Assembly: GCA_964482735.1 (NCBI GenBank)
Contig: CAYZYV010000004.1
Coordinates: 65,737 to 129,736 of the forward strand
Reading direction: 5' to 3'
Source of the DNA: an uncultured Candidatus Saccharibacteria bacterium
GTDB lineage: Bacteria > Patescibacteriota > Minisyncoccia > Phycocordibacterales > UBA9973
Length of the DNA stretch: 64,000 bases
Positions 1 through 64,000 of the stretch are shown here, piece by piece. Positions within the stretch are counted from its first letter, which is position 1; each line of letters starts with the position of its first letter. Both the position numbers and the translations under genes were made by a program. The notes beneath the pieces were generated by a model. The model did not search any database. It saw only the letters and a program-made list of their open reading frames with translations, and was not told the origin of the DNA.

Positions 1-417
1 AATAAAGTTGCCAAAGAGCTTCTTTTAAAAGTTGCAAAAATAAAAACCGACAAGGCTAGAATTATAGCTATGTCAGGAGACTTAGGTGCAGGCAAAACTA
101 CCTTAACACAAGAAATATCAAGAGAACTAGGAATAAAAGAATCAGTTGTTTCTCCAACTTTCGTAATCATGAAGATATATAAAACTAATCCGAAAGATAA
201 TGCTTTGAAGAGTATAAAAAGGCTTGTCCACATAGATGCGTATCGTTTAGATGGATCAAAAGAATTAGAAAAGATAGGTTGGAAAAAGTTTTCTGAAGAT
301 AAAGAAAACCTAATTATTGTAGAGTGGCCAGAAAACGTAAAAGATAGCTTAAACAAAAAAACTCACTACATTTTCTTAAGGCACGTAGATGAAGAAACTC
401 GAATTTTTGAGTATTAA
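1..417 (+). CDS. tsaE: tRNA threonylcarbamoyladenosine biosynthesis ATPase TsaE (YjeE family); 5' end lies upstream of the window
   Basis: Frame is open from base 1 into ORF 70..417. Walker A GDLGAGKTT and TsaE-like downstream motifs are present. Confidence 0.65.
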   Translation, partial: NKVAKELLLKVAKIKTDKARIIAMSGDLGAGKTTLTQEISRELGIKESVVSPTFVIMKIYKTNPKDNALKSIKRLVHIDAYRLDGSKELEKIGWKKFSEDKENLIIVEWPENVKDSLNKKTHYIFLRHVDEETRIFEY

Positions 418-462
418 AATATGGAATTTGGGAAAATTCTGTTTATGATATAATTATCATAT

Positions 463-2877
463 ATGCCTAAAGTTAGCCCCAAAAAAGATAAGAAAAAGAT
501 AGTTTTACTTGATTCTCATGCAATAATTCATCGAGCTTATCATGCGTTGCCAGATTTCAATAATTCACAGGGGGAGCCAACAGGTGCAATCTATGGTTTG
601 GCTACGATGCTATTTAAAATAATTACAGAGTTAAAACCTAACTATGTAATTGCCTGTTTTGATTTACCCAAAAAAACTTTTCGACACGAAGCATATGATA
701 ACTACAAAGCTGGTCGTGCAAAAGCAGATGATGCTTTGGTTCATCAACTTTCTCGAGCTAGAGATCTGTTCAAAGCACTTTCTATTCCTATGTACGAGCA
801 AGAAGGTTTTGAAGCCGATGACCTTTTAGGGACAATTACTGAGCAACTAAAAAATAAAAAAGAAGAGTATGAAATAATTATAGCGTCTGGGGATATGGAT
901 ACTCTTCAGCTAGTCAAAAAAGATTTTGTTTACGTTTATACTTTAAAAAAGGGGATAAACGATACTATCCTTTATGATGAATCCAAGGTTGTTGATAGAT
1001 TTAATTTTCCACCTTCCAGCTTGCCGGATTACAAAGGATTAAGAGGTGACCCATCTGACAACATTATTGGTATAAAAGGTATCGGAGAAAAAACAGCTAT
1101 AACTTTAGTATCTAAATATCTGACGATTGAGAATCTTTATAAGAATATTAAAAAAAACGAATCTTCTCTTAAGGAGATAGGTATAACAGAAAGGATTCTA
1201 AATCTCTTAAAAGAAGGTGAAGACGAGGCTGTCTTTTCAAAAACTCTGGCCACTATTAGATTGGATGCACCTATTAAATTTGATGTTCCAAAAGAAGATT
1301 GGATTAAAGAAGTTGATAAAGAAAAAGTTGCGAATCTTTTTAGAGAATTAGAATTTAGAAGCCTGCAGAGTAGATTCCTAAAACTTTTTGACGGAGACGA
1401 TTCAAAAAAAGAAGACAAAAAAGAGGTGGCGGGTAGCAAAGATGAAATAGAAAAAGCAAAAATTGCTTTTTGGCTTTTAAATTCAGAAAGAACAAATCCC
1501 GACATTGATGAAATAGAACATTATAATGGAAGCCGTGATTTCAAAGAAGCTTTTTCTCGATTAGAAGAAGATATCAAAAAAGAAAAATTAGAGTTTGTTT
1601 ACAAAAACATAGAGGTTCCCATTATTCCAATAATTGACAAGATGGAGAAAAACGGAGTCCTGGTTGATCTCAAATACTTTACTAAAATTAGTGAAGAATA
1701 TCACAAAGATTTAAGCGAAATAGAAAATAAGATTTTTGAACTTGCTGGACAAGAATTTAACATCAACTCACCAAAACAAATAGGAGAAGTAATTTTTGGA
1801 AAACTTGGAATTTCTACTAAAGGTATCAAAAAAAGCGCAGGTGGTTCAATCTCTACAAGAGAAAGTGAACTTGAAAAATTGGCAGATACTCACCCTGTAA
1901 TTAAAGAAATTTTGAAATATCGAGAATTACAAAAATTATTATCAACCTACATAGATACGATACCTCTTTTAGTAGGGCAGGATGGACGATTGCACGCTAG
2001 TTTTGTACAGACTGGTACGACAACCGGCCGGTTTGCTTCAAATAATCCAAATCTTCAGAATATACCAACGAGATCAGAGAGGGGGAGAAATATCCGTAAT
2101 GCATTTATCGCAAAGAATGGTTACTCCCTAATTTCTTTTGACTATTCACAAGTTGAATTAAGGATAGCTGCACTTTTATCACAAGATTCTTACTTTATAA
2201 AATCATTCAAAGAAGGGAAGGATATTCACCAGGCTGTAGCCATGAAGGTTTTTGGAGTAGACGAAAAAGGATTAACAAAAGAGATGAGAAGGCGAGCAAA
2301 AATAATTAATTTTGGAATTTTATACGGTATGGGTGTTAATGCTCTCAAACAAAATCTTTCAACTGAAGATCCAGAGACTGGTCAAAAAATAGAAGTTGGA
2401 AGACAAGAGGCTCAAGATTTTTATGATAATTATTTTGCTCAATTTCCAAAAATTGGATCATACCTAGAGAGCATAAAAGACTTTGCAAAAAAATATGGAT
2501 ACACGGTAACCTTATTTGGTAGAAAAAGATATTTTTCAACTATAAAATCACCAATTCCGTTTATTAGAGCAATGGCAGAAAGGATGGCAGTTAATGCTCC
2601 GATTCAGGGGACAGCAACTGCTGATATTATAAAAATTGGTATGCAAAAAGCCGAAGAAGCACTCCTAAAAAATAAACTACTAGATAAAGCGAATATAATT
2701 TTACAGGTTCACGATGAATTAATTTATGAAGTAAAGGATGAATATTGTGAGGAAGTATCCAGAGTTATAAAGAACGCTCTAGAAGATATTATTCCCTCAT
2801 CTTTTTTGGATGGTAGGGAGGATGTTCCGCTTGTGGTATCTGTCTCAATTGGCAAAAAATGGGGGGACCTAAAGTAG
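463..2877 (+). CDS. polA: DNA polymerase I (5'-3' exonuclease plus polymerase domains)
   Basis: 804 aa with an N-terminal FEN/5'-exo region. Pol A motifs RFASNNPNLQNIP, LISFDYSQVELR and QVHDELIYEV are present. Confidence 0.9.
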   Translation: MPKVSPKKDKKKIVLLDSHAIIHRAYHALPDFNNSQGEPTGAIYGLATMLFKIITELKPNYVIACFDLPKKTFRHEAYDNYKAGRAKADDALVHQLSRARDLFKALSIPMYEQEGFEADDLLGTITEQLKNKKEEYEIIIASGDMDTLQLVKKDFVYVYTLKKGINDTILYDESKVVDRFNFPPSSLPDYKGLRGDPSDNIIGIKGIGEKTAITLVSKYLTIENLYKNIKKNESSLKEIGITERILNLLKEGEDEAVFSKTLATIRLDAPIKFDVPKEDWIKEVDKEKVANLFRELEFRSLQSRFLKLFDGDDSKKEDKKEVAGSKDEIEKAKIAFWLLNSERTNPDIDEIEHYNGSRDFKEAFSRLEEDIKKEKLEFVYKNIEVPIIPIIDKMEKNGVLVDLKYFTKISEEYHKDLSEIENKIFELAGQEFNINSPKQIGEVIFGKLGISTKGIKKSAGGSISTRESELEKLADTHPVIKEILKYRELQKLLSTYIDTIPLLVGQDGRLHASFVQTGTTTGRFASNNPNLQNIPTRSERGRNIRNAFIAKNGYSLISFDYSQVELRIAALLSQDSYFIKSFKEGKDIHQAVAMKVFGVDEKGLTKEMRRRAKIINFGILYGMGVNALKQNLSTEDPETGQKIEVGRQEAQDFYDNYFAQFPKIGSYLESIKDFAKKYGYTVTLFGRKRYFSTIKSPIPFIRAMAERMAVNAPIQGTATADIIKIGMQKAEEALLKNKLLDKANIILQVHDELIYEVKDEYCEEVSRVIKNALEDIIPSSFLDGREDVPLVVSVSIGKKWGDLK

Positions 2878-2895
2878 TGGTATTTTTTTCACAAG

Positions 2896-3411
2896 GTGGT
2901 ATCATTTATTGTAGTTATGGAAAAGACGTTAAAAGAAAAAACTGAAAATAGCACAAGTAGTAAAGAGGTTGTTCACACAATGCTTATATATGTGTATGTG
3001 ATTTTCTTTATTTCGATAGTTTTAGGAGTTTTGTTCGATTTAATTTTTAAACTAAATCTTTTGGCTGATTTTGAGTACTCACATTTTGGTTTTATTTTGA
3101 TCATATTTGGAACCCTTTTAATTTTCTTGGCTCAACAGGCATCTTCTAGGGCCAGTAAAATATCAAAGGAAAAAGAAAGCCTTGAAGGATTTATGTATGG
3201 ACCATACAAACACTTCAGACATCCAACTTATCTAGGAGTATTCTTTATGGTTTTAGGTTTTGGAATTGCAATAAAATCTATCTTCTCTATTTTGTTCATA
3301 ATGATCACTTATCTTATTGTGAAGCTAACTTTTGTAAGAAGAGAAGAAAATATTCTAGAGAAAAAATACGGAAAAATTTATTTAGACTATAAAAATAGGG
3401 TTAGGATGTAA
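2896..3411 (+). CDS. Isoprenylcysteine carboxyl methyltransferase / phospholipid methyltransferase family membrane protein
   Basis: Multi-TM protein with the C-terminal FRHPTYLGVFFMVLGFGI motif typical of ICMT/PEMT enzymes. Confidence 0.55.
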   Translation: MVSFIVVMEKTLKEKTENSTSSKEVVHTMLIYVYVIFFISIVLGVLFDLIFKLNLLADFEYSHFGFILIIFGTLLIFLAQQASSRASKISKEKESLEGFMYGPYKHFRHPTYLGVFFMVLGFGIAIKSIFSILFIMITYLIVKLTFVRREENILEKKYGKIYLDYKNRVRM

Positions 3412-3412
3412 T

Positions 3413-4066
3413 ATGATTTACCTTGTTTATGGTAATGATAATAAAAAAAAGAATGCCTTTGTCAAAAAAGTGTCAAAGGTTTTTTCTGTGGTTATCTTAG
3501 AGTCAGAAGATCTTGATAAAGAAAGCATTCTTTCCTATACATCAGCAAACAGTCTATTTGGTGAAAAAACCGCTGTAATTATAGAGGGGCTAACTAAAAC
3601 TAATATAGAATTTAAAAACAATGAATTAGACATGCTTTCTAAGTCTAGCAATGCTTTTATTTTAATTGAAGACAAACTCTTAGCGCCAGAAGTTAGTAAG
3701 TTTAAAAAGTTTGCAACCATAGAAGTATTCAACGAAGAGAAAGCCACCAGTAAGAGTGATTCAAAAGAAAATTTTGCAATAGCAGAAAGTTTTGGTTCCA
3801 GAAATAAATTTAAGACATGGTTGATATACAAAGACCTAATTTCAAAAAATACTACACCAGAAGAAATCAGCGGAATACTCTTTTGGAAAATAAAAATGTT
3901 AATGACTTATCAAAATAAAAATTTTACAAAAGAAGAACTAAAAAAGATTTCAAGCAACCTCGTTTCTTTATATCATGACGCCCATCTAGGGAAGAGGGAC
4001 TTTTCTATTGGTTTAGAGCAGTTTATACTATCGTCTCTTAATAAAAACCAAAAAGAAAAGGCCTAG
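3413..4066 (+). CDS. holA: Putative DNA polymerase III delta subunit (HolA-like)
   Basis: 217 aa with an N-terminal (M)IYLVYGND start typical of delta subunits, directly after polA. Weak similarity only. Confidence 0.4.
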   Translation: MIYLVYGNDNKKKNAFVKKVSKVFSVVILESEDLDKESILSYTSANSLFGEKTAVIIEGLTKTNIEFKNNELDMLSKSSNAFILIEDKLLAPEVSKFKKFATIEVFNEEKATSKSDSKENFAIAESFGSRNKFKTWLIYKDLISKNTTPEEISGILFWKIKMLMTYQNKNFTKEELKKISSNLVSLYHDAHLGKRDFSIGLEQFILSSLNKNQKEKA

Positions 4067-4388
4067 GAGTCAGCCCTCAATTCTTTGAGAAATGGCTCCT
4101 AAGCCTTTGCTTAATTTTTTAATGAAAGAACATGTCCTTAATCGGACAAAATATATAATGTACTGTTTGTTTGTGTTTAAATCTTCTCGATTTGTTTTTT
4201 GTGAACCCTATTATCGTCGGGTGAACGTTCTTGAAGATTTTTATTACAAATTACTCTTAAATATATTATAACATTATTAATATTTTAGTGCAACTAAATT
4301 ATTGGGACAAAAAGAATATATGCCCAAAGTTGTTGATTTTTGTTGCAGATTATGGTAATTTATAAGGGTTAATTCGTTAACAGAAAAC

Positions 4389-4402
4389 ATCCGCCCGTAG
4401 CT
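4389..4402 (+). repeat. 14-nt direct duplicate of the tRNA-Lys 5' end (atccgcccgtagct), 61 nt upstream of the real copy
   Basis: Identical 14-mer at 4389..4402 and 4464..4477; the second copy spans the tRNA start. Confidence 0.6.
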
Positions 4403-4465
4403 GTTTTGGTAGGTCTAAAGCTTCTACTGGTCACAGTGTTAGTTTTTGAAATAATGTTTATATAT

Positions 4466-4538
4466 CCGCCCGTAGCTCAGATGGTAGAGCAGCTCCCTTT
4501 TAAGGAGATGGTCGTAGGTTCGATTCCTACCGGGCGGA
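4466..4538 (+). tRNA. tRNA-Lys (anticodon TTT)
   Basis: Cloverleaf: acceptor CCGCCCG/CGGGCGG, D-arm GCTC-AGATGGTA-GAGC, anticodon loop CTTTTAA, T-arm GTAGG-TTCGATT-CCTAC, discriminator A. CCA is not encoded. Confidence 0.85.
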
Positions 4539-4544
4539 CTACAT

Positions 4545-4573
4545 AAAAAAACACCTTTAGTGGGTGTTTTTTT
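4545..4573. terminator. Rho-independent terminator hairpin (bidirectional)
   Basis: aaaaaaacacc-tttagt-gggtgttttttt: stem ACACC/GGTGT with flanking A and T runs. Confidence 0.6.
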
Positions 4574-4576
4574 ATG

Positions 4577-4738
4577 TGGTCCGCCCGAGCAAGCAAACTG
4601 TTTTGCTTGCGTGTAGGAATCGAACGGCGGAGTCATATTTTTTCACCAGAGAAAATAGACGAGCGGGTGACCAGACAAAACTTTTTGACGAAAAAGTTTT
4701 AGTCGAGGTCGATAAGCGTACTCGCGGTCCTACCGGGC
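4577..4738 (-). ncRNA. Candidate structured small RNA, copy A (paralog of 13083..13230); tRNA-like 3' end with encoded ACCA
   Basis: A 68-nt core (4667..4734) is about 95 percent identical to 13083..13150 in inverted orientation. The 5' GGTAGGA can pair with the 3' TCCTAC next to a GTTCGATTCC T-loop-like motif. The 3' tail is hairpin + CGGGCGG + ACCA. The locus sits between terminators. Confidence 0.35.
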
Positions 4739-4828
4739 TATTATCTCAAAAAACAGTGATCTTTAGGATAATTCTAGTTTGAGCAAGCAAATTTAAAAAA
4801 GGATAAATATAAATTATATTTATCCTTT

Positions 4829-5275
4829 TTACCACACAACACGTCCTGAAGCTTTCCCTTTGCTTCTTGTCTCAATTTCTTTCACTGTCTGAAGCCCAAG
4901 AGGAATAAGTTTAAACCCATTTAAACCCCTTGTCTTTTTATTATCGAAATCAATTATTGAATAATCGGTTCCTTTATATTTAAAAACATAACAGTTTACA
5001 GAGTCTGAGACGTTATCCTTAAAGGCATCAGCGACAATATTGGACACTTTTTTAACATGAGAGCTTTCTTCCCCATATATAACTATGGAATAGTAGCCCT
5101 TATCTCCTTCAATCCAGAATCTTATAGTGGATAATTTTTCTTTCTTGAAAGAAATTTTTCCTGCTATAAACACATCCTTGTTTGAGGGATCTACTTTGTC
5201 TCTTTTTCCCCAGGGAGAGAACCCTGTTAATATTAATTCTCCAAGAATCAACATTAAAAAAATTTTTTTACTCAC
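4829..5275 (-). CDS. Hypothetical secreted protein (N-terminal signal peptide)
   Basis: 148-aa ORF with a hydrophobic N-terminus, and a terminator hairpin at 4797..4832. Confidence 0.45.
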   Translation of the reverse strand: MSKKIFLMLILGELILTGFSPWGKRDKVDPSNKDVFIAGKISFKKEKLSTIRFWIEGDKGYYSIVIYGEESSHVKKVSNIVADAFKDNVSDSVNCYVFKYKGTDYSIIDFDNKKTRGLNGFKLIPLGLQTVKEIETRSKGKASGRVVW

Positions 5276-5367
5276 ACCTTTTCTTTTTTAAAAGTATAAT
5301 CATTTTTAGATGTGTTGTCAAAATTGTCTTTATTTATAAGCATTATTATGTGTGGTATAATCTAAAA

Positions 5368-5865
5368 ATGACAAAACTAATTATATTAATAGTGGTTATA
5401 CTTGTAGGGTACTGGTTAGTAACTAAGTATTTGAATAAAAACAAGTTAGAGGTTAAAAAAGAATTACCATACGAAAAGAAACCATATCTTTTTGATGCAA
5501 ATTCTGAGTTTAGTTTATACAAAGTATTAGTCGAATTATACGGTGATAAGTATTATATATTTCCTCAAATAAATTATAGCCACCTTATACAACTCAAAAA
5601 ATCTAATTTTGAAGAAGAAAGGAGATATAGAAGTAAGATAGACAGAAAATCCGCTGATTTTGTATTTTGCGACAAAGACAAAATAATTCCACAACTAATA
5701 ATTGAACTAGATGGTTATGTCCATAATTTCAAAAGCAAACAAGCGAGAGACCAATTCATAGATGAAATAACTGGAATAGCAGATTTACCAATATTACACC
5801 TAAAAGCAAGTAACCTAGATAAGGAGTTTATAAAAAAAGAAATTGATACCAAATTAATAAAATAA
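5368..5865 (+). CDS. Membrane-anchored DUF2726-like PD-(D/E)xK nuclease-fold protein
   Basis: ATG at 5368 follows a tggtataat -10 box, and the long N-terminal extension in the ORF track was rejected. An N-terminal TM helix is followed by D...ELDGY..K resembling DUF2726. Confidence 0.45.
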   Translation: MTKLIILIVVILVGYWLVTKYLNKNKLEVKKELPYEKKPYLFDANSEFSLYKVLVELYGDKYYIFPQINYSHLIQLKKSNFEEERRYRSKIDRKSADFVFCDKDKIIPQLIIELDGYVHNFKSKQARDQFIDEITGIADLPILHLKASNLDKEFIKKEIDTKLIK

Positions 5866-5951
5866 ATAAAAATTTTAAATAACTAAAGCGTCCACATTAT
5901 TAGATAAAAAATAACACCAGGCATTTTGCCTGGTGCTTACTTTATTAAATT

Positions 5952-6569
5952 TCAAGAAAATGTTTTCTTAACTTTTTCCCAAGAAGAACAAATATCATAA
6001 CCGAACCCCTCGCCTTTGTGCGCGTGGTAGGGGTCGAAAAGAACTGGGTAGATGATTGACATCTTTAGGGCGCTTTTAATTTCAGCTAAAGAATCATCAA
6101 GAAATCCTATGTTAGTCCCTTCTTGTCTCTTCATAAAAGATGTTTTGGAATCTTCCACGAAATGATTGTTTCCCCATTTCCAGACACAATGAATATCTTG
6201 GAAACACTCAAGAACGTTATTGAATTTTAATATATTCTTAAGATTCTCTTTTTCTTCCTCTTGTCTTGAAGTTACAATATACAAGTTGTATATTTCAGAC
6301 AATCTTTCTATCGCATCTTTTGCGCCTGGATAAAAGATAAAATCTTTTATCCCAAAATTGGGAAAAAAGTTTTTACCGAAGTCTAAGTAGACTTCGTTGT
6401 ATCCAACAGTAACCCCCTTATCTAAAATGGTTTTGTTGAAACCATTATTGTCTGTGAGGTCTTTTGTTTCAACGGGAACATTGTATTTATTGCTCAGGTA
6501 CTGAGCAACTAAATGTTTTGTGGGAACAATCGTGTCGTCAAAATCCACGAAGAAAGAATACCTTTTCAT
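5952..6569 (-). CDS. HAD-superfamily hydrolase (5'(3')-deoxyribonucleotidase-like)
   Basis: N-terminal DxDxT motif FVDFDDTIV, and 205 aa in length. Confidence 0.65.
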   Translation of the reverse strand: MKRYSFFVDFDDTIVPTKHLVAQYLSNKYNVPVETKDLTDNNGFNKTILDKGVTVGYNEVYLDFGKNFFPNFGIKDFIFYPGAKDAIERLSEIYNLYIVTSRQEEEKENLKNILKFNNVLECFQDIHCVWKWGNNHFVEDSKTSFMKRQEGTNIGFLDDSLAEIKSALKMSIIYPVLFDPYHAHKGEGFGYDICSSWEKVKKTFS

Positions 6570-6671
6570 TGTTAATATTTTAAGTTTTTAACAATTTACC
6601 ACTATTGGACGGCTATGTCAACAAAATTGCAAAAAATGAATTTTTTGTGATTTTATATTATAATTAAAAAC

Positions 6672-7238
6672 ATGAAACTTAAACACACAAGGGCTTATTT
6701 TAAAGAAAATGTTTTGAAAGGAAGAATAGACCACCTTATAGAGCATCGTATTCCATGGCTCGTCCTAGGGCTTCTAGGGGGTATAATTTCAACTGTTATC
6801 ATCTCAAACTATGAAGAGATACTATCCTCAGACATTAGAATAGCGTTTTTTATCACCGTGATTGTCTATTTAAGTGACGCTGTTGGTTCTCAGACAGAAT
6901 CTGTCTACGTCAGAGCTTTAGCCGGTGGTAAAAAAATAGACATTAAAAAATATCTTTTTAGAGAGAGCTTGATTGGTTCAGGACTTGGAATCCTTTCTGG
7001 TCTTGCTATGTTTGTTTTTGTTTTGTTTTGGATGAAGTCTCTTACCATCGCCACGACAGTTGGTTTAACAATGCTCATAAATCTTTCTATTGCTCCCGTC
7101 CTTGCTATTCTTATACCTAGCTTGATAAACAAAGAAAACATGGATCCCGCACTGGGGGCAGGCCCAATCTCAACTATTATTCAAGATATGATTAGTATTC
7201 TTGTTTACTTTTTAATCGCAAGCGTTATTGTTTTTTAG
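6672..7238 (+). CDS. MgtE-family divalent cation transporter, membrane domain only
   Basis: TM protein whose C-terminal DPALGAGPISTIIQDMISILVYF matches the MgtE transmembrane signature. Confidence 0.6.
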   Translation: MKLKHTRAYFKENVLKGRIDHLIEHRIPWLVLGLLGGIISTVIISNYEEILSSDIRIAFFITVIVYLSDAVGSQTESVYVRALAGGKKIDIKKYLFRESLIGSGLGILSGLAMFVFVLFWMKSLTIATTVGLTMLINLSIAPVLAILIPSLINKENMDPALGAGPISTIIQDMISILVYFLIASVIVF

Positions 7239-7736
7239 ATGGAAAAAATATTAAATTCAAAAAAAATAAAAGAATCAGTTTTGGTTCTGCTTGATATTCG
7301 TTCAGCCATAAACGTTGGAGCTATTTTTCGTACCGCAGATGCGGTTGGAATAAATAAAATCTTTCTAGTCGGTGTTACACCTCGACCAACAGACCAATTT
7401 GGGAGAATTCAAAAAGATATTGCGAAAAGTGCTCTCGGAGCAGAAAATTTTGTTAGCTGGGAATACGAAAAAGACGCTGTCTCACTTATAAAAAAGTTAA
7501 GAAAAAATAATTACGAAATTGTTGCGCTAGAACAAGATAAAAATTCTGTTGATTATCGTAATGTTAAGGTTGCACCTAAAATGGCCTTCCTTTTAGGGCA
7601 AGAGGTGAGTGGAATAGATAAGGATATATTAAAGAGATGCAACCAAATAGCAGAGATTCCGATGTCTGGCAAAAAAGAATCTTTAAATGTTTCTGTGGCT
7701 TGTGGAGTTTTTCTTTTCAGGGTATTCCAACAGTAA
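7239..7736 (+). CDS. SpoU/TrmH-family RNA 2'-O-methyltransferase
   Basis: 165 aa with SPOUT motifs AIFRTADAVG and the EIPMSG...SLNVSVA knot region. Confidence 0.75.
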   Translation: MEKILNSKKIKESVLVLLDIRSAINVGAIFRTADAVGINKIFLVGVTPRPTDQFGRIQKDIAKSALGAENFVSWEYEKDAVSLIKKLRKNNYEIVALEQDKNSVDYRNVKVAPKMAFLLGQEVSGIDKDILKRCNQIAEIPMSGKKESLNVSVACGVFLFRVFQQ

Positions 7737-7907
7737 TTATTGGTTTTCACTGATAGGAATAAATAGTCTTTTGTCTATAACTTCTTCCTGTCCTCCTCCC
7801 AACAAAATCCAAACAGCAAACAAGATAACCAAAAAGATTAAAATCTGAGCCCCAAAACTTAGTTCTCCTCTTTGGTCTTTTATTATTTTTTTATAAAGGT
7901 TTTTCAT
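7737..7907 (-). CDS. Possible small membrane protein translationally coupled to fpg (TAAATG junction)
   Basis: 56-codon ORF (MKNLYKKIIKDQRGELSFGAQILIFLVILFAVWILLGGGQEE...) that starts immediately after the fpg stop codon. It is below the ORF-track size cutoff. Confidence 0.25.
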   Translation of the reverse strand: MKNLYKKIIKDQRGELSFGAQILIFLVILFAVWILLGGGQEEVIDKRLFIPISENQ

Positions 7908-8843
7908 TTAGTTAAATAGTTTTTGGTGCTTATTACAAAAGTGAGCACTTCGACCATTAACGACCTTTCTTATTATACCACCATCGCAGTCTTTTTTCTT
8001 GCAAGTTGTTTTGTTGAGACGGTAGACATTGTGATGATGTTGAAAGCCACCTCTTTCTCCGTCGATATTCCGATAATCTGACATAGAATCACCGCCAAAA
8101 TTAATTCCTTTCTTAAGCACGATCTTCATGTTTTTATAAAGAAGCCCAAGTTCCTTATTCGGAATTTTAGAAACAATAGATTCTGGGTGAATACCTGATA
8201 GCCAAAGCATTTCATCTGAATATATATTTCCAATACCAACAATAACTGATTGATCCATCAGAACGGTTTTAATTTTGCCTCTTGGCTTGAGATTGAGCCT
8301 GTCTTTGAAAAGTCCAAGGTCTGTTTTTTCTTCTAGAGGTTCTGGACCAATGTTTTTTAAGTGAATAGTATTCCCCATATTTTTAGTTTCAAAAAAAGTA
8401 ATTTTACCAAATTTTCTAGAATCACAGAATGCAAGATATTTACCGTTTGATAGGCAAAAAACAAAATGAATAAATCTGTTGTAAGGATCTATAAGAGGGG
8501 ATTTAGAATCTTTTGGTTCCCAAACAATCTTCCTCCCAACAATCTTTTTAATATATTTTCCATATAGTAAATGCCCGGTCATTTTTAAATGAATAAGAAT
8601 AGTATATCCACCCGAAACATTTATTAAAATGTTTTTTGCCCTTCTCTCTACCGATAAAACCTTCTTCCCGACAATCTTCTTCCTGAATTCTTTAAAAAAA
8701 TTCTCGTCTTTAATGGTGCCTTGAAAATGTTTAATTGGCTGGTTTTTCTTAGCTAGATCAGTCCAGACATCAGTAAAACGAAGCTCAAGTAAGACTTTCT
8801 TCAATCCATTTACTGTTGTTGTTACTTCAGGTAGCTCTGGCAT
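7908..8843 (-). CDS. fpg: Formamidopyrimidine-DNA glycosylase (Fpg/MutM)
   Basis: The true start is MPELPEV at 8843 (catalytic Pro2, Glu3). A C-terminal CxxC...CxxC zinc finger is present. The ORF-track N-terminal extension was rejected. Confidence 0.85.
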   Translation of the reverse strand: MPELPEVTTTVNGLKKVLLELRFTDVWTDLAKKNQPIKHFQGTIKDENFFKEFRKKIVGKKVLSVERRAKNILINVSGGYTILIHLKMTGHLLYGKYIKKIVGRKIVWEPKDSKSPLIDPYNRFIHFVFCLSNGKYLAFCDSRKFGKITFFETKNMGNTIHLKNIGPEPLEEKTDLGLFKDRLNLKPRGKIKTVLMDQSVIVGIGNIYSDEMLWLSGIHPESIVSKIPNKELGLLYKNMKIVLKKGINFGGDSMSDYRNIDGERGGFQHHHNVYRLNKTTCKKKDCDGGIIRKVVNGRSAHFCNKHQKLFN

Positions 8844-8844
8844 G

Positions 8845-8940
8845 TATATAATATAAATATAGGTTATTAAAATTAAAAATAGCACTTCGCGTCCCGTAGT
8901 AAATTTTAAATGCATTCGATTTAAAATTTTACCTCTGGGG
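8845..8940 (+). mobile_element. 96-nt hairpin insertion element flanked by 29-bp direct duplication of the fpg 5' terminus
   Basis: ttgttgttacttcaggtagctctggcatg occurs identically at 8816..8844 and 8941..8969. The core agcacttcgcgtcccgtagtaaa...ctctgggg is about 80 percent identical to 57025..57117. Confidence 0.55.
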
Positions 8941-9010
8941 TTGTTGTTACTTCAGGTAGCTCTGGCATGGCTGATTTTTAAGGAACGAAGTGACTATAAA
9001 AATCGCCAAA

Positions 9011-9595
9011 TTACTTTCTTCCGCTACCTAGAATTTTTAGAGCCTCTTTAATACGAGCATTGGCTCCCTTTGTATCGCTTGGAATTTGTTTCAAAGCATC
9101 TCTAGCTTCATTTTGAGAATAGCCAAGAGATTTTAGCGCTTCTAGAATATCTTCTTCTTCCCTTATTTGACCATCAGAGAAACTATCGTCTTTGTATATT
9201 GCGAATTTGTCTTTAAGTTCCACAATAATTTTTTCTGCAGTTTTTCTTCCGATTCCAGAAACTTTATTAAGATAACTTGTGTCTCCTGTGGCTATTGCCC
9301 TTCTTAATATTTCTATAGGGGCTATTCCTAAAATTGCCAAAGCCGACTTGGGACCTATTCCGGAAACATCAAGCAATAATTCGTAGAAAGATAATTCGCT
9401 AGGATCTCTAAAACCATAAAGTTCAATTGCATTTTCTCGAACTGCCGTGTATGTCCAAAGAGATATTTCCTCATCTTTCTTTGAGATAGACAAAATGTCA
9501 GAAGTTGCAAAAACCTTGTAACCAACTCCGTTTACATCAACAACTAAAAATTTTTCTGATACATAATCTATGTTTCCTTTAAGTTTGGATATCAT
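9011..9595 (-). CDS. ruvA: Holliday junction DNA helicase RuvA
   Basis: 194 aa, MISKLKGNIDYVSEKFLVVDVNGVGYKV, with RuvA domains I-III. Confidence 0.85.
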   Translation of the reverse strand: MISKLKGNIDYVSEKFLVVDVNGVGYKVFATSDILSISKKDEEISLWTYTAVRENAIELYGFRDPSELSFYELLLDVSGIGPKSALAILGIAPIEILRRAIATGDTSYLNKVSGIGRKTAEKIIVELKDKFAIYKDDSFSDGQIREEEDILEALKSLGYSQNEARDALKQIPSDTKGANARIKEALKILGSGRK

Positions 9596-9734
9596 AAGTC
9601 TATTATACTAAAAATTTAGGTTTTTGCAGAGCCCTAACTTTTAACAGCCGATATTCTTCTTCTGTCCCTGAGATAAGGGAAGAGTAAGAAGAGAGAGTGC
9701 TGTGGTTTTATCTATATAAACAAGATTTTGCAAT

Positions 9735-9776
9735 TTACATATTTTGTAAGCTATCGCTTACAAAATATGTAAATGA
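9735..9776. promoter_or_regulatory. 42-bp perfect palindrome 30 bp upstream of pilin-like gene 1
   Basis: atttacatattttgtaagc-tatc-gcttacaaaatatgtaaat; a related palindrome lies at 43610..43646. Confidence 0.5.
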
Positions 9777-9807
9777 TTGCAATAACAGTTTTGGATAGGA
9801 ATTTTCT

Positions 9808-10620
9808 TTGATGAATACCAAAGGAGATTTCTGGACAAAAATATATTATAATAAAAAAGTGAAAAAGGAATCTCTAAAACCTAATAAAGCCAAAAAAGGA
9901 TTTACCCTCATTGAACTTCTTGTCGTCATCGCTATCATCGGAATACTTTCTGCTGTGGTTATTGCTTCGCTAAACAGTGCTCGAGAAAAGGGGAAGGTTG
10001 CAATGATCAAATCTACTCTCAAGAACATGCAGTCTCAAGCTGAATTAACTTACACAACAAACGGAGATTATTCTACTTTATATAACTCTTCTACCTATGA
10101 TTGTATTGGTTCATTAACTAAAATGGCAGAAAGTTTAACTAATCAAGGAGTAACGGTTAAATGCTATTCTCGTAACAGTTCGTCCCAAAACGATGTCTAC
10201 CTCCGTTTCGGTGCCACTGCTATCATATATAACACTAATAGTTTCAAAGCATGGTCTACAGACCAAAACGGAGTAGCAACTTGGGATCAAAAAGGGGTAG
10301 ACTCGACAGGTGCATATGTTGATGCAGATATTACCTCGGGTATGACATTAGCTATTTCAAACTCCGCTTGTGCTAAAGCAGGAGGAAGACTTCCATCTCT
10401 TGAACAATTGTTTACTCTTAGCAGGGCTTATTATACCGCTTCTGGAAATACATCTTACAAACCCACTAGTGTTGGTTTTAAAGCAAGTTATTACTGGTCT
10501 TCTGTGCTTTCTCCACTTCCATCTGATAATTCACAAGCATACTACGTTAACTTTGGTGCTGATACTAGTATTGGCACTAGTCCTGTTACAAATGGTGGTT
10601 ACGTTCGCTGTGTTAGATAA
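9808..10620 (+). CDS. Type IV pilin-like protein with C-terminal DGR-target-type lectin/FGE-like domain (paralog 1; no cognate TR in window)
   Basis: Prepilin motif KG-FTLIELLVVIAIIGILSAVV. The C-terminus GGRLPSLEQ...YYWSS...GGYVRCVR matches the tail of the DGR2 target. Confidence 0.7.
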   Translation: MMNTKGDFWTKIYYNKKVKKESLKPNKAKKGFTLIELLVVIAIIGILSAVVIASLNSAREKGKVAMIKSTLKNMQSQAELTYTTNGDYSTLYNSSTYDCIGSLTKMAESLTNQGVTVKCYSRNSSSQNDVYLRFGATAIIYNTNSFKAWSTDQNGVATWDQKGVDSTGAYVDADITSGMTLAISNSACAKAGGRLPSLEQLFTLSRAYYTASGNTSYKPTSVGFKASYYWSSVLSPLPSDNSQAYYVNFGADTSIGTSPVTNGGYVRCVR

Positions 10621-10762
10621 AAAATAGCGTTTACTTTAAAGTAAATTTCTGTTATTATCTATTTATTCAAAAACTGTCAGTGTCTCGACATTTTGGATTT
10701 CAAACGAAAAATCAAAAAAGTTTTATTTTATAAAGTTTAGTTAATAATATAATCACAACAAT

Positions 10763-11017
10763 ATGCCAATAACAAAATCAGCAAAAAAGGCTTTGAGAGG
10801 TTCTAAAACAAAAAAGACCAGAAATGATCGAAACAAAAAGAATATCAAAGAAGCAACAAAAAAGATCGAGAAACTTCTAAAAGATAAAAAAGTTTCAGAA
10901 GCCAAAAAGGTTTTACCAGAAGCTTACAAGGCTATCGACAAGGCAGCCAAGAGAGGAGTAATCAAGAAAAATACAGCATCTCGCAAGAAATCTCAACTTT
11001 CAAAAATAACAAAATAA
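10763..11017 (+). CDS. rpsT: 30S ribosomal protein S20
   Basis: 84-aa basic protein, MPITKSAKKALR...KAIDKAAKRGVIKKNTASRKKS. Confidence 0.85.
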   Translation: MPITKSAKKALRGSKTKKTRNDRNKKNIKEATKKIEKLLKDKKVSEAKKVLPEAYKAIDKAAKRGVIKKNTASRKKSQLSKITK

Positions 11018-11097
11018 TAACACTATAAAAACCCCTTAAACAAAGGGGTTTTTATAGTGTTTGGATATTCTGCGTTTATATAATAAAATAATCGAGT

Positions 11098-12318
11098 ATG
11101 AAAAAATTTTTAATTTTAGTTTTTACAATCTTCGTATTTTTGGGTTTCACCAATAATGCTTTTGCCGAGGACAATAGTGTCAAAGCCTATTTCTTTTATG
11201 GAGAGGGGTGTCCACACTGTGCAAAAGAAGAAGCCTTTTTTGAAAGTATAAAAGATAAATATCCTACCTTAGAAGTTAATAGCTTTGAAATTTATCACAA
11301 CAGAGAAAATGTCTCATTGATGAAAGATGTTTCAAATAGACTCAATGCTAATGCAAGCGGTGTCCCTTTTTTGATAATAGGGGATAAGTTTTTAGTTGGC
11401 TATGCAGAAGATGTAACCAACATAGAAATAGAAAATCAAATAAAATATGGGTTGTCTAACACCTTGCCTGATATTGTTGGAGAAATAATAAAAGAAAGAA
11501 ATACTGTTTCGGAAACTTCAAAAGACAACAGACAAGTAAACAGAGAATCAGAAGAAGGTAATATTAACGAGAAAATTCTAAAGTTACCTTTTATTGGGAA
11601 AGTTGATGTTTATAAAGTTTCGATTCCTGTCTTAGCTATCACCATGGGTGTACTAGACGGCTTTAATCCATGCGCAATGTGGGTTTTGATTTTCTTGATA
11701 AGTATGCTAATTGGTATGGGAAATAGAAAAAGAATGTGGGCCATTGGGACAACTTTTATTGTTGCATCTGCGGCGGTTTACTTTATATTCATGGCTGCGT
11801 GGCTAAATCTAATAATCTTTCTTGGCTTTGTAGCCATTATTAGGATTATTATTGGTCTACTTGCTCTCGTTGGTGGAGGTTATAACTTAAAAGAATTTTT
11901 TACAAAAAAGGATGCTACTTGTGAAGTAACGAATGAAAAACAAAAAGAAAAAATAATAGACAAACTAAAAAGGGTAACAAAAGAAAAAAATCTTTTATTG
12001 GCATTGCTTGGAGTAACCGTTTTGGCTTTCATGGTAAATCTCATAGAGCTCGTCTGTTCAGCAGGATTACCGGCTCTATTTGCTCAAGTCTTATCTATGA
12101 ATAATTTGTCCGAAGTAGGATATTATGGATACATCCTTCTCTACATATTCTTCTTTATGATAGACGATCTCATTGTCTTTATAATCGCTATGACAACTCT
12201 TAAAATCACGGGAATCACTACAAAATATTCGAGATACTCACATCTAATTGGAGGAACCCTAATGTTTATTATTGGGATATTGCTAATTTTTAAGCCGGAG
12301 GTTTTGATGTTTGGCTAA
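11098..12318 (+). CDS. Thioredoxin-fold (CPHC) domain fused to CcdA/DsbD-type transmembrane thiol-disulfide transporter
   Basis: N-terminal GEGCPHCAKEE thioredoxin motif. The C-terminal multi-TM region carries the conserved Cys pair NPCAMW / LVCSAGLP of the CcdA/DsbD core. Confidence 0.7.
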   Translation: MKKFLILVFTIFVFLGFTNNAFAEDNSVKAYFFYGEGCPHCAKEEAFFESIKDKYPTLEVNSFEIYHNRENVSLMKDVSNRLNANASGVPFLIIGDKFLVGYAEDVTNIEIENQIKYGLSNTLPDIVGEIIKERNTVSETSKDNRQVNRESEEGNINEKILKLPFIGKVDVYKVSIPVLAITMGVLDGFNPCAMWVLIFLISMLIGMGNRKRMWAIGTTFIVASAAVYFIFMAAWLNLIIFLGFVAIIRIIIGLLALVGGGYNLKEFFTKKDATCEVTNEKQKEKIIDKLKRVTKEKNLLLALLGVTVLAFMVNLIELVCSAGLPALFAQVLSMNNLSEVGYYGYILLYIFFFMIDDLIVFIIAMTTLKITGITTKYSRYSHLIGGTLMFIIGILLIFKPEVLMFG

Positions 12319-12455
12319 AACCTTTAATAATTAAAACCCCGAGCGTCGGGGTTTTAATTATTAGTAAATAAAGATTATTTGTAGTATACTCCGAGTGTCG
12401 TTTACTAATAGCTTATCTAGTAAAAACTAGATAATATAAAAAAGAATATATTTTT

Positions 12456-13037
12456 ATGGGTAATTTTAATGACAGGAGAGGTAAGGGTGGAAATTTCAGG
12501 GGCGAAAACAGAGGTGGTGGTCGTTCAAATTTTGGTGGGAACAGAAGAGGTGGAGATAGAAGGGAAGTCCAAATGCACCAAGCTATTTGTGACAAATGTC
12601 ACAAGAGTTGTGAAGTACCATTCCGTCCATCAAGCGATAAACCAATTTATTGCAATGATTGTTTTAGTGACAAGAGAGGCAATGAGGCTCCTCGTCGTGA
12701 TTTTAAAAACAGAGATTCAAATAGAGATTTTGGAAATAAACAAAACTTTTCTAAACCTTCATTTGAAAAGTCGTCCGGTGATGATATTAAAAAACAGTTA
12801 GCAGATATAAATGCAAAATTAGATAGATTAGCTTCTCTACTTGAAAAAGCTGAAAGCCCAAAAGTTCCTAACACTATCGTTTCTTCTGCAAAACCTGTTA
12901 CAAAAAAAGCAGAGAAAAAAGTTGTAGCTAAGGTTGCAGAAAAGAAAGAAGTGAAAGACAAGAAGCCTGTTGCAAAAAAAGTTTCTGCAGAGAAAAAATC
13001 AAAAGACAAAAAAGTTGTTTCTAAGAAAAAGAAATAA
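12456..13037 (+). CDS. RGG-rich zinc-ribbon (CxxC...CxxC) protein with lysine-rich tail
   Basis: N-terminal RGG/GGN repeats, CDKCHKSCEV...YCNDCF zinc ribbon, and a KK-rich C-terminus. Terminator at 13039..13068. Confidence 0.5.
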   Translation: MGNFNDRRGKGGNFRGENRGGGRSNFGGNRRGGDRREVQMHQAICDKCHKSCEVPFRPSSDKPIYCNDCFSDKRGNEAPRRDFKNRDSNRDFGNKQNFSKPSFEKSSGDDIKKQLADINAKLDRLASLLEKAESPKVPNTIVSSAKPVTKKAEKKVVAKVAEKKEVKDKKPVAKKVSAEKKSKDKKVVSKKKK

Positions 13038-13082
13038 TTAAAAGACTGGGTAGATCCCAGTCTTTTAAGTTAGGGGGATACT

Positions 13083-13230
13083 GGCAGGACCGCGAGTATA
13101 CTTATCGACCTCGACTAAAACTTTTTCGTCAAAAAGTTTTGTCTGGTCACTCTAAGCCGTGCTTGGCCAAGCAATAAGCCAGCTCCTCCGACCTGGGTCG
13201 GAGTCAGGTTCGATTCCTGCGGATATCAGT
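13083..13230 (+). ncRNA. Candidate structured small RNA, copy B (paralog of 4577..4738)
   Basis: The 68-nt core matches copy A. 5' GGCAGGA pairs with 3' TCCTGC next to GTTCGATTCC, a compensatory T/C-A/G change relative to copy A. It lies between the terminators at 13039..13068 and 13231..13279. Confidence 0.35.
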
Positions 13231-13279
13231 AAAACAGTAAGACCCAAATATCTTCATATCTGGGTCAAACTGTTTTATG
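13231..13279. terminator. Bidirectional terminator hairpin
   Basis: gtaaaacagtaa-gaccca-loop-tgggtc-aaactgtttta nested inverted repeats. Confidence 0.5.
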
Positions 13280-13280
13280 T

Positions 13281-13397
13281 GATCCCGGCAGGAATCGAAC
13301 CTGCATCATAACTTCCGCAAAGTTACGTCCTATCCCCGCCCGACTGGAACGACCACTAATCTTGTCCAGTCGTTCGGGCGGGCATTGAATGACAACG
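13281..13397 (-). pseudogene. Partial tRNA-Arg-like copy (D-arm to 3' end, lacks 5' acceptor strand) carrying a 48-nt GC hairpin insert in the D-loop
   Basis: Anticodon arm TAACT-TTGCGGA-AGTTA, T-arm GCAGG-TTCGATT-CCTGC, and 3' CGGGATC-A. Insert 13336..13383 ccgcccga...tcgttcgggcgggc. Confidence 0.5.
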
Positions 13398-13401
13398 CTT
13401 G

Positions 13402-13473
13402 TGCTCTCAGTAGGAATCGAACCTACATCATAACTTCCGCAAAGTTACGTTCTATCCATTGAACTATGAGAGC
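13402..13473 (-). tRNA. tRNA-Arg (anticodon GCG as read from the loop)
   Basis: Perfect cloverleaf on the minus strand: GCTCTCA-TA-GTTC-AATGGATA-GAAC-G-TAACT-TTGCGGA-AGTTA-TGAT-GTAGG-TTCGATT-CCTAC-TGAGAGC-A. Confidence 0.75.
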
Positions 13474-13706
13474 AACTTATTTTTTAAATATTTTCGACCA
13501 GAAGCGGTCTTCCAATATTTTTCTTTTTCTACTGCCTCTTTCAGGGTTGAACACTTTTCAAAATAAACTAAGTCAAACGGAGCATAATGCTTGTTGGACT
13601 TTGTTATTTTACTATTATGTTCAGACAGTCTCTTTTCTAGATTTGAACAGAAACCTTTATAGTAAAAGTCTAAAAATTTACTTTTTATGACATATACATA
13701 ATACAT
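13464..13706 (-). CDS. Mini GIY-YIG nuclease domain protein (80 aa)
   Basis: YVYVIKS...YYKGFCSNLEKRLSEHN is a GIY-YIG core. The start codon lies inside a partial tRNA copy and the stop overlaps the tRNA-Arg 5' end. Confidence 0.7.
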   Translation of the reverse strand: MYYVYVIKSKFLDFYYKGFCSNLEKRLSEHNSKITKSNKHYAPFDLVYFEKCSTLKEAVEKEKYWKTASGRKYLKNKLLS

Positions 13707-13783
13707 AAGTTACATCCTATTCCCGCCCGACTGGAACGACTACCAATCTCGTCCAGTCGTTCGGGCGGGCATTGAATGACTGG
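13700..13783 (-). repeat. Second partial tRNA-Arg-like fragment (D-arm to anticodon stem) with the same 48-nt hairpin insert
   Basis: agttacatcctattc + ccgcccgactggaacgactaccaatctcgtccagtcgttcgggcgggc + attgaatgac; the insert is at 13717..13764. Confidence 0.5.
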
Positions 13784-13868
13784 ACCATTGAAGTTAATTT
13801 ACACTATCAAACCAATTATCGCAAGCCGATAACAAAAAAGGCTGGCTTAAGCCAGTCTTTTTTGTTAT

Positions 13869-14345
13869 TTAGAATCCTATTTTTTCTGCGAACTGAACTG
13901 TTCTAGATTCATCAATTTCAGACTTTTTTATCATTTTACTTGCTTCTATTTTTACTAAATCCGTAATCTCTTTTGGTACAAAAAAGGTGTAAATTGGAAG
14001 AAACTTTTTATTAGTTTCCATCATGAGCTTATCGAACTCTCCACCCTCTACTTCTTTTATGTTAAAACTTTTTAAATCTTTCCAAGGGAATTCTTCTCTT
14101 CCAACCTTAAGTCCGTTATTGTTTATTACGAATTCAAAAATTCTTGGTTGCTTAACTGTAAACATTACTAATGATACTCCTGAAACGAAGATAAATATGG
14201 CAAAAACATAGCTTCCAAACCAAATGGCGGCTACTGTTCCCACAATTGCGATAAGCCCTATAGTCCAAAACCAGTCGTTTGAATGTTCCTTGTGTAAATA
14301 TTCTGGAGCTACCCAACTAATTGTTTCAACTTTTTTTTCTTTCAT
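13869..14345 (-). CDS. Hypothetical membrane protein (2 TM)
   Basis: 158-aa ORF with hydrophobic helices; no recognizable motif. Confidence 0.45.
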   Translation of the reverse strand: MKEKKVETISWVAPEYLHKEHSNDWFWTIGLIAIVGTVAAIWFGSYVFAIFIFVSGVSLVMFTVKQPRIFEFVINNNGLKVGREEFPWKDLKSFNIKEVEGGEFDKLMMETNKKFLPIYTFFVPKEITDLVKIEASKMIKKSEIDESRTVQFAEKIGF

Positions 14346-14405
14346 GTCTTCACAAATTATACCATAAATTGATATTAAAAAGCCATCATTTAGATGGCTT
14401 TTTAA

Positions 14406-14795
14406 TTATTTTTTTGAAGTTTTTGTAACTTTTTTGGTGGTTTTTGCTTTTGTTGCTTTTTTAGGAGCGTTTCCTTTTTGGATTGCTTTCCAGTTTTTCT
14501 TGATTTCTGCAATTGTAGCTTGTAGTTCTTCTTTGTCTATATTTTGTATTTTTGAGTATTTTTGTTGAACCTTATCTATGATTTCATTGTACACAGGTTC
14601 TGTAAGTTCTTTTGCTTCTTCAAATTTTTCAATTATTTCACCTTTCATTTTTACTGCCCAACCCTTGATGGTCTTTCTATTCTTCTTGCCATTTGGACCG
14701 AATAAAAGATATGCTGCTGCACTTAATGCTGCTACTCCGACACCAACTCCTATAACTTGTTTTGCACTAACTCCTTTTGTTTGTTTTTTTGCCAT
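14406..14795 (-). CDS. Hypothetical membrane-anchored lysine-rich protein
   Basis: 129-aa ORF with one TM segment near the N-terminus and a K-rich tail. Confidence 0.45.
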   Translation of the reverse strand: MAKKQTKGVSAKQVIGVGVGVAALSAAAYLLFGPNGKKNRKTIKGWAVKMKGEIIEKFEEAKELTEPVYNEIIDKVQQKYSKIQNIDKEELQATIAEIKKNWKAIQKGNAPKKATKAKTTKKVTKTSKK

Positions 14796-14845
14796 AAAAT
14801 ATATCTCTTTTAGAGATCGTTTATTAAAATTATTAATAATAAAAA

Positions 14846-15118
14846 CTAAATTTTCTTTGCCCGTGTATCTGCTTCTTTTTTAGGTTTTTCTTTCCCAAAA
14901 ATAAAAGTGAAAAGCGGACTTTTTCTAATCTGTTCTCCGAGGTCTCGAAGTCCAACCTCGGCACTTTCAGAATAGTTTCTCAAAATTTTAGATATTTTAT
15001 AAAAGTTTCTAAGGATTTTAAGAAAATAAATAAGCACAACTACTATAATTGCACTTATTACAATTACAGAAATTGAACTGATAAAGAAAAATATATCTGA
15101 CTTTAATACTGATTCCAT
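14846..15118 (-). CDS. Hypothetical small membrane protein
   Basis: 90-aa ORF with one TM helix. Confidence 0.35.
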   Translation of the reverse strand: MESVLKSDIFFFISSISVIVISAIIVVVLIYFLKILRNFYKISKILRNYSESAEVGLRDLGEQIRKSPLFTFIFGKEKPKKEADTRAKKI

Positions 15119-15231
15119 TCATATATTTTATCACTAATTGAAATTAAATAGAATAGCCATACTGGCTCATTTGTGTATAATAGATAATAGATAAGTAAAA
15201 CGTATTAATTATTAACTTTAAATTTACACAA

Positions 15232-15468
15232 ATGACCATAAAAGAATTTTCTAATAAAAACAGTGTTGCTTTATTATATTCAAACATAATATTACTTGCT
15301 TTGGTGGTGGTTCTCTTTTTCTCGCTAGCATACGAAGGGGGGAAGACAAGAGAAAAACTAAAAGTAGAGGATTATAGAATTAAAGAAAATCAAATGTTAA
15401 ATATAAACCAAGATGGCGCATCAAAAACAACCTCGATAACGGTTAATGTCGTTCCTGATAAAGAATAA
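15232..15468 (+). CDS. Hypothetical small membrane protein
   Basis: 78-aa ORF with one TM helix. Confidence 0.3.
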   Translation: MTIKEFSNKNSVALLYSNIILLALVVVLFFSLAYEGGKTREKLKVEDYRIKENQMLNINQDGASKTTSITVNVVPDKE

Positions 15469-15476
15469 AAATTAAA

Positions 15477-15917
15477 CTATTTGTTTTTAGTAATTAAATT
15501 CTGTACCAGTTTATAGATTTTTTCGTATGTTTCCTCTGCGATTTTTTGATCAACATGATTTGGGTTTTCTATGTTCCACCAAATTACCTTGCTGTTATTC
15601 TTTAGAAAATCTGGAATAAAAGGTTCTTCTGCCATAGAAATCATCACTTCATAATCATTAACCATAGAAGGTAATAGCTTTTTAGTGGTATTGTCTCGGA
15701 CATTCATACCGTTTCTCTCCATTATTTCAAAAAAATCTGGAGTTTTAAAAAGGCCTGATAACTTTTGACCCTCTGGTTCATCCGGAGCTCCGACGTAAGT
15801 GCCAACAGAATCAGCATCATTGGAGTTTGTGAGTTTATTATAAATAGCTGCAGCCATTTGGCTTCTAAACCAATTGCCTTTACATATAAATAGTACTTTT
15901 TTATTTTTGTAAATCAC
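15477..15917 (-). CDS. Low-molecular-weight protein-tyrosine phosphatase / ArsC-type arsenate reductase family
   Basis: CX5R P-loop VLFICKGNWFRSQMAAA near the N-terminus. Confidence 0.7.
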   Translation of the reverse strand: MIYKNKKVLFICKGNWFRSQMAAAIYNKLTNSNDADSVGTYVGAPDEPEGQKLSGLFKTPDFFEIMERNGMNVRDNTTKKLLPSMVNDYEVMISMAEEPFIPDFLKNNSKVIWWNIENPNHVDQKIAEETYEKIYKLVQNLITKNK

Positions 15918-15927
15918 CTGAATATTT

Positions 15928-16392
15928 TTATTTGTTTACAAGACCACCAATATAGCTTGCTTCGTAAATACATTTTTCATTTTTGAATATTTTCTCAGTT
16001 CCAGAAAATTTTTCTACACCACCAACTAATTTGTTCTCATATCTCCATTCGTCTTTTTTGTATTCGATAGGACCGCGATAGGGCATATCAACCGTTGTGT
16101 TTGAGAGCGACTCCGTAAGAAAACCGTACACCTCTTTATTTACCCCGTCGTAGACTAAACCGTAATAGACCATCATCCAAACGGGTTTGTTTTCAAAGAA
16201 AATAACTTCGCGACCTCCGTATGGTTCTCCTCCAAAAAAATTATCGTGGTATTTATATAGATCATTTTCGTATTCGATAGTTGTAGAACCGTCCGGTTGC
16301 TTTTTCCAGATATTTTCGTCTCCCGAAGCATATGTTGATCGGTTAGCTTCAAATATGAATTTTTTTAGATTTGCTGTATTAAATGTGTTCAT
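15928..16392 (-). CDS. Hypothetical protein
   Basis: 154-aa ORF with no motif recognized. Confidence 0.45.
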   Translation of the reverse strand: MNTFNTANLKKFIFEANRSTYASGDENIWKKQPDGSTTIEYENDLYKYHDNFFGGEPYGGREVIFFENKPVWMMVYYGLVYDGVNKEVYGFLTESLSNTTVDMPYRGPIEYKKDEWRYENKLVGGVEKFSGTEKIFKNEKCIYEASYIGGLVNK

Positions 16393-16644
16393 GTAAATAA
16401 TTATATTATAATTCTAGTTTTTTAGGTATTTGCATTGTAAGATTGTACAACTATTCTTTTTAACCCTATTGGTTGCTAGGGTATATAATCCAGTCTGTTT
16501 GTACAAAAAAGTCCTTATTTCCCATAATTGCTTTAGCTTTTTTGCTTTCTTTGATATCCAAACCGTATCTTTCTGTATATACATCAGAAAGATTATTAAT
16601 TATTTTCTCTTTTATTCTTTCAAATTTTATATTTTCTTCAGTCA

Positions 16645-17244
16645 TCATCCTTTCAATCTCATCCCTAGAAGAAAAAAGCGCTCACCCCTTTTCAATTTTG
16701 GTATTTCCCCACTGAATAGTAGATTAATTTTCTGTCTCCATATATTAGGATTTGTATTTTCGGATCCAGCATGTTCAATAAGTGCAAATTTTCTAGTAGT
16801 TCGAGCTATCTCTTTTATTATTTTTTTCTGTCTTTCAAAAAAGTTCCACTGAAGTACAAATCTTACAACTGATACGTCGATGCTATTATCTTTAAATGGC
16901 AAATTTTCGGCATTTGCAATTATTTTCTCATCGAGATTGTTTTCAGATAAGGCCCTCTCGTTTATATCAACTGCTATTGTGTGAAAATCATATTCCGGGG
17001 TAATCTGAAGTAATTTATTTACTAATTCTCCTTTAAAAGACTCGATATCACCAATGGTGTATTTTTTACCAGAAGGCAATCTCTTTCTAATTTCGTTTGA
17101 AAGCAAACCCGGGGTTTCATTGTAAGTCTCCTGAGATGCTTTTGTTTTTGCTTCCCCGTAAAAAACTTTTGAAGTATTTTTACCCATATCCTGAATCCCC
17201 ACAGCCTCACTTTTTTGATCTATTTTGTTTGGTTTTTCTTTCAC
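16645..17244 (-). CDS. Hypothetical protein, possibly degenerate SAM-methyltransferase-like
   Basis: ENLPFKDNSIDVSVVRFVLQW resembles methyltransferase motif IV-V regions, but no clear GxGxG motif is present. Confidence 0.4.
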   Translation of the reverse strand: MKEKPNKIDQKSEAVGIQDMGKNTSKVFYGEAKTKASQETYNETPGLLSNEIRKRLPSGKKYTIGDIESFKGELVNKLLQITPEYDFHTIAVDINERALSENNLDEKIIANAENLPFKDNSIDVSVVRFVLQWNFFERQKKIIKEIARTTRKFALIEHAGSENTNPNIWRQKINLLFSGEIPKLKRGERFFLLGMRLKG

Positions 17245-17345
17245 TTGTAAATTATACCTTAAATATATAATTTAAGGTATTTGAGTTTTCTGATACTTTA
17301 TTTCTTTGCGGGTCATGTGAGTTCAGTACCCACAATACTAATGTT
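17245..17345 (-). promoter_or_regulatory. Promoter/leader with near-perfect palindromic operator (accttaaatatataatttaaggt); paralog at 18156..18250
   Basis: A ~90-nt direct repeat lies upstream of two consecutive minus-strand genes and contains a TATAAT-like box overlapping a 23-bp palindrome. Confidence 0.45.
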
Positions 17346-17381
17346 AATAAGGATATCTTAGCACATTTTGAAGAATATAAA

Positions 17382-18155
17382 CTAGCCCTGTGAGTCTTGC
17401 TTATTTTCAATAAATTGTTTAAAACCCTCTATGTCTTGATTAGATCCTAATATATGAATTTGTTCTGATGAGTTAAATACTGCGATATCATCACCAAGAG
17501 TACCTTGTTCTACCACGTTTTTAATTATCGTACCATCAAACTCATTTTTTCTAGCATACTCTGCAATTTCATCAGTGGAAATATCTGACACAACAACCTC
17601 ATCAACTGTATAAAATTGTTTAGCATTCTGGTATTGTTTGGTTTTAAATATATCTGATTTTGATGAAAAATATTCTGACTTTATATCAAATTCATCAGTT
17701 GCATCTAATCCAGTTTCTTTATCAACAACCTTATACCCAACTCCCTGATAATTTGCCCCTTTAAAATCTACCTCGTAAGGATTTGTAATATCTATGATTA
17801 CTGAATATATTTTTTCACCCCCCTCATACGAAGTTCCAAGTGGAATACTTTTAAAATATTGTTTTGCTACTTCATAGTTTTTAGTAAAAAAGACAACATT
17901 ATCAGGAGTCCCATACGCTTTAGATTTTATGTCTTCAGATGTATTATCAAACTCATCAAATGTGCTAGCACTGCCATGATATACGATATCTTTTATCTTA
18001 CTCTCTGGGAAAATAGTATCTAAATATTCAGAATATTGTTCTTTTGTCCCAATTTGTACTAATTCTGGATTTTGTTCAAATACAAAATCCACACCCTCTC
18101 TAATGTTAGGTTTTTCTACTCTATTTTCTTGGGTTATTTTTGGCAATCCTTCCAT
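17382..18155 (-). CDS. Hypothetical protein
   Basis: 257-aa ORF with no confident family assignment. Confidence 0.45.
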   Translation of the reverse strand: MEGLPKITQENRVEKPNIREGVDFVFEQNPELVQIGTKEQYSEYLDTIFPESKIKDIVYHGSASTFDEFDNTSEDIKSKAYGTPDNVVFFTKNYEVAKQYFKSIPLGTSYEGGEKIYSVIIDITNPYEVDFKGANYQGVGYKVVDKETGLDATDEFDIKSEYFSSKSDIFKTKQYQNAKQFYTVDEVVVSDISTDEIAEYARKNEFDGTIIKNVVEQGTLGDDIAVFNSSEQIHILGSNQDIEGFKQFIENKQDSQG

Positions 18156-18250
18156 ATATGTAAATTATACCATAAATATATAATTTGAGATACTTGAGTC
18201 TTCCGATACTTTGTTTTTATTGCGGGGATACTCGTGTTAGGACTTTTCAC
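18156..18250 (-). promoter_or_regulatory. Second copy of the palindromic-operator promoter/leader
   Basis: About 75 percent identical to 17245..17345, including the palindrome and the -10 region. Confidence 0.45.
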
Positions 18251-18296
18251 TGACAAGCCCCATAAGGTTATTTTTAATAAATTTATTTTACCATAA

Positions 18297-18315
18297 CGAC
18301 GTATCTCGTGCGAAC
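18297..18315 (+). repeat. Putative att-like repeat L of the serine-integrase element (aacgacgtatctcgtgcga)
   Basis: It matches 21907..21925 (aacgacacatctcgtgcta) at 16 of 19 positions, and the pair bracket the integrase and its cargo. Confidence 0.4.
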
Positions 18316-18451
18316 CAAAAAAGTGACAAAAGTGACACTACTTAAGCATATAAAGTTACATATAAATGTCACTTTTTAACAATGATTATGAGACGAATCC
18401 ATAGTTCTGCATAGACTTAGCAAAACTATTGTTCTCTGACACCACTAGTAT

Positions 18452-19771
18452 ATGGAAACATATACAACAGCTAGGATTAATAAGGAAATATTGATTCAAG
18501 CACCAAAAATTAAATATGTATTGTATGCTCGTAAATCAACCGAATCAGAAGAAAGACAAGTGCTTTCTATTGATTCACAAGTTAAAGAAATGTTACAACT
18601 TGCTGAACGAGATGGTTTAGAAGTGGTTGAGATTAGAAGAGAATCACATAGTGCTAAAGAATCAGGTCAAAGACCTGTATACAGAGAAATATTAGAAGAT
18701 ATACGACGAGGTAGGTTTAATGGAATACTAACATGGGCACCAGATAGACTTTCAAGAAATGCAGGTGATTTAGGAAGTATAGTTGATTTAATGGATCAAC
18801 AATTGCTTTTAGAAATAAGAACATATGGGCAACATTTTAAGAATTCACCAAATGAAAAGTTTCTGTTAATGATTCTCTGTTCTCAGGCAAAACTTGAGAA
18901 TGATAACAAAAGTGTAAACGTAAAACGTGGATTAAGAACAAGGTGTGAAATGGGTTTGCGACCAGGAGTAGCACCAACTGGATACTTGAATGAAAAAAGA
19001 ACAGATAGGAAATGCCAAGCAATATTAGACCCAGAACGAGCACCAACTATCAAAAAGATGTTTGAGAAAGTAGCCTATGAACACTGGAGTGGGAGAAAAT
19101 TATATAACTGGCTTCGATTTGATTTAAACTTCAGAACATCTAATGGAAAGAAACATCTAAGTTTAGGCAATATATACAAGATACTAGATAATCCTTTCTA
19201 TTATGGAGTATTTGAATATCCTAAAAAATCTGGTAATTGGTATACAGGACAACACGAACCGTTAATAACAAAAGAATTATTTAACTTAGTCCAAGATCAA
19301 ATCAAAAGTAATGTGCTTCGAATTGAAAACAAAGAATTTGCCTTCACAAAAATGATGACTTGTGGACTTTGTGGATCTGGAATATCAGCCGACGAGAAGT
19401 TTAAGAAATACAAGAATGGAACTATTACAAGATATGTATATTATGGTTGTACTAAAGCTAGAGGTACCGACTGTAAATGTGGTTATACCGAAGAAAAAAA
19501 TATTCTCAAACAATTTGAGGAGTTAATTGAAAAAATAGATCTCAACGAGATCCAAATAAAAGAAAAAATAAAAGCTGATGTTGAAAAGTTCTCTAAAATG
19601 CAAAATTTCTTTTTAGGGACAAAAGAAAAACCCAAAATATCAAATATTGATATTCGAGGATATGCTAGATATGTATTGAAGGAAGGGAGTGATGTTGAGA
19701 AAAGAGAATTGTTGGGGTGTTTGAAAAGCAGGATATTGTTGAACAATAAGAAAATATCACTTTTGAGATAA
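18452..19771 (+). CDS. Large serine recombinase (phage-type integrase)
   Basis: N-terminal resolvase catalytic motif VLYARKSTESEERQVLSIDSQ, a recombinase domain, and a zinc ribbon CGLCGS...YYGCTKARGTDCKCGY. Confidence 0.85.
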   Translation: METYTTARINKEILIQAPKIKYVLYARKSTESEERQVLSIDSQVKEMLQLAERDGLEVVEIRRESHSAKESGQRPVYREILEDIRRGRFNGILTWAPDRLSRNAGDLGSIVDLMDQQLLLEIRTYGQHFKNSPNEKFLLMILCSQAKLENDNKSVNVKRGLRTRCEMGLRPGVAPTGYLNEKRTDRKCQAILDPERAPTIKKMFEKVAYEHWSGRKLYNWLRFDLNFRTSNGKKHLSLGNIYKILDNPFYYGVFEYPKKSGNWYTGQHEPLITKELFNLVQDQIKSNVLRIENKEFAFTKMMTCGLCGSGISADEKFKKYKNGTITRYVYYGCTKARGTDCKCGYTEEKNILKQFEELIEKIDLNEIQIKEKIKADVEKFSKMQNFFLGTKEKPKISNIDIRGYARYVLKEGSDVEKRELLGCLKSRILLNNKKISLLR

Positions 19772-19806
19772 TAGTAAAAATGATCATAAAATAGTATAAT
19801 CAGTAA

Positions 19807-19959
19807 ATGAGCCAGAGTATTACTAAGATTAAAAAAGAGATGGAAATAAAACTTGCAAAGCTTCGCTTGAAGCGTAAAAGTATCATTACTCAATTTAAAA
19901 AAAGAATTGAAAAAGAGAAAATTGATCAGATTAAAAATTCAATTTTAAATAAATAATTT
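19807..19959 (+). CDS. Possible small coiled-coil protein (50 aa)
   Basis: Open frame MSQSITKIKKEMEIKLAKLRLKRKSIITQFKKRIEKEKIDQIKNSILNK between the integrase and the cargo gene. It is below the ORF-track cutoff. Confidence 0.25.
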
Positions 19960-19960
19960 T

Positions 19961-21814
19961 ATGACAACACCAGAAGAACAAAATAAAATTGAAAATAATG
20001 AAATTCTAGCTACTGTTCCAGAAAATATAGAAGAAAAAGAAATCTCACCAGAGGAATTTTTAGAGATTGCAAATACAGAAGAACAAAATTTTAAACAAGA
20101 AACTACTAATGAAATAAGTAAACTTAATTCTGTTGAACTTGACCATCAAACTTTTGAAAATATTAAGAATGAAACGGGGGTAGAAATTGAATTAAATAAT
20201 CTTAATCAAGATGCAGTAATAGTTATAGAAGATTCTAAAAACCAAGTTGCTGGGACAGAAACTATAAACGAAGCAGAATATTCCACTGAAGATGATCCTC
20301 GTTTTCGTCAGATGTTAGAAAAAGAAGCATATTTTAGATTAAAAACGTATGATAAAGATTATTTTGATAAAAACTTTTCTGGGTTATCTGAGAAAGGATA
20401 TTTAATTGATCTTGATGGTAAAGAAACTATGTCTACCCCATTAATGAATATTGGAGGTAAAACAGGCGATTTAAATTATTCTGAATTTATTAATATTACG
20501 AAACAAAAGTTTTTTAACGAATATCCTGATGCTAAGGAAAAAGAAGATCAAAAATTAAAATTACAAGAAAGTGTAAAGAATGAAGAAATAAAAAAGATTT
20601 TTGAAAATCCAAACGAAGACCCATTCTTTAAAAACATCAGTGACGATGTAGATGCTTTAATGAAATACAAAAATAGTCCACGAGCATCTGTGTTTTATCA
20701 ACACATAGAGAAATTTGTAAAAGATAATCCAGAGAAAGCAAAAGCATATTTAAAATATGGAGAAGAAAATTATACTGATACAAATTCATATCAACCATCT
20801 TGGTATGAACAATTAAAACATGTAAGCCAATTTGTAAAATTAGATAATAAAAAAGAGGACAATACTTCCTCTAAGGAGGATATAAAAGAAACACAAAATA
20901 CTCCCGAGGTACAAGAAAAATATGAGAATAGAGAAGTTTCTGATGCTTTTAAAGAAGCTGGAATGCCCTTAGACTGGAAACTTGTTGGGATGTTAGAAGA
21001 ATCACAAGAACATCAAGGTGGTAGACGTGGCAGTGGTTTTACGCAAGCAAGTCGTTATATGGCAGATATTGTAAGAAGTGAACGTTCTAGTAAAGATTTT
21101 AAAATTTTTGATAATTCTTTTAGGGATGAAATTGAAGATGGATTTTTTAAAAATGGTAATCAAGATAAATTAAAAACCGTAGATTTTCGTGACTATGTTG
21201 ATAAAAACAAATTAAAAGAAATTTCTAGTAAAATAAAAGGACCAGGAAGTAAGATATTACTTGGAATGATTAGTGATATATTTAATTCTAATAATATAGA
21301 TACTAATTTATCACATCTTCCATCTTCAAAAGAAAAAATGGAAATAGGCACATGCACAACAGCAGAAAACTACTTTTTTGATTATATGAGAGGAAATACA
21401 ATGTATGGTGATAACTTTGAAAACAAAAGAGCAAAGATGAATATTTTTAAAGACGAAAAAGGAGAACCATTATTTATGGAAAAAATTGGATTAGGTGAAA
21501 ATCATTCAGCTATATCTTTAAAAGATTTTTATTTAAATGGCATTAAGATACCAGCAGGAAGTTTGGTTGCTTTGCAATATGACAAGCCAAGTGAAGGTAA
21601 ATTAACTAGTTCGGGAAATGGTAACATTTTAGATTCAAAAATATTACAAGCAGTTGAATTTTTAAGATTTACTACATTAGTAGTTAATCCAAAAGATCGT
21701 GAGCAAACTTTTGGAGAACATCTTAAATGGCAAAAAGAACAGGATATAAAGGGAGCAGAAGATTTAACCTTAAATGAAGTAATTGATAAATGTAAGAAAG
21801 AAGTGTCTGTTTAA
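19961..21814 (+). CDS. Large acidic hypothetical protein (cargo of the integrase element)
   Basis: 617 aa, E/D/K-rich, with no recognizable domain. Confidence 0.55.
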   Translation: MTTPEEQNKIENNEILATVPENIEEKEISPEEFLEIANTEEQNFKQETTNEISKLNSVELDHQTFENIKNETGVEIELNNLNQDAVIVIEDSKNQVAGTETINEAEYSTEDDPRFRQMLEKEAYFRLKTYDKDYFDKNFSGLSEKGYLIDLDGKETMSTPLMNIGGKTGDLNYSEFINITKQKFFNEYPDAKEKEDQKLKLQESVKNEEIKKIFENPNEDPFFKNISDDVDALMKYKNSPRASVFYQHIEKFVKDNPEKAKAYLKYGEENYTDTNSYQPSWYEQLKHVSQFVKLDNKKEDNTSSKEDIKETQNTPEVQEKYENREVSDAFKEAGMPLDWKLVGMLEESQEHQGGRRGSGFTQASRYMADIVRSERSSKDFKIFDNSFRDEIEDGFFKNGNQDKLKTVDFRDYVDKNKLKEISSKIKGPGSKILLGMISDIFNSNNIDTNLSHLPSSKEKMEIGTCTTAENYFFDYMRGNTMYGDNFENKRAKMNIFKDEKGEPLFMEKIGLGENHSAISLKDFYLNGIKIPAGSLVALQYDKPSEGKLTSSGNGNILDSKILQAVEFLRFTTLVVNPKDREQTFGEHLKWQKEQDIKGAEDLTLNEVIDKCKKEVSV

Positions 21815-21906
21815 TAAAAAATTGGTTAATTTTAAATAAATATCAATAAAACAAAAAAGAGTATTTAAAATACTCTTTTTTGTTTGCTAGTACATGTTTT
21901 TTATAA

Positions 21907-21925
21907 ACGACACATCTCGTGCTAT
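21907..21925 (+). repeat. Putative att-like repeat R of the serine-integrase element
   Basis: Paired with 18297..18315; it lies 10 nt beyond the 3' end of tRNA-Ser. Confidence 0.4.
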
Positions 21926-21935
21926 CACGACTCTG

Positions 21936-22022
21936 CGGAAGCGGTGAGATTCGAACTCACGAGGAGCTTTCACCCCTAACAGTTTTCAAGACTGTCTCGT
22001 TAGACCACTCCGACACGCTTCC
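21936..22022 (-). tRNA. tRNA-Ser (anticodon TGA)
   Basis: Acceptor GGAAGCG/CGCTTCC, anticodon loop CTTGAAA, long variable arm, T-arm GTGAG-TTCGAAT-CTCAC, discriminator G. Confidence 0.8.
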
Positions 22023-22037
22023 GCTACCAACATTACA

Positions 22038-22556
22038 CTATTTTGGTGTTTTTTTCAAGATACCCCTATTTTTTAATATATGTTCCTCGTAATGGCAGTT
22101 GGGGCAAAGAATTTCTAGATTTTCTTCTTTATTATCGTTTCTCTTCCTGTTTTTATGATGAATTTGTAGAATGCTTTGATTGCTGTATCCGCAACGTTCG
22201 CAAACCACCCCTCTCTTTTTAAACAATTTTATTTTTAGAGATCTTGCCTTTTTTGCGAGATCTTTTGGTCTACCAATTTTATAATTTATTCCTGTGCGAT
22301 ATATATTGGCGCACTTTCTACTACAAGTTTTCTTGTTTAAGCCAGACAAAATTGGGACACCACACACAAGACAGGGAATCTCTTTTCTACAATATATTCC
22401 ATAACATTTTTGACTACAGAATACAGTTCCATTTTTAATTTGGCCAGGTCTCCGATATATCTTCTTGTGACATATCTGACAAATGGTATTTGGTTTTCTA
22501 ATATATAATTCTTTCACTAATCCAGTATACCAAAAAAGTCTAGAATAATAAAACAC
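22038..22556 (-). CDS. HNH endonuclease (Cys-rich, probable homing-type) adjacent to tRNA-Ser
   Basis: C-terminal CERCGY...LQIHHKNRKRNDN...LEILCPNCH HNH motif, with multiple CxxC pairs upstream. Confidence 0.7.
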   Translation of the reverse strand: MFYYSRLFWYTGLVKELYIRKPNTICQICHKKIYRRPGQIKNGTVFCSQKCYGIYCRKEIPCLVCGVPILSGLNKKTCSRKCANIYRTGINYKIGRPKDLAKKARSLKIKLFKKRGVVCERCGYSNQSILQIHHKNRKRNDNKEENLEILCPNCHYEEHILKNRGILKKTPK

Positions 22557-22871
22557 CCTCGATTTGAATCGAAGGTGTTTTATTTATATTTTTGTTTTAA
22601 ATAATCCAAGCAACTCAGATGGTTTTTTCTTTGCGACAAGGAATATATAGATTATTTCAATAATACCGAAAGTATTTAATACTAATAATATTATAAACCA
22701 AAGTTTATGTCTTTTTTATGCAGCAATCCACAGACTAAGACCTTTCCAGGGAAGAACCCAAAAAATAGTTATAATTAAGAACCAAATACTGTTAGTTGAT
22801 ATAAAAGCTTCCATATAAATTACATTTTATCAAAAATGTTTTTTGCCTGCAATGTGTGATAATATATTGAT

Positions 22872-23318
22872 ATGAGATATCTAGGAATAGACTATGGAGA
22901 AAAAAGGGTGGGGCTTGCTATGTCTGATGACGATGGCAAGATTGCTTTTCCTTATAAAATTTTATTAAACAACCTAGAACTAAATGATGCCATCCATAAT
23001 ATTTGCGGACAGGAAGAAATTTCAGCGATCGTATTAGGGGAATCTTTTAACTCAAATGGGGAGAAAAATAAAATAATGGGCAGCATTGAAGAATTCAAGA
23101 AAAACATAGAAGGGGAGCTTGGTCTTCCTGTTTATTTAGAAAAAGAGTTTATGACTACTGTTTTTGCAAGAGAGTTGATGGGTGAGGCATCTGGCTTTTT
23201 GAAAAAAAACACAAAGATCGCAAAGAAGGTCGCTAAGAAAAAAATAGATAGCGCAGATGCTTCGGCAGCTACGCTAATTTTACAGAGATTTTTAGATAGA
23301 AAAAATATCAATAACTAG
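22872..23318 (+). CDS. ruvX: Holliday junction resolvase-like / pre-16S rRNA nuclease YqgF (RuvX)
   Basis: LGIDYGEKRVGLAMSD N-terminal RNase H-like motif; 148 aa. Confidence 0.8.
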   Translation: MRYLGIDYGEKRVGLAMSDDDGKIAFPYKILLNNLELNDAIHNICGQEEISAIVLGESFNSNGEKNKIMGSIEEFKKNIEGELGLPVYLEKEFMTTVFARELMGEASGFLKKNTKIAKKVAKKKIDSADASAATLILQRFLDRKNINN

Positions 23319-23355
23319 AAAAACAAAAAACTACGCAAGTCTGACCTTGTGTAGC

Positions 23356-23859
23356 TTAAAGTATTTCACCCAGATATCTCCACAGAGAAAATCCAGTATA
23401 TAGGAAAATGTGATAATAAATTTGTATTAGTAATATGTTTCTTAAGAAAGACCATTTGATATTCTTTCCTGAGAAGCCATTGTACAATCCATAACCATTC
23501 CTGTAACAAATCACCGGGAGACCTGGATTCTTAAAAGACAGCAATAATCCAAGGATAAACCTACCTTTATTTATCCACTTAAGAATAAAATGAATAAGTT
23601 TGTTTGCGTCCGGTATCTCTTCATTAAGAGACATAGCTTTTTTGAGCGTCTCTATAAATAAGAAATCTTTTTTATACTTATCGTACAAAGTTACAGACAT
23701 GACACCTATTACTAAGTAGATCAGAATTGTTGTCACTAAGCTGGTGATGTATCCAAATTTAATTATCAGGAAGGGGGTTAACCCTATATCTATAATCTCT
23801 TTAACTGCAAGGTTAAGGAGAAATATAGATCCAAAACGGACTATTTTTACGTTCTCCAT
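23356..23859 (-). CDS. Hypothetical membrane protein
   Basis: 167 aa with 3-4 TM segments; no motif recognized. Confidence 0.4.
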   Translation of the reverse strand: MENVKIVRFGSIFLLNLAVKEIIDIGLTPFLIIKFGYITSLVTTILIYLVIGVMSVTLYDKYKKDFLFIETLKKAMSLNEEIPDANKLIHFILKWINKGRFILGLLLSFKNPGLPVICYRNGYGLYNGFSGKNIKWSFLRNILLIQIYYHIFLYTGFSLWRYLGEIL

Positions 23860-23927
23860 AACCTTTAGTTTTTAATGATTTTTACCCATACTAGCACACT
23901 TTTAAAATTTTTGCTTTAGAGTAAATT

Positions 23928-24299
23928 TTGTCGTATATTATAAAAATGGAATACATATCTTATGAAGAATTTAAAAAAATGGATATCAGGGTTGGAACGA
24001 TTAAAGAAGTAAAGGAAGTTCCAGAAACAGACAAGCTTCTTTGTTTCCAAATAGACTTTGGAGAAGTTGACGAAGAGGGAAATAAGAAGCTTCGTCAAAT
24101 AGTTTCTGGCCTTCACGAATATTATCCTGATTTCGAGAAGTTGGTAGGTAAACAACTCTTATATATTATTAATCTAGAGCCAAGAAAAATAAAAGGTTAT
24201 GAATCGAACGGGATGCTCATGGCTGTAGATGGGGTAGATGGTCGTCCTATTTTCTTGGTCCCAGAGACCGAAGCACTTTCTGGAGCTCGGGTTCACTAA
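23928..24299 (+). CDS. tRNA-binding domain protein (Myf/EMAP/CsaA-like OB fold)
   Basis: MDIRVGTIKEVKE...KLLCFQIDFGE...NLEPRKIKGYESNGMLMA pattern. The start may instead be the internal Met at 23946. Confidence 0.65.
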   Translation: MSYIIKMEYISYEEFKKMDIRVGTIKEVKEVPETDKLLCFQIDFGEVDEEGNKKLRQIVSGLHEYYPDFEKLVGKQLLYIINLEPRKIKGYESNGMLMAVDGVDGRPIFLVPETEALSGARVH

Positions 24300-24372
24300 A
24301 TTTTGTGCAATTTTAAAAGAGCAACTTGTGTTGCTCTTTTAAAATATTTTTCTAATTATTTAAAATAAATAT

Positions 24373-24918
24373 CTATCCGATTTGTTCTTTCTTGTTTTTT
24401 AATAATCCTTTAGCACCTACCACACCCTCATATACACCAAGTGCGGTAATAATAGCCATAGCAACTCCTGTTCCCATTACTCCACCTGAAGTTTCGAAGA
24501 ATGTATCATTGTTCTGTGCAACCTCCAGTGCTTTTTCTAAAGCACCACCCGCAAGAGCTGTCACTGTGGCACTTCCTGTCAAAACCAAAAAACCATTCAT
24601 TAGTTTATCTAAATTGGTTTTAAGTTTTGATTGTTCATTATCTGTTAGTATTTCAAAATATTCTGGATTTTCAGAATATTCCTTTAATACTTCTTTTGCC
24701 CCATTAATATTTTTTTGAATATCTGGTAATTTTTCTATTTTTTGTTCAGGTTTAAAATTCTCCATAACCTTAGTTTTTTTCTTAGATATTAAAATAGACC
24801 TTACTTCTGACAGTGTGTTGTCTAGTTCTTTTAGAAAAGAAGAAACTTCTTCCTCGCTCGCTTGATTATCTCTAATCTTTTGGCTTAGTTTTTTAAATTC
24901 CTCTGTATTCATATACAA
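24373..24918 (-). CDS. Hypothetical protein with C-terminal glycine-zipper membrane segment
   Basis: 181 aa; the C-terminus LTGSATVTALAGGALE...TGVAMAIITALGVYEGVVGAKG is Gly/Ala-rich. Confidence 0.4.
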   Translation of the reverse strand: MYMNTEEFKKLSQKIRDNQASEEEVSSFLKELDNTLSEVRSILISKKKTKVMENFKPEQKIEKLPDIQKNINGAKEVLKEYSENPEYFEILTDNEQSKLKTNLDKLMNGFLVLTGSATVTALAGGALEKALEVAQNNDTFFETSGGVMGTGVAMAIITALGVYEGVVGAKGLLKNKKEQIG

Positions 24919-25111
24919 AGTATTATATACCCCCTACTTTTTTATACAAACACAGATAGAAAATTGATTTTTGCGTTTATTTTTTAAAATACAAATTTAT
25001 TTAGAATAAGCTCCACCATTCTTGTAAAAATCTACATCTTGCAATTTTATACAAAATGTGTTATTATATGATTTAATTAAGTTATATTTACAAATAAAAA
25101 AGGAGGTAAAA

Positions 25112-26362
25112 ATGAATGATCCGTATGCAGGATTTACCAAGTCCGTTCTTTCTAATGGGCTTGAGGTCCATTCTGTTTTTTGGGATCGTCCTTGGATAGT
25201 AGTGGAAATTGTTGTTCACAGTGGCGGGCGAGAGGATCCAATGACTATGCCAGGGCTTGCCCACTTTGTGGAACATGTTGTTTGCGAAAACATTCCTGGC
25301 CGAGAGTTTAATTTTGTCAAAGAGTTCTTCGAGAACTGTGGTGGGCGAGCCCATTTTGGAAGCACATGCTATCTCTCTACCCAATATAGATTTAGTATTC
25401 CTACTGACCACACTCTCTTTCGTGAAGCCCTTTCGATTTTTGGATCGATGCTTCTTGACGTTCATATTGATAAGAATGTGGAACGTGAACGCAATGTTAT
25501 CTTCCGCGAATTCAATGGACGATACCCATTTATTGAAAAACTGGATTGGGACATGTCTATTCGAAGATCACTGTTTAAAGGACACCGTCTTGAAACGTGG
25601 AATCGACCTCTTGGTCGCCCCGAGGGTTTTCTTTCGATTAAGGAATCAGACCTTCAGGAATTCTATGACAAACATTACGTTCCGGCGAACATTAGTTTGG
25701 TAATCGTCGGCGGTTTTAAAACCGAAGAGTTGATTGCTGAGCTAGAAACGAGTTCTTTTGGGATGGTAAAAGATGGTGTAAGAAATTCGATTCCACAACC
25801 ACCATATCAAATTCAAATTCCTACAGAAAAGTCAAAAACTGTGAAATTATCTGACCACTCTAGTTTTAAGACTGATCAGACAGAATACAGTGCGACATGG
25901 GCTTTTCCAGCTGATTTCCCGTGGCAGTCACGCAGAGTTTTTAACCAAATGCTTCGAGATGTTCTATTCCATGAGATTCGTGAAAAAAGAAGTCTCGCCT
26001 ACAGTATAGGAACGGACTATACAAACTTCCAGGATGTATATGAATATGTTATTGGAAGTAGAATTAACCCTGATGCCACTCCATACATTGATGAACTTGT
26101 TCGGAAATGTATTGAAATGGTTCCGTCGAGGCGTGATTTGTTCGAGCGTAAACTCAGGTCACTTAAACAGAGTTATCGGATGGTTGATCTTTCGGGGCGA
26201 GATTTAGCCAACCTCTCAGCTAGAGATTTGTCTTCGGACTATAGAATTGTTACCTTACAAGAAGAATTGGATGATTTAAACAAGGTAACGTTTGATCAGA
26301 TGACCGAAGTAGCTGCCATTCTCTGCCCAGAGAACCAATACACTTTCATCGTTTGTCCTTAA
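25112..26362 (+). CDS. M16 (pitrilysin/insulinase) family zinc peptidase
   Basis: Inverted zinc motif HFVEH (HxxEH). The start is set at ATG 25112, preceded by an AGGAGG RBS. About 416 aa. Confidence 0.65.
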   Translation: MNDPYAGFTKSVLSNGLEVHSVFWDRPWIVVEIVVHSGGREDPMTMPGLAHFVEHVVCENIPGREFNFVKEFFENCGGRAHFGSTCYLSTQYRFSIPTDHTLFREALSIFGSMLLDVHIDKNVERERNVIFREFNGRYPFIEKLDWDMSIRRSLFKGHRLETWNRPLGRPEGFLSIKESDLQEFYDKHYVPANISLVIVGGFKTEELIAELETSSFGMVKDGVRNSIPQPPYQIQIPTEKSKTVKLSDHSSFKTDQTEYSATWAFPADFPWQSRRVFNQMLRDVLFHEIREKRSLAYSIGTDYTNFQDVYEYVIGSRINPDATPYIDELVRKCIEMVPSRRDLFERKLRSLKQSYRMVDLSGRDLANLSARDLSSDYRIVTLQEELDDLNKVTFDQMTEVAAILCPENQYTFIVCP

Positions 26363-26579
26363 AACAAGGCAGAGACCGTTGAACCAAAAACTCAACGGTC
26401 TTTTTGTATCTAATTAACTTTTCGATTCCTTGGACCATAATTTGGTCAGGAATAATTTTGTTGTCGTCACAACAAAATTTTCACGACCCTGACTCGCGAT
26501 TTTGTCCGTTGACAAAATTATCGCTCCGTCTCACAAAAGCAAAAAAGAGCAAAGAAGTTTGCTCTTTTTAAATAGAACA

Positions 26580-26705
26580 GGGTGATCACGAGTCACTAAA
26601 TATTTTGCTTCAAGTATTCTCAAAATATGTAAGTGCTCGCGACCCCGGCTCATGGTTTCGTCTGCTGACGAAACATCACTGCGCCCGCACAAACTGCCCG
26701 CAGAT
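26580..26705. other. GC-enriched structured intergenic segment (possible ncRNA, unassigned)
   Basis: The local GC content is clearly above the flanks, with several stem-loops (gtttcgtctgctgacgaaac, gcagataaagaagtttatctgc). No family was identified. Confidence 0.2.
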
Positions 26706-26737
26706 AAAGAAGTTTATCTGCTTTTTGCAATTTGTGC

Positions 26738-26765
26738 CCCCGCGAGGAATCGAACATTACATGTT
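26738..26765 (-). repeat. Duplicated 3' fragment of tRNA-Arg(TCT) (T-loop plus acceptor 3' strand)
   Basis: gtgcccccgcgaggaatcgaac repeats 26879..26901 exactly, and no upstream tRNA body accompanies it. Confidence 0.5.
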
Positions 26766-26875
26766 CAGTGCAGGTTATTGATATTTTATTTCGCTAGCTC
26801 ATAAAATATCTAATTAACCTTTTCGATTCCTTGGACCACAAAAAAATTACCGGCATAAAACCGATAATTTTTTCA

Positions 26876-26950
26876 TGGTGCCCCCGCGAGGAATCGAACC
26901 TCGAATAACGGCTTAGAAGTCCGCAGTTATATCCATTTAACTACAGGGGC
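26876..26950 (-). tRNA. tRNA-Arg (anticodon TCT), CCA encoded
   Basis: Acceptor GCCCCTG/CGGGGGC, anticodon loop CTTCTAA, T-arm CGAGG-TTCGATT-CCTCG, 3' ACCA. Confidence 0.75.
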
Positions 26951-26967
26951 ATCTGTAAAACTTACTG

Positions 26968-27040
26968 TGCGCGGTAAGAGACTTGAACTCCTGACCTTCC
27001 CGGTGTAAACGGGTTGCTCTACCAACTGAGCTAACCGCGC
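26968..27040 (-). tRNA. tRNA-Val (anticodon TAC)
   Basis: GCGCGGT-TA-GCTC-AGTTGGTA-GAGC...TTTACAC...TTCAAGT...ACCGCGC-A cloverleaf. Confidence 0.85.
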
Positions 27041-27083
27041 ATTTTTTGTATTATTATTTAAACCAACGATATTATGTGTTTCT

Positions 27084-27115
27084 CACGGGTCGCTACAACT
27101 GAGCTAACCGCGCGT
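27084..27115 (-). repeat. Duplicated 5' fragment of tRNA-Val (acceptor plus D-arm)
   Basis: gggtcgctacaactgagctaaccgcgcg resembles tRNA-Val positions 1-30, with no matching 3' half. Confidence 0.45.
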
Positions 27116-27181
27116 TATTTTGTTGGTAATTGAATCATATCATATTTTCAAAAAAACTCAATAATGTGCTAGGATGTCGTT

Positions 27182-27976
27182 ATGAAGATAGATATTTTAT
27201 ACGAAGATAAAGATTTAATGGTTTTAGATAAACCTGCGGGAATTGCTGTACACGGAGACGGTAAGAATAAAAAAGAAAAGACTGTTGCTGATTGGATTTT
27301 AGAAAATTATCCTAAATTAGAAAAAGTAGGGGAGCCCATGGAAATAGAATACAAGGGAGAAAACATAAAACTTTCTCGCCCCGGGATAGTTCATCGTTTA
27401 GACAGAGAAACATCAGGAGCTTTGCTTGTAGCCAAAAATCAAAAAACATTTTTATTTCTTAAAAATCAATTTCAAAACCACGAAGTGAAAAAAACTTACC
27501 GTGCTTTTGTTTATGGTTTTGTTACTGACCCCAAAGCTTCTTTGGCGACAGGTAAGAAGGGTATTATAAATGCTCCTATCGGACGTTCGTCAAATGATAT
27601 TAGGGCTTACACTGCAGGACGAGGGGCAAAGGAACCTGTTCGTGATGCTATAACCGAGTACATAATTTTAAAAAAGTTTTCTGACACGAAAACCGAAGAA
27701 GGCAGGAAGAACCAAGAACATCAATTTACATATGTTGAGGCTTATCCTAAAACAGGACGCACCCATCAGATACGTGTTCATATGAGGTATATTAATCACC
27801 CTGTAGTTTCAGATCCTATTTACAGAGGTTCAAAAGAAAAATCCTTAGGTGTGAACAGACTAGCTCTTCATGCGTATTCAATAAATTTCATATTGCCAAA
27901 CGGTGAGCGAAAAACAGTCATTTCTCCTTTACCTGTAGATTTTGAGAAGGTTGTAAAGAAATACAGCCTAGAATAA
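27182..27976 (+). CDS. RluA-family pseudouridine synthase
   Basis: Catalytic [16 protein letters not shown] motif, with KPAGIAVHG upstream. Confidence 0.8.
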
Positions 27977-27983
27977 AGGGGGA

Positions 27984-28430
27984 TTGCATAAAATAGCTTT
28001 ATATGATAAAGTAGAGCCCATGGAAATAACAAAGTCAAAATTTACACCAGTAGAGTTAAATGAACGAAAAAACCTTGATTTTAAATCAGGAGATACTGTT
28101 CGTGTCTGGAGTAAAATCATAGAAAAAGGAAAGACTCGTCTGCAAGCTTTTGAAGGACTTGTTTTGTGCCGAAAGCATGGCAAAGAAGCAGGTGCGACTT
28201 TCACTGTGCGAAAAGTTTCAATGGGTGTTGGTGTAGAAAAAATATTTCCTCTTTTCTCTCCTAATATAGGAAAAATAGAAATATTAAAGAAAGCAAAGAC
28301 AGGACGAAGTAAACTATACTCAATTCGAAACAAAGCAGTTAAAGAAGTAAGGAAGAGACTAAAGAGTGTAACTATTGCTAAAGAACAAAACGCTGTAGTT
28401 GAAGAAGAAAATACAAAAGTAGAAGAATAA
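27984..28430 (+). CDS. rplS: 50S ribosomal protein L19
   Basis: [28 protein letters not shown]...[24 protein letters not shown] matches L19. Confidence 0.8.
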
Positions 28431-28509
28431 TAAAACCCCGACAAAAGTCGGGTTTTATTATTGAAAAAAACTAGTAGACGTTTTCTCTTTGAGGTGATAA
28501 AATGTTAAT

Positions 28510-29184
28510 ATGGTAAAGAGAGGACCAAAGCCAAAAGCAATAATAAGTACAAAATGGACTTCTGGTTTAGCCTATGCGATTGGGTTGCTTGCAACAGACG
28601 GTTACTTATCAAAAGATGGACTTCTTGTAGATTTGACCTCCAAAGACAAAGAACAGTTAATGAATTTTTCTAAATGTGTAGGTTTTAATTTTAAAATAGG
28701 GGAAAAAATAAACGGTAAAGGTAATAAGAATTTAAGAATTCAATTTAAAAATAGGATTTTCTATGATTTTCTTTTGTCTATTGGATTATCACCAAAAAAG
28801 TCTTTGACTATTAGTAAGGTAAAAGTACCAGATAAGTATTTCTTCGACTTTTTGAGGGGGTGTTTTGATGGTGATGGGTCATTTTATTCTTATTGGGACA
28901 AAAGGTGGTGCTCGAGTTATATGTTTTATCTAGAATTTACTTCTGGTAGTATTGAATACATTAATTGGCTAAGGGAAGAATTAAGAAAAAGACTTGGAGT
29001 AAAAGGACATATTACACATAGTAAACTAGGAAATACCCACAATTTAAAATACGCAAAAAAAGAATCCCTAGAAGTAATTAAAAATATGTATTATAATCCA
29101 AAGGTTGTTTGCTTGTCTCGGAAAAAAGAAAAAATAAAAAAGGTTCTTAAACAAGAAAAACAACAACAAAAAAATAATAAATAA
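28510..29184 (+). CDS. LAGLIDADG homing endonuclease (two-motif, free-standing) immediately upstream of tRNA-Leu
   Basis: Two LAGLIDADG-like motifs, AIGLLATDGYL and FLRGCFDGDGSF, and a basic C-terminus. Confidence 0.65.
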   Translation: MVKRGPKPKAIISTKWTSGLAYAIGLLATDGYLSKDGLLVDLTSKDKEQLMNFSKCVGFNFKIGEKINGKGNKNLRIQFKNRIFYDFLLSIGLSPKKSLTISKVKVPDKYFFDFLRGCFDGDGSFYSYWDKRWCSSYMFYLEFTSGSIEYINWLREELRKRLGVKGHITHSKLGNTHNLKYAKKESLEVIKNMYYNPKVVCLSRKKEKIKKVLKQEKQQQKNNK

Positions 29185-29188
29185 CAAT

Positions 29189-29270
29189 GCCCGGGTGGTG
29201 AAATTGGTAAACATGCTAGTATGAGGTGCTAGTGCCGCAAGGCTTGGAGGTTCAAGTCCTCTCCCGGGCA
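29189..29270 (+). tRNA. tRNA-Leu (anticodon GAG)
   Basis: Acceptor GCCCGGG/CCCGGGC, anticodon arm CTAGT-ATGAGGT-GCTAG, long variable arm, T-arm GGAGG-TTCAAGT-CCTCT. Confidence 0.75.
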
Positions 29271-29357
29271 CAAAGTGAAGCTTTGTGCAAAAACAGAAAC
29301 ATGTTATGTCTCTGTTTTTTATTTACTAAAATCTTTTAAGAATGTTATAATAAAATC

Positions 29358-32093
29358 ATGATAACAGCTGATCTTATTTCTTATATTAGAAAACAACAAG
29401 ATAATAATATATCTAATGATTTAATAACCTCTAATCTTGAGAGTGTAGGTTGGCACCCAGAAGACATAGAAGAAGGTTTTTATAAAGTTAATGAACTTCG
29501 AAGCAGAGAAAAAAATATATCTCGAGAAGAAGGTGATGACATTTCTAGTCCAGAAATTGATGAGAATGAACAATCCTTGGCAGATAGGTATCGAGAGCCT
29601 ATAGATTTAGATGCAGAGCCATTGGCGAAAAAGGATTTTCCAGTTGTTGCAAAAAAGAAAGAAATAGTTGAACCCAAGAAGGGAGAAGTAGAAATTAAAC
29701 CAGAGGTTGTTAGTCAGCCTGTAATTATAAAAACTAGAGATTATACTAAAGAACCAGAAGTTGAAGAAAAACCAGAATTCGACTTCAACGAGTATATAAG
29801 AGAAAATTCTTCACCTGCCAAAAAGGATCTTGTTGATGTTGTAAATCCATTTAATATTATTATAGAAAAAAATGAGAACGACGAGGACGGTCAAAATGAA
29901 TTTAATGCAAGCTTACAGCCTGAAGTTAAAGAGGAGATTAAGGTGGAAACAAAAGAAGAGTCTTTGGTTAAAGAGGAACCTGCTCTAATTGATCTAAACA
30001 AAGTAAACACAGAGCCGATAGTTGAAGAAATTAAAAATGTTGAACCTGTAATAGCTTTGAGTGAAGTAGCTGAATCAAAAACAGAACCAGATAAGGAAAA
30101 ACCTGAGGTAACGGTAGAAAATGAACCAGCCCCAATAAGTGATTTGTCTGAGCTTAAAAAGATGATAGAACAAAAGCTTAGTTCTCAAAACATACCAGTG
30201 TCAGAACCTATAAATATAGAAGGACTAGATGCTAGATCCACACCAGATGAAATTATTCCTAAGGAAAAAGTTGAACCAGAAGAAGAACCACTAGTTGATC
30301 CGATTTTGAATGCGAATGAATTAGAAAGCGGAGATGGTCAATCTAAAATTTGGTTACCCAAAGCTGTTCCTGTAAAAGAAATTGAAGCACCTGAAGTAGT
30401 AGAAGAAGAACCAAAAGTTGAAACCCCCGTAAGTGGTCCAGAAATTTTTGAAAAAATAAACGGTGGAGAAATTCCTCTAAAAGAAAACACACTTCTAGAA
30501 GAAGAGAAAGGATTTGCTATTGATGGATTACCAAAGATATCACCAGTCTCTACTTATTCAAAAGATATTGAAGAAGCTATTAACAAAGCAAAGAGTGAAG
30601 GTGGTTCAGTCCCAACAAAAAGTATAATTAGTAAAAAATTAGTTAAAATAATCGCTCTTGTATTATTGATTTTGGTAGTAGGTGGAGGATTTGCTTGGGC
30701 TCTAGTTACAGATAAGATTAATATCAGTAATTTAAACATTCCATTTATTAATAAAGACCCTAGGAATTTGATAGTTAAAAATTCTCAGCTTCTAGCATCC
30801 TTAAATTCTTATAAAGCTGAAACCGTACTTGAACTAAAAGTTCCTTCCTTTGCCAACATATCTGCAGGCCTTTTAACCGGTGAGGCAGTTCCTTCCTTGG
30901 ATAAAGATAATTTAGTTTTTGGATCAAATGCGATTTTTAATAAACAGGACGGAGTTATCACATCCGATAATTCAATTTCTATTAGTGGAACAGTTCTAGA
31001 AGAATTCATAAATGGAAGAATATATAATGATGGGAATGCTTTATATTTGAATTTCCCTGATTTATCAGGAGCATTAAAAGAGCCAACATCTTTGAAAGGT
31101 TCTGTGAAGGTGAACAACGAAGAATTTTACTTAGTCTCATCTTTGTTTGGACCTAAAACCAATAAAATTATTGAAAAGATTAATCTACAGAAAATTATCT
31201 CAAGTGGAGTTTCTTCTTATTTAGATCAAGAAACACTCGGGAATTATGATGATTTGATTAAGAATGTTCAAATAACCAAAAAAGGCGAGGAGATGATAAA
31301 AGGAATAAACACTTTACATTATAGTATTAATCCAGACAAAGAATTATTCAAAAACTTAATGAAAAAAATAGTTGAGAAATTTGCAGGAGATATTAATGAA
31401 AATGATTTAGCAAATATTGACTTACTCGTTAGCTCGACAAATGTTTCTTCTTTTGATGTGTGGGTAGGGAAGGGTAATAATGCAATTTACCAATATCGTA
31501 TAGTTTTGGATACTCCAATGACCAAGATATTAGGTTTCGAAGATAAAAGTATCGGTGATGGAACAATGAGTATCTCTCTAAAAGTAACTTATTTTGATTT
31601 CAACGTAGAAAATAAGATTGAAATGCCTTCTGGATATGCAGAGATAAGTGATTTTGTTAAAAATTCAAAAATAGAAAGTGTTAAAAACAAAGTAAAAGAA
31701 TTTAATACACTAGCCCTCAATCTTAAGAAGGTTGAGAAGAAGTATGGAAACAGTTCAAACTTGAAAGGAAGTTGTATGAACCCTGTTTCAGGTTCTCTCT
31801 TTTCTCCAACTGGTCATCCTAAATCTGCAATTACTCCAGTTAGTGAAATATCATCTTTCTTGAACTACGTTCTTGGGTTAACTAAAGGCACTGGATCTTG
31901 TTACTCAAACTTAACGGACTGGTCTTTTTCAATTCCGTTGGTGGATGATTATGAAAATATAGCAACCTCGGAAGAGTTTAATAGATATTATTGTATAGAC
32001 AGCAAAGGTGGGGATATAGAAATCAGCACTCTTCCAAAAGGAACAATCTGTGAACAAAACATAGTAGAAAAAACCCAAGCACAAGGGGTCTAG
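29358..32093 (+). CDS. Large single-pass membrane protein (acidic N-terminal half, extracellular C-terminal half)
   Basis: 911 aa with one TM helix (LVKIIALVLLILVVGGGFAWALV) around residue 430; no known domain recognized. Confidence 0.55.
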   Translation: MITADLISYIRKQQDNNISNDLITSNLESVGWHPEDIEEGFYKVNELRSREKNISREEGDDISSPEIDENEQSLADRYREPIDLDAEPLAKKDFPVVAKKKEIVEPKKGEVEIKPEVVSQPVIIKTRDYTKEPEVEEKPEFDFNEYIRENSSPAKKDLVDVVNPFNIIIEKNENDEDGQNEFNASLQPEVKEEIKVETKEESLVKEEPALIDLNKVNTEPIVEEIKNVEPVIALSEVAESKTEPDKEKPEVTVENEPAPISDLSELKKMIEQKLSSQNIPVSEPINIEGLDARSTPDEIIPKEKVEPEEEPLVDPILNANELESGDGQSKIWLPKAVPVKEIEAPEVVEEEPKVETPVSGPEIFEKINGGEIPLKENTLLEEEKGFAIDGLPKISPVSTYSKDIEEAINKAKSEGGSVPTKSIISKKLVKIIALVLLILVVGGGFAWALVTDKINISNLNIPFINKDPRNLIVKNSQLLASLNSYKAETVLELKVPSFANISAGLLTGEAVPSLDKDNLVFGSNAIFNKQDGVITSDNSISISGTVLEEFINGRIYNDGNALYLNFPDLSGALKEPTSLKGSVKVNNEEFYLVSSLFGPKTNKIIEKINLQKIISSGVSSYLDQETLGNYDDLIKNVQITKKGEEMIKGINTLHYSINPDKELFKNLMKKIVEKFAGDINENDLANIDLLVSSTNVSSFDVWVGKGNNAIYQYRIVLDTPMTKILGFEDKSIGDGTMSISLKVTYFDFNVENKIEMPSGYAEISDFVKNSKIESVKNKVKEFNTLALNLKKVEKKYGNSSNLKGSCMNPVSGSLFSPTGHPKSAITPVSEISSFLNYVLGLTKGTGSCYSNLTDWSFSIPLVDDYENIATSEEFNRYYCIDSKGGDIEISTLPKGTICEQNIVEKTQAQGV

Positions 32094-32143
32094 ATTTTTT
32101 AACGTTTTTTTGGTATAAATATAAAACCACAGAGTGGTTTTAT

Positions 32144-32216
32144 GGTGCCTATAGTGTAATGGTTAGCACAAGAGTCTGTGGATCTCTTAGTCAGAGTTCG
32201 AGTCTCTGTAGGCACC
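32144..32216 (+). tRNA. tRNA-His (anticodon GTG) with encoded G-1
   Basis: The extra 5' G pairs with discriminator C. Anticodon loop CTGTGGA, T-arm CAGAG-TTCGAGT-CTCTG. Confidence 0.8.
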
Positions 32217-32253
32217 CACACCTATATTTTTATAGTCGTAAATCATATATAAT

Positions 32254-32514
32254 ATGTATATGTTTTATTTCTATGTGTTAAAAAGTAAAAAAGATAATAA
32301 TTTGTATTTTGGCTCTACAAATAATTTACGACGCAGGCTTTTAGACCACAACAGTGGTAAAGTAAACTCTACTCGTCCTAGATTACCATTTGAGCTTAAA
32401 TATTATGAAGCTTATTCTAATGAAAATGATGCCAGAAAGAGAGAAGCTTCAATTAAGAAAGATGGTCGAGCTTTATCTGTGTTACGGAAAAGAATAAGCC
32501 AAAGCCTGCAATAA
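32254..32514 (+). CDS. Mini GIY-YIG nuclease domain protein (86 aa) inserted at the 3' flank of tRNA-His
   Basis: FYFYVLKS...YFGSTNNLRRRLLDHN GIY-YIG core. It is flanked by a 12-nt duplicate of the tRNA-His 3' end (tgtaggcaccca at 32205..32216 and 32530..32541) and by the inverted cccacacc/ggtgtggg motif. Confidence 0.7.
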   Translation: MYMFYFYVLKSKKDNNLYFGSTNNLRRRLLDHNSGKVNSTRPRLPFELKYYEAYSNENDARKREASIKKDGRALSVLRKRISQSLQ

Positions 32515-32610
32515 AAAAATGGGTGTGGGTGTAGGCACCCAGCGTGAAATTTCTAAATAATATCTTTGTGCAGCTTGGTAGATTTAGTTCTACTCTGATA
32601 TACTTTTTAT

Positions 32611-33024
32611 ATGAAAATAGAAAATTTTGCAGGGTGTTTAATTATTGAAAATGGAAAGGTTCTTTTAGTTCAAGAAAAACACAAAGAAGCTTATGGTCTT
32701 TGGTCACTACCCCTTGGACATAGTGAGGAAAATGAAAATGAAAAAGAAACAGCTATAAGAGAGACAAAAGAAGAAACAGGGTTAAATGTTTCTCTGGATA
32801 AAAATAAAACCTTAGAACTTCAAGGAAGAGAATTTAAGAGTACGAGTAATTTTGATGACAATATAATAAATTTAACTATTTTTCAAGCAAAAATCACTGG
32901 TGGTAGTTTATGTATAGGAAATGATATTCTGGATATAAAATGGTTTTCTGTAGATGAACTAAATCAAATTCAATTGAGAGGGGAATGGATTAAATATTTT
33001 GTTGATAAACTGGGATATAAATAG
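32611..33024 (+). CDS. NUDIX hydrolase
   Basis: Nudix box GHSEENENEKETAIRETKEETGL. Confidence 0.75.
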   Translation: MKIENFAGCLIIENGKVLLVQEKHKEAYGLWSLPLGHSEENENEKETAIRETKEETGLNVSLDKNKTLELQGREFKSTSNFDDNIINLTIFQAKITGGSLCIGNDILDIKWFSVDELNQIQLRGEWIKYFVDKLGYK

Positions 33025-33043
33025 TTGTATCATTTCTTTGTTC

Positions 33044-33090
33044 AAAAATAGTTCTAACATCCTCCACCACGGCACCAAAGAATAAAATAA
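33044..33090 (+). repeat. Left copy of a 46-47 nt direct repeat bracketing the DGR1 cassette
   Basis: aaaaatagttctaacatcctccaccacggcaccaaagaataaaataa versus 35905..35950, about 43 of 46 identical. Confidence 0.5.
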
Positions 33091-33309
33091 TGATAAAAAC
33101 CTTATAAAATAAGGTGTTTTTTGTCATACTAAAACATTGACTTTTCTGTCAAATATGATATACTATTAGGTAGTTCCTTGAAATCTACTTGCGTATAATG
33201 GTCATAGCCAAAAGGTGCTTATTTATAGGTATTTTCTGGCTATGACTGTTGTCTAGTCCCACTTACGGGAAGTAAGAAAAAAGAGCTATAAGCTCATAAT
33301 ACTTTTATT

Positions 33310-33909
33310 ATGAAATACAATGATTTTACCCTAGGACAAATTGAAGCAGTTTTAAACAAACTAGGTGGAATAGAAGGCGTAATGGACTTTCTTTCTGGCA
33401 AAACTATTGTGAAGGTTCCATCGGATGAAAAAACCTTGTTCAATGTATGGAAAACTATTAAACTCGGCAATTACAAAAATGCCGATGAGTTTCGTAAGGC
33501 ACTCAAAAAAAATGGTTTCAAAACCGGCGACTGGGCAAACGACATCCTCGACAAACCCGCATTTACAGTAGCTGGAGCAGAAGAAGAAATCCAGTTGGTG
33601 AATGTTTCAGTAGCTGACCTTGGTTTCAAAAACGGTGCCACTTACAAGGGTATCTGTGCTAAAGCCAAAGAACTTGGCTTGGAACTTTGTCCCAATGAAG
33701 TCGGTCCACAATTGCGTTTGCAATACAAAGACCAGCCCAAGGGCGAACACCTGTGTATTGCAATGGAACCAATTACCGACTCGTTTGGCAACCTCAGCAT
33801 CTTCCACGTTGGACACGATGACGATGTTTTGTGGCTCTATGGCTACTATGGCTATTCTGTCCCTTTCTGGAGTGCTTACTACCGTTTTGTTTTCCGTCTT
33901 CGCAAGTAG
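33310..33909 (+). CDS. DGR1 variable (target) protein; C-terminal variable region
   Basis: The last 136 nt (VR1, 33772..33907) match TR1 with about 17 mismatches, all but one of which lie at TR adenines. Confidence 0.75.
   Translation: MKYNDFTLGQIEAVLNKLGGIEGVMDFLSGKTIVKVPSDEKTLFNVWKTIKLGNYKNADEFRKALKKNGFKTGDWANDILDKPAFTVAGAEEEIQLVNVSVADLGFKNGATYKGICAKAKELGLELCPNEVGPQLRLQYKDQPKGEHLCIAMEPITDSFGNLSIFHVGHDDDVLWLYGYYGYSVPFWSAYYRFVFRLRK
33772..33907 (+). repeat. DGR1 variable repeat (VR1)
   Basis: Aligned to TR1 34267..34402. TR A maps to VR G/C/T at about 16 sites, including AAC-type codons. Confidence 0.8.
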
Positions 33910-34266
33910 CACTTGGACCTTGTTTACTTTGGTCTCTTTTGACCCTTTGGACTTTGTCCTTAAAAAAGTTTTTGAAGTATCACACAACCTCTATGACCCC
34001 TGTATAATTAAAAAAACAGGGGTTATTTTTTTGTGCTAAAATAAATATGGTAGTAGGTGAATATGTGGAAGATTAAGGTTTTCCGCTACCGAACCCAGTA
34101 TCCATACATCGAGAGTATTTGCGACCACGGTTTCAAATAGAGTGATGTATGTAGAAACTTCAAAAAATGAAGATACTTGGTGTAGAAAGCTGGGTGATTT
34201 TATATCACGAATAAGGTTCAACCCCGAGAGTATTCAAAGGGTGGTGGGTTAGATGGCTTACTATAC

Positions 34267-34402
34267 ATTACCGACTCGGATGGCAACCTCAACATCTTCA
34301 ACGTTGAACACGATGACGATGATTTGTGGCTCAATGGCAACAATGGCAATTCTGTCAATTTCTGGAATGCTAACAACCGTTTTGTTTTCCGTCTTCGCAA
34401 AT
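34267..34402 (+). repeat. DGR1 template repeat (TR1)
   Basis: Noncoding 136-nt copy of VR1 that keeps adenines where VR1 varies. Confidence 0.8.
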
Positions 34403-34424
34403 CTTTTCATTTCTCTCTCACTAT

Positions 34425-34748
34425 TTATTTGGGAGAGTTTTGTTTTATAAGTTGTCCATTCCAACCACCAAGTATTTTGCCTATCTCATCTATCCCTGCA
34501 GAAAGAGTAATATATTTTTTATCATCTAATGCTTTAATTTCCCATAGAACCATCAAAAGTATTTTTAAGGTGTCTGTTTTTCTTATCGCTAGTCGGACCC
34601 ACGGAGGTTTTTCTTCTCTAGATAAAAAACTAGCAATAGAAATTGCTTCTATAATTTCCACAAAGATAGTATCAATTTTTTGTCCTAGAGAGTGTTTGTG
34701 TATTTTAGGCAGAGTTTGGTAAAAAGTAATCCAAATTAGATAAGTCAT
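34425..34748 (-). CDS. avd: DGR accessory variability determinant (Avd-like four-helix-bundle protein), divergent from RT1
   Basis: 107 aa from the internal Met. The C-terminal GIDEIGKILGGW resembles the bAvd EVGRILGSW region. It lies between TR1 and RT1. Confidence 0.6.
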   Translation of the reverse strand: MTYLIWITFYQTLPKIHKHSLGQKIDTIFVEIIEAISIASFLSREEKPPWVRLAIRKTDTLKILLMVLWEIKALDDKKYITLSAGIDEIGKILGGWNGQLIKQNSPK

Positions 34749-34776
34749 TTTTGCTTTTGCCAGTAGGGGCAAAAGC

Positions 34777-34787
34777 GGGGGGGGGGG
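34777..34787. repeat. G11 homopolymer in the 52-nt avd1/RT1 divergent intergenic region
   Basis: ggggggggggg sits 14 nt upstream of the RT1 ATG and 29 nt upstream of the avd1 ATG, and it is unusual in an AT-rich genome. Confidence 0.7.
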
Positions 34788-34800
34788 TAAAATCATTACT

Positions 34801-35805
34801 ATGTCTCGTATACAATTTAGTCATACATATCAATATATCATTTCTACTGAAAATCTCCTCCTTGCTTGGAAGGAGTTTTTGAAAGGCAAAAAATCAAGGA
34901 AAGATGTTTTAGAGTTTGAAAGAAACTTGATGACTAATATCTTAAAACTTCACAGCGAACTCTCAAATAAAACATATAAACATTCTGATTACCAAGCATT
35001 TGATATATCTGACCCTAAACCACGAAGCATACATAAAGCAAAAGTGCGGGACAGATTACTTCATCACGCACTCTATCGCGAACTTTATCCATTTTTTGAT
35101 AGAACATTTATAGCCGACTCATATTCTTGTAGGAAAAATAAGGGAACGCATAAAGCAATGCGGAGGTTTCGGGTGTTTTCAAATAAAGTATCAAAAAACA
35201 ATACAAAAACTTGCTGGGTTTTGAAGGGTGATATACGAAAGTTTTTTGGGTCAATAGACCAGGAAATACTTGTTGAAATAATTAAAGAATATATTTATGA
35301 TAAAGATATAATTTCGTTATTATTTGAAATTATTGTAAGTTTCCAATCTACAAAAAAAGATGTTGGGTTACCTCTTGGCAATTTAACATCACAAATACTT
35401 GTGAACATTTATATGAATGAGTTTGACCAGTTTGTAAAACATAAACTAAAAGCAAAATACTATATTCGTTATGCCGATGATTTTGTTATTATGTCTGACA
35501 AAAAAGAATGGCTTGAAAACTTATTGCCACAAGTAGCAATTTTTCTTGAGATACGGCTCAAATTATTGCTTCATCCAGACAAGGTTTTTATAAAAACTCT
35601 TGTCTCTGGAGTTGATTTTCTCGGGTGGGTCCATTTTCCCGACCATCGGATAGTAAGAACCATAACTAAACGCAGAATGTTAAAACATATTAGACAAAGG
35701 GAAGGCAAAAAAGAAACGGTCCAGTCCTGTCTTGGGCTCTTAAGCCACGGTAATGCGAAGAAACTTTCTAACTCAATAACTATGAAATATGTAATTGAAA
35801 AATAA
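34801..35805 (+). CDS. DGR reverse transcriptase (RT1)
   Basis: RT motifs with the DGR-typical LPLGNLTSQ (SQ rather than QG) and YADD (RYADDFVI). Only 334 aa, with no maturase or endonuclease domains. Confidence 0.85.
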   Translation: MSRIQFSHTYQYIISTENLLLAWKEFLKGKKSRKDVLEFERNLMTNILKLHSELSNKTYKHSDYQAFDISDPKPRSIHKAKVRDRLLHHALYRELYPFFDRTFIADSYSCRKNKGTHKAMRRFRVFSNKVSKNNTKTCWVLKGDIRKFFGSIDQEILVEIIKEYIYDKDIISLLFEIIVSFQSTKKDVGLPLGNLTSQILVNIYMNEFDQFVKHKLKAKYYIRYADDFVIMSDKKEWLENLLPQVAIFLEIRLKLLLHPDKVFIKTLVSGVDFLGWVHFPDHRIVRTITKRRMLKHIRQREGKKETVQSCLGLLSHGNAKKLSNSITMKYVIEK

Positions 35806-35904
35806 AGGATTTATTAAAATAGTGAGAAGTAGAGCAGGGTAAAATTAGACCATTATAATAGGTTGGAACTCCGGAATATAAATTGCTGCATCGTTTCTTC
35901 TCTT

Positions 35905-35950
35905 AAAAATAGTTCTAACATCCTCTACTACGGCACCAAAGAATAAATAA
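35905..35950 (+). repeat. Right copy of the direct repeat bracketing the DGR1 cassette
   Basis: aaaaatagttctaacatcctctactacggcaccaaagaataaataa. Confidence 0.5.
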
Positions 35951-36050
35951 GTAAATGGTTACGTTTGCTTATTTTCTAATACGCTTGACAACCGTGTTAG
36001 AAAAATATAACATTGGAAGTGTGTTAATTATTTCTAACGTTTAAATTATT

Positions 36051-36596
36051 ATGTCAAATAAACAATATCAAAAAATAAGATTAATAATAGTTGTTATTAC
36101 AGCAATTGTCTTTGGACAAGCTATTGTTTTAGATAACTATTTAATTCCTATAATAACCCTAGACGTATCTTCACTTTTGCTTATCTACTTAAGAAGAAAA
36201 GTTAAAGAAATAATGGTAGATGAAAGAGACAAGGCTCTAGGTGGAAAAGCCGCTTTAATGGCAATACAGATTTATTCTTGGATTACTGTAATTGTAATGC
36301 TTGTTCTTTATGCTTCAAAAGACCTAAATCCTTTCTATGAACCGATAGGGATGACACTCGCGTATTCCACATGTCTTCTCATGTTTATATATTCTTTAAT
36401 CTTTCGTTTTTACAATAAAGAAACATTTTCCAAAAATAAAAGAAACTACATAATTGTTGTAGCTCTAGTGGCTATATTTGTTGGCTTTTTTAGTGTTAGG
36501 TTTTTTAGTGGGGAAGACAATTGGGTTTGTAAAAATGGACAGTGGATTAAACATGGTAATCCAAGTTTTGACGCTCCACAAGTTGAATGTAAATAA
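36051..36596 (+). CDS. Hypothetical membrane protein (4 TM), upstream partner of the XRE regulator
   Basis: 181 aa and hydrophobic. Its stop codon lies 3 nt before the start of the next gene. Confidence 0.45.
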   Translation: MSNKQYQKIRLIIVVITAIVFGQAIVLDNYLIPIITLDVSSLLLIYLRRKVKEIMVDERDKALGGKAALMAIQIYSWITVIVMLVLYASKDLNPFYEPIGMTLAYSTCLLMFIYSLIFRFYNKETFSKNKRNYIIVVALVAIFVGFFSVRFFSGEDNWVCKNGQWIKHGNPSFDAPQVECK

Positions 36597-36599
36597 AAT

Positions 36600-36788
36600 A
36601 TGAAAAACAATATAAAAGAATTAAGAAATAAATTAAATATAACTCAAGATGAACTTGCTAAAAAAGCCAAGGTTAGGAGAGAGACAATAATTTTTCTTGA
36701 GCAAAACAAATACAATCCATCTCTACAGTTGGCTCATGATGTAGCCGAAGCTTTAGGGACTACTATTGATAAGTTGTTCTTGTTTTAA
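36600..36788 (+). CDS. XRE-family helix-turn-helix transcriptional regulator (62 aa)
   Basis: LNITQDELAKKAKVRRETIIFLEQNKYNPSLQLAHDVAEALG is a canonical Cro/C1-type HTH. Confidence 0.75.
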   Translation: MKNNIKELRNKLNITQDELAKKAKVRRETIIFLEQNKYNPSLQLAHDVAEALGTTIDKLFLF

Positions 36789-36834
36789 TTTTTTGTCGTG
36801 ACAAAAAATTATTAGAGCATGATATAATGTCTCA

Positions 36835-37518
36835 ATGATGATGAGAAATTTAAAATTAAACAAAATAGATTTGCTTAAAGATGGGGCAGTGAAATCGGCT
36901 CTCTATTTACTAGTGATAGCGCTCGTCTTTAATCTTCTAAGAATAATTATTTGGGGGAAGTATTCTTTTGTTTATATTTTGTGGAATTTATTTTTAGCTT
37001 TCATTCCTCTCTTTGTTAGTTTTATTATGCTCAAAATACACAAGAGTAAATATTTGAAATTAGTCTTTATCCCTGGTTTTTTGTTGTGGCTTCTTTTTAT
37101 TCCGAATGCTCCGTATTTAGTCACTGATCTTATCCATTTAGGGGAGTCAAGAACAGTCCCAATACTATTTGATACAATCCTTCTATTTAGCTCCGCTTAT
37201 CTTGGTATGATTTTCTTTTTCTATTCATTATTTCATATGGAAGAAATAATCAGGAAATTTCTTTCTAAGAAATGGACGACAGTAGTAATTGCTGGGCTTA
37301 TTCTGTTGATAAGCCTTGGTATTTATATAGGACGTTTCTTACGATTTAACAGTTGGGATATTTTCATTAACCACTACTCTTTATTTAAGAACATTTGGAA
37401 GATATTTGTGGAAAATTCGTTCAATAATTGGAATGTGTACTGGTTTACTCTAATGTTCTCGTTTTTCCTATTCTTTAGCTATTTTTCCTGGAAAAGCTCT
37501 AAAACAAAACATATTTAA
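36835..37518 (+). CDS. Polytopic membrane protein (DUF1361-like)
   Basis: 227 aa and multi-TM, with WNLFLAFIP...IPNAPYLVTDLIHL...RFNSWD motifs. Confidence 0.45.
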   Translation: MMMRNLKLNKIDLLKDGAVKSALYLLVIALVFNLLRIIIWGKYSFVYILWNLFLAFIPLFVSFIMLKIHKSKYLKLVFIPGFLLWLLFIPNAPYLVTDLIHLGESRTVPILFDTILLFSSAYLGMIFFFYSLFHMEEIIRKFLSKKWTTVVIAGLILLISLGIYIGRFLRFNSWDIFINHYSLFKNIWKIFVENSFNNWNVYWFTLMFSFFLFFSYFSWKSSKTKHI

Positions 37519-37806
37519 AGGCTCTTTTATTTAAGAAAATTGGTTCAAAAAATGCTATTTTTTGAAGACCATTGAGCATTTCTGTTTATTTTTTAAAACT
37601 TAAAAATATTGTAAAAAAAACTCAAAAAAGACTATATTTTGTAGGTGTTTTTTGGAGTTAAAAAAAACTTTATTGACGAAATGCTGATAGTTTTTTCTAG
37701 TGTCTTTTTTGGCAAGAATAGCTTGGTCTTATTTTTGAGAAGAATGTATAATGATAACTACAAGTTCGTTTTTTAGAATTTTTATTAGTTAATTTTTATA
37801 AAAGAT

Positions 37807-40128
37807 ATGCCTTCAAAAAAGAAAAATCCTACAGCAAAAAAGGTCGCAACTAAAAAAACAAATAAAAAACCTGACAAGAATATTTTTATTAAGAGTATTG
37901 AGAAGAGAGATGGTTCTATCGTGCCATTTGAGATAGAAAAAATTGCTAATGCTATTAATAAAGCGATGCTTGCCAGCCAAGAAGGCTCAGTGGAAGAGGC
38001 AATGAATGTTGCCAAGAGAGTTTTGTCTGTGCTTAGTAAGAAAGCAAAAGAAGAAAAAGGATTTGTTCCAAAAATTGAGTACATTCAAGATATTGTTGAG
38101 CAAGAATTAATGCTTTCGGACTATGTGAAGGCTTCGAAGGAGTACATCCTTTATCGTGAAGAGAGAGCAAGACTAAGAGAACAAGGTCTACTTGTTCCAG
38201 AAAAAGTAAAAAAGCTAGCAGAAGAGAGTAAAAAATATTTTAGAAACCCTCTTTCAGAATTTGTTTACTATCGTTCATACGCAAAGTGGATAGATGCAGA
38301 AAGTAGACGAGAAACATGGGTAGAAACAGTCGATCGATATATAAATTTCATGAAAGGAAAAATCGGAGACAAACTAAAAGAGAGTGAATACAAAGAAATT
38401 AGAGAAACGATTTTGAAACAAGAGGCGATGCCTTCTATGAGATTGATGCAATTCGCTGGTCCTGCAGCTGACCGCACAAATGTTTGTGCATATAACTGTT
38501 CTTTCGTAGCACCATCTTCAATTCAAGATTTTGCAGAGATATTATACATATTAATGTGCGGAACAGGAGTTGGTTTTTCTGTTGAGAGTAACAACATCCA
38601 ATCCCTTCCTCAAATCAAAGTTCAATCCGGTAAAAAAATCCCAACTTATGTGGTGCCTGATAGTAAAGAAGGGTGGGCAGATGCTCTATCATTTGGTATG
38701 AAGACATGGTTTTCTGGTGAAGATGTAGAATTTGATTTTTCACAATTAAGACCAGCTGGTGCTAGACTAAAAACTTTTGGTGGAAAGAGTTCTGGTCCTA
38801 AACCTCTCATAGAATTATTGGGATTTACCAGAGAAAGAATCATCAAAAGACAAGGCAGACACCTTAGAAATATCGATGCCCATGACATTATTTGTAAAAT
38901 AGGGGAATGTGTAGTATCTGGAGGAGTTCGACGAAGTGCCCTCATATCACTATCTGATTTGGACGATACCGAAATGAGAGATGCAAAAATCGGGCAATTT
39001 TGGATTAATGAAGGACAACGAATGCTTGCGAATAACTCAGCTGTTTACAACACAAAACCATCAGAAACAGAATTTTTGCGAGAATGGATCGCATTGATGG
39101 AGTCAGGAGCAGGGGAAAGAGGAATCTTTAATAGAGGATCACTATACAAATCTTTGCCAGCAAGACGATTAGAAGTTTCAAAGAATTATATAGGAGAGAT
39201 GGGGACAAATCCTTGTGGAGAAATAATTTTGAGATCAAAACAATTTTGTAACTTATCAGAAGTTGTAGCACGTGCCGAAGATAAAGAAGAAGATTTGATG
39301 AGGAAGATTAAGGTGGCAACTATCTTAGGTACATATCAGTCCACTCTTACCAAGTTTGAATACCTATCAAAAGAATGGAAAGAGAATTGTCAGGCTGAAA
39401 GATTGCTCGGAGTTTCAATTACCGGTCAATGGGATAGTAAATTTGCAAGAGACGAGAAGGTTCTTCAAAAATTAAAAAAGGAGGCAATCCGTTTGAATAA
39501 AATATATGCAAAAAGATTTGGAATAAGTGAATCAACCTGTATAACATGTGTTAAACCATCTGGTACAGTTTCTCAGACAGTAGATTGTTCTTCAGGAATG
39601 CATCCAAGACATGCCCCATACTACATCAGACGAGTTCGAATTTCTGCAACAGATGCACTATTTAAAATGCTTAAAGATCAAGGAGTACCTTATTATCCAG
39701 AAGTAGGTCAGAGCTATGAGAATGCAACAACTTTTGTTTTGGAATTTCCTATAAAAGCACCTAATGGAGCAATTTGTAAAGACGATATCAGTGCCATCGA
39801 ACAACTAGAACATTGGAAAGTTGTTAAAATTAATTATACCGAGCATAATCCTTCCGTAACTATTTCTGTTGGAGACGATGAATGGATCAAGGTGGCACAC
39901 TGGTTGTATCAAAATTGGGACATTATCGGTGGTCTATCTTTCCTTCCAAGATCAAATTATGTTTATCAGCTTGCTCCTTATGAGACAATAGATGAAAAAA
40001 GATACAAAGAGTTAATTGGTAAAATGCCAGAAATAGATTTTTCTAAAATTGTTATTTATGAAAAAATAGACGAGACTGAGGTTAAGAAAGAACTAGCTTG
40101 TGTTTCAGGAACTTGCGATATCTTATAA
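37807..40128 (+). CDS. nrdJ: Ribonucleotide reductase, class II (adenosylcobalamin-dependent) with N-terminal ATP-cone
   Basis: ATP-cone (KRDGSIVPFEIEKIANAI), catalytic NPCGEI and CNLSEV motifs; 773 aa. Confidence 0.8.
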   Translation: MPSKKKNPTAKKVATKKTNKKPDKNIFIKSIEKRDGSIVPFEIEKIANAINKAMLASQEGSVEEAMNVAKRVLSVLSKKAKEEKGFVPKIEYIQDIVEQELMLSDYVKASKEYILYREERARLREQGLLVPEKVKKLAEESKKYFRNPLSEFVYYRSYAKWIDAESRRETWVETVDRYINFMKGKIGDKLKESEYKEIRETILKQEAMPSMRLMQFAGPAADRTNVCAYNCSFVAPSSIQDFAEILYILMCGTGVGFSVESNNIQSLPQIKVQSGKKIPTYVVPDSKEGWADALSFGMKTWFSGEDVEFDFSQLRPAGARLKTFGGKSSGPKPLIELLGFTRERIIKRQGRHLRNIDAHDIICKIGECVVSGGVRRSALISLSDLDDTEMRDAKIGQFWINEGQRMLANNSAVYNTKPSETEFLREWIALMESGAGERGIFNRGSLYKSLPARRLEVSKNYIGEMGTNPCGEIILRSKQFCNLSEVVARAEDKEEDLMRKIKVATILGTYQSTLTKFEYLSKEWKENCQAERLLGVSITGQWDSKFARDEKVLQKLKKEAIRLNKIYAKRFGISESTCITCVKPSGTVSQTVDCSSGMHPRHAPYYIRRVRISATDALFKMLKDQGVPYYPEVGQSYENATTFVLEFPIKAPNGAICKDDISAIEQLEHWKVVKINYTEHNPSVTISVGDDEWIKVAHWLYQNWDIIGGLSFLPRSNYVYQLAPYETIDEKRYKELIGKMPEIDFSKIVIYEKIDETEVKKELACVSGTCDIL

Positions 40129-40185
40129 GAATAAAAACTAAAAAGCCACTTGCCAGTGGTTTTTTAGTTGCTATAATTAAATCCT

Positions 40186-40599
40186 ATGGATAAAAAATCA
40201 AAATTAAAAATAGTTAAGCTTTTAGCCTTTATTATATTATTAGTAGCAATAGTGTTGGTGATTGGAACAATAACAAAACCAAAGACAGAAGAGGGTAAAT
40301 ACTCCAATCTTGATGGCTTTGCCCAATGTATTAGTGATTCTGGAGCAAGGTTTTATGGTGCTTTCTGGTGTTCACATTGTGGAGAACAAAAACAAATGTT
40401 TGGTTCAGCTAAACAGTATTTACCGTATGTTGAATGTTCAAGCGCCGATGGTAGAAGCCAATTAGAAGTTTGTAGCAAAGAGGGCATAGAAGGATTTCCT
40501 ACTTGGAAATTTGCTGATGGATCCGAGCTTTCTGGACGACAAGAATTAGAAACTCTAGCAGCAAAAACATCGTGTAACCTACCAGAAATAGACAAATAA
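40186..40599 (+). CDS. Membrane-anchored thioredoxin-like thiol-disulfide oxidoreductase
   Basis: N-terminal TM helix followed by an FWCSHCGEQ CxxC motif. Confidence 0.55.
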   Translation: MDKKSKLKIVKLLAFIILLVAIVLVIGTITKPKTEEGKYSNLDGFAQCISDSGARFYGAFWCSHCGEQKQMFGSAKQYLPYVECSSADGRSQLEVCSKEGIEGFPTWKFADGSELSGRQELETLAAKTSCNLPEIDK

Positions 40600-40643
40600 C
40601 TCCTAATTTTAGAAAAATACGAAGTATGATATAATGAGCTTAT

Positions 40644-41393
40644 ATGAATAAGCTCATTATTGCTAATTGGAAAATGAATCCAGCTTCAGAGAAAGAAGCT
40701 GAGAAACTTTTAATAGAAACATCAAAAAAGATTAAAACCTTAAAAGGTATTGATTTGATAATTTGTCCACCTTTCCCTTACTTATTTCTATTTAAGAAAA
40801 ATAAAACTACAAAGATTGTATTAGGTGCTCAAAATGTTCACAAGGAATTAGAGGGATCTTACACTGGAGAAGTTTCTGTTAAAATGCTTTCAAGTCTAGG
40901 AGTGAAGAATGTGATTTTGGGACACGGAGAAAGAAGAAAGCTTGGAGAAACTGACGAATTTATAAATCAAAAAGTTTTAACTTCGATAAAGAACAAAGTT
41001 AATCCTATTTTCTGTATAGGGGAAAGCAGTAGAGACAGGGATGGCAACTTCCTTTCTTTCTTAGAAGATCAAATTAAAAAAGGATTGAACGGAGTAACTA
41101 AATCTCAGATAAAAAATGTTGTAATTGCTTATGAACCACTTTGGGCTATTGGTAAAAATGCACAAAGGGAAGCCACCAGAGAAGAGTTTGTTGAAGTTAA
41201 GATTTTTATAAAAAAAGTAATTTCAGATTTGTATGATTCAAAGTCTGCACATGGAATCAAAATAATATACGGGGGATCAATCAATTCAAACAACGCAAAA
41301 TCTTTCTTAGATGCTGGAGCTGACGGTTTGCTCGTCGGTCGAGATAGTATCAATTTTAAAAAGTTTGAAGCATTGTTAGATGCTATAAAATAA
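40644..41393 (+). CDS. tpiA: Triosephosphate isomerase
   Basis: IANWKMN, GHGERR (GHSERR-like), AYEPLWAIG and GGSI motifs. Confidence 0.9.
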   Translation: MNKLIIANWKMNPASEKEAEKLLIETSKKIKTLKGIDLIICPPFPYLFLFKKNKTTKIVLGAQNVHKELEGSYTGEVSVKMLSSLGVKNVILGHGERRKLGETDEFINQKVLTSIKNKVNPIFCIGESSRDRDGNFLSFLEDQIKKGLNGVTKSQIKNVVIAYEPLWAIGKNAQREATREEFVEVKIFIKKVISDLYDSKSAHGIKIIYGGSINSNNAKSFLDAGADGLLVGRDSINFKKFEALLDAIK

Positions 41394-41394
41394 A

Positions 41395-42516
41395 ATGAAA
41401 TCTCTTAGAGAAATTAAAAATTTATCAAACAAAAAAGTCATTATTCGTGCTGATTTGAATGTGCCAATCAAAAATGATGAAATTGTTGATGATTTTAGAA
41501 TAAAAAAAGTTATTCCAACTTTACAGTTTTTGCAGAAAAAAGGTGCTAAAACAATCATTATTTCTCACCTGGGAGAGGATGGAAGTCAAAGTTTAGCAAT
41601 TGTGGCTAAGCGGATGAAAAAGTATATAAAGGAAGTTGAATTTATCGATCACCCAATCTTGTCTGATGAAACTGAACGTAAAATAAATGAAATGAAAAAG
41701 GGTGGCATTGTCATGCTTCGAAACTTAAGAAGCGAAGAAGGAGAGAAGAAAAATTCACCATCTTTTGCTAGAGGTCTTTCACGATATGGAGAAATTTATG
41801 TGAATGATGCCTTCTCCGTGTCACACAGAGAACACGCGTCTGTTGTTGGGATAGCAAAACACTTGCCTAGCTATGCGGGGTTACAGTTAGAAATAGAAGT
41901 TCAAAACCTTTCAAAAGCTTTTGATCCTAAACATCCATTTTTATTTATTTTAGGAGGGGCAAAATTTGATACCAAGATACCTCTTATTAGAAGATTCTTA
42001 AGAAAAGCTGATAATATATTTATCGGTGGAGCAATCGCAAATGATTTTCTAAAAGCAAAAGGATACGAAATTGGTGTTTCTCTCTGTGGTGGCCCAAATC
42101 CTGATATTAAATCATTTTTGAAAAGTAAAAATTTAACATTACCAATAGACGTCATAGTTAAAAGAAAAAATAAAGATATCAATGTAAAACTAGAAGAGGT
42201 TTTGCCAGATGATTGTATTTTGGATGTTGGTAAAGAGACAACAGAAAATTTAAAAAAATTAGTTTCAGAATCAAAATTTATTCTTTGGAATGGACCTCTC
42301 GGTAAATACGAAAATGGTTTTGGTGGCTCGACGGAAGAAGTATTAAAAGCTATTACCAAGAGTAAGGCTATTAGCATGATTGGTGGGGGAGATACTACCG
42401 CTATTATATCTAAACTAAAAATTGAGAATAAAATTAGCTTCGTTTCAACAGGAGGTGGGGCTACACTAGACTTTCTTGCTAAAGGTACTCTTCCTGGAAT
42501 TCGAGCATTGAAATAA
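41395..42516 (+). CDS. pgk: Phosphoglycerate kinase
   Basis: RADLNVP N-terminal motif; the C-terminal GGGATLDFL region is present. Confidence 0.9.
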   Translation: MKSLREIKNLSNKKVIIRADLNVPIKNDEIVDDFRIKKVIPTLQFLQKKGAKTIIISHLGEDGSQSLAIVAKRMKKYIKEVEFIDHPILSDETERKINEMKKGGIVMLRNLRSEEGEKKNSPSFARGLSRYGEIYVNDAFSVSHREHASVVGIAKHLPSYAGLQLEIEVQNLSKAFDPKHPFLFILGGAKFDTKIPLIRRFLRKADNIFIGGAIANDFLKAKGYEIGVSLCGGPNPDIKSFLKSKNLTLPIDVIVKRKNKDINVKLEEVLPDDCILDVGKETTENLKKLVSESKFILWNGPLGKYENGFGGSTEEVLKAITKSKAISMIGGGDTTAIISKLKIENKISFVSTGGGATLDFLAKGTLPGIRALK

Positions 42517-42591
42517 TACCACTCTATAAAAATAGTTTGACCATGAGCCTTTTAGACCACACAGCTTGGATTCTAGAAGGTTTTTTGTATT

Positions 42592-42645
42592 AACAGCCGA
42601 GGTCGGACCTCGTACGAGGTCCGACCTCGGCTGTTATCCACAGGT
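42592..42645. repeat. GC-rich REP-like perfect palindrome (44 bp) plus conserved atccacaggt tail; second copy at 62584..62654
   Basis: aacagccgaggtcggacctcgtacgaggtccgacctcggctgtt is a perfect inverted repeat. Confidence 0.6.
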
Positions 42646-42781
42646 ACACCCCCACACCCATATTTTTATCATTCTGTTTACAGAATTTAATCACATAGCT
42701 TTTACCTTATTTAAACATACAGTTTTTTGTATCTTGTTTTAATATGTTTTTTAAAAACAATAAAAATATAGGTGTGGGGGT
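42646..42781. mobile_element. Miniature inverted-repeat element (no ORF) related to the GIY-YIG/tRNA-His insertion, directly upstream of pilin-like gene 2
   Basis: IRs acacccccacacccatat / atataggtgtgggggt flank a ~100-bp AT-rich segment. The IR matches the cacccacacctatat motif at the tRNA-His/GIY-YIG junction. Confidence 0.4.
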
Positions 42782-42804
42782 AAAGATTATGTTATAATAA
42801 AAAA

Positions 42805-43593
42805 GTGAAAAACAAACTCTTAAAATCAGATAATAAAACTACAGGGTTCACTTTAATTGAACTCTTAGTCGTTATCGCAATCATTGGAATTTTATCAGCC
42901 GTAGTTGTCGCTTCGCTAAACAGTGCAAGAGAGAAAGGAAAGATTGCTTCTATTAAATCCACCTTAAAACAACTATATAACCAAGCAGCCATCAATCAAG
43001 CAGAATATGGTAGTTTTGCAAACTCTAATACATCATATTCAGATTTAACTTGTACAGGCCCAGGAGGTAATCTAGCTAAAATAGCTCAACCACTCATTGA
43101 TCAAGGAATTATAGTTAAATGCTTTAGTTTTAATAGTCCGGCATCTGGAGATTTGTCCCTTCGCTTTGCTGCAACCGCTCTTATATATGATACAAATGAA
43201 CTCAAAGCATGGTCAGTAGATGAAAACGGTGTAGTTAAATGGGATACTCATGGAGTTAATACTGATGGGACAACAAGATCAACAGATATAACCATGGCAT
43301 GGAAGGACCTAAATGATATCACTATAGCTATGAACGCTTGTGCGAAAAATGGTGGTCGTCTTCCTTCTGTGGAACAATTTCGAACCCTGTTTCATTCATG
43401 GTACTCATCTACTGGCAATGTGTCATATCTTCCAATACCAACAGAAGGTTCTTTTTCAAATGGTTACTACTGGTCATCAACTTCTGTACCGCTTTGGCCA
43501 GAGACTAGATCATATTCTTTGATCACAGAGAGCTCAAATATAGGATTCTCTGGTTCGTTGAGTTCTGGTTATTATGTCCGTTGTGTTAGATAA
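42805..43593 (+). CDS. Type IV pilin-like protein with C-terminal lectin/FGE-like DGR-target-type domain (paralog 2; no cognate TR found)
   Basis: GFTLIELLVVIAIIGILSAVV prepilin motif; C-terminal GGRLPSVEQ...YYWSS...GYYVRCVR. Confidence 0.7.
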   Translation: MKNKLLKSDNKTTGFTLIELLVVIAIIGILSAVVVASLNSAREKGKIASIKSTLKQLYNQAAINQAEYGSFANSNTSYSDLTCTGPGGNLAKIAQPLIDQGIIVKCFSFNSPASGDLSLRFAATALIYDTNELKAWSVDENGVVKWDTHGVNTDGTTRSTDITMAWKDLNDITIAMNACAKNGGRLPSVEQFRTLFHSWYSSTGNVSYLPIPTEGSFSNGYYWSSTSVPLWPETRSYSLITESSNIGFSGSLSSGYYVRCVR

Positions 43594-43609
43594 AAACATG
43601 CTTACATAT

Positions 43610-43646
43610 TTGTGTGCTATCGCTTACAAATATGTAACCTAAAAAA
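43610..43646. promoter_or_regulatory. Imperfect 36-bp palindrome just downstream of pilin-like gene 2, related to 9735..9776
   Basis: cttacatatttgtgtgctatcgcttacaaatatgtaac shares the ttacatattt...gctatcgc...aaatatgtaa core with the pilin-1 upstream palindrome. Confidence 0.45.
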
Positions 43647-43673
43647 CTTCGATCAATGTCGAAGTTTTTTAGG

Positions 43674-43979
43674 TTAGTATTCTGGGACTAGATGAATATG
43701 AAAATGAGGGACATCTTTACCTATGACTTTAACTTTTACAAATTCGCATTTTTTATCATTGATTAGTTTTTGCATTAGTTTTTTTGCAACAACAAAAGCT
43801 TCACCCAGTAATTCATCTGGAGCATCTTGCATCCAAACGTAATGATCTTTGGGAATGATTAGCGTGTGTCCATCGCTCTCGGGATTGATATCAAGAAAAG
43901 CGAAGAATTTCTCATCCTCATAAACCTTTGTGCTAGGAATTTCTCCTTGTGCAATTTTACAAAAAATACATTTATCCAT
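43674..43979 (-). CDS. HIT-family (histidine triad) hydrolase
   Basis: Start at the internal Met MDKCIFCKI; histidine triad HFHIHLVP. Confidence 0.75.
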   Translation of the reverse strand: MDKCIFCKIAQGEIPSTKVYEDEKFFAFLDINPESDGHTLIIPKDHYVWMQDAPDELLGEAFVVAKKLMQKLINDKKCEFVKVKVIGKDVPHFHIHLVPEY

Positions 43980-44007
43980 ATTTCTATTATATGTTACAAT
44001 CAAGAAT

Positions 44008-45726
44008 ATGCCAAACCACGAAGAACTACTTGAAATACTTTTGAACAATCGAGGTATTGAAATTAAAGACCGAGAAAAATTCCTTAATCCATCATATGAG
44101 GATCACTTGAATGACCCTTTTTTGTTGAAGGGAATGGAAACTTCTGTAGTTAGATTTTTCGAAGCTGTTTCCAATAATCAAAAAATAGTGATTTACAGTG
44201 ACTATGATGCCGATGGTATACCAGCAGCGGTTATTCTTCATGACTTCTTGAAAAAGATTAATTACGAAAATTTTTCTGTCTATATTCCACATCGTCATGA
44301 CGAAGGGTATGGTCTTCACGCTGATGCGATAGAGGAATTTGTGAAAGATAAAGTCAATTTATTAATCACTTTAGACTTAGGCATTACCGCCAAAGATGAA
44401 ATAGCTCAAGCGAAGATAGGCGAGATAGACACTATTGTCATTGATCACCATTTACCACAAGAAAGTTTGCCGAGCGCTTTTGCAATTATTGATCCCAAGA
44501 TTGAATTGGATGAAAATCTAAATCGTAATCAAAATAAAATTCCTACAGATACGGAAGATAAAAATTCTTCAGCTATGCTTTGTGGGGCAGGGTTGGCTTA
44601 CAAATTTATACAAGCCACAATTTCAAAATATGGAGAATATTGGGATATAAAAAATGGATGGGAGAAGTGGCTTCTAGATATGGCTGGAGTGGCAACGATT
44701 GCAGATCAGGTTCCTTTGTTAGAAGAGAATCGTACCCTTGCGTACTATGGATTGAAAGTTTTAAAAAAAACGAAAAGAGAAGGTTTGAAAGAATTGTTTA
44801 TTAAATCTGGAGTCTCTATCTCTAATATAACTGAAGAAGATATCTCTTTTACTTTAGCACCAAGAATAAACGTGGCTTCTAGAATGGCAAATCCTATGTT
44901 GGCTTTTGATTTACTGTCGACAGATGACAGTGTAAAAGCAAAAACACTGGCCGGATTGCTTGATAAAATAAATACTGACAGAAAATACACTGTGGCTCAA
45001 ATAATGAAAGAGGTTAAATCAGTTTTAAACAAGAGATTAGAGAATGAGGACTTTATAAATCAACCATTTATTGTTATTGGAAATCCAAAATGGCATGTCG
45101 GGGTTTTGGGATTAATAGCCTCAAAGATTACAGAAGAATACAAGAAGACTGTTTTTGTTTGGGGTGGGGAAGAAGACATGATCCGAGGTTCTTGCCGTTC
45201 ATACGGGGAAATTAATCTTGTAGAGATAATGTCTCGTTTACCAGAAGGATCGTTGTCTTTATTTGGAGGACATAAAGGAGCTGGTGGCTTTTCAGCAGAT
45301 AGAGAAGAAATTGTTTTACTAGAAGAAAGACTAAAACCAATTTTTGAAGAAGTAGAAGATATCAAAGGCCAAGATGATTTTATAATAGATGCAAAAATTT
45401 CAATAGATGATGTTAATGAAGATAACTATAAAGTTATAGAAAAGATGGCCCCTTTTGGCATGGGGAATCCTAAACCAGTTTTCAAGCTCGACAATTTGGA
45501 AATTTTTGAAGTTAAAGAATTTGGAAAAGAAAAAAATCATCTCGAACTATCTTTTAAAAACACTAAGAATAAAACAATTAAAGCTATTTCGTTTTTTAAA
45601 ACTAGAAATGATTTTAATGGTATTGATTTAACACCAGGAAATAAGATTAACTTGATCGCCAATTTAGAGAAAAATAACTTTGCCGGCAGAGAAGAACTAA
45701 GACTTAGAATCGTAGGCATAATGTAA
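44008..45726 (+). CDS. recJ: Single-stranded-DNA-specific exonuclease RecJ
   Basis: DHH motifs (IVIYSDYDADGI, TLDLGI, IVIDHH) and a DHHA1 region (GGHKGAGG). Start is set at the internal ATG 44008. Confidence 0.8.
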   Translation: MPNHEELLEILLNNRGIEIKDREKFLNPSYEDHLNDPFLLKGMETSVVRFFEAVSNNQKIVIYSDYDADGIPAAVILHDFLKKINYENFSVYIPHRHDEGYGLHADAIEEFVKDKVNLLITLDLGITAKDEIAQAKIGEIDTIVIDHHLPQESLPSAFAIIDPKIELDENLNRNQNKIPTDTEDKNSSAMLCGAGLAYKFIQATISKYGEYWDIKNGWEKWLLDMAGVATIADQVPLLEENRTLAYYGLKVLKKTKREGLKELFIKSGVSISNITEEDISFTLAPRINVASRMANPMLAFDLLSTDDSVKAKTLAGLLDKINTDRKYTVAQIMKEVKSVLNKRLENEDFINQPFIVIGNPKWHVGVLGLIASKITEEYKKTVFVWGGEEDMIRGSCRSYGEINLVEIMSRLPEGSLSLFGGHKGAGGFSADREEIVLLEERLKPIFEEVEDIKGQDDFIIDAKISIDDVNEDNYKVIEKMAPFGMGNPKPVFKLDNLEIFEVKEFGKEKNHLELSFKNTKNKTIKAISFFKTRNDFNGIDLTPGNKINLIANLEKNNFAGREELRLRIVGIM

Positions 45727-45756
45727 CGATCAGTTCTTTTAATTTGGTTAATTCTA

Positions 45757-46536
45757 TTGTATAATAAAACTATGATTAAGAATTATAAAAACACTAATAA
45801 TGCCTTTACTCTCATCGAACTCCTCGTCGTCGTCGCAATCATCGGAATACTCTCCTCAGTAGTCATCACATCACTAAACTCTGCAAGAGAAAAGAGCAAG
45901 ATTGCTTCTATTAAATCCACCTTAAAACAACTATACAACCAAGCTGCCATCAATCAAGTAGAAAATGGTAGTTTTACTGGATCTAATCCTTCATATTCAA
46001 ACTTAACCTGTTCTGGCAACTTAGCTCCAATAATTAAACCACTAGAAGACCAGGGAATAATAGTTAAATGCTTTAGTTTCTATGGAAGTCCCTATGGAGG
46101 AAATTATACAGGAGACGATTATAACAGATTCGCCGCCACGGCCCTCATCTACGACACAGGAGAACTCAAAGCATGGTCTGTAGATGAAAACGGTGTAGTT
46201 AAATGGGATACACAAGGAGTAAACTCAACAGGAGCTTTTGTTACCCCTGACATTACAGCCTCATGGACTAATGCTCAAAACAGATGTGCTTTATCTGGTG
46301 GACGTCTCCCTTCTATTGAACAATTGAGAACTCTATCTCATGCATGGTATTCTAAAGCTAATACTGATGGAGATGTAGACCCTTGGGCACCTCTTGGTTT
46401 CGTAGCAAGCATCTACTGGTCTTCTACCCCCGTTCCGTCGTCGCCTACTACGCTCGCTTACGGCCAGATCATGGCCTATGGTAGCTTGACCTCCTACAGT
46501 CAGACTCTCGGGTACTATGTTCGCTGTGTTAGGTAG
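45757..46536 (+). CDS. DGR2 variable (target) protein: type IV pilin-like N-terminus plus C-terminal lectin/FGE-like domain carrying VR2
   Basis: AFTLIELLVVVAIIGILSSVV prepilin motif, and a C-terminal ...YWSSTPVPSSPTTLAYGQIMAYGSLTSYSQTLGYYVRCVR encoded by VR2. Confidence 0.8.
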   Translation: MYNKTMIKNYKNTNNAFTLIELLVVVAIIGILSSVVITSLNSAREKSKIASIKSTLKQLYNQAAINQVENGSFTGSNPSYSNLTCSGNLAPIIKPLEDQGIIVKCFSFYGSPYGGNYTGDDYNRFAATALIYDTGELKAWSVDENGVVKWDTQGVNSTGAFVTPDITASWTNAQNRCALSGGRLPSIEQLRTLSHAWYSKANTDGDVDPWAPLGFVASIYWSSTPVPSSPTTLAYGQIMAYGSLTSYSQTLGYYVRCVR

Positions 46537-46556
46537 TAGTGTGTTCGCCTAGAATT
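46391..46556 (+). repeat. DGR2 variable repeat (VR2), which extends 20 nt past the stop codon (IMH-like region)
   Basis: The 166-nt alignment to TR2 has 19 mismatches, and every one of them is at a TR adenine. Confidence 0.85.
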
Positions 46557-46565
46557 CATTATTAC

Positions 46566-46630
46566 ATCCCGACTTTATGTCGGGACATTCTCTCTCGAAT
46601 GACTCCGACGTAAGGAGGAGCATTCGAGAG
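46566..46630. promoter_or_regulatory. Two GC hairpins immediately 3' of VR2 (DGR homing-associated stem-loops)
   Basis: tcccgac-tttat-gtcggga, and the 12-bp stem ctctctcgaatg...cattcgagagag. Confidence 0.5.
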
Positions 46631-46635
46631 AGGGC

Positions 46636-47076
46636 TTGTCGTTTATGTCTATTTATTCTAATCTTCCAATATACAACAATACATTTTCATTGTTAAAAGA
46701 ACTATACATAAGAGTTCCTAAATTTAGTAAAGAATATAAATATCTTCTAGGGGAGAAAATGATTAAATGCTGTGTGGACAGTCTTGTGTTAATTAATCAA
46801 ATTAGTTCAAGTAAAGAAAGGGTCGAAAGAATAAATCTTTTGATGAGATTAGAAGATAACATGAATGTACTAATGGTGCATGTCCGAATAGCTAATGAAC
46901 TCAATCAATTAGTTAAAAAGGATAATTATTTCTTTTTATCTCAAAAAATAATAGAAATTTTAAATCAAGCAGAAAATTGGAAAAAGTTTCTTCAGAAGAA
47001 GAAATGTTCCCAGAATTGCACCTCTGATGGTAGTGCAAGTGTGGATAAAAAAATTCCTCTCCCCACCCCTTGTTAA
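46636..47076 (+). CDS. avd: DGR accessory variability determinant (Avd-like) of DGR2
   Basis: 146-aa helical protein located between the target gene and TR2-RT2. The C-terminal IEILNQAENW aligns with the bAvd EVGRILGSW region. Confidence 0.6.
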   Translation: MSFMSIYSNLPIYNNTFSLLKELYIRVPKFSKEYKYLLGEKMIKCCVDSLVLINQISSSKERVERINLLMRLEDNMNVLMVHVRIANELNQLVKKDNYFFLSQKIIEILNQAENWKKFLQKKKCSQNCTSDGSASVDKKIPLPTPC

Positions 47077-47135
47077 AAGATCTATCACTTTAGACAAGGG
47101 ATAAGAGGTTATCATGATTGAGTTGGGGAGACTAG

Positions 47136-47301
47136 CTCTTGGTTTCGTAGCAAACAACTACTGGTCTTCTACCCCCGTTCCGTCGTCGCCTACTACGCTC
47201 GCTTACAACCAGAACATGAACAATGGTAACTTGAACAACAACAGTCAGACTAACGGGAACTATGTTCGCTGTGTTAGGTAGAAGTGTGTTCGCCTAGAAT
47301 T
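47136..47301 (+). repeat. DGR2 template repeat (TR2)
   Basis: Intergenic between avd2 and RT2. It is rich in AAC codons (NNQNMNNGNLNNNSQTNGN) that appear mutated in VR2. Confidence 0.85.
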
Positions 47302-47337
47302 TTGTTTCCAATTTTCTGCTTGATTTAATATTTTAGA

Positions 47338-48411
47338 ATGACAATTTTCACAATTAAAAATATATATAAAGCATATAATGATTGCTTAAAACACAAGAAA
47401 AACACAACTAATGCTTTAAAATTTGAGCTAAACAGAGAGAAGAATTTGTATTCATTACTCAAAGATTTACAAAACAGAACTTACAAAATATCAAGACATA
47501 TATGCTTCGTGGTAACAGTGCCAACGGCTAGGGAAATATTTGCAGCTGATTTTCGAGATAGAATAATTCACCATGTACTATATAATGAGATAAGAGATTT
47601 ATTTGAAAGTAATTTCATTGAAGAATCATATGCTAATAGATTAGGCAAAGGGACTCATATGGCTGTTCGAAAATTAAGATATCATATAGCAAGAGGAGGA
47701 AAGGATGGTAGAAGATTATATTATTTAAAGATGGATATCAAGGGATTTTTCAGAAATATAGACAAAAATATTCTATACGAAGAAATGAAAATGATTATTG
47801 TGAGAAGTGACAAAGATAAATCGTGGAAAGACGAAATACTGTGGCTAACAAAAATGATTATTTTTCATGATCCAACATCTAATTATGTTTTCAAAGGGGC
47901 GAATAATACAAGAGGCGTTGTCCCTAAGCACAAATCTTTGTTTTATGGAGATAGAAATAAAGGTTTACCAATAGGGAATTTAACTAGCCAATTTTTTGCA
48001 AATATTTATTTAGACAAACTTGATCATTTTGTAAAAGAGGAATTAAAATTTTATCGCTATCTTAGATATGTTGATGATTTTATTATCCTAGATGAAGACA
48101 AAGAAAGGTTAGAAGAAACGATAAAAAAAATTGATCTATTTCTTAACCAGAAGTTAAATTTAAAATTGGCCCCCGATAAGATATTTCTAAGGCAGGTTAA
48201 TCATGGAATAGACTTTCTTGGTTATTATATTAAACCGACTCATACTCTAGTAAGAAGAAAGGTGGTTCGGAGGTTTAAAGACAAAATGTATAAAAATAAA
48301 AACAAAGAAGATGGCTTATACTCTATAAAATTTCTGTCTGTTATAAGATCTTATTTTGGACATTTCGAGCATGCAAATAGTTATAATTTGAGGAAAAAAT
48401 TAATAGGTTAG
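47338..48411 (+). CDS. DGR reverse transcriptase (RT2)
   Basis: 357 aa, with GLPIGNLTSQ and YVDD (RYVDDFIIL) motifs, and about 40 percent identical to RT1 across the finger/palm region. Confidence 0.85.
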   Translation: MTIFTIKNIYKAYNDCLKHKKNTTNALKFELNREKNLYSLLKDLQNRTYKISRHICFVVTVPTAREIFAADFRDRIIHHVLYNEIRDLFESNFIEESYANRLGKGTHMAVRKLRYHIARGGKDGRRLYYLKMDIKGFFRNIDKNILYEEMKMIIVRSDKDKSWKDEILWLTKMIIFHDPTSNYVFKGANNTRGVVPKHKSLFYGDRNKGLPIGNLTSQFFANIYLDKLDHFVKEELKFYRYLRYVDDFIILDEDKERLEETIKKIDLFLNQKLNLKLAPDKIFLRQVNHGIDFLGYYIKPTHTLVRRKVVRRFKDKMYKNKNKEDGLYSIKFLSVIRSYFGHFEHANSYNLRKKLIG

Positions 48412-48479
48412 TAATAAGGTATTAGATTTAATATTAGTAAATAAATTTTTATAGGATATAATATAAAATAACAAATATT

Positions 48480-48935
48480 ATGAATAAAAAAATAGAAATC
48501 TACACAGACGGATCTTCTCTCGGTAATCCTGGCCCCGGAGGATGGGGGACTGTTGTGGTTGAAAATGAAAAAATCGTCTTTGAGCTTGGGGGCTTTGATA
48601 AAAACACGACAAATAATCGCATGGAAATAAAAGCGGTTATTGAAGCGTTGAGATATGTAAATAAAAAATACGGAGGTCTAGAAGTCTCGATCGTCGCAGA
48701 CTCCAATTATGTTCTTTTGGGGATTACTGAATGGATTCACAACTGGCAACGAAATGGATGGAAAACTGCCGGCAAAAAACCAGTTCTTAACCAAGAACTC
48801 TGGCAAGAACTCTGGCAACTAAAAGAAGAATCAACTTCAAAGATTTTATGGCATAAAGTTAAAGGTCACTCAGGCCACGTTTTCAACGAGCGAGCAGATG
48901 AGATAGCGACAACAAAAGCCTCACTACAAAAGTAG
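48480..48935 (+). CDS. rnhA: Ribonuclease HI
   Basis: IYTDGSSLGNPGPGGWG, MEIKAVIEAL and HSGHVFNERADEIA catalytic motifs. Confidence 0.8.
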   Translation: MNKKIEIYTDGSSLGNPGPGGWGTVVVENEKIVFELGGFDKNTTNNRMEIKAVIEALRYVNKKYGGLEVSIVADSNYVLLGITEWIHNWQRNGWKTAGKKPVLNQELWQELWQLKEESTSKILWHKVKGHSGHVFNERADEIATTKASLQK

Positions 48936-49103
48936 GGGGCTTAATTGTTTTACAAGGTTTTTGTGTAAACAGAAAAGTTTTTCCTCTATAATTATTTTGT
49001 GGAGCACGGATATTTTTCTACTGAAAAATTCCTCGAGCTCGCGCCGTCGCGCTCGCTAGTCTCCACAAAATAACTATAGATGGAAAAATCATGGTAAGAG
49101 TTT

Positions 49104-50396
49104 ATGTCGAAAAAGGAAATTATTTTAATAATCTTTTTGGCAATAATAGCGGGAGTTCGCTATTTGTTTTTTATCCCCCAAGCTCCTAATTTTGATTATT
49201 TAGTAGGGGAAAATATAGGATTCGTTGGGCAAATTGTAGAAAATCCAGATGAGAGATTGAACAGTCAGCAATTAAAAGTAAAAATTAATAATCAAAAAAT
49301 TTATTTACTTGTTTCAACTAGCAAAGCAACAGAATACAAGTATGGTGATAAGATTTATGCAGAAGGGAAGCTCTCAAAACCAGAAAATTTTATCACTGCC
49401 CAAGGAAAAGAATTTAATTATATAAAATATCTTGCAAATCAAGATATTTATTTTTTGCTTAAATATCCCAAAATAGAAATCATTACCCGAGATAACGGGA
49501 ATTCGGTTTATGCTTTTCTGTATAAAATAAAAAATTCTTTTATAAAAAGTATAAACAAAGTTATCGACTTACCAGAGAGTAGTTTGGCCGGAGGTTTGGT
49601 TTTAGGATTAAAAGGCGGTTTTGATGAAGAAATGAGAAATAACCTTATAGAAACAGGTACTATCCACATTGTGGCGTTGTCTGGTTATAACGTTTCAATT
49701 GTAGCAGAGGGTGTGATGAAGGCTTTTAAGCAAGTATTTTCTCAAAACATCTCTATCGTTTTAGGTATGGTGACTATTTTGCTTTTTGTAATTTTAACAG
49801 GAGCAGAAGCGACTGCTGTTAGAGCAGGAATTATGGCAACCATTATGCTCGTAGGACGAATGACTGGTCGAAAATATTTAGCTGGTCGTGGACTGGTGAT
49901 TGCTGCACTTTTAATGATCACATATGATCCGAGAATTGTGACCGACATGTCTTTTCAGTTATCTTTTATTGCTACAGCGGGAGTTTTATTTTTACCAACA
50001 AAAATTTTGAAATATTTTTCTTTCTTACCGGTTCGCTTTGGAGTCAGAGAAATGGTGGTGTCGACAGTTTCAGCAACTATCTCTGTTTTGCCTATTGTTT
50101 TATATAGCACAGGAGTGTTATCGATAGTTTCTATTCTTGTTAATTTGTTAATACTTTTATTTATTCCTTATGCTATGCTTTTTGTTTTTATCGCTGGAGC
50201 TTTGGGACTAATTTCTAAGGCGATAGCTATACCTTTTGGTTTTATCGCATTTATTATTCTTCACTATATTTTATCTGCAATAAATATCTTTGGCTCGTTT
50301 AGATTTTCGAGTTTTACAATTCAATCCTTCCCACTTATTATTGTTATTTTATTATATGCAGGTATTCTTTGGTGGGTTTTTATAAAAAAGAAATAA
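49104..50396 (+). CDS. comEC: DNA internalization competence protein ComEC/Rec2, N-terminal DUF4131 plus competence channel domain
   Basis: 430-aa polytopic membrane protein with a ComEC-type core (HIVALSGYNVSIV). Confidence 0.7.
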   Translation: MSKKEIILIIFLAIIAGVRYLFFIPQAPNFDYLVGENIGFVGQIVENPDERLNSQQLKVKINNQKIYLLVSTSKATEYKYGDKIYAEGKLSKPENFITAQGKEFNYIKYLANQDIYFLLKYPKIEIITRDNGNSVYAFLYKIKNSFIKSINKVIDLPESSLAGGLVLGLKGGFDEEMRNNLIETGTIHIVALSGYNVSIVAEGVMKAFKQVFSQNISIVLGMVTILLFVILTGAEATAVRAGIMATIMLVGRMTGRKYLAGRGLVIAALLMITYDPRIVTDMSFQLSFIATAGVLFLPTKILKYFSFLPVRFGVREMVVSTVSATISVLPIVLYSTGVLSIVSILVNLLILLFIPYAMLFVFIAGALGLISKAIAIPFGFIAFIILHYILSAINIFGSFRFSSFTIQSFPLIIVILLYAGILWWVFIKKK

Positions 50397-50415
50397 TGTT
50401 TATTAACATCTCTGT

Positions 50416-51306
50416 TTGATAAATGTTATTATAAAAAGGAAAATGAAAAAATATAAAAAATATCTACCATATCTTTTGATTCTAGTTATTCTCGGTGTAA
50501 CTATTTTTGTTTGGCAGTCCGTTTTAAGTAATAAAAATCCGAGAATGCTCAAGGTCGCATTCCTGGATGTGGGGCAGGGGGATGCTATATACATTGAGGC
50601 TCCAAATAAAAAACAGGTCTTGATAGACGGAGGAAAAGATTCAAAACTTTTGTACAGCTTATCGAAAGTAATGCCTTTCGCTGATCGATCTTTGGACTTG
50701 TTAATTATTACTCATCGAGATATGGATCATATCGGAGGTTTACCAATGCTTCTAGACGGGTATCGTGTTGAAAAAGTTATTGATAATGGAATTAAAGATG
50801 AAACAGAAATATCAAAATCTGTGGATGAAAAAATTAAAAGTCGATCTATAGAAAGTGAAGTGGCTCAAAAAGATATGCGAGTTTTTCTTGATAAAGAAAA
50901 TGATATTTATTTAGATGTTATTTATCCCAATAGAGATGTTTCAGATATTGATTCAAATGATGGTTCTGTTGTGGTTAAATTGGTTCATGGAGAAAATTCA
51001 TTTTTGTTTACAGGAGATGCAAGTATTTATGCTGAAAGTTTAATAATGTGGGAAGAAGGCGAGAACGATTTAGATATCGATGTGCTTAAATTGGGTCACC
51101 ATGGAGCAAGGTCGTCATCAAGTTTACTCTGGCTCGAGAAGACCAGTCCAGAGTTGGCCATAGTTTCTGCCGGTAAAAATAATTCTTATGGGCATCCGCA
51201 CAAAGAGACACTGGAGAGATTGGAAAATTTAAAAATTCCATTTTTATCAACTGCAGAGATTGGAACAATTTTAATAAAAAGTGATGGTCAAAAATTGGAG
51301 TACTAA
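50416..51306 (+). CDS. comEC: ComEC C-terminal metallo-beta-lactamase-fold domain encoded as a separate ORF
   Basis: VAFLDVGQGDAIYIE, ITHRDMDHIGG and LKLGHHGARSSSS motifs. It lies 19 nt downstream of the ComEC channel ORF, in a different frame. Confidence 0.7.
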   Translation: MINVIIKRKMKKYKKYLPYLLILVILGVTIFVWQSVLSNKNPRMLKVAFLDVGQGDAIYIEAPNKKQVLIDGGKDSKLLYSLSKVMPFADRSLDLLIITHRDMDHIGGLPMLLDGYRVEKVIDNGIKDETEISKSVDEKIKSRSIESEVAQKDMRVFLDKENDIYLDVIYPNRDVSDIDSNDGSVVVKLVHGENSFLFTGDASIYAESLIMWEEGENDLDIDVLKLGHHGARSSSSLLWLEKTSPELAIVSAGKNNSYGHPHKETLERLENLKIPFLSTAEIGTILIKSDGQKLEY

Positions 51307-51528
51307 AAATCTTGTGATCTCAAGCAAAAATAATTCTCTTCAAAAAAGACTAGCGAGCACGACGGTGCGAACTTGCTTGAAAGCAAACTGCTTTGCTTTC
51401 AAGGTGTTCACGAAGTGATGTGCCGATGTCTTTAGACAGGCATAAACGGGCATTTTTCGAGAGAATTATATCCGTGCTTTTTTGAAGAGAATTATTTTTT
51501 GCTAAGTGCGTGAATCAAATAAAAAACA

Positions 51529-51562
51529 CCCCGATTTTTTCGGGGTGTTTTTTATTTTATGA
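51529..51562. terminator. Bidirectional rho-independent terminator
   Basis: aaaaaacaccccgattttttcggggtgtttttt. Confidence 0.7.
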
Positions 51563-51797
51563 TTCCTGCCTCTTTCAATACTGTGTAAGCTCCTTTTTTG
51601 TTAATTGTTTTAATTGCTTGTGTGGATATAGTAAGTGAGAAATATTTCTTGAGCTCAGGGACATATATTCTCTTTTTCTGTAGGTTAGGGTACTTTCTTA
51701 CCATTCCTGTAGGGTTAAATTTGGTAGCACGAACAACGTTGGAGTATCCTCCAGCTACTTTTGAACCCTTTTTTGTTATTGGACAGACTTTTGCCAT
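51552..51797 (-). CDS. rpmB: 50S ribosomal protein L28
   Basis: MAKVCPITKKGSKVAGGYSNVVRATKFNPTG... matches L28. Confidence 0.85.
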   Translation of the reverse strand: MAKVCPITKKGSKVAGGYSNVVRATKFNPTGMVRKYPNLQKKRIYVPELKKYFSLTISTQAIKTINKKGAYTVLKEAGIIK

Positions 51798-51861
51798 ATG
51801 TGAAAGCTATGTTATCATATAAGTCTTAGAAAAGCAATCCCGCAAGGGAAGTATAAAAATT

Positions 51862-52509
51862 ATGAACATAGGAATTACAGATGGAATATTTTATGTCGCC
51901 GTACTCATCATGTCGGTAGTGATCCACGAAGTGGCTCATGGTTATTCAGCCTATTTGCTTGGTGATGACACGGCTAAACTTAGCGGACGGTTAACTCTTA
52001 ATCCTCTCAAACATTTAGACCCGTTCGGATCTGTCTTTTTGCCTTTGCTTTTGGTTTTAACAAATTCCGGTTTTATTATTGGATGGGCAAAGCCAGTACC
52101 TTATAACCCTAGAAACTTGAAGGGGGGAAGGAAAGCTGATTTTATCGTTTCTATTTCTGGAATTGCGGCCAATTTGATCGTAGCTCTAATATTTGGTCTT
52201 ATCTTGAGGTTCTTACCGTTTATTGGTTTGCCTCTCGATTCAGAAGCTTTATTCGCCTTTGTTAAGATTGCCTCAATAATAGTTGTAACAAATTTGGTTT
52301 TAGCACTATTCAACCTAATTCCAATATCACCCCTAGATGGATCAAAAGTTCTTTTCTCGATTCTCCCAGTTCGTTTAAGAAATATTGAAATCTTTATGGA
52401 AAAATGGGGATTATTCTTAATGATTTTCTTCATAGTCTTTGTTTGGCAGTATGTTTCTCCAGTCATCTATTTAGCTTTTAAACTTTTGACGGGCATAAAT
52501 CTGATATAG
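51862..52509 (+). CDS. Site-2 protease (M50) family membrane metalloprotease
   Basis: HExxH zinc motif VIHEVAHG in the first TM helix; 215 aa and polytopic. Confidence 0.6.
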   Translation: MNIGITDGIFYVAVLIMSVVIHEVAHGYSAYLLGDDTAKLSGRLTLNPLKHLDPFGSVFLPLLLVLTNSGFIIGWAKPVPYNPRNLKGGRKADFIVSISGIAANLIVALIFGLILRFLPFIGLPLDSEALFAFVKIASIIVVTNLVLALFNLIPISPLDGSKVLFSILPVRLRNIEIFMEKWGLFLMIFFIVFVWQYVSPVIYLAFKLLTGINLI

Positions 52510-52667
52510 AAACACCCCTATTGCATTTTAGCTAATTCTGTAGTAAAGTAATTCCACTAGTCTTTATGACTATTTGTTTTATATGTCTGGCCTATTTGAG
52601 AGAATCAAATAGGAATTACTAAAATAATTAAAGAGTTAAATAAAAATTAATTATTTATTTTTTAAGA

Positions 52668-53093
52668 ATGCCTACAATTAATCAATTGGTTCGAAAGAGC
52701 CGCAAATCAATAAAAAAGAAATCAAAAGCAGTAGCACTTGCTCGTGGTTTTAATACGAACAAAAACAAGCCGGTGTTTTATCCTGCTCCATTTAAACGTG
52801 GTGTGTGTACTAAAGTTTCAACTACAACCCCTAAGAAACCTAACTCAGCTTTACGAAAAATTGCCAGAGTTCGTCTAACAAACGGTATGGAAGTAACAGC
52901 TTATATTCCAGGAGAAGGACACAATTTGCAAGAACACTCAGTGGTTATGATCCGAGGAGGCCGTGTGAAAGACCTTATTGGAGTTCGTTATCACGTCGTT
53001 CGAGGTCGTCTAGATACACAAGGAGTAGAGAAGCGTCGACAATCAAGAAGTCTCTATGGTGCTAAAACTCCTAAGAAAGACACTAAGAAATAA
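52668..53093 (+). CDS. rpsL: 30S ribosomal protein S12
   Basis: [10 protein letters not shown]...[10 protein letters not shown] conserved S12 sequence. Confidence 0.9.
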
Positions 53094-53111
53094 TTTTTTG
53101 AATAAAAAACT

Positions 53112-53582
53112 ATGAGAAAGAAGATAAAAGATAAAAAAGTAGTAGAGCCTGATATCGTTTACAAATCTCAAAAACTTGCTAAGTTTATCAACAATGTGAT
53201 GTTGGATGGCAAGAAAGAGACAGCTCGTAAATCAGTTTATAAGGCCTTCGAAATTATAAAAGAGAAGACAGGAAACCCTAATCCTCTTGAAGTGTTCGAT
53301 ACAGCTATCAAAAATGCAGGACCTCTAGTAGAAGTACGATCACGAAGAATTGGAGGAGCCAACTATCAAGTTCCTAGAGAAGTAAGACCAGAAAGAAGAG
53401 TAGCTTTAGCAATGAGATGGATAATAGGAGCAGCAAGAACCAAAAAAGGAGCACCTATTCATGAAAAACTTGCTGAGGAATTAATTCTAGCTTCAAAAAA
53501 CGAAGGTGCAGCATGCAAGAAGAGAGACGATACTCACAAAATGGCAGAAGCCAACAAAGCATTTGCTCACTTCGCTTGGTAA
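53112..53582 (+). CDS. rpsG: 30S ribosomal protein S7
   Basis: 156 aa with the S7 signature ...VRSRRIGGANYQVP. Confidence 0.9.
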   Translation: MRKKIKDKKVVEPDIVYKSQKLAKFINNVMLDGKKETARKSVYKAFEIIKEKTGNPNPLEVFDTAIKNAGPLVEVRSRRIGGANYQVPREVRPERRVALAMRWIIGAARTKKGAPIHEKLAEELILASKNEGAACKKRDDTHKMAEANKAFAHFAW

Positions 53583-53701
53583 TTCAAACAAATACTCAAT
53601 TTTAAAACCCCCGAAAGGGGGTTTTAAAATTGTTTGATAGGTTGTTGTGTTTTTGCTGAATTTAAATATAATAGGGACAAAACTGTTTAAAAACTATTGC
53701 G

Positions 53702-54070
53702 ATGAAGACTTCGAATTTTTTAAAAGAAGTCAGAAAAATCTGCAGATTATCTGACTTAGATCCGGACAAGGTGGGGGACAACCCACAAGTTGAAGAGGTC
53801 CCAAAAAATCTCAATTCTACTCCTGTGAACCTTACTGAAATAAGGGGATTCAAACAGATGTTTGTTGAGGAGCTTACGTATTTAGGGCAGATAACAAGAA
53901 ACTTGTTATCTCAACTTGGGGACAATAAAAAAGAGGAAAAAATCCTCGACATTTCCCAAAACATAACTAGGTATATGGAACTAATCCTTCAAATCGAAGT
54001 GATGGTTTCAAAGACCCACAGAAAATTTGTTATCTATAACGGTTTCATCTATGAAGAAAAAACCGCTTAG
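53702..54070 (+). CDS. Hypothetical protein inserted between rpsG and fusA
   Basis: 122-aa ORF with its own terminator upstream (53600..53640); no motif recognized. Confidence 0.4.
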   Translation: MKTSNFLKEVRKICRLSDLDPDKVGDNPQVEEVPKNLNSTPVNLTEIRGFKQMFVEELTYLGQITRNLLSQLGDNKKEEKILDISQNITRYMELILQIEVMVSKTHRKFVIYNGFIYEEKTA

Positions 54071-54178
54071 TATTTTTTAGTAGAAAGGCCTCTTTTTAGA
54101 GGTCTTCTATTTTTTAAACTTGCTTTTATAACAAAAGGGAATATAATGCGGACAAATAAAATTCTTTAACTAAAACAT

Positions 54179-54670
54179 TTGACTATGAAGTATTATCCTC
54201 TTCTCTTGGCTTTGTGCCAGGATATAGAAATTAATTTGTTAGAAGATGTTGAAACCATCTTTAGAAACAAAGAAGAAAGGATCGTTCTCGGTCCAAAGAT
54301 CAATATCAAGGATACCATCTTTGGTGAAGATGCAACTGAGATTGAAAAAATTTCAAGTGTAGTGAGTAATATGTTTCTTCGAGCAAGAAATTATGTAGGG
54401 CCGTCGGGTGGAGAAAAAGGACATTTGGAAAATGTTAAAAACGAAATCATTACCCAAATTGCTGAAACTTATCAAGATGTTATCATTTATCTTTTTAATA
54501 ATCAGGTTTGTCCGGATTCAAGACTTATAGTTGACCAGGGTTTTTTTTACAAAACCATTGGTCAGGAAGAGTTTGAAGCTAAACTCAAAAAGGCGAATCA
54601 AAAAATTCGTGATAAGGCCAAGTTCTACCATGAGGCTTGTGCAGCCTATAGAAAAATAGCAAACCAATAA
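54179..54670 (+). CDS. Hypothetical protein inserted between rpsG and fusA
   Basis: 163-aa ORF, and a terminator hairpin at about 54695..54745. Confidence 0.4.
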   Translation: MTMKYYPLLLALCQDIEINLLEDVETIFRNKEERIVLGPKINIKDTIFGEDATEIEKISSVVSNMFLRARNYVGPSGGEKGHLENVKNEIITQIAETYQDVIIYLFNNQVCPDSRLIVDQGFFYKTIGQEEFEAKLKKANQKIRDKAKFYHEACAAYRKIANQ

Positions 54671-54882
54671 CTTTATTGATGTAGAGATGTTAAGGAGTCC
54701 AACCGGCTCCTTTTTTGTTGCAAAAAAAGGCTTTTTATTGTATATTGCAGAGATATTAGGGTCTTTAAGACTTTATATTTTTAATTAAAGCTTATCTTCT
54801 AGCAGTTGAGCTTTAACATTATTTTTTTAATTTTAATTTTTAGGCTAGTTGCTAGAACCTAGGCCCTAGAAACTAAATATAT

Positions 54883-57024
54883 ATGGAAAGAGATTATCCC
54901 TTAGAAAAAGTAAGAAATTTTGGAATTATTGCTCACATTGATGCTGGTAAAACCACTACAAGTGAAAGAGTTCTTTACTATACAGGAATGTCCCACAAGG
55001 TTGGTGAAGTTCACGATGGTGAAGCAACTACAGACTGGATGGAGCAAGAGCGTGAAAGAGGTATTACAATTACTTCTGCTGCTGTTACGTGTTTTTGGAC
55101 ACCTACATATGCAAATGGTGATAAAAATAAAAAGCATCGTTTTAATATTATTGACACTCCAGGTCACATTGACTTTACTGTTGAAGTTAAGAGATCACTT
55201 CGTGTGCTAGACGGAGCGGTTGTTGTTTTCGATGGAGTAGCTGGAGTAGAACCTCAATCAGAAACAAACTGGCGTTATGCTGACGAAGCTATGGTTCCTC
55301 GAATTTGTTTTGTTAACAAAATGGATAGAACAGGAGCTTCTTTTGAACACTCATACAAAACAATTTTGGATAGATTAAACAAAAATGCAGTCAGGATGCA
55401 ATTACCTATCGGGGCAGAAGAAAATTTTGAAGGGGTTGTTGATTTGCTTAAAATGAAAGCCTATTATTTTGAAGGTAATATGGGGGATCAAGTTGTTGAA
55501 AAAGAAATCCCAGAAAATCTAAAAGCGGACGCAGAGAAATATCATGGTGAATTAATCGAAAAAATTGTTGAACAAGATGATACTTTAATGTCTGATTATC
55601 TTGAAGGAAAAATTCCTAGTATCGAAGTTTTAAAAGCAACAATGAGAAAGGCTGTTATCGCAAACAAAATCTTTCCAGTGTTTACAGGAACTGCCTTGAA
55701 AAACAAAGGGGTTCAACTAGTTCTAGACGCTGTTATCGATTATCTTCCAAGCCCAATTGATATTCCTGCAATCAAAGGAGTTAACCCAGATAACGGAGAT
55801 GAAATGGAAAGACATGCTTCAGATTCAGAACCATTTTCAGCTCTTGCTTTCAAAGTTGCTACTGACCCGTTCGTTGGACAATTAATTTTCTTCCGTGTTT
55901 ATTCCGGATCTCTTTCTGCTGGAAGTTATGTTTATAATCCGAGAACAAGAAACAAAGAAAGAATTGGACGTATCTTGAGAATGCATGCTAATGACCGAGA
56001 AGAAGTCAAGAAAGTTTTTGCTGGAGAAATAGCAGCCGCTGTTGGATTAAAAGACACTATTACTTCAGACACTCTCTGTGATGAGGCTAGTCCTATAGAA
56101 CTATATAAAATTATATTCCCAGAACCAGTTATTCAACTTAGAGTTGAACCAAAGACAAAGGCTGACCAAGAAAAAATGGGTATGGCTTTAAATCGTTTAG
56201 CACAAGAAGATCCAACCTTTAGAGTCTCGACAGATAGTGAGACTAATGAGACAATCATTTCTGGAATGGGAGAACTTCACCTTGAAATTATTGTTGATCG
56301 TATGAAGAGAGAATTTAGTGTTGAAACTAATGTTGGAAATCCTCAGGTAGCCTACAGAGAAACTATTACTGGTACCGCAGACGCAGAAGGTAAATACATC
56401 AAACAATCTGGAGGAAGAGGTAACTACGGTCACGTTAAGATTAAAGTTAAGCCTATGGACTTTTCTATTAATCCAGAAGACCTTCCAAGAAATGTTAAGA
56501 GAGATAAAGAATTTGAATTCATTAACAATATCAAAGGAGGTGTTATTCCACTAGAATACATTCCAGCTTGTGAAAAAGGATTCAAAGAAGGATTGGATAG
56601 AGGAATACTAGCAGGGTTCAAGATGGTTAATGTTTCAGTAGATCTATGGGATGGTTCTTACCACGAAGTTGACTCTAACGAAATGGCTTTCAAGATTGCA
56701 GCTTCTATGGCTGTTCAAGATGCATGTAAGATGGCTCGTCCAGTTATTCTTGAGCCAATGATGAAGGTTGAAGTTGTAACCCCAGAGAAATTCATGGGAG
56801 ATGTTACTGGAAGTTTATCTTCAAAGAGAGGAATCATTGAAGGAATGGAAGCAAGAGGGTTGAATCAAGCCATCAAGGCAGTTGTTCCACTATCTGAGAT
56901 GTTTGGATATATGACAACCCTTCGTTCAATGACCGAAGGACGTGCTGGATTCGTAATGGAATTCTTAAGATACGATATAGTTCCACAAAACGTCGCTACA
57001 GCTATCATTGAAAAAAGGAAATAG
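54883..57024 (+). CDS. fusA: Elongation factor G
   Basis: GTPase G1-G4 motifs ([18 protein letters not shown]); 713 aa. Confidence 0.9.
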
Positions 57025-57117
57025 AATATAGTTTGTTTAAGAGATGTGCTTTAAAAAAACACTTCCCGCCCCGTAGTAAAATTTAAGAGCATTCGTTTTA
57101 AATTTTTACTTCTGGGG
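57025..57117 (+). mobile_element. 93-nt hairpin insertion element flanked by 32-bp direct duplication of the fusA 3' terminus (including the stop codon)
   Basis: tcgctacagctatcattgaaaaaaggaaatag is identical at 56993..57024 and 57118..57149. The core acttcccgccccgtagtaaaattt...ttcgtttt...acttctgggg is related to 8845..8940. Confidence 0.55.
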
Positions 57118-57232
57118 TCGCTACAGCTATCATTGAAAAAAGGAAATAGTATACTTAAAATTAAACCCCCTTTTGGCTTTCGCCAAAAGGGGGTTTAATG
57201 ATATAATATAAACCTATTAATCAAAAAACATT

Positions 57233-57715
57233 ATGAAAAAATTAAAAGCTAAAACAGATATTATAGTTCCTTTTGTTTTTGTTGGTGCGGTAGTGGTATT
57301 AGTAGTATTTTTGTTAATTAAAAACAATGCAAAGATTTCTACTCCTGTAACTATTCCCACTACATTAGATAACACAAAAGAAGAAACAAATAATATCGAA
57401 ACAAATAATATGCAAGAAAAAATTTCAAAAGAAGGAGATGTTTTAACAATGAATTACACAGGTCGCTTAGAGAATGGTACAGTTTTTGATTCAAATGTTT
57501 TACCACAGTTTGGACATGTTGAACCATTTGAATTTACTCTAGGGGCAGGACAAGTTATTGCTGGTTGGGACGAAGGACTAGTTGGGATGAAAATTGGTGA
57601 TAAAAAAACCTTAGTTATTCCTCCAGAAAAAGGTTATGGTAATAGAGAAATTGGGGGTGTAATTCCAGCCAATTCAACTCTTATTTTTGAGGTTGAACTT
57701 GTTGGTATAAAATAA
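57233..57715 (+). CDS. FKBP-type peptidyl-prolyl cis-trans isomerase (membrane-anchored)
   Basis: N-terminal TM helix and an FKBP domain, FDSNV...FEFTLGAGQVIAGWDEGLVGMKIGDKKTLVIPPEKGYG. Confidence 0.8.
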   Translation: MKKLKAKTDIIVPFVFVGAVVVLVVFLLIKNNAKISTPVTIPTTLDNTKEETNNIETNNMQEKISKEGDVLTMNYTGRLENGTVFDSNVLPQFGHVEPFEFTLGAGQVIAGWDEGLVGMKIGDKKTLVIPPEKGYGNREIGGVIPANSTLIFEVELVGIK

Positions 57716-57718
57716 TAT

Positions 57719-59260
57719 ATGACAAAATTTAAACTATTTTTACACAAAAATATAAAGCGAAAAAGATTTTGGATTATTGGTGCTGTTGTTTTGCTTGTTG
57801 TTATTCCAATTATTTTTAGACCAAGTAAGAATGTTCAAAACACAACTACCGATACAGTAAAACTAGTTGATCTTAAACAAACAATCTTGGCAACAGGACA
57901 GGTTGTTTCAAATACCGATATTGAACTATCTTTCCGTTCAAGCGGAACTGTTCGAGACATTAAAGTTAAGGTAGGAGATAAGGTAAAGAAGGGAGATATG
58001 ATAGCTAGCCTAGGTGGTGACACAGAGAAGGCTAGTTTAACAACAGCCAAAGGTGTTTTGCTCGCCGCTCAAGCTAGATACAAAAGAGTAATAGAAGGCG
58101 CTTCCAACGAAGAAATAAATCTTTCGAGAGTAGCTTTAGAGAATGCAAAAATAGAATTAGAAAATACAAAAAAATCTCAGGATATAATTTTACAAAATGC
58201 ATACCACAATTTATTAAATTCCACGCCTGAAGCAATTCCTTCTGATGGTGATGATGATTACACTGCCCCTACGATAAGTGGTAATTATTCTCTTGGTAAA
58301 GAGGGGGTTATTAAGCTTAAACTGTATTCAAGTGCTGGGGGTATTAGCTATGAAGCTTCTGGTTTAACTACAGGCACTGGTATCAGCAATACGATAACCG
58401 CTCAACCAGTAGGTAATTCTGGGTTGTTTATTAAGTTTCCAGAAAATTATGGTTTAGATGTAAAAGAATGGATTATCGAAATTCCAAACAAAAAAGCTTC
58501 TAATTATCTTACCAATTACAACGCATATCAAGCTGCTCTAAAATCAAAAGATAACGCTATTGCGAGTGCCGAAGCAATGGTTGCTCAAAGACAAGCAGAG
58601 TATAATTTGAAAATTGCAGGAGCTAGAGGAACAGATATAGACATGGCAAATGCCGAAGTTCTCCAGGCAGAAGGAAGTTATGAACAAGCTCTAGCGAAGT
58701 ATAACGATACTTTGATAACAGCCCCTGTTGATGGGACTATTACTAGTATTGATACAAAAATAGGGGAATTAGCAACTCCGAATAAGAGAGCTTTTCTTCT
58801 TGAAGATGTTTCTAATATGTATGTTGAAGCTTATATCAACGAAGCCAATGTCTCGATGCTTACATCTGGCCTTCCTGTAGATATTTCGTTTGATGCCTTC
58901 GGTACAGATAAAATTTGGAACGGAGCAATAACTTTTATTGATCCAAGTTTTAATCTTATCTCTGGTGTAGTTAATTACAAAGTTAAAGCAAGTATTCCTC
59001 TTGTAGAAGGTTTGAAGCCAGGCATGACAGCTAACATGACGATCAAGGCAGAAGAAAAAAACGGCGTTCTTGTTGTGCCAACCAGAGCAATCATTACAGA
59101 TAAAACAGGAGATAAAACTATTCGTCTAATAACCAATACAAAGAAAAAGAAATGGAAAGAAATTCCTATCGTAACAGGTATGGAAGGGGATGGAGGTATG
59201 ACGGAGATAACAAACGGACTTAACGAAGGAGATGAAATTGTTGTCCTAATTAAAAAATAA
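57719..59260 (+). CDS. HlyD/MacA-family periplasmic adaptor (membrane fusion) protein
   Basis: N-terminal TM helix, a coiled-coil hairpin and beta-barrel regions. It is the first gene of an ABC efflux operon. Confidence 0.7.
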   Translation: MTKFKLFLHKNIKRKRFWIIGAVVLLVVIPIIFRPSKNVQNTTTDTVKLVDLKQTILATGQVVSNTDIELSFRSSGTVRDIKVKVGDKVKKGDMIASLGGDTEKASLTTAKGVLLAAQARYKRVIEGASNEEINLSRVALENAKIELENTKKSQDIILQNAYHNLLNSTPEAIPSDGDDDYTAPTISGNYSLGKEGVIKLKLYSSAGGISYEASGLTTGTGISNTITAQPVGNSGLFIKFPENYGLDVKEWIIEIPNKKASNYLTNYNAYQAALKSKDNAIASAEAMVAQRQAEYNLKIAGARGTDIDMANAEVLQAEGSYEQALAKYNDTLITAPVDGTITSIDTKIGELATPNKRAFLLEDVSNMYVEAYINEANVSMLTSGLPVDISFDAFGTDKIWNGAITFIDPSFNLISGVVNYKVKASIPLVEGLKPGMTANMTIKAEEKNGVLVVPTRAIITDKTGDKTIRLITNTKKKKWKEIPIVTGMEGDGGMTEITNGLNEGDEIVVLIKK

Positions 59261-59261
59261 A

Positions 59262-59975
59262 ATGCTTATAGAGTTAAAAAATATTTTTAAAAGTTATGAT
59301 AACGGTGGCGTTGTCACTCGTGTTTTACACGGTATAAATCTAGAAGTAGAAGAAGGAGAATTTATCGCAATCATGGGACCATCTGGTTCCGGTAAATCAA
59401 CATTGATGCACATAATTGGTTTTCTAGATAGAGCAACAAAAGGAAAATATTTTTTTGACGGCCAAGACACTGCGCACTTAACTGACGATGAATTGGCTCA
59501 TATTAGAAATGAGCGTATTGGTTTTGTCTTCCAATCTTTTAATCTCTTACCCAGAACCACAGTTTTAGACAATGTTATTTTGCCTTTATTTTATAGTAAA
59601 ACAAAAACAGGTCTAGAAGCGAAAGCTAAAGAAGCTCTCAGAGCGGTTGATTTGGAAGATAGAATGCAACATTTGAGTAATCAAATTTCTGGAGGACAAA
59701 AGCAAAGAGTTGCGATAGCAAGAGCTCTGATCTGTGATCCGAAAGTAATTTTTGCCGATGAGCCGACTGGTAATTTGGATTCAAAAAGCGGAAGTACTGT
59801 TATGCACATTCTAGAAAAATTAAACGATGAAGGTCGTACAATTATTCTCGTGACTCATGATGAAGATGTTGCCATGCACGCAAAGAGAATAGTTACTATC
59901 CGTGACGGTGAAATTGTCAGTGATGAAAAAGTTCCAGAGAAAATGAGGGTGCACTCGAAAGTTTTGGAAGAATAA
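59262..59975 (+). CDS. ABC transporter ATP-binding protein (MacB/LolD type)
   Basis: Walker [10 protein letters not shown], signature [15 protein letters not shown], and Walker B IFADEPT. Confidence 0.85.
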
Positions 59976-59978
59976 AAT

Positions 59979-61241
59979 ATGAAAAATTTAATAAGAGATA
60001 TAAAACTTACAATAAAGGGCCTACTCACAAGAAAGGGGAGATCTTTTTTGACAATTCTCGGTATTATTATCGGGGTTGCAGGAGTGATAGTTATTATCTC
60101 TTTGGGAGCGGGTGCTCAGTCTCTAGTTGTTGGACAGATTAGTAAACTTGGTACGAATCTAGTTGGTGTTTTGCCAGGTAAGGGAAACGAAAAAGGTCCT
60201 CCCGCTTCTGTTTTTGGAGTTCAGATAAAAACACTTTCTTCCTATGATCTAGAATCAATTAAAAATAAAAATAACGTTCCTAATGCGACAGCCGTTGCCC
60301 CTTTTGTTCGTGGAAGTGTGACGATTGTTGCCGGTAAGGAGAGTGTAGATACCACGTTTAATGCCACTAGTGGAGAATACCCCCTAGTTCAAAGTGTGTC
60401 TCTCGAAGAAGGATATTTTTTTAGCGAGGAGGAGTCCCGCTCTGGATCAAATGTCATTGTTATTGGTTATGATATAGCAGAGGCCCTTTTCCCTGACGGC
60501 AAGTCTTTAGGAAAAGTTGTAAAACTAAAAATGAACAATGATTCAAACGGCGTACCTTTTCGTGTTGTTGGCGTTCAGAAAAAGATGGGGACTGTCGCTT
60601 TTGAAAACCAAGACGATTTAGTCTATGTTCCTTTTATCGTTGGACAAAGACAATTACTTGGTATTGATTACATTCAATTCATTCGCATCAAGGTAGATCA
60701 AGAAATAAATATAGATAAAACAATGGAAGATATCAGAAGAGTTATCAGAGAAAATCATCGAATCAAAGATCCGACCAACGATGATTTTGATGTTAGAAAC
60801 CTTTCCGAGGCACTCGAAATGATTACGAGTATTACGGATGTTCTAAGAGTGTTTCTAGGTTTGATGGCCGGAATATCTTTGATTGTTGGAGGTATTGGAA
60901 TTATGAATATAATGCTTGTGACAGTTTCTGAGAGAACGAGAGAAATAGGTCTTAGAAAAGCGATTGGGGCAACAAGTAAAAAAATAATGAATCAATTTCT
61001 CCTTGAAGCTATTGTGATTACTTCTCTCGGTGGCGTATTTGGAATTATTTTAGGTGTAATCATTTCATATTTAATAGCAGTTGGAGTACGCTTTGCCGGG
61101 TATGATTGGGAGTTTATAATTTCTCCTTTTGCTATTATTTTAGCTGTATCTGTCTCTGTCCTAACAGGTATTATCTTTGGACTTTATCCTGCTAGAAAAG
61201 CGTCAAAATTAGATCCTATAGAAGCTTTAAGATATGAATAA
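59979..61241 (+). CDS. ABC transporter permease, FtsX/MacB family
   Basis: N-terminal TM helix, a large periplasmic domain, and a C-terminal FtsX 3-TM bundle. Confidence 0.75.
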   Translation: MKNLIRDIKLTIKGLLTRKGRSFLTILGIIIGVAGVIVIISLGAGAQSLVVGQISKLGTNLVGVLPGKGNEKGPPASVFGVQIKTLSSYDLESIKNKNNVPNATAVAPFVRGSVTIVAGKESVDTTFNATSGEYPLVQSVSLEEGYFFSEEESRSGSNVIVIGYDIAEALFPDGKSLGKVVKLKMNNDSNGVPFRVVGVQKKMGTVAFENQDDLVYVPFIVGQRQLLGIDYIQFIRIKVDQEINIDKTMEDIRRVIRENHRIKDPTNDDFDVRNLSEALEMITSITDVLRVFLGLMAGISLIVGGIGIMNIMLVTVSERTREIGLRKAIGATSKKIMNQFLLEAIVITSLGGVFGIILGVIISYLIAVGVRFAGYDWEFIISPFAIILAVSVSVLTGIIFGLYPARKASKLDPIEALRYE

Positions 61242-62532
61242 CTTAAAAAAAATAAAAAATTCTATATTTGGAAATCCATACCTTCTCCAAGCTATACGAG
61301 GGGTTCGTTCTAGTGGATCGAGGACGATTCTAACTACGATAAGTATTATGATCGGAATAGGAACTGTGGTTTTTGTTCTCTCGGCCGGTGAGGGGTTTAA
61401 AAGTTATATCAATGCTCAAGTTGAAGCTTTTGGAACAAACACGATATTTATAGAAACCGCCGTGCCTTCTTCTACTAAAGCTCGTTCAGCTGGCGATTCT
61501 GAAAATTCTCAAGCGAACAATCAAGCAACTAATGCTGTTCAAATAACAAGTCTTAAATACAGAGATGTTGAAGATGTTAAAACTTTACCTAATGTAAAAA
61601 ATGGTTATGGGGTTGCAATGGCACAACAAATATCTTCTTACAAAGATGTCTCGAAAAATGCTTTTATTTTCGGCTCTGATTCTTCTCGTTTTGAAATAGA
61701 AAGTACTGTGATAGAGAATGGTAGACCATATACAAGAGAAGAAGATCGCTCGTTAGCCCAAGTTGCAATTTTAGGAAGTAAAATCGCCGAAGATTTTTTT
61801 GGGCTAGATGATCCAATTGGAAAATTTATTAGAATTGGAAGTTACAATTTTGAAGTTGTAGGTGTATATGAACCAAAGGGAAACGCAAGCTTCATGAATG
61901 AAGATGAACAGATCTATGTTCCACTTTCTACTCTTCAGAAAAAAATACTAGGCATTGATTATCTTTTTTATGCTGTTTTAGAACTAGAAGACAACAACAA
62001 GGATGATGTAACTGCTCTAGCTGTTGCTGACCTATTGAGGAATAATCACAATATTTCTGATCCGTTAAAAGATGATTTCAAGGTTACAACCCAGGAAGAA
62101 AATCTTGCAACTTTTGAAACTATTTTGTCTGTTATAAAACTTCTTCTGATTGCAATAGCCTCTATCTCTCTTATTGTCGGTGGGGTAGGAGTTATGAATA
62201 TAATGTATGTGGCAGTTACCGAGAGGGTTTCTGAAATTGGACTTAAAAAAGCAATAGGGGCTACAAATAAAAATATTCTTTATGAGTTTGTTACCGAGGC
62301 TATTATTCTGACATTGATAGGTGGAGTAGTAGGAGTTCTGTTCGGATCTATTTTAGGACTCGCTACTTCCGTCGTAGCCAACAATCTGGGATTAACTTGG
62401 AAATTTGTAGTTCCGGTTTCGGGAATTATCTCTTCTCTTTTGGTATCAATGTCTATAGGTCTAGTTTTTGGTGTCTTTCCAGCTAAAAACGCTTCAAAAT
62501 TGAACCCTATAGAAGCTTTAAACAAAGAGTAA
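61234..62532 (+). CDS. ABC transporter permease, FtsX/MacB family (second copy)
   Basis: Same architecture as the preceding gene, and the start overlaps it by 8 nt. Confidence 0.75.
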   Translation: MNNLKKIKNSIFGNPYLLQAIRGVRSSGSRTILTTISIMIGIGTVVFVLSAGEGFKSYINAQVEAFGTNTIFIETAVPSSTKARSAGDSENSQANNQATNAVQITSLKYRDVEDVKTLPNVKNGYGVAMAQQISSYKDVSKNAFIFGSDSSRFEIESTVIENGRPYTREEDRSLAQVAILGSKIAEDFFGLDDPIGKFIRIGSYNFEVVGVYEPKGNASFMNEDEQIYVPLSTLQKKILGIDYLFYAVLELEDNNKDDVTALAVADLLRNNHNISDPLKDDFKVTTQEENLATFETILSVIKLLLIAIASISLIVGGVGVMNIMYVAVTERVSEIGLKKAIGATNKNILYEFVTEAIILTLIGGVVGVLFGSILGLATSVVANNLGLTWKFVVPVSGIISSLLVSMSIGLVFGVFPAKNASKLNPIEALNKE

Positions 62533-62583
62533 AAGATCTCAAACACGACACAAATACACAAATGGGTGCGAATGACACGAATA

Positions 62584-62654
62584 AACAGCCGAGGTCTTTC
62601 CTCGTACGAGGTCGGACCTAGTACGAGGTCCGACCTCGGCTGTTATCCACAGGT
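62584..62654. repeat. Second copy of the GC-rich REP-like palindrome, with an internal expansion
   Basis: aacagccgaggtc-[tttcctcgtacgaggtcggacctagtacgaggtccgac]-ctcggctgttatccacagg. Confidence 0.6.
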
Positions 62655-62831
62655 GGTCCGAGAAAACTTGTTTTGGAGCATTAAAAACAGTAGGGCCTAG
62701 ATTTTTCTTGGTTTGACAATACCATATAAATATGCTATACTATATATAGTGTAAGTTCTTTACAAAGAAGGTATTAAATTGTTCTCACAGGTTCTTTTTA
62801 GAGGTTGTGAAAACAATTTAATACTGATGTT

Positions 62832-63455
62832 ATGGAAAGTTTTGTAGAAATTCAGAATTGGGGATTCAATGCTCTAATTCTTTCTGCCCTTATGACTGTG
62901 GTTTTTTCGATTTTTCAATGTTATGGTTTTGTGATGCAGGGCCGTAAGATATTTAAAGAAAAATCAGTAGAAGCAATTTCGCCAGCTATGTTCTTCTTGT
63001 TTCTTTTCTATTTTATAGCCTTTGCTTATTATGGAGTAGAAAAAAGGAGTTTGGCTATGACACTTAACGGATTGTTGTTTATTCCAGTAATTCCTATTGT
63101 TTTCGGAATCTTCAAGTTTAAAGACAAGATTGTATTTACAGATATAATTTTATTTGTCTTGACTATGATGATTGTTCCGGCAATGGTATTAATTGAAAAT
63201 AAAGATATTCTTTTGAGTTTATTGCTGGTGATTAATTTGGGAGCACTAGTGTCTCAACTATTGGCTATTATCAAAAACAAAGGAGCTGGAGCTGTGGAGA
63301 TAAAATTTATAATTATTTTCACGGTCACATCGTTTTTCTGGTTGATATATGCAATAGGTATACAGAATTATCCATTAATATGTTTCAATTCTGCAGCTCT
63401 TGTAGTGTATTTGATAATTATCTTGCTCTACAGAAAATATCTGCCGAAAAAATAG
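62832..63455 (+). CDS. Hypothetical polytopic membrane protein
   Basis: 207 aa with 6 predicted TM helices; terminator at 63461..63530. Confidence 0.45.
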   Translation: MESFVEIQNWGFNALILSALMTVVFSIFQCYGFVMQGRKIFKEKSVEAISPAMFFLFLFYFIAFAYYGVEKRSLAMTLNGLLFIPVIPIVFGIFKFKDKIVFTDIILFVLTMMIVPAMVLIENKDILLSLLLVINLGALVSQLLAIIKNKGAGAVEIKFIIIFTVTSFFWLIYAIGIQNYPLICFNSAALVVYLIIILLYRKYLPKK

Positions 63456-63560
63456 TAAAATCTTAGGAGGCTCTATAAACCATTGTGGTTTATAGAGCCT
63501 TTCTTGTTTTTTTTTGGGGGGTGTCTTCTTAAGAGGGAGGTTTTAGTGTATAATGGACCT

Positions 63561-64000
63561 ATGCAAGAATTATTAAAAGACAAAAAGGTTAGTATAACCA
63601 TTCTTATATTATTAGTAGTTTTGGGTTTGTTTTTATTCGTTCAATTTATAAACAGTATTAAAGCCAATCGATATATCGGCCGAGAATACAGTGTAAACAC
63701 TATTTATGTAACAGGGGAAGGGGAAGTAAGTGCTGTTTCAGATATTGCTACTTTGAATATCAATCTAAGTAAAGAAGCTGTCACTGCAAAAGAGGCTCAA
63801 AGTCTTCTAAATGAATCAATTACAAAAGTTCTTGATTATCTAAAAGAACAAAAGATTGCTGATGAAGATATCAAATCAGAGTACGGTGGAATTTCTCCTA
63901 AGTACACTTATGAGACGAAACCTTGCTATATATATCCTTGTCCTCCAAGAGAAGAAAAAATTGTTGGATATACAGCAAATCAATCTATCACAGTTAAAGT
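63561..64000 (+). CDS. SIMPL-domain (DUF541) protein, 3' end outside window
   Basis: N-terminal TM anchor followed by a SIMPL-like region, YVTGEGEVSAVSDIATLNINL. Confidence 0.6.
   Translation, partial: MQELLKDKKVSITILILLVVLGLFLFVQFINSIKANRYIGREYSVNTIYVTGEGEVSAVSDIATLNINLSKEAVTAKEAQSLLNESITKVLDYLKEQKIADEDIKSEYGGISPKYTYETKPCYIYPCPPREEKIVGYTANQSITVK

What the first reader, a model, noticed from the sequence alone, without database searches (positions are those of the whole stretch)
18297..21925. 3.6-kb integrative element: large serine integrase plus a single 617-aa acidic cargo gene, bounded by 19-bp imperfect direct repeats at the tRNA-Ser 3' flank
aacgacgtatctcgtgcga (18297) and aacgacacatctcgtgcta (21907) share 16 of 19 positions and bracket the serine recombinase (18452..19771), a tiny coiled-coil ORF, and a large unknown protein. 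The right repeat lies 10 nt beyond the 3' end of tRNA-Ser(TGA), the classic location for integrase att sites. An imperfect inverted repeat (aaaaagtgacaaaagtgacac...tgtcactttttaac, about 18321..18385) sits just upstream of the integrase start and is a candidate integrase-binding arm. A two-gene serine-integrase element is an unusually minimal island, and the cargo has no recognizable function.
Basis: partly seen in the sequence, partly recalled or inferred. Interest (0 to 1): 0.6.

Follow-up and report, generated by a model that had tools for sequence, protein, structure and literature searches.

The report
Serine-integrase element at a tRNA-Ser end

Summary
An intact large serine recombinase (LSR, 18452-19771), a 49-aa ORF, a 617-aa protein, tRNA-Ser(TGA) and a 16/19 direct repeat are all present (repeats start at 18295 and 21906).

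The boundaries need revising. Five independent relatives (L004, L011, L014, L048, L066) stop resembling the window at 18221. About a dozen loci carry the right arm fused to the left arm as a 15+2+15 imperfect palindrome. The ends are therefore the shared TGCGG at 18221-18225 and 21934-21938, with inferred crossover at GG (acceptor positions 71-72 of the tRNA). The element is about 3.71 kb.

The left end (a tRNA 3'-end mimic, then R2, GTGACA boxes and an inverted repeat) aligns across 53 metagenome loci. These include versions without an integrase, tandem arrays, and larger relatives with terminase genes.

The cargo is modular. Its N-domain recurs with different C-termini (one matches ART-PolyVal) and always follows the 49-aa ORF. 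Its C-domain models confidently (pLDDT 93.8) but has no Foldseek match in PDB or BFVD.

No empty site was found in a close relative. Mobility is inferred, not shown.

The parts
18156..18223 (.). Host-side left arm of attL (B arm). It also holds the 5' leader or promoter region of the ART-PolyVal gene (17382-18155, - strand).
   Evidence: Homologous to L014 6643-6718 (88%). No homology to L004, L011 or L066 left of 18221. A second copy lies at 17246-17299 (89% over 54 nt).
18221..18225 (.). Left junction core TGCGG; the inferred crossover dinucleotide is GG at 18224-18225.
   Evidence: It is the only sequence shared by both junctions. It is the left edge of homology in five independent loci. 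It sits at the centre of the 15+2+15 palindrome in attP-form loci.
18226..18270 (+). Module 1: the element-side arm (P'). Its reverse complement mimics a tRNA 3' end (acceptor 3' strand, T-stem 3' strand, T-loop-like TTAGGAC), followed by the conserved CAAGCCC..TAAGG.
   Evidence: Conserved in 53 aligned loci (A6). With the right arm it forms a reconstructed attP, CTATCACGACTCTGC-GG-GGATACTCGTGTTAG, symmetric at 11/15 positions (binomial P about 3e-4).
18295..18313 (+). It is an internal repeat of the CGAC-N-CTCG(A/T)GC type.
   Evidence: Lies about 70 nt inside the left end. Conserved family-wide. Resembles the outer right arm within each element examined.
18318..18338 (+). Two direct GTGACA boxes (AAAAAGTGACAAAAGTGACAC).
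   Evidence: The exact 18-mer occurs in more than 120 metagenome stretches and 6 viral ones. It occurs once in the window.
18352..18375 (+). Imperfect palindrome AAAGTTACA-TATAAA-TGTCACTTT.
   Evidence: Conserved as AAAGTTACA-N7-TGT(A/C)ACTTT in most aligned loci. No consensus RNA structure on either strand.
18452..19771 (+). Large serine recombinase (integrase), 439 aa.
   Evidence: Pfam PF00239 (E 2e-19), PF07508 (E 5e-15) and PF13408 (E 5e-6). phrog_95, E 2e-60. Relative of the SPbeta integrase YokA in PDB, E 5e-15. Its 90%-identity cluster has 87 members, some named from Paceibacterota and Nomurabacteria MAGs.
19807..19956 (+). 49-aa lysine-rich ORF, co-inherited with the cargo's N-domain.
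   Evidence: Found directly upstream of every N-domain protein whose upstream DNA could be read, with or without an integrase nearby (window/L001, L002/L003, L004/L005, L011/L012, L013). Absent from all loci recovered through the DNA motif.
19961..21814 (+). 617-aa modular cargo: N-domain aa 1-105 (19961-20275), middle aa 107-300, C-domain aa 318-617 (20912-21814).
   Evidence: Module boundaries from BLAST and phmmer against 1.84 billion proteins. The N-domain is joined to other C-termini, including a match to ART-PolyVal (P0010, recorded as weak). C-domain AF2 model: pLDDT 93.8, pTM 0.92. No Foldseek match in PDB or BFVD.
21849..21885 (.). Perfect 18-bp hairpin flanked by T runs (AAACAAAAAAGAGTATTT/AAATACTCTTTTTTGTTT) just after the cargo stop; a likely terminator.
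   Evidence: the repeat finder I10, 100% complementary. The terminator scan called it on the - strand; the sequence is near-symmetric, so it could act in either direction.
21906..21924 (+).
   Evidence: 16/19 to R2. Conserved in L004 (3674-3683 and 4677-4686), at the L011 left junction and in L083.
21922..21936 (+). Inner half-site of the right arm (CTATCACGACTCTGC). With the preceding TCGTG it forms the hairpin TCGTG-CTAT-CACGA.
   Evidence: Nearly identical next to module 1 in L011 (ctatcacgacacTGCGG) and at the true right end of L004 (ctatcacgacttGGCGG).
21934..21938 (.). Right junction core TGCGG; the inferred crossover GG at 21937-21938 corresponds to acceptor-stem positions 71-72 of tRNA-Ser.
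   Evidence: Sequence and tRNA coordinates. The same layout (right arm + (T)GGCGG + tRNA-Ser) occurs in L023 and L011.
21936..22022 (-). tRNA-Ser(TGA), the target gene (B' arm). It is left intact; its discriminator G and 3' trailer are now supplied by the element.
   Evidence: ARAGORN. Rfam RF00005, 56.7 bits, full length.
17246..17340 (.). Relic of an older junction: a second B-arm copy followed by TTGCGGGTCATGTGAGTTCAGTAC, a degenerate tRNA-Ser 3' fragment.
   Evidence: The corresponding L014 fragment (about 6730-6750) matches that genome's tRNA-Ser 3' end over about 20 nt.

Best explanation
The window carries an integrated element of about 3.71 kb, running from about 18224 to 21938, that is mobilised by its own large serine recombinase.

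**Proposed mechanism**
- In the free circular form, the right arm (..ACACATCTCGTG CTATCACGACTCTGC) and the left arm (GGATACTCGTGTTAG GAC..) abut.
- Together they form an imperfect 15+2+15 palindrome around a GG dinucleotide. This is attP.
- Integrase dimers bound to attP and to attB synapse, cut both sites at the central dinucleotide, rotate and religate. attB consists of the last bases of the tRNA-Ser acceptor stem plus the A/T-rich trailer.
- This produces attL (18209-18240) and attR (21922-21955).
- Both sites carry TGC immediately 5' of the centre, so the tRNA keeps its discriminator G and stays intact. The element's left arm is a tRNA 3'-end mimic.

They are two of three direct copies of a CGAC..CTCG(T/A)GC motif: RP in the outer right arm, R1 inside module 1, and R2 about 70 nt inside the left end. 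Most likely these are extra protein-binding sites for the integrase or a partner that flank the crossover core in attP. They are not crossover points.

**Cargo.** It is a two-gene module, the 49-aa basic protein plus a three-part protein. The acidic N-domain probably acts as a shared adaptor for interchangeable C-terminal effector domains, in the style of polyvalent proteins. Its biochemical activity is unknown.

**Shown:** gene content, the limits of homology, attP-form junctions in relatives, and the same integrase type at different sites.

**Inferred:** the exact crossover dinucleotide, the role of the R sites, current activity, and cargo function.
For: 1. Integrase identity: three Pfam domains, phrog_95, and relatives of SPbeta and TP901-1 integrases in PDB.
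2. Left edge of homology at 18221 in five different contexts: L004 (a truncated tRNA-like sequence that I read by eye at the contig end on its left; not called by ARAGORN), L011, L014, L066 and L048.
3. L011 1478-1514 joins a right arm almost identical to the window's (one mismatch over about 25 nt) directly to module 1: catctcgtgctatcacgacacTGCGGagatcctcgtgtt.
4. With the register fixed by alignment, roughly 10-12 of 53 loci have an attP-form left arm. Six score 9-12/15 for symmetry (L057 12, L068 11, L065 11, L100 10, L032 10, L084 9), and others are recognisable by an upstream ctcgtg repeat. About 40 have unrelated, often A/T-rich left flanks that end in (T)GC before the centre. The window's reconstructed attP scores 11/15, P about 3e-4.
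5. Right junctions with the same design at tRNA-Ser genes: window, L011 (anticodon ACT) and L023 (anticodon GCT, no integrase).
6. An unoccupied flank in a more distant relative, L015, reads aagttttttcTGCGGaggcgg. The window's reconstructed attB reads tttgtttttatTGCGGaagcgg.
7. Integrases 86-88% identical at three different sites, and a 90%-identity cluster with 87 members, some named from other CPR lineages.
8. L083 shows integrase, terminator, RP, attP core, module 1, R2 and GTGACA boxes in one continuous stretch, with RP and R2 matching 15/17.
Against: - No empty site was found in a close relative. L014 (RuvX 88% identical) has the same ends with another interior, so this insertion may be old and no longer moving.
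- The window's reconstructed attB has no dyad symmetry (2/15).
- L004's right flank beyond GGCGG is not a recognisable tRNA or Rfam RNA.
- No excised form of this subtype was found in IMG/VR.
- The breaks in similarity against L014 lie next to the 19-mers, which leaves room for exchange at those repeats.
- No recombination directionality factor was identified.
Confidence: 0.75

Rival explanations
1. One reading: the two 19-mers (R2 at 18295 and RP at 21906) are the recombination sites, so a 3.6-kb cassette (boxes, integrase, cargo) excises between them. Module 1 and the inner right arm would stay behind as a fixed docking platform at the tRNA.
For: Against L014, similarity breaks at 18313 and 21882, next to the 19-mers, and L014 has a different interior between the same motifs. 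In L004 an extra copy of the motif (3674-3683) and the terminal copy (4677-4686) bracket an additional Transglut_core gene, which looks cassette-like. R2 and RP resemble each other within each element examined.
Against: Module 1 travels with R2 in all 53 aligned loci, with many different left flanks. attP-form junctions are symmetric about the GG/TG centre, not about the 19-mers. Large serine integrases exchange at a 2-nt centre between non-identical attP and attB sites, not between long direct repeats (established knowledge). The L014 pattern is equally explained by homologous recombination that uses the conserved ends as arms.
Confidence: 0.1
2. The element is a vertically inherited, fixed remnant. 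The ends were already at this tRNA-Ser in the common ancestor with L014, and the integrase no longer moves it.
For: L014 has module 1 + R2 (86% identical) and the right arm + tRNA (78%) at the same locus. Those levels match the flanking genes (79-83%). The surrounding locus is full of relics.
Against: The integrase ORF is intact with all three domains. Its ends are equally similar (86%) to L066, which sits in an unrelated context. Integrases 86-88% identical lie at other sites, and the 90% cluster includes members named from other CPR lineages. Both junction half-sites are well preserved.
Confidence: 0.12
3. The integrase belongs to a larger prophage or island that extends beyond the tRNA or far to the left.
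For: The left neighbours are of mobile-element type (ART-PolyVal, methyltransferase, DUF5680). An HNH gene sits on the other side of the tRNA. Larger relatives carry terminase genes.
Against: There are no phage structural or packaging genes near the element. ART-PolyVal and its leader are shared with L014 outside the element ends. Homology with L004, L011 and L066 stops at 18221. The HNH gene is a separate insertion that L014 lacks.
Confidence: 0.03

Closest known systems
Phage and prophage large serine integrases (SPbeta SprA/YokA, TP901-1, A118, Bxb1, phiC31)
   Same: Same three-domain enzyme. An attP that is a short imperfect palindrome around a central dinucleotide. attL and attR share only a few bases.
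   Different: The target is the extreme 3' end of a tRNA gene, which to my knowledge is typical of tyrosine integrases. One attP arm is a tRNA 3'-end mimic. Extra direct repeats (RP, R2) and GTGACA boxes flank the core. The hosts are CPR bacteria. The best tblastn match among 50,697 phage records is only about 28% identical.
SCC elements (SCCmec and relatives) moved by Ccr serine recombinases
   Same: The best NCBIfam hit is CcrB (E 6e-32). Both insert at the 3' end of a conserved housekeeping gene without inactivating it. Both form tandem or composite arrays and have variants that lack a recombinase (L011, L083, L069, L023, L014).
   Different: The score is far below the Ccr cut-off (111 vs 900 bits). 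The target is tRNA-Ser, not rlmH. There is one recombinase gene, not a ccrAB pair. The element is far smaller and the hosts are different.
tRNA-linked genomic islands of tyrosine integrases
   Same: Location at a tRNA 3' end, serial accretion at one tRNA, and a partial tRNA 3' copy at an old junction (L014 about 6730-6750; window 17298-17322).
   Different: There is no tyrosine integrase. The current junctions share 5 nt, not a 15-60-nt copy of the tRNA.
Polyvalent proteins of phages and conjugative elements (Iyer et al. 2017, PMC5512222)
   Same: Modular proteins on mobile elements that shuffle enzymatic domains. Proteins sharing this cargo's N-domain or middle region carry ART-PolyVal-like or methyltransferase domains. 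Stand-alone ART-PolyVal and methyltransferase genes lie next door.
   Different: The window's cargo has no recognised polyvalent-protein domain. It has a fixed N-terminal module and a dedicated 49-aa partner gene, neither of which I know to be a feature of that class.

Membership tests
Large serine recombinase (serine integrase) | N-terminal resolvase catalytic domain containing the serine nucleophile motif | tested here: met
   PF00239, E 2e-19, residues 23-168. YARKSTESEERQ is visible in the translation.
Large serine recombinase (serine integrase) | Recombinase domain plus zinc-ribbon domain C-terminal to the catalytic domain | tested here: met
   PF07508, E 5e-15, and PF13408, 27.2 bits against a cut-off of 25.3. 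Aligns to SPbeta YokA over residues 25-388.
Large serine recombinase (serine integrase) | attP is a short imperfect inverted repeat around a central crossover dinucleotide | tested here: met
   Reconstructed attP symmetric at 11/15, P about 3e-4. The same register gives 9-12/15 in six attP-form relatives.
Large serine recombinase (serine integrase) | attB is also a (weak) inverted repeat, distinct from attP | tested here: inconclusive
   The reconstructed attB is distinct from attP but symmetric at only 2/15 positions.
Large serine recombinase (serine integrase) | Catalyses attP x attB integration, with excision needing a directionality factor | not testable with these tools
   No directionality factor was identified. 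The 49-aa ORF follows the cargo, not the integrase.
SCC / Ccr cassette chromosome elements | The recombinase scores as a CcrA, CcrB or CcrC equivalog | tested here: not met
   CcrB 111 bits vs cut-off 900. CcrA 45.3 vs 700. CcrC 43.3 vs 900.
SCC / Ccr cassette chromosome elements | Integration at the 3' end of rlmH (orfX) | tested here: not met
   The target is tRNA-Ser(TGA).
Tyrosine-integrase tRNA islands | A tyrosine recombinase, and direct repeats that copy 15 nt or more of the tRNA 3' part | tested here: not met
   The integrase is a serine recombinase. The junctions share only TGCGG.
Polyvalent proteins (PMC5512222) | A multi-domain protein containing domains catalogued for that class | tested here: inconclusive
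   The cargo has no Pfam hit. N-domain relative P0010 has a precomputed PF18760 hit, recorded as weak. P0006, which shares the middle region, carries PF08241.
Structured non-coding RNA (guide or bridge-like) at the element end | A conserved secondary structure with covariation, or an Rfam match | tested here: not met
   No Rfam hit at E<=1 apart from chance-level ones. RNAalifold on 53 sequences finds no structure on either strand.

The most novel reading that the evidence does not exclude
The family may be a cassette-accreting system for CPR bacteria. Because the element-side arm (P') mimics a tRNA 3' end, integration would leave an attL that still looks like an attB. Further elements could then stack up at the same tRNA, as suggested by L011, L083, L069 and the relics at window 17246-17340 and L014 about 6730. 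Cassettes without an integrase (L023, L014) could be moved in trans. The RP and R2 repeats might act as accessory sites like those of res. This would amount to an SCC- or integron-like gene-capture platform at tRNA genes, run by a single serine integrase. Its cargoes would include a polymorphic effector family (shared N-domain plus 49-aa partner) whose C-domain has no structural match in the two libraries searched.
Probability: 0.3. Interest if true: 0.75.

Novelty: new variant of a known kind. Interest (0 to 1): 0.55.

Why it matters
- **New integrase and att-site candidates.** Large serine integrases are sought-after genome-engineering tools. This adds a compact (439 aa) clade with computationally defined attP and attB candidates, and a conserved, universal class of target: the tRNA 3' end.
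- **A mobile-element family in CPR bacteria.** Mobile elements of CPR/Patescibacteria are poorly charted. Here one DNA signature of about 190 nt ties together more than 50 loci. They range from a 0.6-kb unit without an integrase to relatives with terminase genes several kb away, and they give a concrete account of how a tRNA-Ser hotspot in these tiny genomes is built.
- **A candidate effector set.** The cargo family (shared N-domain, swappable C-termini, small partner protein, confidently modelled C-domain with no structural match found) is a candidate effector set in episymbiotic bacteria.

Tried and rejected
1. **Structured or guide-like RNA at the left end.** No Rfam family matched and RNAalifold found no structure on either strand. 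The variable base of the CTCG(N)G motif agrees between module 1 and module 2 in only 27/53 loci (permutation p about 0.02). That indicates a shared consensus, not guide-like co-variation.
2. **The 49-aa ORF as the family's directionality factor.** Rejected as a general feature. It is absent from all loci recovered through the DNA motif and follows the cargo's N-domain even where no integrase is present.
3. **Empty site in a close relative.** The single genome-contig scan, using RuvX, gave L014 (occupied by a variant), L015 (virgin flank but more distant) and L016. No uninterrupted close relative was obtained.
4. **Excised form.** attP and module 1 patterns gave no hit in IMG/VR.
5. **Annotated phages.** No DNA match to the left-end region. 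The integrase matched at only about 28% identity.
7. **Promoter scan.** Uninformative, with fewer sites than in shuffles.
8. **Literature.** No paper on serine-recombinase elements of Saccharibacteria or CPR turned up.

Full report
**1. What is there**

The window is a low-GC (about 33%) genome from the Candidate Phyla Radiation. The closest genome locus found, L014, is labelled an uncultured Candidatus Saccharibacteria MAG. It shares about 80% nucleotide identity and gene order with the window.

The region contains:
- an intact 439-aa large serine recombinase (18452-19771), with Pfam Resolvase, Recombinase and Zn_ribbon_recom domains and a match to phrog_95 'integrase';
- a 49-aa lysine-rich ORF (19807-19956);
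- a 617-aa acidic protein (19961-21814) with no hit in Pfam, PHROGs, PADLOC or NCBIfam;
- a perfect 18-bp hairpin (21849-21885);
- tRNA-Ser(TGA) on the minus strand (21936-22022).

Shuffling the two intergenic stretches gave a match that good in 4 of 200 trials.

**2. Where the element really ends**

*The same three-gene unit occurs elsewhere.* The triad of integrase, 49-aa ORF and N-domain protein recurs in other contexts:
- L004: integrase 86% identical, cargo 61% identical.
- L011/L012: integrase 88% identical, with a cargo that shares only the N-domain.

It stops at TGCGG, 18221-18225. The same left edge is seen in L011, in L066 and L048, which sit in unrelated gene contexts, and in L014.

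Its last bases are the end of the tRNA acceptor stem.
- L004's true right end (4677-4700) reads acatctcgtgctatcacgacttGGCGG. It encloses an extra Transglut_core gene.
- L011's right end abuts tRNA-Ser(ACT).
- L023 has the same design at tRNA-Ser(GCT) but carries no integrase.

*The arms joined.* In L011 a right arm nearly identical to the window's is fused directly to the left arm: catctcgtgctatcacgacacTGCGGagatcctcgtgtt.

I used the exact 18-mer AAGTGACAAAAGTGACAC to collect related loci. It occurs in more than 120 metagenome stretches and 6 viral ones. I then aligned 53 left-end regions.
- With the register fixed by that alignment, roughly 10-12 loci have such a fused form.
- In these, 15 nt on each side of a central dinucleotide form an imperfect palindrome: L057 12/15, L068 11/15, L065 11/15, L100 10/15.
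- About 40 loci have unrelated, often A/T-rich left flanks that end in (T)GC just before the centre.
- The window's reconstructed site, CTATCACGACTCTGC-GG-GGATACTCGTGTTAG, is symmetric at 11/15 positions (P about 3e-4).

This is the anatomy expected of a serine-integrase attP. attL and attR share only the few bases around the crossover (established knowledge of the family). I therefore place the crossover at GG: 18224-18225 on the left and 21937-21938 on the right. The element is about 3.71 kb.

*Effect on the tRNA.* Read on the tRNA strand, the centre is acceptor positions 71-72. The conserved TGC (or TGGC) is the discriminator G plus CA (or CCA). The element's left arm copies the layout of a tRNA 3' end: acceptor 3' strand, T-stem 3' strand and a T-loop-like TTAGGAC or CTAGAAC. 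The tRNA stays intact because both partner sites carry TGC next to the centre.

**3. What the 19-mers are**

They are two of three direct copies of a CGAC..CTCG(A/T/G)GC motif:
- RP, in the outer right arm;
- R1, inside module 1;
- R2, about 70 nt inside the left end.

Within each element examined, RP and R2 resemble each other: window 14/16, L077 16/16, L083 15/17. L083 shows the whole arrangement in one continuous stretch: integrase, terminator, RP, palindromic core, module 1, R2, GTGACA boxes.

The repeat is therefore real and functional-looking, but it is internal. I tested whether the conserved 190 nt encode an RNA and found no support:
- no Rfam match;
- no consensus structure on either strand;
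- only weak agreement between the variable bases of the repeats (27/53, p about 0.02).

DNA-level protein-binding sites are the better reading. Their role is inferred, not shown.

**4. Comparison with relatives at the same locus**

*L014* (RuvX 88% identical) has no integrase. At the same tRNA-Ser it has module 1 + R2 (86% identical to the window) and the right arm + tRNA (78%). Between them lies only a 162-aa gene on the other strand. But L014 is a variant occupant, not an empty site. Either the interior was swapped using the conserved ends, or related elements inserted independently. The window's ends are equally similar (86%) to L066, which lies elsewhere in another genome.

*L015*, a more distant relative, has a virgin flank (aagttttttcTGCGGaggcgg). 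It resembles the window's reconstructed attB (tttgtttttatTGCGGaagcgg).

*Older events at the locus.*
- Window 17246-17299 repeats the host-side arm (89% over 54 nt). It is followed by a degenerate tRNA-Ser 3' fragment.
- L014 has a copy of its tRNA-Ser 3' end, about 20 nt long, near 6730-6750.
- Window 15402-17295 (phosphatase, DUF5680, methyltransferase) is replaced by other genes in L014.
- The HNH gene at 22038-22556 is absent from L014.

The tRNA-Ser locus is therefore a composite hotspot, and the integrase element is its most intact unit.

**5. The wider family**

Integrases 57-73% identical to the window's occur in loci carrying the same left-end signature. In some loci the integrase lies several kb from that signature. 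The intervening genes include a LexA-like S24 peptidase, AAA ATPases, a ParB-N6/N4 methylase, and small and large terminase subunits. For L143, an IMG/VR contig, the large terminase matches phrog_38 at E 2.5e-78.

The family also includes tandem arrays (L069, L083, L011) and units without an integrase (L023, L014).

The window integrase's 90%-identity cluster has 87 members. Some of these were named from Paceibacterota and Nomurabacteria MAGs, which points to recent horizontal spread.

I found no match to the left-end DNA in 50,697 phage records, and integrase matches there were only about 28% identical. My literature searches turned up no description of this family.

**6. The cargo**

BLAST and an exhaustive phmmer search split the 617-aa protein into three parts.

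- *N-domain (aa 1-105).* Acidic and helical. It occurs in more than 20 protein clusters with unrelated C-termini. One of these (P0010) has a match to ART-PolyVal that is recorded as weak.
- *Middle part (aa 107-300).* It recurs in P0006, which ends in a methyltransferase domain.
- *C-domain (aa 318-617).* It is a family of stand-alone proteins of about 300 aa, with well over 100 clusters at 50% identity.
  - No Pfam model matched, apart from one member fused to a histone-deacetylase-type domain.
  - Invariant residues include a G-x-C-T-x-A-E motif, one Lys and two Arg.
  - With a 43-sequence alignment, AlphaFold2 gives pLDDT 93.8 and pTM 0.92.
  - Foldseek finds nothing in PDB or BFVD (best E above 1, TM about 0.1).
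  - Stand-alone homologues have no constant neighbour.

The 49-aa ORF sits directly upstream of the N-domain gene in every locus where the upstream DNA could be read, with or without an integrase. It is absent from the motif-derived loci. It therefore belongs to the cargo and is not a family-wide excision factor.

ART-PolyVal-like and methyltransferase domains appear both fused to these modules and as neighbouring single genes. The likeliest reading is a polyvalent-protein-like, interchangeable effector set (PMC5512222). The activity remains unknown.

**7. Verdict**

The element is a new variant of a known kind. It is a serine-integrase element with these distinctive features:
- targeting of a tRNA 3' end;
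- an attP arm that mimics a tRNA 3' end;
- accessory repeats around the crossover core;
- a conserved 190-nt end shared across many CPR loci.

Current mobility, the exact crossover and cargo function remain inferences.

Noticed in passing
window 17246-17340: A second copy of the host-side arm (89% over 54 nt to 18159-18212) followed by TTGCGGGTCATGTGAGTTCAGTAC, a degenerate tRNA-Ser 3' fragment. It lies between the methyltransferase and ART-PolyVal genes and looks like the scar of an earlier integration.
   Followed up: partly
L014 about 6730-6750 vs 7550-7570: The close relative carries a copy about 20 nt long of its own tRNA-Ser 3' end (TGCGGAGGCGGTGAGATTCG) roughly 0.8 kb from the tRNA. This copy and the tRNA's own 3' end bracket a roughly 0.8-kb stretch that includes the unit without an integrase (about 0.6 kb) plus about 180 nt of unknown sequence.
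   Followed up: partly
window 22038-22556: A free-standing HNH endonuclease gene (Pfam HNH, many PHROG HNH families, ZorE-like PADLOC hits) lies between tRNA-Ser and RuvX. L014 lacks it, so it is a separate insertion.
   Followed up: partly
window 15402-17295: A block holding a low-molecular-weight phosphatase, a DUF5680 protein and a methyltransferase is replaced in L014 by two unrelated genes (274 and 131 aa). This is a second variable spot beside the ART-PolyVal gene.
   Followed up: no
window 18321-18338 and loci L018-L143: The exact 18-mer AAGTGACAAAAGTGACAC occurs in more than 120 metagenome stretches. Many lack modules 1 and 2 (e.g. L029/L035, L045, L063, L142, and long GTGA(C/T)A arrays in L122 and L106). 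The GTGACA box may therefore be a broader regulatory or binding motif than the integrase family.
   Followed up: no
L004 3674-4700: A Transglut_core gene on the opposite strand is bracketed by two copies of the ACA(C/T)CTCGTG motif inside the element, as if it had been added as an extra cassette.
   Followed up: partly
L023 (about 1580-4320) and L014 6928-7552: Members of the family without an integrase: L023 has an FtsX-like cargo at tRNA-Ser(GCT), and L014 has a single 162-aa gene. They may be mobilised in trans or may be decayed.
   Followed up: partly
L143, L047, L061, L139, L136, L074: Larger relatives carry a ParB-methylase, small and large terminase subunits, a LexA-like peptidase and AAA/OLD-like ATPases between the conserved end and the integrase. 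Pfam/PHROG confirmation was run only on L143; the others are inferred from similar ORF size and order. They may be prophage remnants or satellite-like elements of CPR hosts.
   Followed up: partly
window 20912-21814 (cargo C-domain): A confident AF2 model (pLDDT 93.8) of a widespread family of about 300 aa, with an invariant Cys/Glu/Lys/Arg set and no Foldseek match in PDB or BFVD.
   Followed up: partly
window 13279-13473: There are two tandem tRNA-Arg(GCG) genes here, where the fetched part of L014 shows only one.
   Followed up: no
L002 9720-11530 and L007 9536-11935: The small ORF plus cargo pair lies directly downstream of tRNA-Ser(GGA) in L002. In L007 an analogous pair (a 53-aa ORF that did not match the 49-aa query, plus a protein sharing only the middle region) lies downstream of tRNA-Tyr. 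No integrase gene lies nearby in either, and no family end-sequences were seen in the stretches of L002 that I read. The cargo pair seems to move by more than one route.
   Followed up: no

Follow-up and report, generated by a model that had tools for sequence, protein, structure and literature searches.

The window, i.e., the whole stretch of DNA that was analysed (64 kb), contains a tRNA-His(GTG) gene at 32145-32217 (ARAGORN; Rfam tRNA, 61.3 bits at 32145-32216), with G-1 at 32144. All the features described here are on the + strand. The 3' end of this gene is shared with an element of 319 bp (32213-32531), which is made of two terminal inverted repeats of about 21 nt and one gene. CACC at 32213-32216, i.e., the last four nucleotides of acceptor stem and discriminator of tRNA-His, is part of the left terminal repeat CACCCACACCTATATTTTTAT (32213-32233), whose first 6 nt mimic the tRNA-His 3' end. 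This repeat was delimited by inverted-repeat search, motif statistics and homologous cassettes, and is conserved in all of the latter. The right terminal repeat ATAAAAAAATGGGTGTGGGTG is localized at 32511-32531 (inverted-repeat search, motif statistics), and the two arms are 90% complementary over 21 nt. The outer core, (C/A)C-CCCACACC, is conserved; this type of terminal repeat is designated by CCCCCACACC. The consensus end CCCACACCYATAT has four copies in 64 kb, only at the four arms of this cassette and of element B (see below), while 0.02 is expected from shuffled sequences. It is thus not a frequent low-complexity sequence.

The cassette is bracketed by TAGG on the left (32209-32212, tRNA positions 66-69) and TAGG on the right (32532-32535), i.e., a 4-bp target-site duplication identified from the sequence and from the flank statistics given below. 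The right copy is followed by CACCCA (32536-32541), the displaced original 3' tail of tRNA-His. A 12-nt direct repeat, TGTAGGCACCCA, results at 32207-32218 and 32530-32541 (the sole two copies in the window, for 0.08 expected). It is composite: TG (the last 2 nt of the terminal repeat), TAGG (the 4-bp target duplication) and CACCCA, which is the displaced tail in the right copy and, in the left copy, the start of the terminal repeat mimicking that tail. An earlier note on this DNA had taken these 12 nt for a duplication of the tRNA terminus: the repeat is indeed present, but the real target duplication is about 4 bp. The element would have entered the acceptor stem between G69 and C70, duplicating 4 bp (TAGG). 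Since the terminal repeat starts with CACCCA, the tRNA 3' end is rebuilt and the tRNA stays intact. The original tail would now stand on the right of the element, and the intact end before insertion would read ...CTCTGTAGGCACCCAGCG. The remnant TGTAGGCACCC(A/T) is also found 3' of the cassette at loci L001, L019, L023, L037 and L041. TAGG is common to six other tRNA-His cassettes, in which the 2 nt on the left of TAGG differ. The sequences expected at empty sites are GAGTCTCTGTAGGCACCCAGCGTG at tRNA-His and TTATCCACAGGTAMAAGATTATG at the site of element B.

The gene of the cassette (32260-32514) encodes a GIY-YIG nuclease of 84 aa with a single catalytic domain (Pfam PF01541, homologue alignment). 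Read from 32254, the ORF has 86 codons and matches Pfam GIY-YIG PF01541 with E=1.4e-16 over residues 3-73 of 86. The true start is probably the second ATG, at 32260, since the 84-aa form is the one predicted by gene callers on identical contigs and seen in almost all homologues; an exact database look-up of the 86-aa form gave no match because databases call the 84-aa form. In the alignment of 29 homologues Tyr5, Tyr16, Arg24-26, His30/Asn31 and Glu62 are conserved, the catalytic Tyr, Tyr, Arg, His and Glu being invariant and the C-terminal SLQ nearly so. The stop codon is inside the right terminal repeat, i.e., the gene fills the element completely. The protein is under purifying selection (median dN/dS 0.12). 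Between the window and L001 the synonymous sites are near saturation (pS 0.70), but the left 37 nt are identical. In both elements and in their surroundings, promoter-like sites are no more frequent than expected by chance.

Element B is delimited by a left terminal repeat ACCCCCACACCCATATTTTTAT at 42648-42669 (inverted-repeat search, motif statistics) and a right terminal repeat ATAAAAATATAGGTGTGGGGGT at 42760-42781 (inverted-repeat search, motif scan), the latter followed by TAAA. The arms are 22 nt long, 95% complementary and 90 nt apart. The interior (42670-42759, 90 nt; sequence, DNA fold and comparison) is AT-rich and ORF-free, with a left hairpin ATTCTG-TTTA-CAGAAT (42671-42686) and a right hairpin TGTTTTT-T-AAAAACA (42746-42759). 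The DNA fold of the element has z=-6.3. Its flanks, TACA on the left (42645-42648, CC-start model) vs. TAAA on the right, match at 3 of 4 positions. A type IV pilin-like gene (42805-43593) with a GFTLIEL prepilin motif begins 23 nt downstream of element B. The interior of element B shares about 70% identity with 124-132-nt elements from other genomes; it does not resemble the GIY-YIG ORF. As judged from sequence, element B is a non-autonomous member of the same family: the terminal repeats are shared, the flank signature is similar and the non-coding interior is different. The GIY-YIG ORF, the 12-nt repeat, the inverted repeats and the second pair of repeats are all where the earlier note had placed them. 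Its idea of a MITE-like relative upstream of the pilin gene holds for the terminal repeats and the overall fold, which are shared, and fails for the interior, which is not derived from the GIY-YIG ORF.

As single strands, cassettes and short elements share one fold, a three-way junction. In the DNA fold of 32205-32541 (z=-6.5), the 5' arm of stem 2, GTCGTAAAT (32235-32243, in the short untranslated leader; inverted-repeat search, DNA fold), pairs with the 3' arm ATTTACGAC (32324-32332, inside Asn-Leu-Arg-Arg codons; inverted-repeat search, complementarity, DNA fold). The complementarity of stem 2 is 6.2 nt with its own partner vs. 4.5 nt with mismatched partners. The 5' arm of stem 3, GCAGGCTTT (32333-32341, inside Arg-Arg-Leu-Leu codons), pairs with AAAGCCTGC (32501-32509, inside the C-terminal Lys/Gln-Ser-Leu-Gln codons), both arms being identified by DNA fold and covariation. 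The stems of the full cassette are thus built from coding sequence, and stem 3 covaries among cassettes through synonymous changes (GCAGAC/GTCTGC, GAAGAC/GTCTTC, GCAGACTGG/CCAGTCTGC). In 32 short elements compensatory changes are found at 6 of 6 pairs of stem 3, and the observed covariation is reached by none of 500 shuffles. The family offers a case of nucleic-acid structure constraining synonymous codon positions. These folds could equally be RNA structures, as the alignments do not separate DNA from RNA; the Rfam search over the window gave tRNAs only and no known RNA family.

The cassette and element B belong to a widespread, transposon-like and apparently undescribed repeat family of the ultra-small CPR/Patescibacteria; no description of such elements was found in the literature. 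The earlier note had called for a search for further inverted-repeat pairs, with the reservation that the motif might be of low complexity. An exact-motif scan (one genome per species) gave 83 genome-contig stretches, almost all from Patescibacteria, and no match in the viral contigs of IMG/VR. The loci, fetched by motif or by protein, are a biased sample of genomes. Contig LBRL01000001 (704 kb) carries at least 10 repeat pairs, and AWSN01000001, among others, several; the 64-kb window has two copies. The size classes are discrete: about 313 nt for the GIY-YIG cassettes, and 59-69 nt or 117-135 nt for the ORF-free elements. The latter are scattered over related genomes and have the ends and the flank signature in common with the cassettes. 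The 59-69-nt class, known from other genomes, retains both cassette ends, including the Leu-Gln-stop codons, and these elements are thus internal deletions of the cassette. The repeats enclose the GIY-YIG gene at all of the 11 loci first fetched, and in 79 of 116 copies (60 distinct) with protein identities as low as 51%; the same terminal repeats are carried by homologous cassettes of 51-100% protein identity. The repeat sequence shifts along with protein divergence: the inner AT-rich part differs between clades yet stays complementary, and the outer core is conserved. Decaying copies (L026, L044) are found, as well as nested or tandem copies and flanks ending in another terminal repeat (L048, L114, L117). 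Neither a further ORF nor a larger, transposase-bearing element between such repeats turned up in the loci fetched.

The flanks of 79 non-redundant elements repeat directly at one register only, i.e., four central positions that match at 75-84% while about 50% is expected from composition. Over 8 positions the flanks share 5.16 matches vs. 3.31 for shuffled partners (maximum 3.65). The 4-bp direct repeat sits within a palindromic target consensus, ggYWWRcc, and the register is also seen in the cassettes. A target duplication of 8 bp was rejected, the outer positions matching at just 30-56% and five tRNA-His cassettes differing at positions 1-2; so was the possibility that the flank is part of the element, since flanks differ between copies within LBRL01. 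Among the 60 distinct cassettes, 15 share 2-5 nt with a tRNA end. Occupation of tRNA-His was seen eight times, in both orientations (L019 and L041 are reversed), always with the remnant TG-TAGG-CACCC on the far side, which points indirectly to independent insertions at one site. An empty tRNA-His site, proposed as a comparison in the earlier note, was not found: 22 of 22 contigs of the species, retrieved via the NUDIX neighbour, carry the cassette, and so do 8 of 8 distinct tRNA-His genes of the fetched loci, which are a biased sample. The contigs covering the site of element B end in neighbouring repeats, those retrieved via the pgk neighbour inside an upstream palindrome; the pilin and HIT neighbours gave no record or contigs of insufficient length. 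Mobility is inferred from this anatomy. The homologous cassettes with the same repeats and the occupancy in both orientations support the proposal of the earlier note that the cassette at the tRNA-His 3' end is mobile.

The closest known system is Ssn/SRM (SsnA of Neisseria meningitidis, cd10448; Chenal et al. 2025, PMC11893778). Ssn proteins are single-domain GIY-YIG proteins acting as hairpin-guided, site-specific ssDNA nucleases, which cleave beside the hairpin repeats that flank their own genes (PMC11893778). The cassette protein is likewise a single GIY-YIG domain of about 85-95 aa (about 90-100 aa in the description of the Ssn family) with the same catalytic Tyr/Tyr/Glu, which align with Y6/Y17/E64 of SsnA. 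Its gene is also bracketed by inverted copies of a genome-dispersed repeat that folds as a single strand, in an IS-like architecture of the kind that the Ssn authors themselves remarked on for Ssn (PMC11893778). Membership of Ssn is defined by BLASTP to Nm SsnA with E<1e-10 and at least 75% cover, or by cd10448 as top CDD hit (PMC11893778). The SsnA of N. gonorrhoeae used as reference (L187, 589-873) was verified by its 94 aa, Y6/Y17/E64 and 7 flanking NTS. In a two-sequence comparison only, the cassette protein is 29% identical to it (37 bits, E=1e-9, 68 of 94 residues). An HMM of five Ssn-type proteins gives it 35-45 bits vs. 148-167 for members. The SRM motif HGTCWYN(0-2)YYVSBRHN(0-5)WNVSBRGN(0-2)RNCYNB has no match in the whole window; with the same expression, the surroundings of Ng ssnA give 7 matches and those of a Rhizobium homologue 3. 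Membership of Ssn was thus rejected, BLAST and HMM scores being below those of members and SRM having no match. The protein is a clade separate from Ssn and scores nearer to UPF0213/YazA. Unlike in Ssn, the gene is inside one long hairpin, between half-sites, and not between two complete hairpins. The 4-bp target duplication, the deletion derivatives and the insertion at tRNA ends with end mimicry are found here and not reported for Ssn, and the hosts are Patescibacteria, outside the coverage of that study (PMC11893778).

The nearest named and structured sequence relatives are UPF0213 (B. subtilis YazA, E. coli YhbQ; PDB 1ywl, 1zg2; cd10456). Identity with YazA is 42% (48.5 bits), and the PDB matches (E=1e-5) are UPF0213 structures only. 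The UPF0213 HMM scores the cassette protein at 46-54 bits vs. 155-173 within UPF0213. At four Firmicutes loci, UPF0213 genes belong to a fixed housekeeping operon, i.e., tRNA m6A methyltransferase (trmN6) - yazA - rsmI, without flanking repeats; this context is absent at the cassette of the window. NCBIfam has no specific model for the cassette protein. GIY-YIG homing endonucleases (I-TevI type) have the catalytic domain in common with it; this identity was rejected for a protein of 84 aa that consists of the catalytic domain only, without DNA-binding domain or intron. TIGR01453 gives 19.9 bits for a cut-off of 56.

As in a transposon or MITE family, (i) the terminal inverted repeats are common to coding and non-coding copies; (ii) the target site is duplicated, beyond the shuffled-partner control; (iii) many copies occupy non-homologous sites in one genome. 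The only ORF of the cassette is the GIY-YIG domain, and no transposase of a recognised class (DDE, HUH, Ser/Tyr recombinase) was found in the fetched loci. With REP/REPIN-RAYT (TnpA-REP) and IS200/IS605 the family has in common a usually single-copy gene flanked by inverted palindromic repeats and, as a presumed principle, the recognition of folded single-stranded ends; repeat doublets populate intergenic DNA as in REP/REPIN-RAYT. The enzyme is a GIY-YIG hydrolase and not a HUH/Y1 transposase with covalent intermediates, so that the layout alone is analogous. IS200/IS605 are not known to make a target duplication, in contrast to the present elements. The short elements resemble MITEs such as the Correia elements of Neisseria (short, bounded by terminal repeats, ORF-free, intergenic, in several size classes, with a short target duplication), except that their only coding relative is a GIY-YIG cassette of 0.3 kb and not an IS with a DDE transposase. 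Integrative elements that target tRNA genes also insert with a repeat of the tRNA end and keep the tRNA functional. In islands of that kind an att core restores the tRNA, whereas the terminal repeat itself does so here. An integrase-mediated tRNA island was rejected: the tRNA-end repeat is present, but in an element of 319 bp that lacks an integrase.

These comparisons lead to the interpretation that the cassette and element B represent one family of very small, IS- or MITE-like elements of Patescibacteria, the spread of which would be driven by the nuclease (probability of about 0.6). A rather unlikely alternative is a domesticated, Ssn-like system, in which the hairpins are host-retained sites of a site-specific ssDNA nuclease that trims incoming or replicating single strands, e.g., modulating natural transformation in pilus-dependent, DNA-scavenging bacteria; the cassette would be fixed and vertically inherited, and its transposon anatomy a relic. 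Neisseria SsnA and its NTS repeats act in this manner, from an NTS-ssnA-NTS locus that looks like an IS (PMC11893778). The occupancy of tRNA-His in all 22 contigs of the species and in 8 distinct tRNA-His genes, the purifying selection on the protein, the proximity of element B to a type IV pilin gene and the decaying copies point in the same direction. Nevertheless, both orientations at tRNA-His need more than one insertion event, the nested or tandem copies point to repeated insertion, and the protein is outside the Ssn clade, with the SRM motif absent. Domestication is compatible with past mobility and differs on present function only.

It is improbable that the family belongs to a DDE-type transposon with its transposase elsewhere, the short elements, cassette included, being MITEs mobilised in trans and the GIY-YIG gene a cargo, e.g., a selfish nuclease aiding retention. 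IS5-family DDE transposases produce a 4-bp duplication at a palindromic YWWR target. Such a duplication together with sharp terminal repeats is a classical DDE signature, and several unrelated interiors share the same ends. Moreover, LBRL01 and AWSN01 are rich in ORF-free copies with no cassette, an absence that concerns the fetched 8-kb blocks only. On the contrary, no fetched locus has a repeat-bounded element above about 0.5 kb with matching flanks and a transposase-sized ORF. The ORF is also no loose passenger: it fills the element, has its stop in the repeat and forms conserved stems with its codons, and the terminal repeats change along with protein divergence. As for element B (42648-42781), the earlier note had also considered a promoter segment bounded by inverted repeats or an invertible switch for the pilin gene, i.e., a regulatory role unrelated to insertion. 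The segment is bounded by inverted repeats, AT-rich and 23 nt from the pilin gene, and was seen in one orientation only. The best -10-like sequence for that gene, TGTTATAAT (42792-42800), is outside element B, and a promoter scan inside it stays at chance level. No recombinase gene is adjacent, and in the orthologous pair L034/L083 the interior is not inverted with respect to its flanks. Elsewhere, repeats of this type enclose a protein gene as well as dozens to more than 100 unrelated intergenic segments. Both forms of this regulatory reading are thus given hardly any weight.

In the preferred reading, a family of small elements spread by its nuclease, one strand of the element would fold into the three-way junction, with the terminal repeats as outer stem and two inner hairpins. 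By analogy with Ssn nucleases, RAYT/REP and IS200/IS605, the GIY-YIG nuclease may recognise this fold and cut at the base of the outer stem. Targets of the form GGG-YWWR-CCC would be selected through the same preference for a C-run/CCCAC end, and this would explain the hits on tRNA ends, on DnaA-box-like TTAT|CCACA sites and on the ends of resident copies. As GIY-YIG nucleases hydrolyse DNA without religating it, this protein cannot by itself make up a complete transposase, and host repair or ligation would be needed for the joining step.

A more far-reaching version is held tentatively, at clearly less than even odds. The cassette would be an autonomous prokaryotic DNA transposon of about 315 bp, the smallest self-encoding mobile element known, with an 84-aa GIY-YIG protein as sole product and a folded ssDNA three-way junction as intermediate, spawning MITEs in genome-reduced CPR bacteria. 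Its repeat would mimic tRNA acceptor ends, making tRNA genes safe harbours, and its protein would stand for a large set of tiny nucleases that are sequence-specific, guided by structure and distinct from Ssn. To our knowledge, no prokaryotic DNA transposon uses a GIY-YIG enzyme. Should the spread be due to the nuclease, the family would represent a new class of bacterial transposase and the most compact autonomous element so far, and Ssn/SRM would become one branch of a broader group of selfish or domesticated mini-GIY-YIG elements. Terminal repeats that rebuild tRNA ends would be a way to persist in highly reduced genomes. The ssDNA toolbox proposed for Ssn could be enlarged by 84-aa nucleases that are guided by structure and whose recognition sequences co-vary; about 640 clusters of such proteins (50% identity, E<=1e-10) are currently labelled only "GIY-YIG nuclease family protein". 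An end-to-end junction of the element would read GGTGTGGGTG-N4-CACCCACACC.

The window is AT-rich (33.9% G+C), with a Patescibacteria (CPR)-like gene content and its closest named homologues in Nomurabacteria and Paceibacteria MAGs. All the features described in the earlier note are present, i.e., a tRNA-His(GTG) gene (32145-32217), a GIY-YIG-domain ORF immediately 3' of it (Pfam E=1.4e-16), a 12-nt repeat and two inverted-repeat pairs. For the ORF, 32260 is the most likely start (84 aa), as in the gene calls on identical contigs and in nearly all homologues. The inverted repeat of the cassette is 21 nt long (32213-32233 with 32511-32531). The 12-nt repeat, TGTAGGCACCCA, occurs in the window only at 32207-32218 and 32530-32541 (0.08 expected). 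The shared end of the elements, CCCACACCYATAT, has four copies in the window vs. 0.02 expected; it is thus not a frequent low-complexity sequence.

Protein homologues at 58-100% identity are found in many metagenomes. With HMMER, 642 clusters are hit at E<=1e-10 among 1.84 billion cluster representatives, and a protein-guided scan of metagenome contigs gives at least 539 relatives. Cores of the CCCACAC/GTGTGGG type are present on both sides (one mismatch allowed) in 79 of the 116 cassette copies analysed (60 distinct). The outer ~10 nt, (A)CCCCCACACC, are conserved among cassettes; the inner AT-rich half has a clade-specific sequence and keeps its complementarity. Variant cores (e.g., CCCTCAC... 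or CCGCACAC...) accompany the most distant proteins. Locus L001 (80% identity, other neighbouring genes) has the window-like order tRNA-His, cassette, then GTGTAGGCACCCA; the cassettes of L002-L011 (74% identity) are not located at a tRNA and have a perfect bracket of 21 nt. With a median dN/dS of 0.12, the ORF is under purifying selection. Between the window and L001, synonymous sites are near saturation, yet the element begins with the same 37 nt in both; the element ends are thus constrained. It must be noted that the 511-nt cassette of L043 (1257-1767), located at a tRNA end, carries a nested small element: ~200 nt of GC-rich palindromic sequence are inserted between its GIY-YIG gene and its terminal repeat.

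Among 79 non-redundant elements, the left and right flanks are directly repeated at one register only: the two sides agree in 75-84% of elements at the four central of the 8 flanking positions, and in only 30-56% at the outer ones. The cassettes alone give the same pattern. The two bases adjacent to the core are complementary between sides (96% and 91%: CC/GG, CA/TG, CT/AG or TC/GA) and therefore belong to the terminal repeat. The model that best describes these sequences would comprise: (i) a terminal repeat starting with CC (or CA); (ii) a 4-bp (sometimes 5-bp) YWWR duplication; (iii) a target preference ggYWWRcc. A C-run extends beyond this target (47, 37, 29 and 29% C). Outer flanks resemble the terminal repeat itself in ~7% of cases vs. 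1.3% of random sites, and in L048, L114 and L117 the right flank runs on into CCCC(C/T)ACACC. A DnaA-box-like sequence, TTATCCAC(A), overlaps the junction in 8 of the 79 elements (0.22 expected); it is seen in L002, L015, L017, L040, L049, L078 and L084 and at 42634-42642 of the window, 3-4 nt from the ORF-free element B. It may be read as a preferred target, TTAT | CCACA resembling the duplication plus a repeat-like start. A link with replication origins is also possible, L017 being within the first kb of a 704-kb contig.

The far side of tRNA-His cassettes is always TG-TAGG-CACCC(A/T), and the 2 nt left of TAGG (ga, ag, tc, tg) match the T-stem of the respective tRNA. Given this constant far side and these tRNA-specific 2 nt, the window insertion is described as ...CTCTG-TAGG-[CACCCACACC...GGTGTGGGTG]-TAGG-CACCCA-GCG. 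From this anatomy, the 12-nt repeat is a composite of TG (element), TAGG (duplication) and CACCCA, of which the left copy is the start of the element and the right copy the displaced tail of the tRNA. The duplication of the tRNA terminus that had been proposed is thus reduced to 4 bp (TAGG), although the 12-nt repeat itself exists. Positions 70-73 of tRNA-His are rebuilt by the terminal repeat and the tRNA score is still normal. In the window (32209-32236) and at many left junctions, a flank octamer (e.g., GGTTGACC or GGCTTGCC; TAGGCA in the window) lies 16 nt upstream of a conserved left-end TATAGT. This is possibly a -35/-10-like pair, i.e., a hybrid promoter made by insertion, with a scan score at chance level. 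In L040 (4160-4370), L054 (100-1480), L056 (3700-3950) and L091, left ends form tandem or direct arrays in which the same octamer (GGGTTTACC or GGGCTTGCC) stands in the flank before each of them; this suggests that one site received several insertions or that unequal recombination occurred.

Of the 60 distinct cassettes, 15 share 2-5 nt with the end of a tRNA, either the 3' end of tRNA-His (8 cases), Phe and Leu (2 cases) or the 5' end of tRNA-Trp, Glu and Ala (2 cases). tRNA ends are thus repeatedly used, and cassettes at tRNA-His have their ORF in either orientation (reversed in L019 and L041). A further cassette, in L183, abuts the 5' end of RNase P RNA: directly at its right end is GAGGAAAGTCCG, which we take to be the conserved 5' region of this RNA. 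The ends used may therefore include those of structured-RNA genes besides tRNAs. With the corrections made here, the main interpretation of the earlier note, i.e., a small GIY-YIG cassette inserted at the end of tRNA-His, holds.

The search for further inverted-repeat pairs beyond the window found many, in cassettes and ORF-free elements. An exact scan for CCCACACCYATATTTTTAT in one genome per species gives 83 stretches, nearly all from Patescibacteria; one 704-kb contig alone has at least 10 inverted pairs. No motif of this type was found in viral contigs. Pairing the + and - copies gives three size classes: short (59-69 nt, ~40 elements, ORF-free), medium (117-135 nt, ~25 elements, ORF-free) and cassettes with the GIY-YIG gene (310-315 nt). 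The short class keeps the left leader of the cassette, TATAGT(C/T)GTAAAC..., and its right end, ...CTGCAATAAAAATAT (Leu-Gln-stop); since both ends are retained, these elements are internal deletions of the cassette.

Element B, just upstream of a type IV pilin-like gene, has a 22-nt inverted repeat (42648-42669 with 42760-42781) bracketing 90 ORF-free bases. With 128 nt core to core, it falls in the medium class, the AT-rich interior of which is unlike the short class. It is ~70% identical to L034, L083, L084 and L093 (60% for shuffled controls) and shares with them its subterminal hairpins. B had been proposed to be a MITE-like derivative of the GIY-YIG element: its ends are those of the cassette family, but its interior is AT-rich and showed no similarity to the GIY-YIG ORF when compared. 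The evidence on B supports neither an invertible switch nor an inverted-repeat-bounded promoter segment for the pilin gene. A GC-rich perfect palindrome (CAGCCGAGGTCGGACCTCGTACGAGGTCCGACCTCGGCTG), followed by TTATCCACAGGT, has two copies (42591-42645, abutting B, and 62586-62655); assemblies of the window species are interrupted within it, and it may be a terminator or represent another repeat family.

The fold is conserved. In an alignment of 32 short elements, the 22-bp outer stem is 95% paired, the small stem 2 (GTTG/CAAC) 81% paired, and stem 3 (GCAGAC/GTCTGC) has compensatory changes at 6 of 6 pairs. None of 500 shuffles reached the observed covariation, and slid registers drop to 40-59% pairing. 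In full cassettes (clade at >=64% identity), stems 2 and 3 are formed over long range (in the window, 32235-32243 with 32324-32332 and 32333-32341 with 32501-32509, respectively). The inner arms are coding sequence (Leu-Arg-Arg-Arg-Leu and Ser-Leu-Gln-stop) and covary via synonymous changes, e.g., CGC...CTG vs. CGA...CTT. Predicted DNA folding of 32205-32541 gives exactly the three-way junction (-51 kcal/mol, z=-6.5); that of B gives the outer stem and two hairpins (z=-6.3). In effect, the halves of the ORF are the loops of two hairpins, and the short elements the same junction minus these loops.

The GIY-YIG protein would recognise the folded single strand and cut at the base of the outer stem; the G-run/YWWR/C-run targets would be chosen by the same nuclease specificity, and joining would be completed by host functions. 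A GIY-YIG hydrolase is unable to religate DNA. A conventional DDE transposase acting in trans would also suit, and the 4-bp YWWR duplication fits it, but no transposase bounded by cassette-type repeats was seen in the fetched loci. The data, and the fixation of the cassette in the window species, also agree with a domesticated, Ssn-like function in the handling of single-stranded DNA; no empty site was found by neighbour-gene look-ups in contigs of that species or among the tRNA-His genes of the fetched loci. Confidence is high for the element family and its insertion anatomy, and moderate to low for the GIY-YIG nuclease as the mobilising enzyme.

The nearest concept is the Ssn family, i.e., 94-aa single-domain GIY-YIG proteins that cleave only ssDNA beside the hairpin repeat NTS/SRM (Chenal et al. 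2025, PMC11893778). Ssn genes are flanked by NTS/SRM, and the authors noted their IS-like look and the parallel with RAYT/REP; their sample was RefSeq representatives, and Patescibacteria, tRNA and duplications are unmentioned there (PMC11893778). The N. gonorrhoeae SsnA orthologue (94 aa, Y6/Y17/E64, seven NTS around) was taken as reference. The window protein has 29% identity with it (37 bits, 68 of 94 residues) and 42% with B. subtilis YazA (UPF0213). It scores 35-45 bits on small Ssn-type HMMs and 46-54 bits on UPF0213 ones, vs. ~150-170 within either group. The published SRM pattern has 0 matches in the window and finds repeats around Neisseria and Rhizobium genes. Low scores and the lack of this pattern speak against Ssn membership. 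UPF0213 genes differ by their fixed operon, tRNA methyltransferase - yazA - rsmI, without repeats. On the basis of these scores, of the absence of SRM and of the UPF0213 context, the CPR proteins can be considered as a third clade. The window system is like Ssn/SRM and RAYT/REP in layout and, by the features tested, a member of neither. Literature searches gave no prokaryotic GIY-YIG element described as having terminal repeats and target duplications; the cassette family is best placed in the "mini GIY-YIG nuclease plus cognate repeat" kind, and its transposon hallmarks are unusually clear. In four Firmicutes genera (L188, L193, L194, L195), UPF0213/yazA is flanked by rsmI and by the gene for a tRNA1(Val) m6A37 methyltransferase; what mini GIY-YIG proteins originally did may be reflected in this constant association with tRNA/rRNA modification.

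Two further features of the window are of note. A diversity-generating retroelement is located at 33310-35800: a 199-aa gene has the variable region (33772-33905) at its 3' end, the 134-nt template repeat (89% identical) is at 34267-34400, and bAvd (34425-34796, - strand) precedes a reverse transcriptase gene, the Pfam assignments being those of identical contigs. There is also a second, unrelated-looking mini GIY-YIG gene (80 aa, 13706-13464, - strand). It scores 39 bits with the Ssn HMM and 37 bits with the UPF0213 one, and overlaps the 5' end of tRNA-Arg(GCG) (13473-13401) with its stop codon. Gene and tRNA together are enclosed by two copies (13707-13780 and 13320-13393, 93% identical) of a 74-nt direct repeat, which is GC-rich and hairpin-forming, and a weak second tRNA-Arg (13350-13279, 31 bits) is a repeat of the 58 nt at the 3' end of the first. 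The region 13279-13790 has the look of a further GIY-YIG/tRNA insertion whose repeats are of another type. The most distant homologues (L163, L166, L168, L172) are likewise flanked by similar GC hairpins and tRNAs.

Follow-up and report, generated by a model that had tools for sequence, protein, structure and literature searches.

A B3-type DGR with a conserved candidate template RNA, lying between two copies of a dispersed ~90-nt element in Patescibacteria

The locus at 33310-35805 of the 64-kb window (the whole stretch of DNA that was analyzed) carries a DGR of the B3 architecture, judged from population evidence to be currently active and lying between two copies of a dispersed ~90-nt element. 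Most likely, the DGR was gained or exchanged as one block by recombination and did not move by itself. The DGR itself adds little, as this is an ordinary B3-type locus, and Patescibacteria were already known to be rich in B3 DGRs whose small targets have a lectin fold. Of more interest are a strongly covarying leader upstream of the template repeat (TR) and a hairpin with a U-run behind it. Between them they mark out the probable DGR RNA of an architecture that is the most frequent among DGRs but is not known to have been studied biochemically, and the leader-TR-hairpin unit gives a concrete construct for testing. The dispersed element, found at strain-variable gene junctions, offers a handle on the movement of cassettes (DGRs included) in tiny genomes with few recognisable mobile elements. 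The DGR genes and repeats were as follows.

33137..33164, plus strand: promoter-like site of the target gene (TTGACT, 16-nt spacer, TG-TATACT), proposed from a consensus scan (10/12 matches plus the TG)
33310..33909, plus strand: open reading frame of the DGR target gene, 199 aa, with the variable repeat (VR) at its 3' end
33772..33907, plus strand: VR, spanning the target's final 45 codons
33997..34033, plus strand: hairpin CCCCTG...CAGGGG followed by a T-run, from sequence reading the likely terminator of the target gene
34267..34402, plus strand: TR, pairing with the VR in alignment
34425..34796, minus strand: avd (Pfam PF22296 bAvd, E 3.7e-10)
34777..34787, no strand assigned: G11 homopolymer of variable length at the divergent starts of avd and RT, lying between or inside them
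34801..35805, plus strand: DGR reverse transcriptase (RT), 334 aa (RVT_1, E 1.7e-23)

The original prediction of a second complete DGR with an inverted avd was borne out, with the TR/VR pair, the avd and the RT all confirmed. The RT translation contains LPLGNLTSQ and YADD, as had been predicted, matching the DGR-type motifs [LIV]GxxxSQ and YxDD, and avd lies on the strand opposite to the RT. The gene order (target, TR, inverted avd, RT) was the same in 36/36 relatives examined. In passages of Wu et al. (2018; Nucleic Acids Res 46:11; PMC5758913), the arrangement TR-(avd)-RT with avd reversed is architecture B3 and makes up 90% of CPR DGRs; the layout is thus a published one, common to all of the relatives, and not unusual as had been claimed. 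Compared with the B3 CPR DGRs as described in those passages, the order and orientation, the 3' VR, the adenine-specific TR/VR differences and the Patescibacteria-type host are the same, and nothing essential differs. The prototype DGR, that of Bordetella phage BPP-1, has the order mtd-avd-TR-brt (architecture B1), whereas here avd is inverted and downstream of the TR, and the host is a chromosomal Patescibacteria rather than a phage. The other DGR of the window (45757-48411) has the B1 order.

On re-alignment, the VR and TR matched without gaps over 136 nt, at the coordinates and length originally predicted, with 16 mismatched sites. At 15 of these the TR carries an A (8 replaced by T, 4 by G and 3 by C in the VR), and the sole non-A mismatch, G to T, adjoins an A to T change. 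The A-specificity and the single non-A change therefore stood, but the count of about 16 A-to-N changes plus one was corrected to 15 plus one. Mismatches were confined to codon positions 1 or 2, apart from a terminal A to G change at a third position on the VR boundary. For the IMH/IMH∗ question, the final 25 nt were common to VR and TR except for one A/G change, with divergence beyond, and inspection of the sequence directly 3' of the VR gave no GC-rich inverted repeat, the nearest hairpin being ~90 nt downstream. The DGR is regarded as currently active, with ongoing mutagenic retrohoming, because near-identical strains hold six distinct VRs that vary almost solely at TR adenines (29/32 variable columns). 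These VR changes occurred between assemblies ~99% identical elsewhere, and the TR was constant in 15/17 readable assemblies of near-identical strains, the exceptions (L124 and L131) both belonging to the G7 lineage.

The target belongs to a large Patescibacteria family of ~200-aa proteins. The fold check gave a C-type-lectin-like fold, a variation-tolerant fold expected of a DGR target, and the prediction of a non-pilin target was upheld.

The bAvd domain begins at the ATG at 34748, and the avd reading frame is open on to the ATG at 34796, across the C-run; an N-terminal motif, PPP-LLPLLxK, is kept in relatives. Among near-identical strains the G-run is 7, 10 or 11 nt long, and related DGRs carry G6-G13 at the equivalent position in 27/34 cases, a pattern that suggests that hypermutation is switched on and off by slipped-strand events. 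The G-run was rejected as a Shine-Dalgarno sequence for the RT, as it lies anywhere from 7 to ~40 nt from the RT ATG among relatives, while its position relative to the Avd N-terminal motif is fixed. A frameshift was also rejected as the source of the 291-aa RT of other assemblies (334 aa here); the DNA is identical and gene calling explains the difference.

Three further features surround the TR.

34034..34042, plus strand: extended -10-like box TGCTAAAAT ahead of the TR RNA, column pattern TG.TA.AAT kept in the alignment of 36 relatives
34049..34266, plus strand: structured RNA leader, 218 nt, abutting the TR upstream, conserved and covarying in 36 aligned DGRs
34413..34446, plus strand: hairpin and U-run directly 3' of the TR, with the avd stop codon (34425-34427) in the loop

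In the alignment of 36 DGRs, RNAalifold predicted 46 pairs in the leader, with compensatory changes in 38. When 50 pairs were tested, 97% were paired and 41 had changes on both sides. The covariation score was 0.62, against 0.13-0.15 when slid, and 0/500 shuffles reached 0.62. The leader had no match in Rfam. The hairpin with its U-run was kept in 34/36 relatives despite differing stem sequences, and probably terminates transcription in both directions, giving the TR RNA its 3' end; the box would serve as the promoter. From conservation, we infer these as the promoter, terminator and ends of the TR RNA, so that box, leader, TR and hairpin would be transcribed as a separate non-coding RNA of roughly 400 nt. 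It had been reasoned that a TR-RT transcript would run antisense to avd; such read-through from TR to RT across avd is not required, because the TR has its own promoter-like box, structured leader and hairpin with U-run. In BPP-1, the structured RNA is reportedly the TR-brt spacer (work attributed to Handa and colleagues, 2018), while here the conserved structured RNA precedes the TR. The passages of Wu et al. (2018; PMC5758913) that were searched contained no mention of the leader RNA, the post-TR hairpin with U-run or the G-run, and neither did the other literature searched.

In the mechanism that we propose, the TR unit would produce its own ~400-nt non-coding RNA, which an RT-Avd complex would copy into adenine-mutagenised cDNA, and this cDNA would replace the 3' end of the small C-type-lectin-fold target gene. 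Expression of avd and RT would be divergent, from the short G-run-containing region. The DGR sits between its two element copies in a recombination-prone spot; the block was most likely gained or swapped through recombination at or beside the elements, and would not move by its own activity. The features on which this last part depends were as follows.

32987..33076, plus strand: ~90-nt element copy 1, the left direct repeat (nhmmer profile, E 9e-21)
33077..35994, no strand assigned: strain-variable block (blastn breakpoints and sliding identity)
35849..35937, plus strand: ~90-nt element copy 2, the right direct repeat (nhmmer, E 4e-22)

The bracketing direct repeats of the original prediction are real, with 2 mismatches over 43 nt (33044-33086 vs 35905-35947), but the unit is ~90 nt long and not 46-47 nt. 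The 43-nt repeat occurred only these two times in the 64-kb window (shuffles expect 0), and the similarity extends leftwards to 93 nt at 80% (32994-33086 vs 35855-35947), with only ~66% identity between the copies in their left halves. Copy 1 overlaps the final 38 nt of a NUDIX gene (32611-33024). The element is dispersed through this lineage of bacteria. Its core is GTTCTAACATCCTCYACYACRGCACC, and the core 26-mer was matched exactly 31 times in metagenome contigs in unrelated contexts. The element was always 3' of a gene's stop codon and ahead of the terminator, and by profile matches it was often arrayed on short metagenome contigs, the copies separating single accessory genes. The two copies in the window also share 10 nt, AAAGAATAAA, past the usual end of the family, which hints at local duplication or conversion and would not be predicted by homologous recombination alone.

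Several identities for the repeat were tried and rejected. It is not a tRNA 3'-end att site; ARAGORN placed a tRNA-His at 32145-32217 and nothing at the repeats, where Rfam gave nothing either. It is not a structured RNA or an attC-like hairpin, single-fold z-scores being -2.2 to +1.2 and RNAalifold giving 0 pairs over 35 copies. Nor is it a piece of a longer conserved protein; searches of 5.8 billion sequences by word index and 1.84 billion representatives by full HMMER gave only ORFs of 29-184 aa, whose N-terminal portions were unrelated. The repeat had no match in viral contigs. A 52-nt repeat flanking a related DGR (L040) is alike by eye, but neither the nucleotide nor the peptide profile detected it as a diverged family member.

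In two alternative alleles (L006 and L009), the strain-variable block is replaced by a 1065-nt segment with a 234-aa gene that belongs to no Pfam family. When the related genomes were compared at the direct repeats, the left breakpoint lay where predicted, identity to L006 ending at 33076, the exact end of element copy 1, but the right breakpoint lay 57 nt beyond copy 2, and the other allele held a different gene and not a bare junction. From the tRNA-His to the element, identity was ~100% in genomes that share 60-70% elsewhere. An empty site, with NUDIX, element and DUF2178 in succession, was not encountered; when the NUDIX, DUF2178 and HTH proteins were looked up by exact match, the DGR allele and the 234-aa-gene allele were the only ones returned. 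Cassette-like exchange of the DGR block is plausible, and self-mobility of the DGR is not supported.

The original prediction was that the DGR was acquired as a discrete mobile cassette; on this reading, its 46-nt repeats would be a target-site duplication or att sites left by insertion. The near-identical repeats do enclose exactly target, TR, avd and RT, the block is missing from both alternative alleles, and the 10 nt shared past the family boundary would also fit; the strain-variable block, with its left edge at the left repeat, is the part of the prediction that held. Repeats made by insertion, however, would be single at an empty site and absent elsewhere, and the copies here belong to a family dispersed behind many unrelated genes. 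The DGR-less allele retains a complete left copy, the flanking repeat is missing in 24/29 testable related DGRs, and nucleotide and peptide profiles failed to find the element at nearly all other DGR loci. Between the repeats only the target, Avd and RT are encoded, with no recombinase or transposase, and the divergence of the left halves also speaks against insertion scars. This reading is largely refuted and we consider it highly improbable. The opposite concern, that the repeats might be common intergenic motifs with no link to cassette boundaries, came close to being borne out: the family is dispersed after unrelated genes, but at this locus it marks the cassette boundary. The element might instead be, or derive from, a minus-strand small protein gene converging on the upstream gene, so that the repeats would be paralogous mini-genes unrelated to mobility. 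The minus-strand peptide reads GAVVEDVRT[IV]FE..NDATIYIP.FYPT.E.TI and then a stop, variation recurs at every third position (entropy 1.32 at phase 3 vs 0.88 and 0.77), replacements are conservative, the peptide is always C-terminal in its ORFs, and 281 representative clusters matched it at E<=0.001. Against this, neither a start codon nor a ribosome-binding site is conserved among the copies, an in-frame start is missing in 10/34, a stop codon immediately precedes one copy, and one contains an internal nonsense codon. The N-terminal parts are unrelated read-through from flanking DNA, across the core the complementary frame on the plus strand is just as open, and the peptide had no match in Pfam, so that we hold this reading to be doubtful. 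Rickettsia palindromic elements are an example of bacterial dispersed repeats with a possible peptide reading, and the ~90-nt element resembles them in being short and dispersed, with period-3 conservation and readable into ORF ends. It is not palindromic, however, and is always placed where a gene ends, ahead of the terminator, not in frame inside genes.

A further alternative is that the element is the att-like site of a site-specific cassette or island system, e.g. one using large serine recombinases, with the DGR captured as one cassette. Every copy ends sharply on the right at GGCACC(C) with unrelated sequence beyond, tandem arrays part single accessory genes (Fic, GNAT, HicAB, methyltransferase), and an identical upstream gene and element are followed by different genes in L102 vs L107. 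Recombinase C-termini are among the ORFs reading into the element, and in L061 a Zn_ribbon_recom ORF lies ~460 nt from a copy. The recombinase link amounts to 3 cases, however, one of them a degraded gene, and no recombinase was found within or beside the DGR locus. The element has neither an attC-like hairpin nor a consensus fold, empty sites and circular forms were not observed, and the right breakpoint falls 57 nt past the element; this alternative appears unlikely. Among these alternatives, the reading that we strongly favor is gain or exchange by recombination, of a DGR with no movement of its own.

A broader proposal is that the element is the junction site of an undescribed Patescibacteria cassette-exchange system (using a dedicated recombinase or portable homology), with the DGR as one cassette, possibly gated by the G-run. 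We regard this as speculative and decidedly improbable; if true, exchange at the element would swap single accessory genes and whole DGRs between genomes. The resemblance to integron attC arrays lies in a ~90-nt element 3' of several tandem single accessory genes (GNAT, toxin-antitoxin) with a sharp common end. No IntI-type integrase was seen with the arrays, which lay on short metagenome contigs. Unlike attC, the element has no imperfect-palindrome fold or covariation, its sequence and not its structure being kept, and unlike integron cassettes, every gene in the element arrays comes with a promoter-like site and a terminator of its own.

The locus is a real, active diversity-generating retroelement (DGR) of known architecture, with the following parts.

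33310–33909, plus strand: target ORF, 199 aa
33772–33907, plus strand: variable repeat (VR), aligned with the template repeat over 136 nt without gaps
34267–34402, plus strand: template repeat (TR), the other member of the 136-nt ungapped pair
34425–34748, minus strand: avd, bAvd family (PF22296, E 3.7e-10)
34801–35805, plus strand: reverse transcriptase (RT), RVT_1 domain with LGNLTSQ and YADD motifs

TR and VR differed at 16 of 136 positions, 15 of them with an adenine in TR; the remaining one was a G to T change beside an A to T change. The original prediction had counted about 16 A-to-N changes plus one non-A change; the 136-nt pair, its A-specificity and the RT were borne out on re-alignment and domain search, and the count was corrected. 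Read in the target frame, every difference but the one at the terminal boundary hit a first or second codon position, and the likeness broke off sharply at both ends. Exact matching of target variants and of the NUDIX, DUF2178 and HTH proteins beside the DGR retrieved same-locus assemblies from other samples. These were about 99% identical overall, and six distinct VR sequences were found among near-identical assemblies, with 29 of the 32 variable VR columns at TR adenines. TR was constant in 15 of 17 assemblies in which it was readable, and differed in L124 and L131, which represent one slightly diverged strain lineage. This is population-level evidence of recent mutagenic retrohoming.

The target alignment was scanned against one genome per species, and the resulting 79 loci were annotated with tblastn (targets), blastn (A-biased repeats) and iterated HMMs (RT, Avd). 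The order target(+), TR(+), avd(−), RT(+) was present in every DGR locus (n = 36, including the window), with TR beginning a median 358 nt past the end of the target (range 254–407) and the avd stop lying 3–46 nt past TR, save in two loci with a duplicated TR. In Wu et al. (2018; PMC5758913), ‘TR-(avd)-RT’ is architecture B3, and the window DGR matches that order exactly, inverted avd included. As the layout is both published and kept in 36/36 loci, an inverted avd is typical, and not unusual as had been supposed. The tandem TR duplications are at L056:6848-7492 and L085:1448-2107; the two TR copies of L056 are 100% identical, the second at the usual spot beside avd. The window's second DGR follows the canonical B1 order, avd-TR-RT, so both architectures occur in one genome.

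45757–46536: target, pilin-like, N_methyl and Lcl_C domains
46636–47076, plus strand: avd
47136–47301: TR
47338–48411: RT

Target-like paralogs of this second DGR were also observed at 9808–10620 and 42805–43593.

The interest of the B3-type locus comes mainly from three by-products of the analysis: a leader RNA, a G-run and a dispersed element. All 36 DGRs showed conservation over the ~230 nt that lead up to TR, and the features around TR are as follows.

33997–34033, plus strand: putative terminator hairpin of the target gene, just before the −10-like box
34034–34042, plus strand: conserved extended −10-like box TGCTAAAAT, ahead of the leader
34049–34266, plus strand: TR leader, 218 nt, last helix abutting the first TR base
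34413–34437, plus strand: post-TR hairpin with the avd stop codon in its loop, U-run to 34446

RNAalifold on the leader (36 DGRs) gave 46 pairs, with compensatory double changes in 38; one more helix was added by eye, and 50 pairs were counted. For these, 97.0% of cells were paired, vs. 79% in shuffles and 38–48% with partners slid, 41/50 pairs had changed on both sides, and the covariation score was 0.62 vs. 0.13–0.15 with partners slid. None of 500 shuffles matched any observed value. The leader region matched no Rfam family, and no description of it was found in the literature searched, which did not include the central CPR study of Paul et al. (2017). In B3-type DGRs the leader probably serves as scaffold for the DGR RNA. 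Directly 3′ of TR, a hairpin with U-run was found in 34/36 relatives, its stem sequences differing in a compensating manner. TR most likely has its own RNA of ~400 nt, with promoter, terminator and RNA ends placed from conservation. This self-contained RNA would end where avd ends, and the TR RNA and avd would be convergent, with one common bidirectional terminator. The transcript originally proposed, extending from TR into RT and antisense to avd, would then be unnecessary, and appears unlikely given a TR unit with its own −10-like box, leader and hairpin plus U-run.

Between the starts of avd and RT lies a run of 11 G (34777–34787), conspicuous against the AT-rich genome. Its length was 11, 10 or 7 among otherwise near-identical assemblies, each length turning up again when the strain lineage was sampled independently, and G6–G13 occurred at the same place in 27/34 related DGRs. 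In the avd frame the run reads as prolines immediately before LLPLLxK, a motif conserved at the Avd N terminus. Start codons ahead of the run were inconsistent, and a TTG usually followed within 3–9 nt. On the RT side, a TAnnnT hexamer often came immediately after. The run may be a slipped-strand (phase-variation) switch on avd translation or RT-promoter spacing. The length differences seen in these assemblies are between strains, not heterogeneity inside one.

The 46–47-nt direct repeats reported around the DGR are real as a pair, but belong to two copies of a ~90-nt element, for which a nucleotide profile found exactly two copies in the window.

32987–33076: element copy 1
35849–35937: element copy 2

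Aligned as a pair, the repeats span 43 nt (33044–33086 and 35905–35947, 2 mismatches), occurring nowhere else in the window and not at all in shuffles. On the left side the repeat finder lengthened the pair to 93 nt (80% identity), which places a degenerate version of the NUDIX 3′ end ahead of the right copy. The core 26-mer GTTCTAACATCCTCYACYACRGCACC was matched exactly 31 times among JGI metagenome contigs and never in viral contigs. Aligned copies had ~90 nt in common, with a sharp end at GGCACC(C) and flanks unrelated between contigs on both sides. On the strand shown, the element begins at or just past a gene's stop codon and is followed by a hairpin with T-run, often then by the next gene's promoter-like site. 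Three copies separate an 85-aa ORF, a methyltransferase-like gene and a 122-aa gene in contig L096 (322–1820), and three separate Fic plus a 140-aa gene, a GNAT acetyltransferase and a HicAB pair in L106 (397–2899); L105 (842–1466) holds a tandem array of two, and L102 and L107 have one upstream gene and element in common, with different genes after. Integrons likewise form arrays with single accessory genes between copies, but the element differs in having no hairpin fold. Elements were also seen beside an RT fragment of the same DGR family with a minus-strand gene (L112:67-1458, element last) and ahead of a truncated glyA and a DGR of the same family (L122, oriented copy, 265–2820).

The repeats had been taken as a sign of DGR mobility. 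Among the 79 target-homolog loci, the element was found only in L019 and L061. A flanking repeat was absent in 24/29 related DGRs with enough flank; unrelated repeats flanked two (L040, 52 nt; L086, 108 nt), and two had only short 14–20-nt flank matches (L036, L063). Since the family is dispersed and the flanks of most related DGRs are repeat-free, the repeats here are members of a lineage-wide dispersed family and not a duplication made by insertion.

Two assemblies of the same locus, L006 and L009, have an identical NUDIX gene and no DGR; their NUDIX-DUF2178 interval holds a 234-aa gene of no Pfam family and ~330 nt of non-coding sequence. Identity to the window was ~100% from tRNA-His (32145) via GIY-YIG and NUDIX to 33076, the exact end of element copy 1 (complete in L006), and resumed at 35995, 57 nt past copy 2. 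The left edge of the variable block thus coincides with the end of an element copy and the right edge lies beyond one, and exact matching of the neighbouring NUDIX, DUF2178 and HTH proteins turned up no empty site. Left of tRNA-His, L006 and L009 were only 60–70% identical to the window; on the right side, identity was 95% (L006) and 76% (L009). These jumps at the tRNA gene and the element make the region a recombination mosaic with conserved sequences at its joints. The tRNA-His/GIY-YIG/NUDIX/element block (32120–33076), itself ~100% identical to L006 and L009, points to recent transfer by recombination, with the tRNA gene and the element as its limits.

The DGR block 33077–35994 is a strain-variable unit. 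A self-mobile DGR was rejected, as the block encodes no recombinase and the flanking repeats belong to a dispersed family; of the mobile cassette originally proposed, a discrete, exchangeable block between element copies remains. The DGR would have been gained or swapped as one block at element-marked junctions, and homologous exchange is the somewhat favored route. Copies 1 and 2 have 10 nt in common past the family's usual end and left halves only ~66% identical, which suggests crossover or conversion inside the element. A site-specific system acting on the block is rather improbable. Remnants of large serine recombinases near or reading into copies of the element hint that it may be an attachment site: two motif-bearing ORFs (P0261, P0301) are similar to the C-terminus of large serine recombinases, and in L061 (1326–2177, oriented copy) a recombinase zinc-ribbon ORF (PF13408, E 4.8e-12) lies ~460 nt from an element and is oriented towards it. 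The element may derive from coding sequence, be a small convergent gene or serve as an att-type site. It had no Rfam match and no consensus secondary structure, with folding energies no better than shuffles. Its variation has period 3, and the minus strand reads GAVVEDVRT[IV]FE..NDATIYIP.FYPT.E.TI, then usually a stop. An in-frame start codon was missing in 10/34 copies, a stop lay immediately upstream in one copy and an internal nonsense codon in another, and sequences N-terminal of the motif were unrelated. Two very large protein searches returned only ORFs of 29–184 aa with the motif at the C-terminal end, the longer ones being read-through from adjoining sequence.

The 199-aa target had no Pfam domain. 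Its family comprises about 1300 clusters of ~200-aa proteins in Patescibacteria, with a well conserved body and 45 hypervariable C-terminal residues. From the target's promoter-like site to its ATG runs a 145-nt leader (33165–33309) holding a long hairpin, GTCATAGCC...GGCTATGAC, a possible regulatory 5′ UTR. About half of the genome loci (L016-L018, L022, L025, L026, L028 and about 30 more) carried a target homolog but lacked TR, avd and RT within 6 kb. They may represent targets that are orphaned or served from a distance, or paralogs that are not diversified, and contig ends may simply have cut some short.

Elsewhere in the window, a 48-nt GC-rich palindromic repeat CGAGGTCGGACCTCGTACGAGGTCCGACCTCGGCTGTTATCCACAGGT occurs at 42598–42645 and 62590–62654, partly tandem at the second site. 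Two adjacent tRNA-Arg(GCG) genes lie at 13278–13473, and a 74-nt repeat overlapping one of them has a second copy, 93% identical, at a distance of 387 nt (13320–13780).
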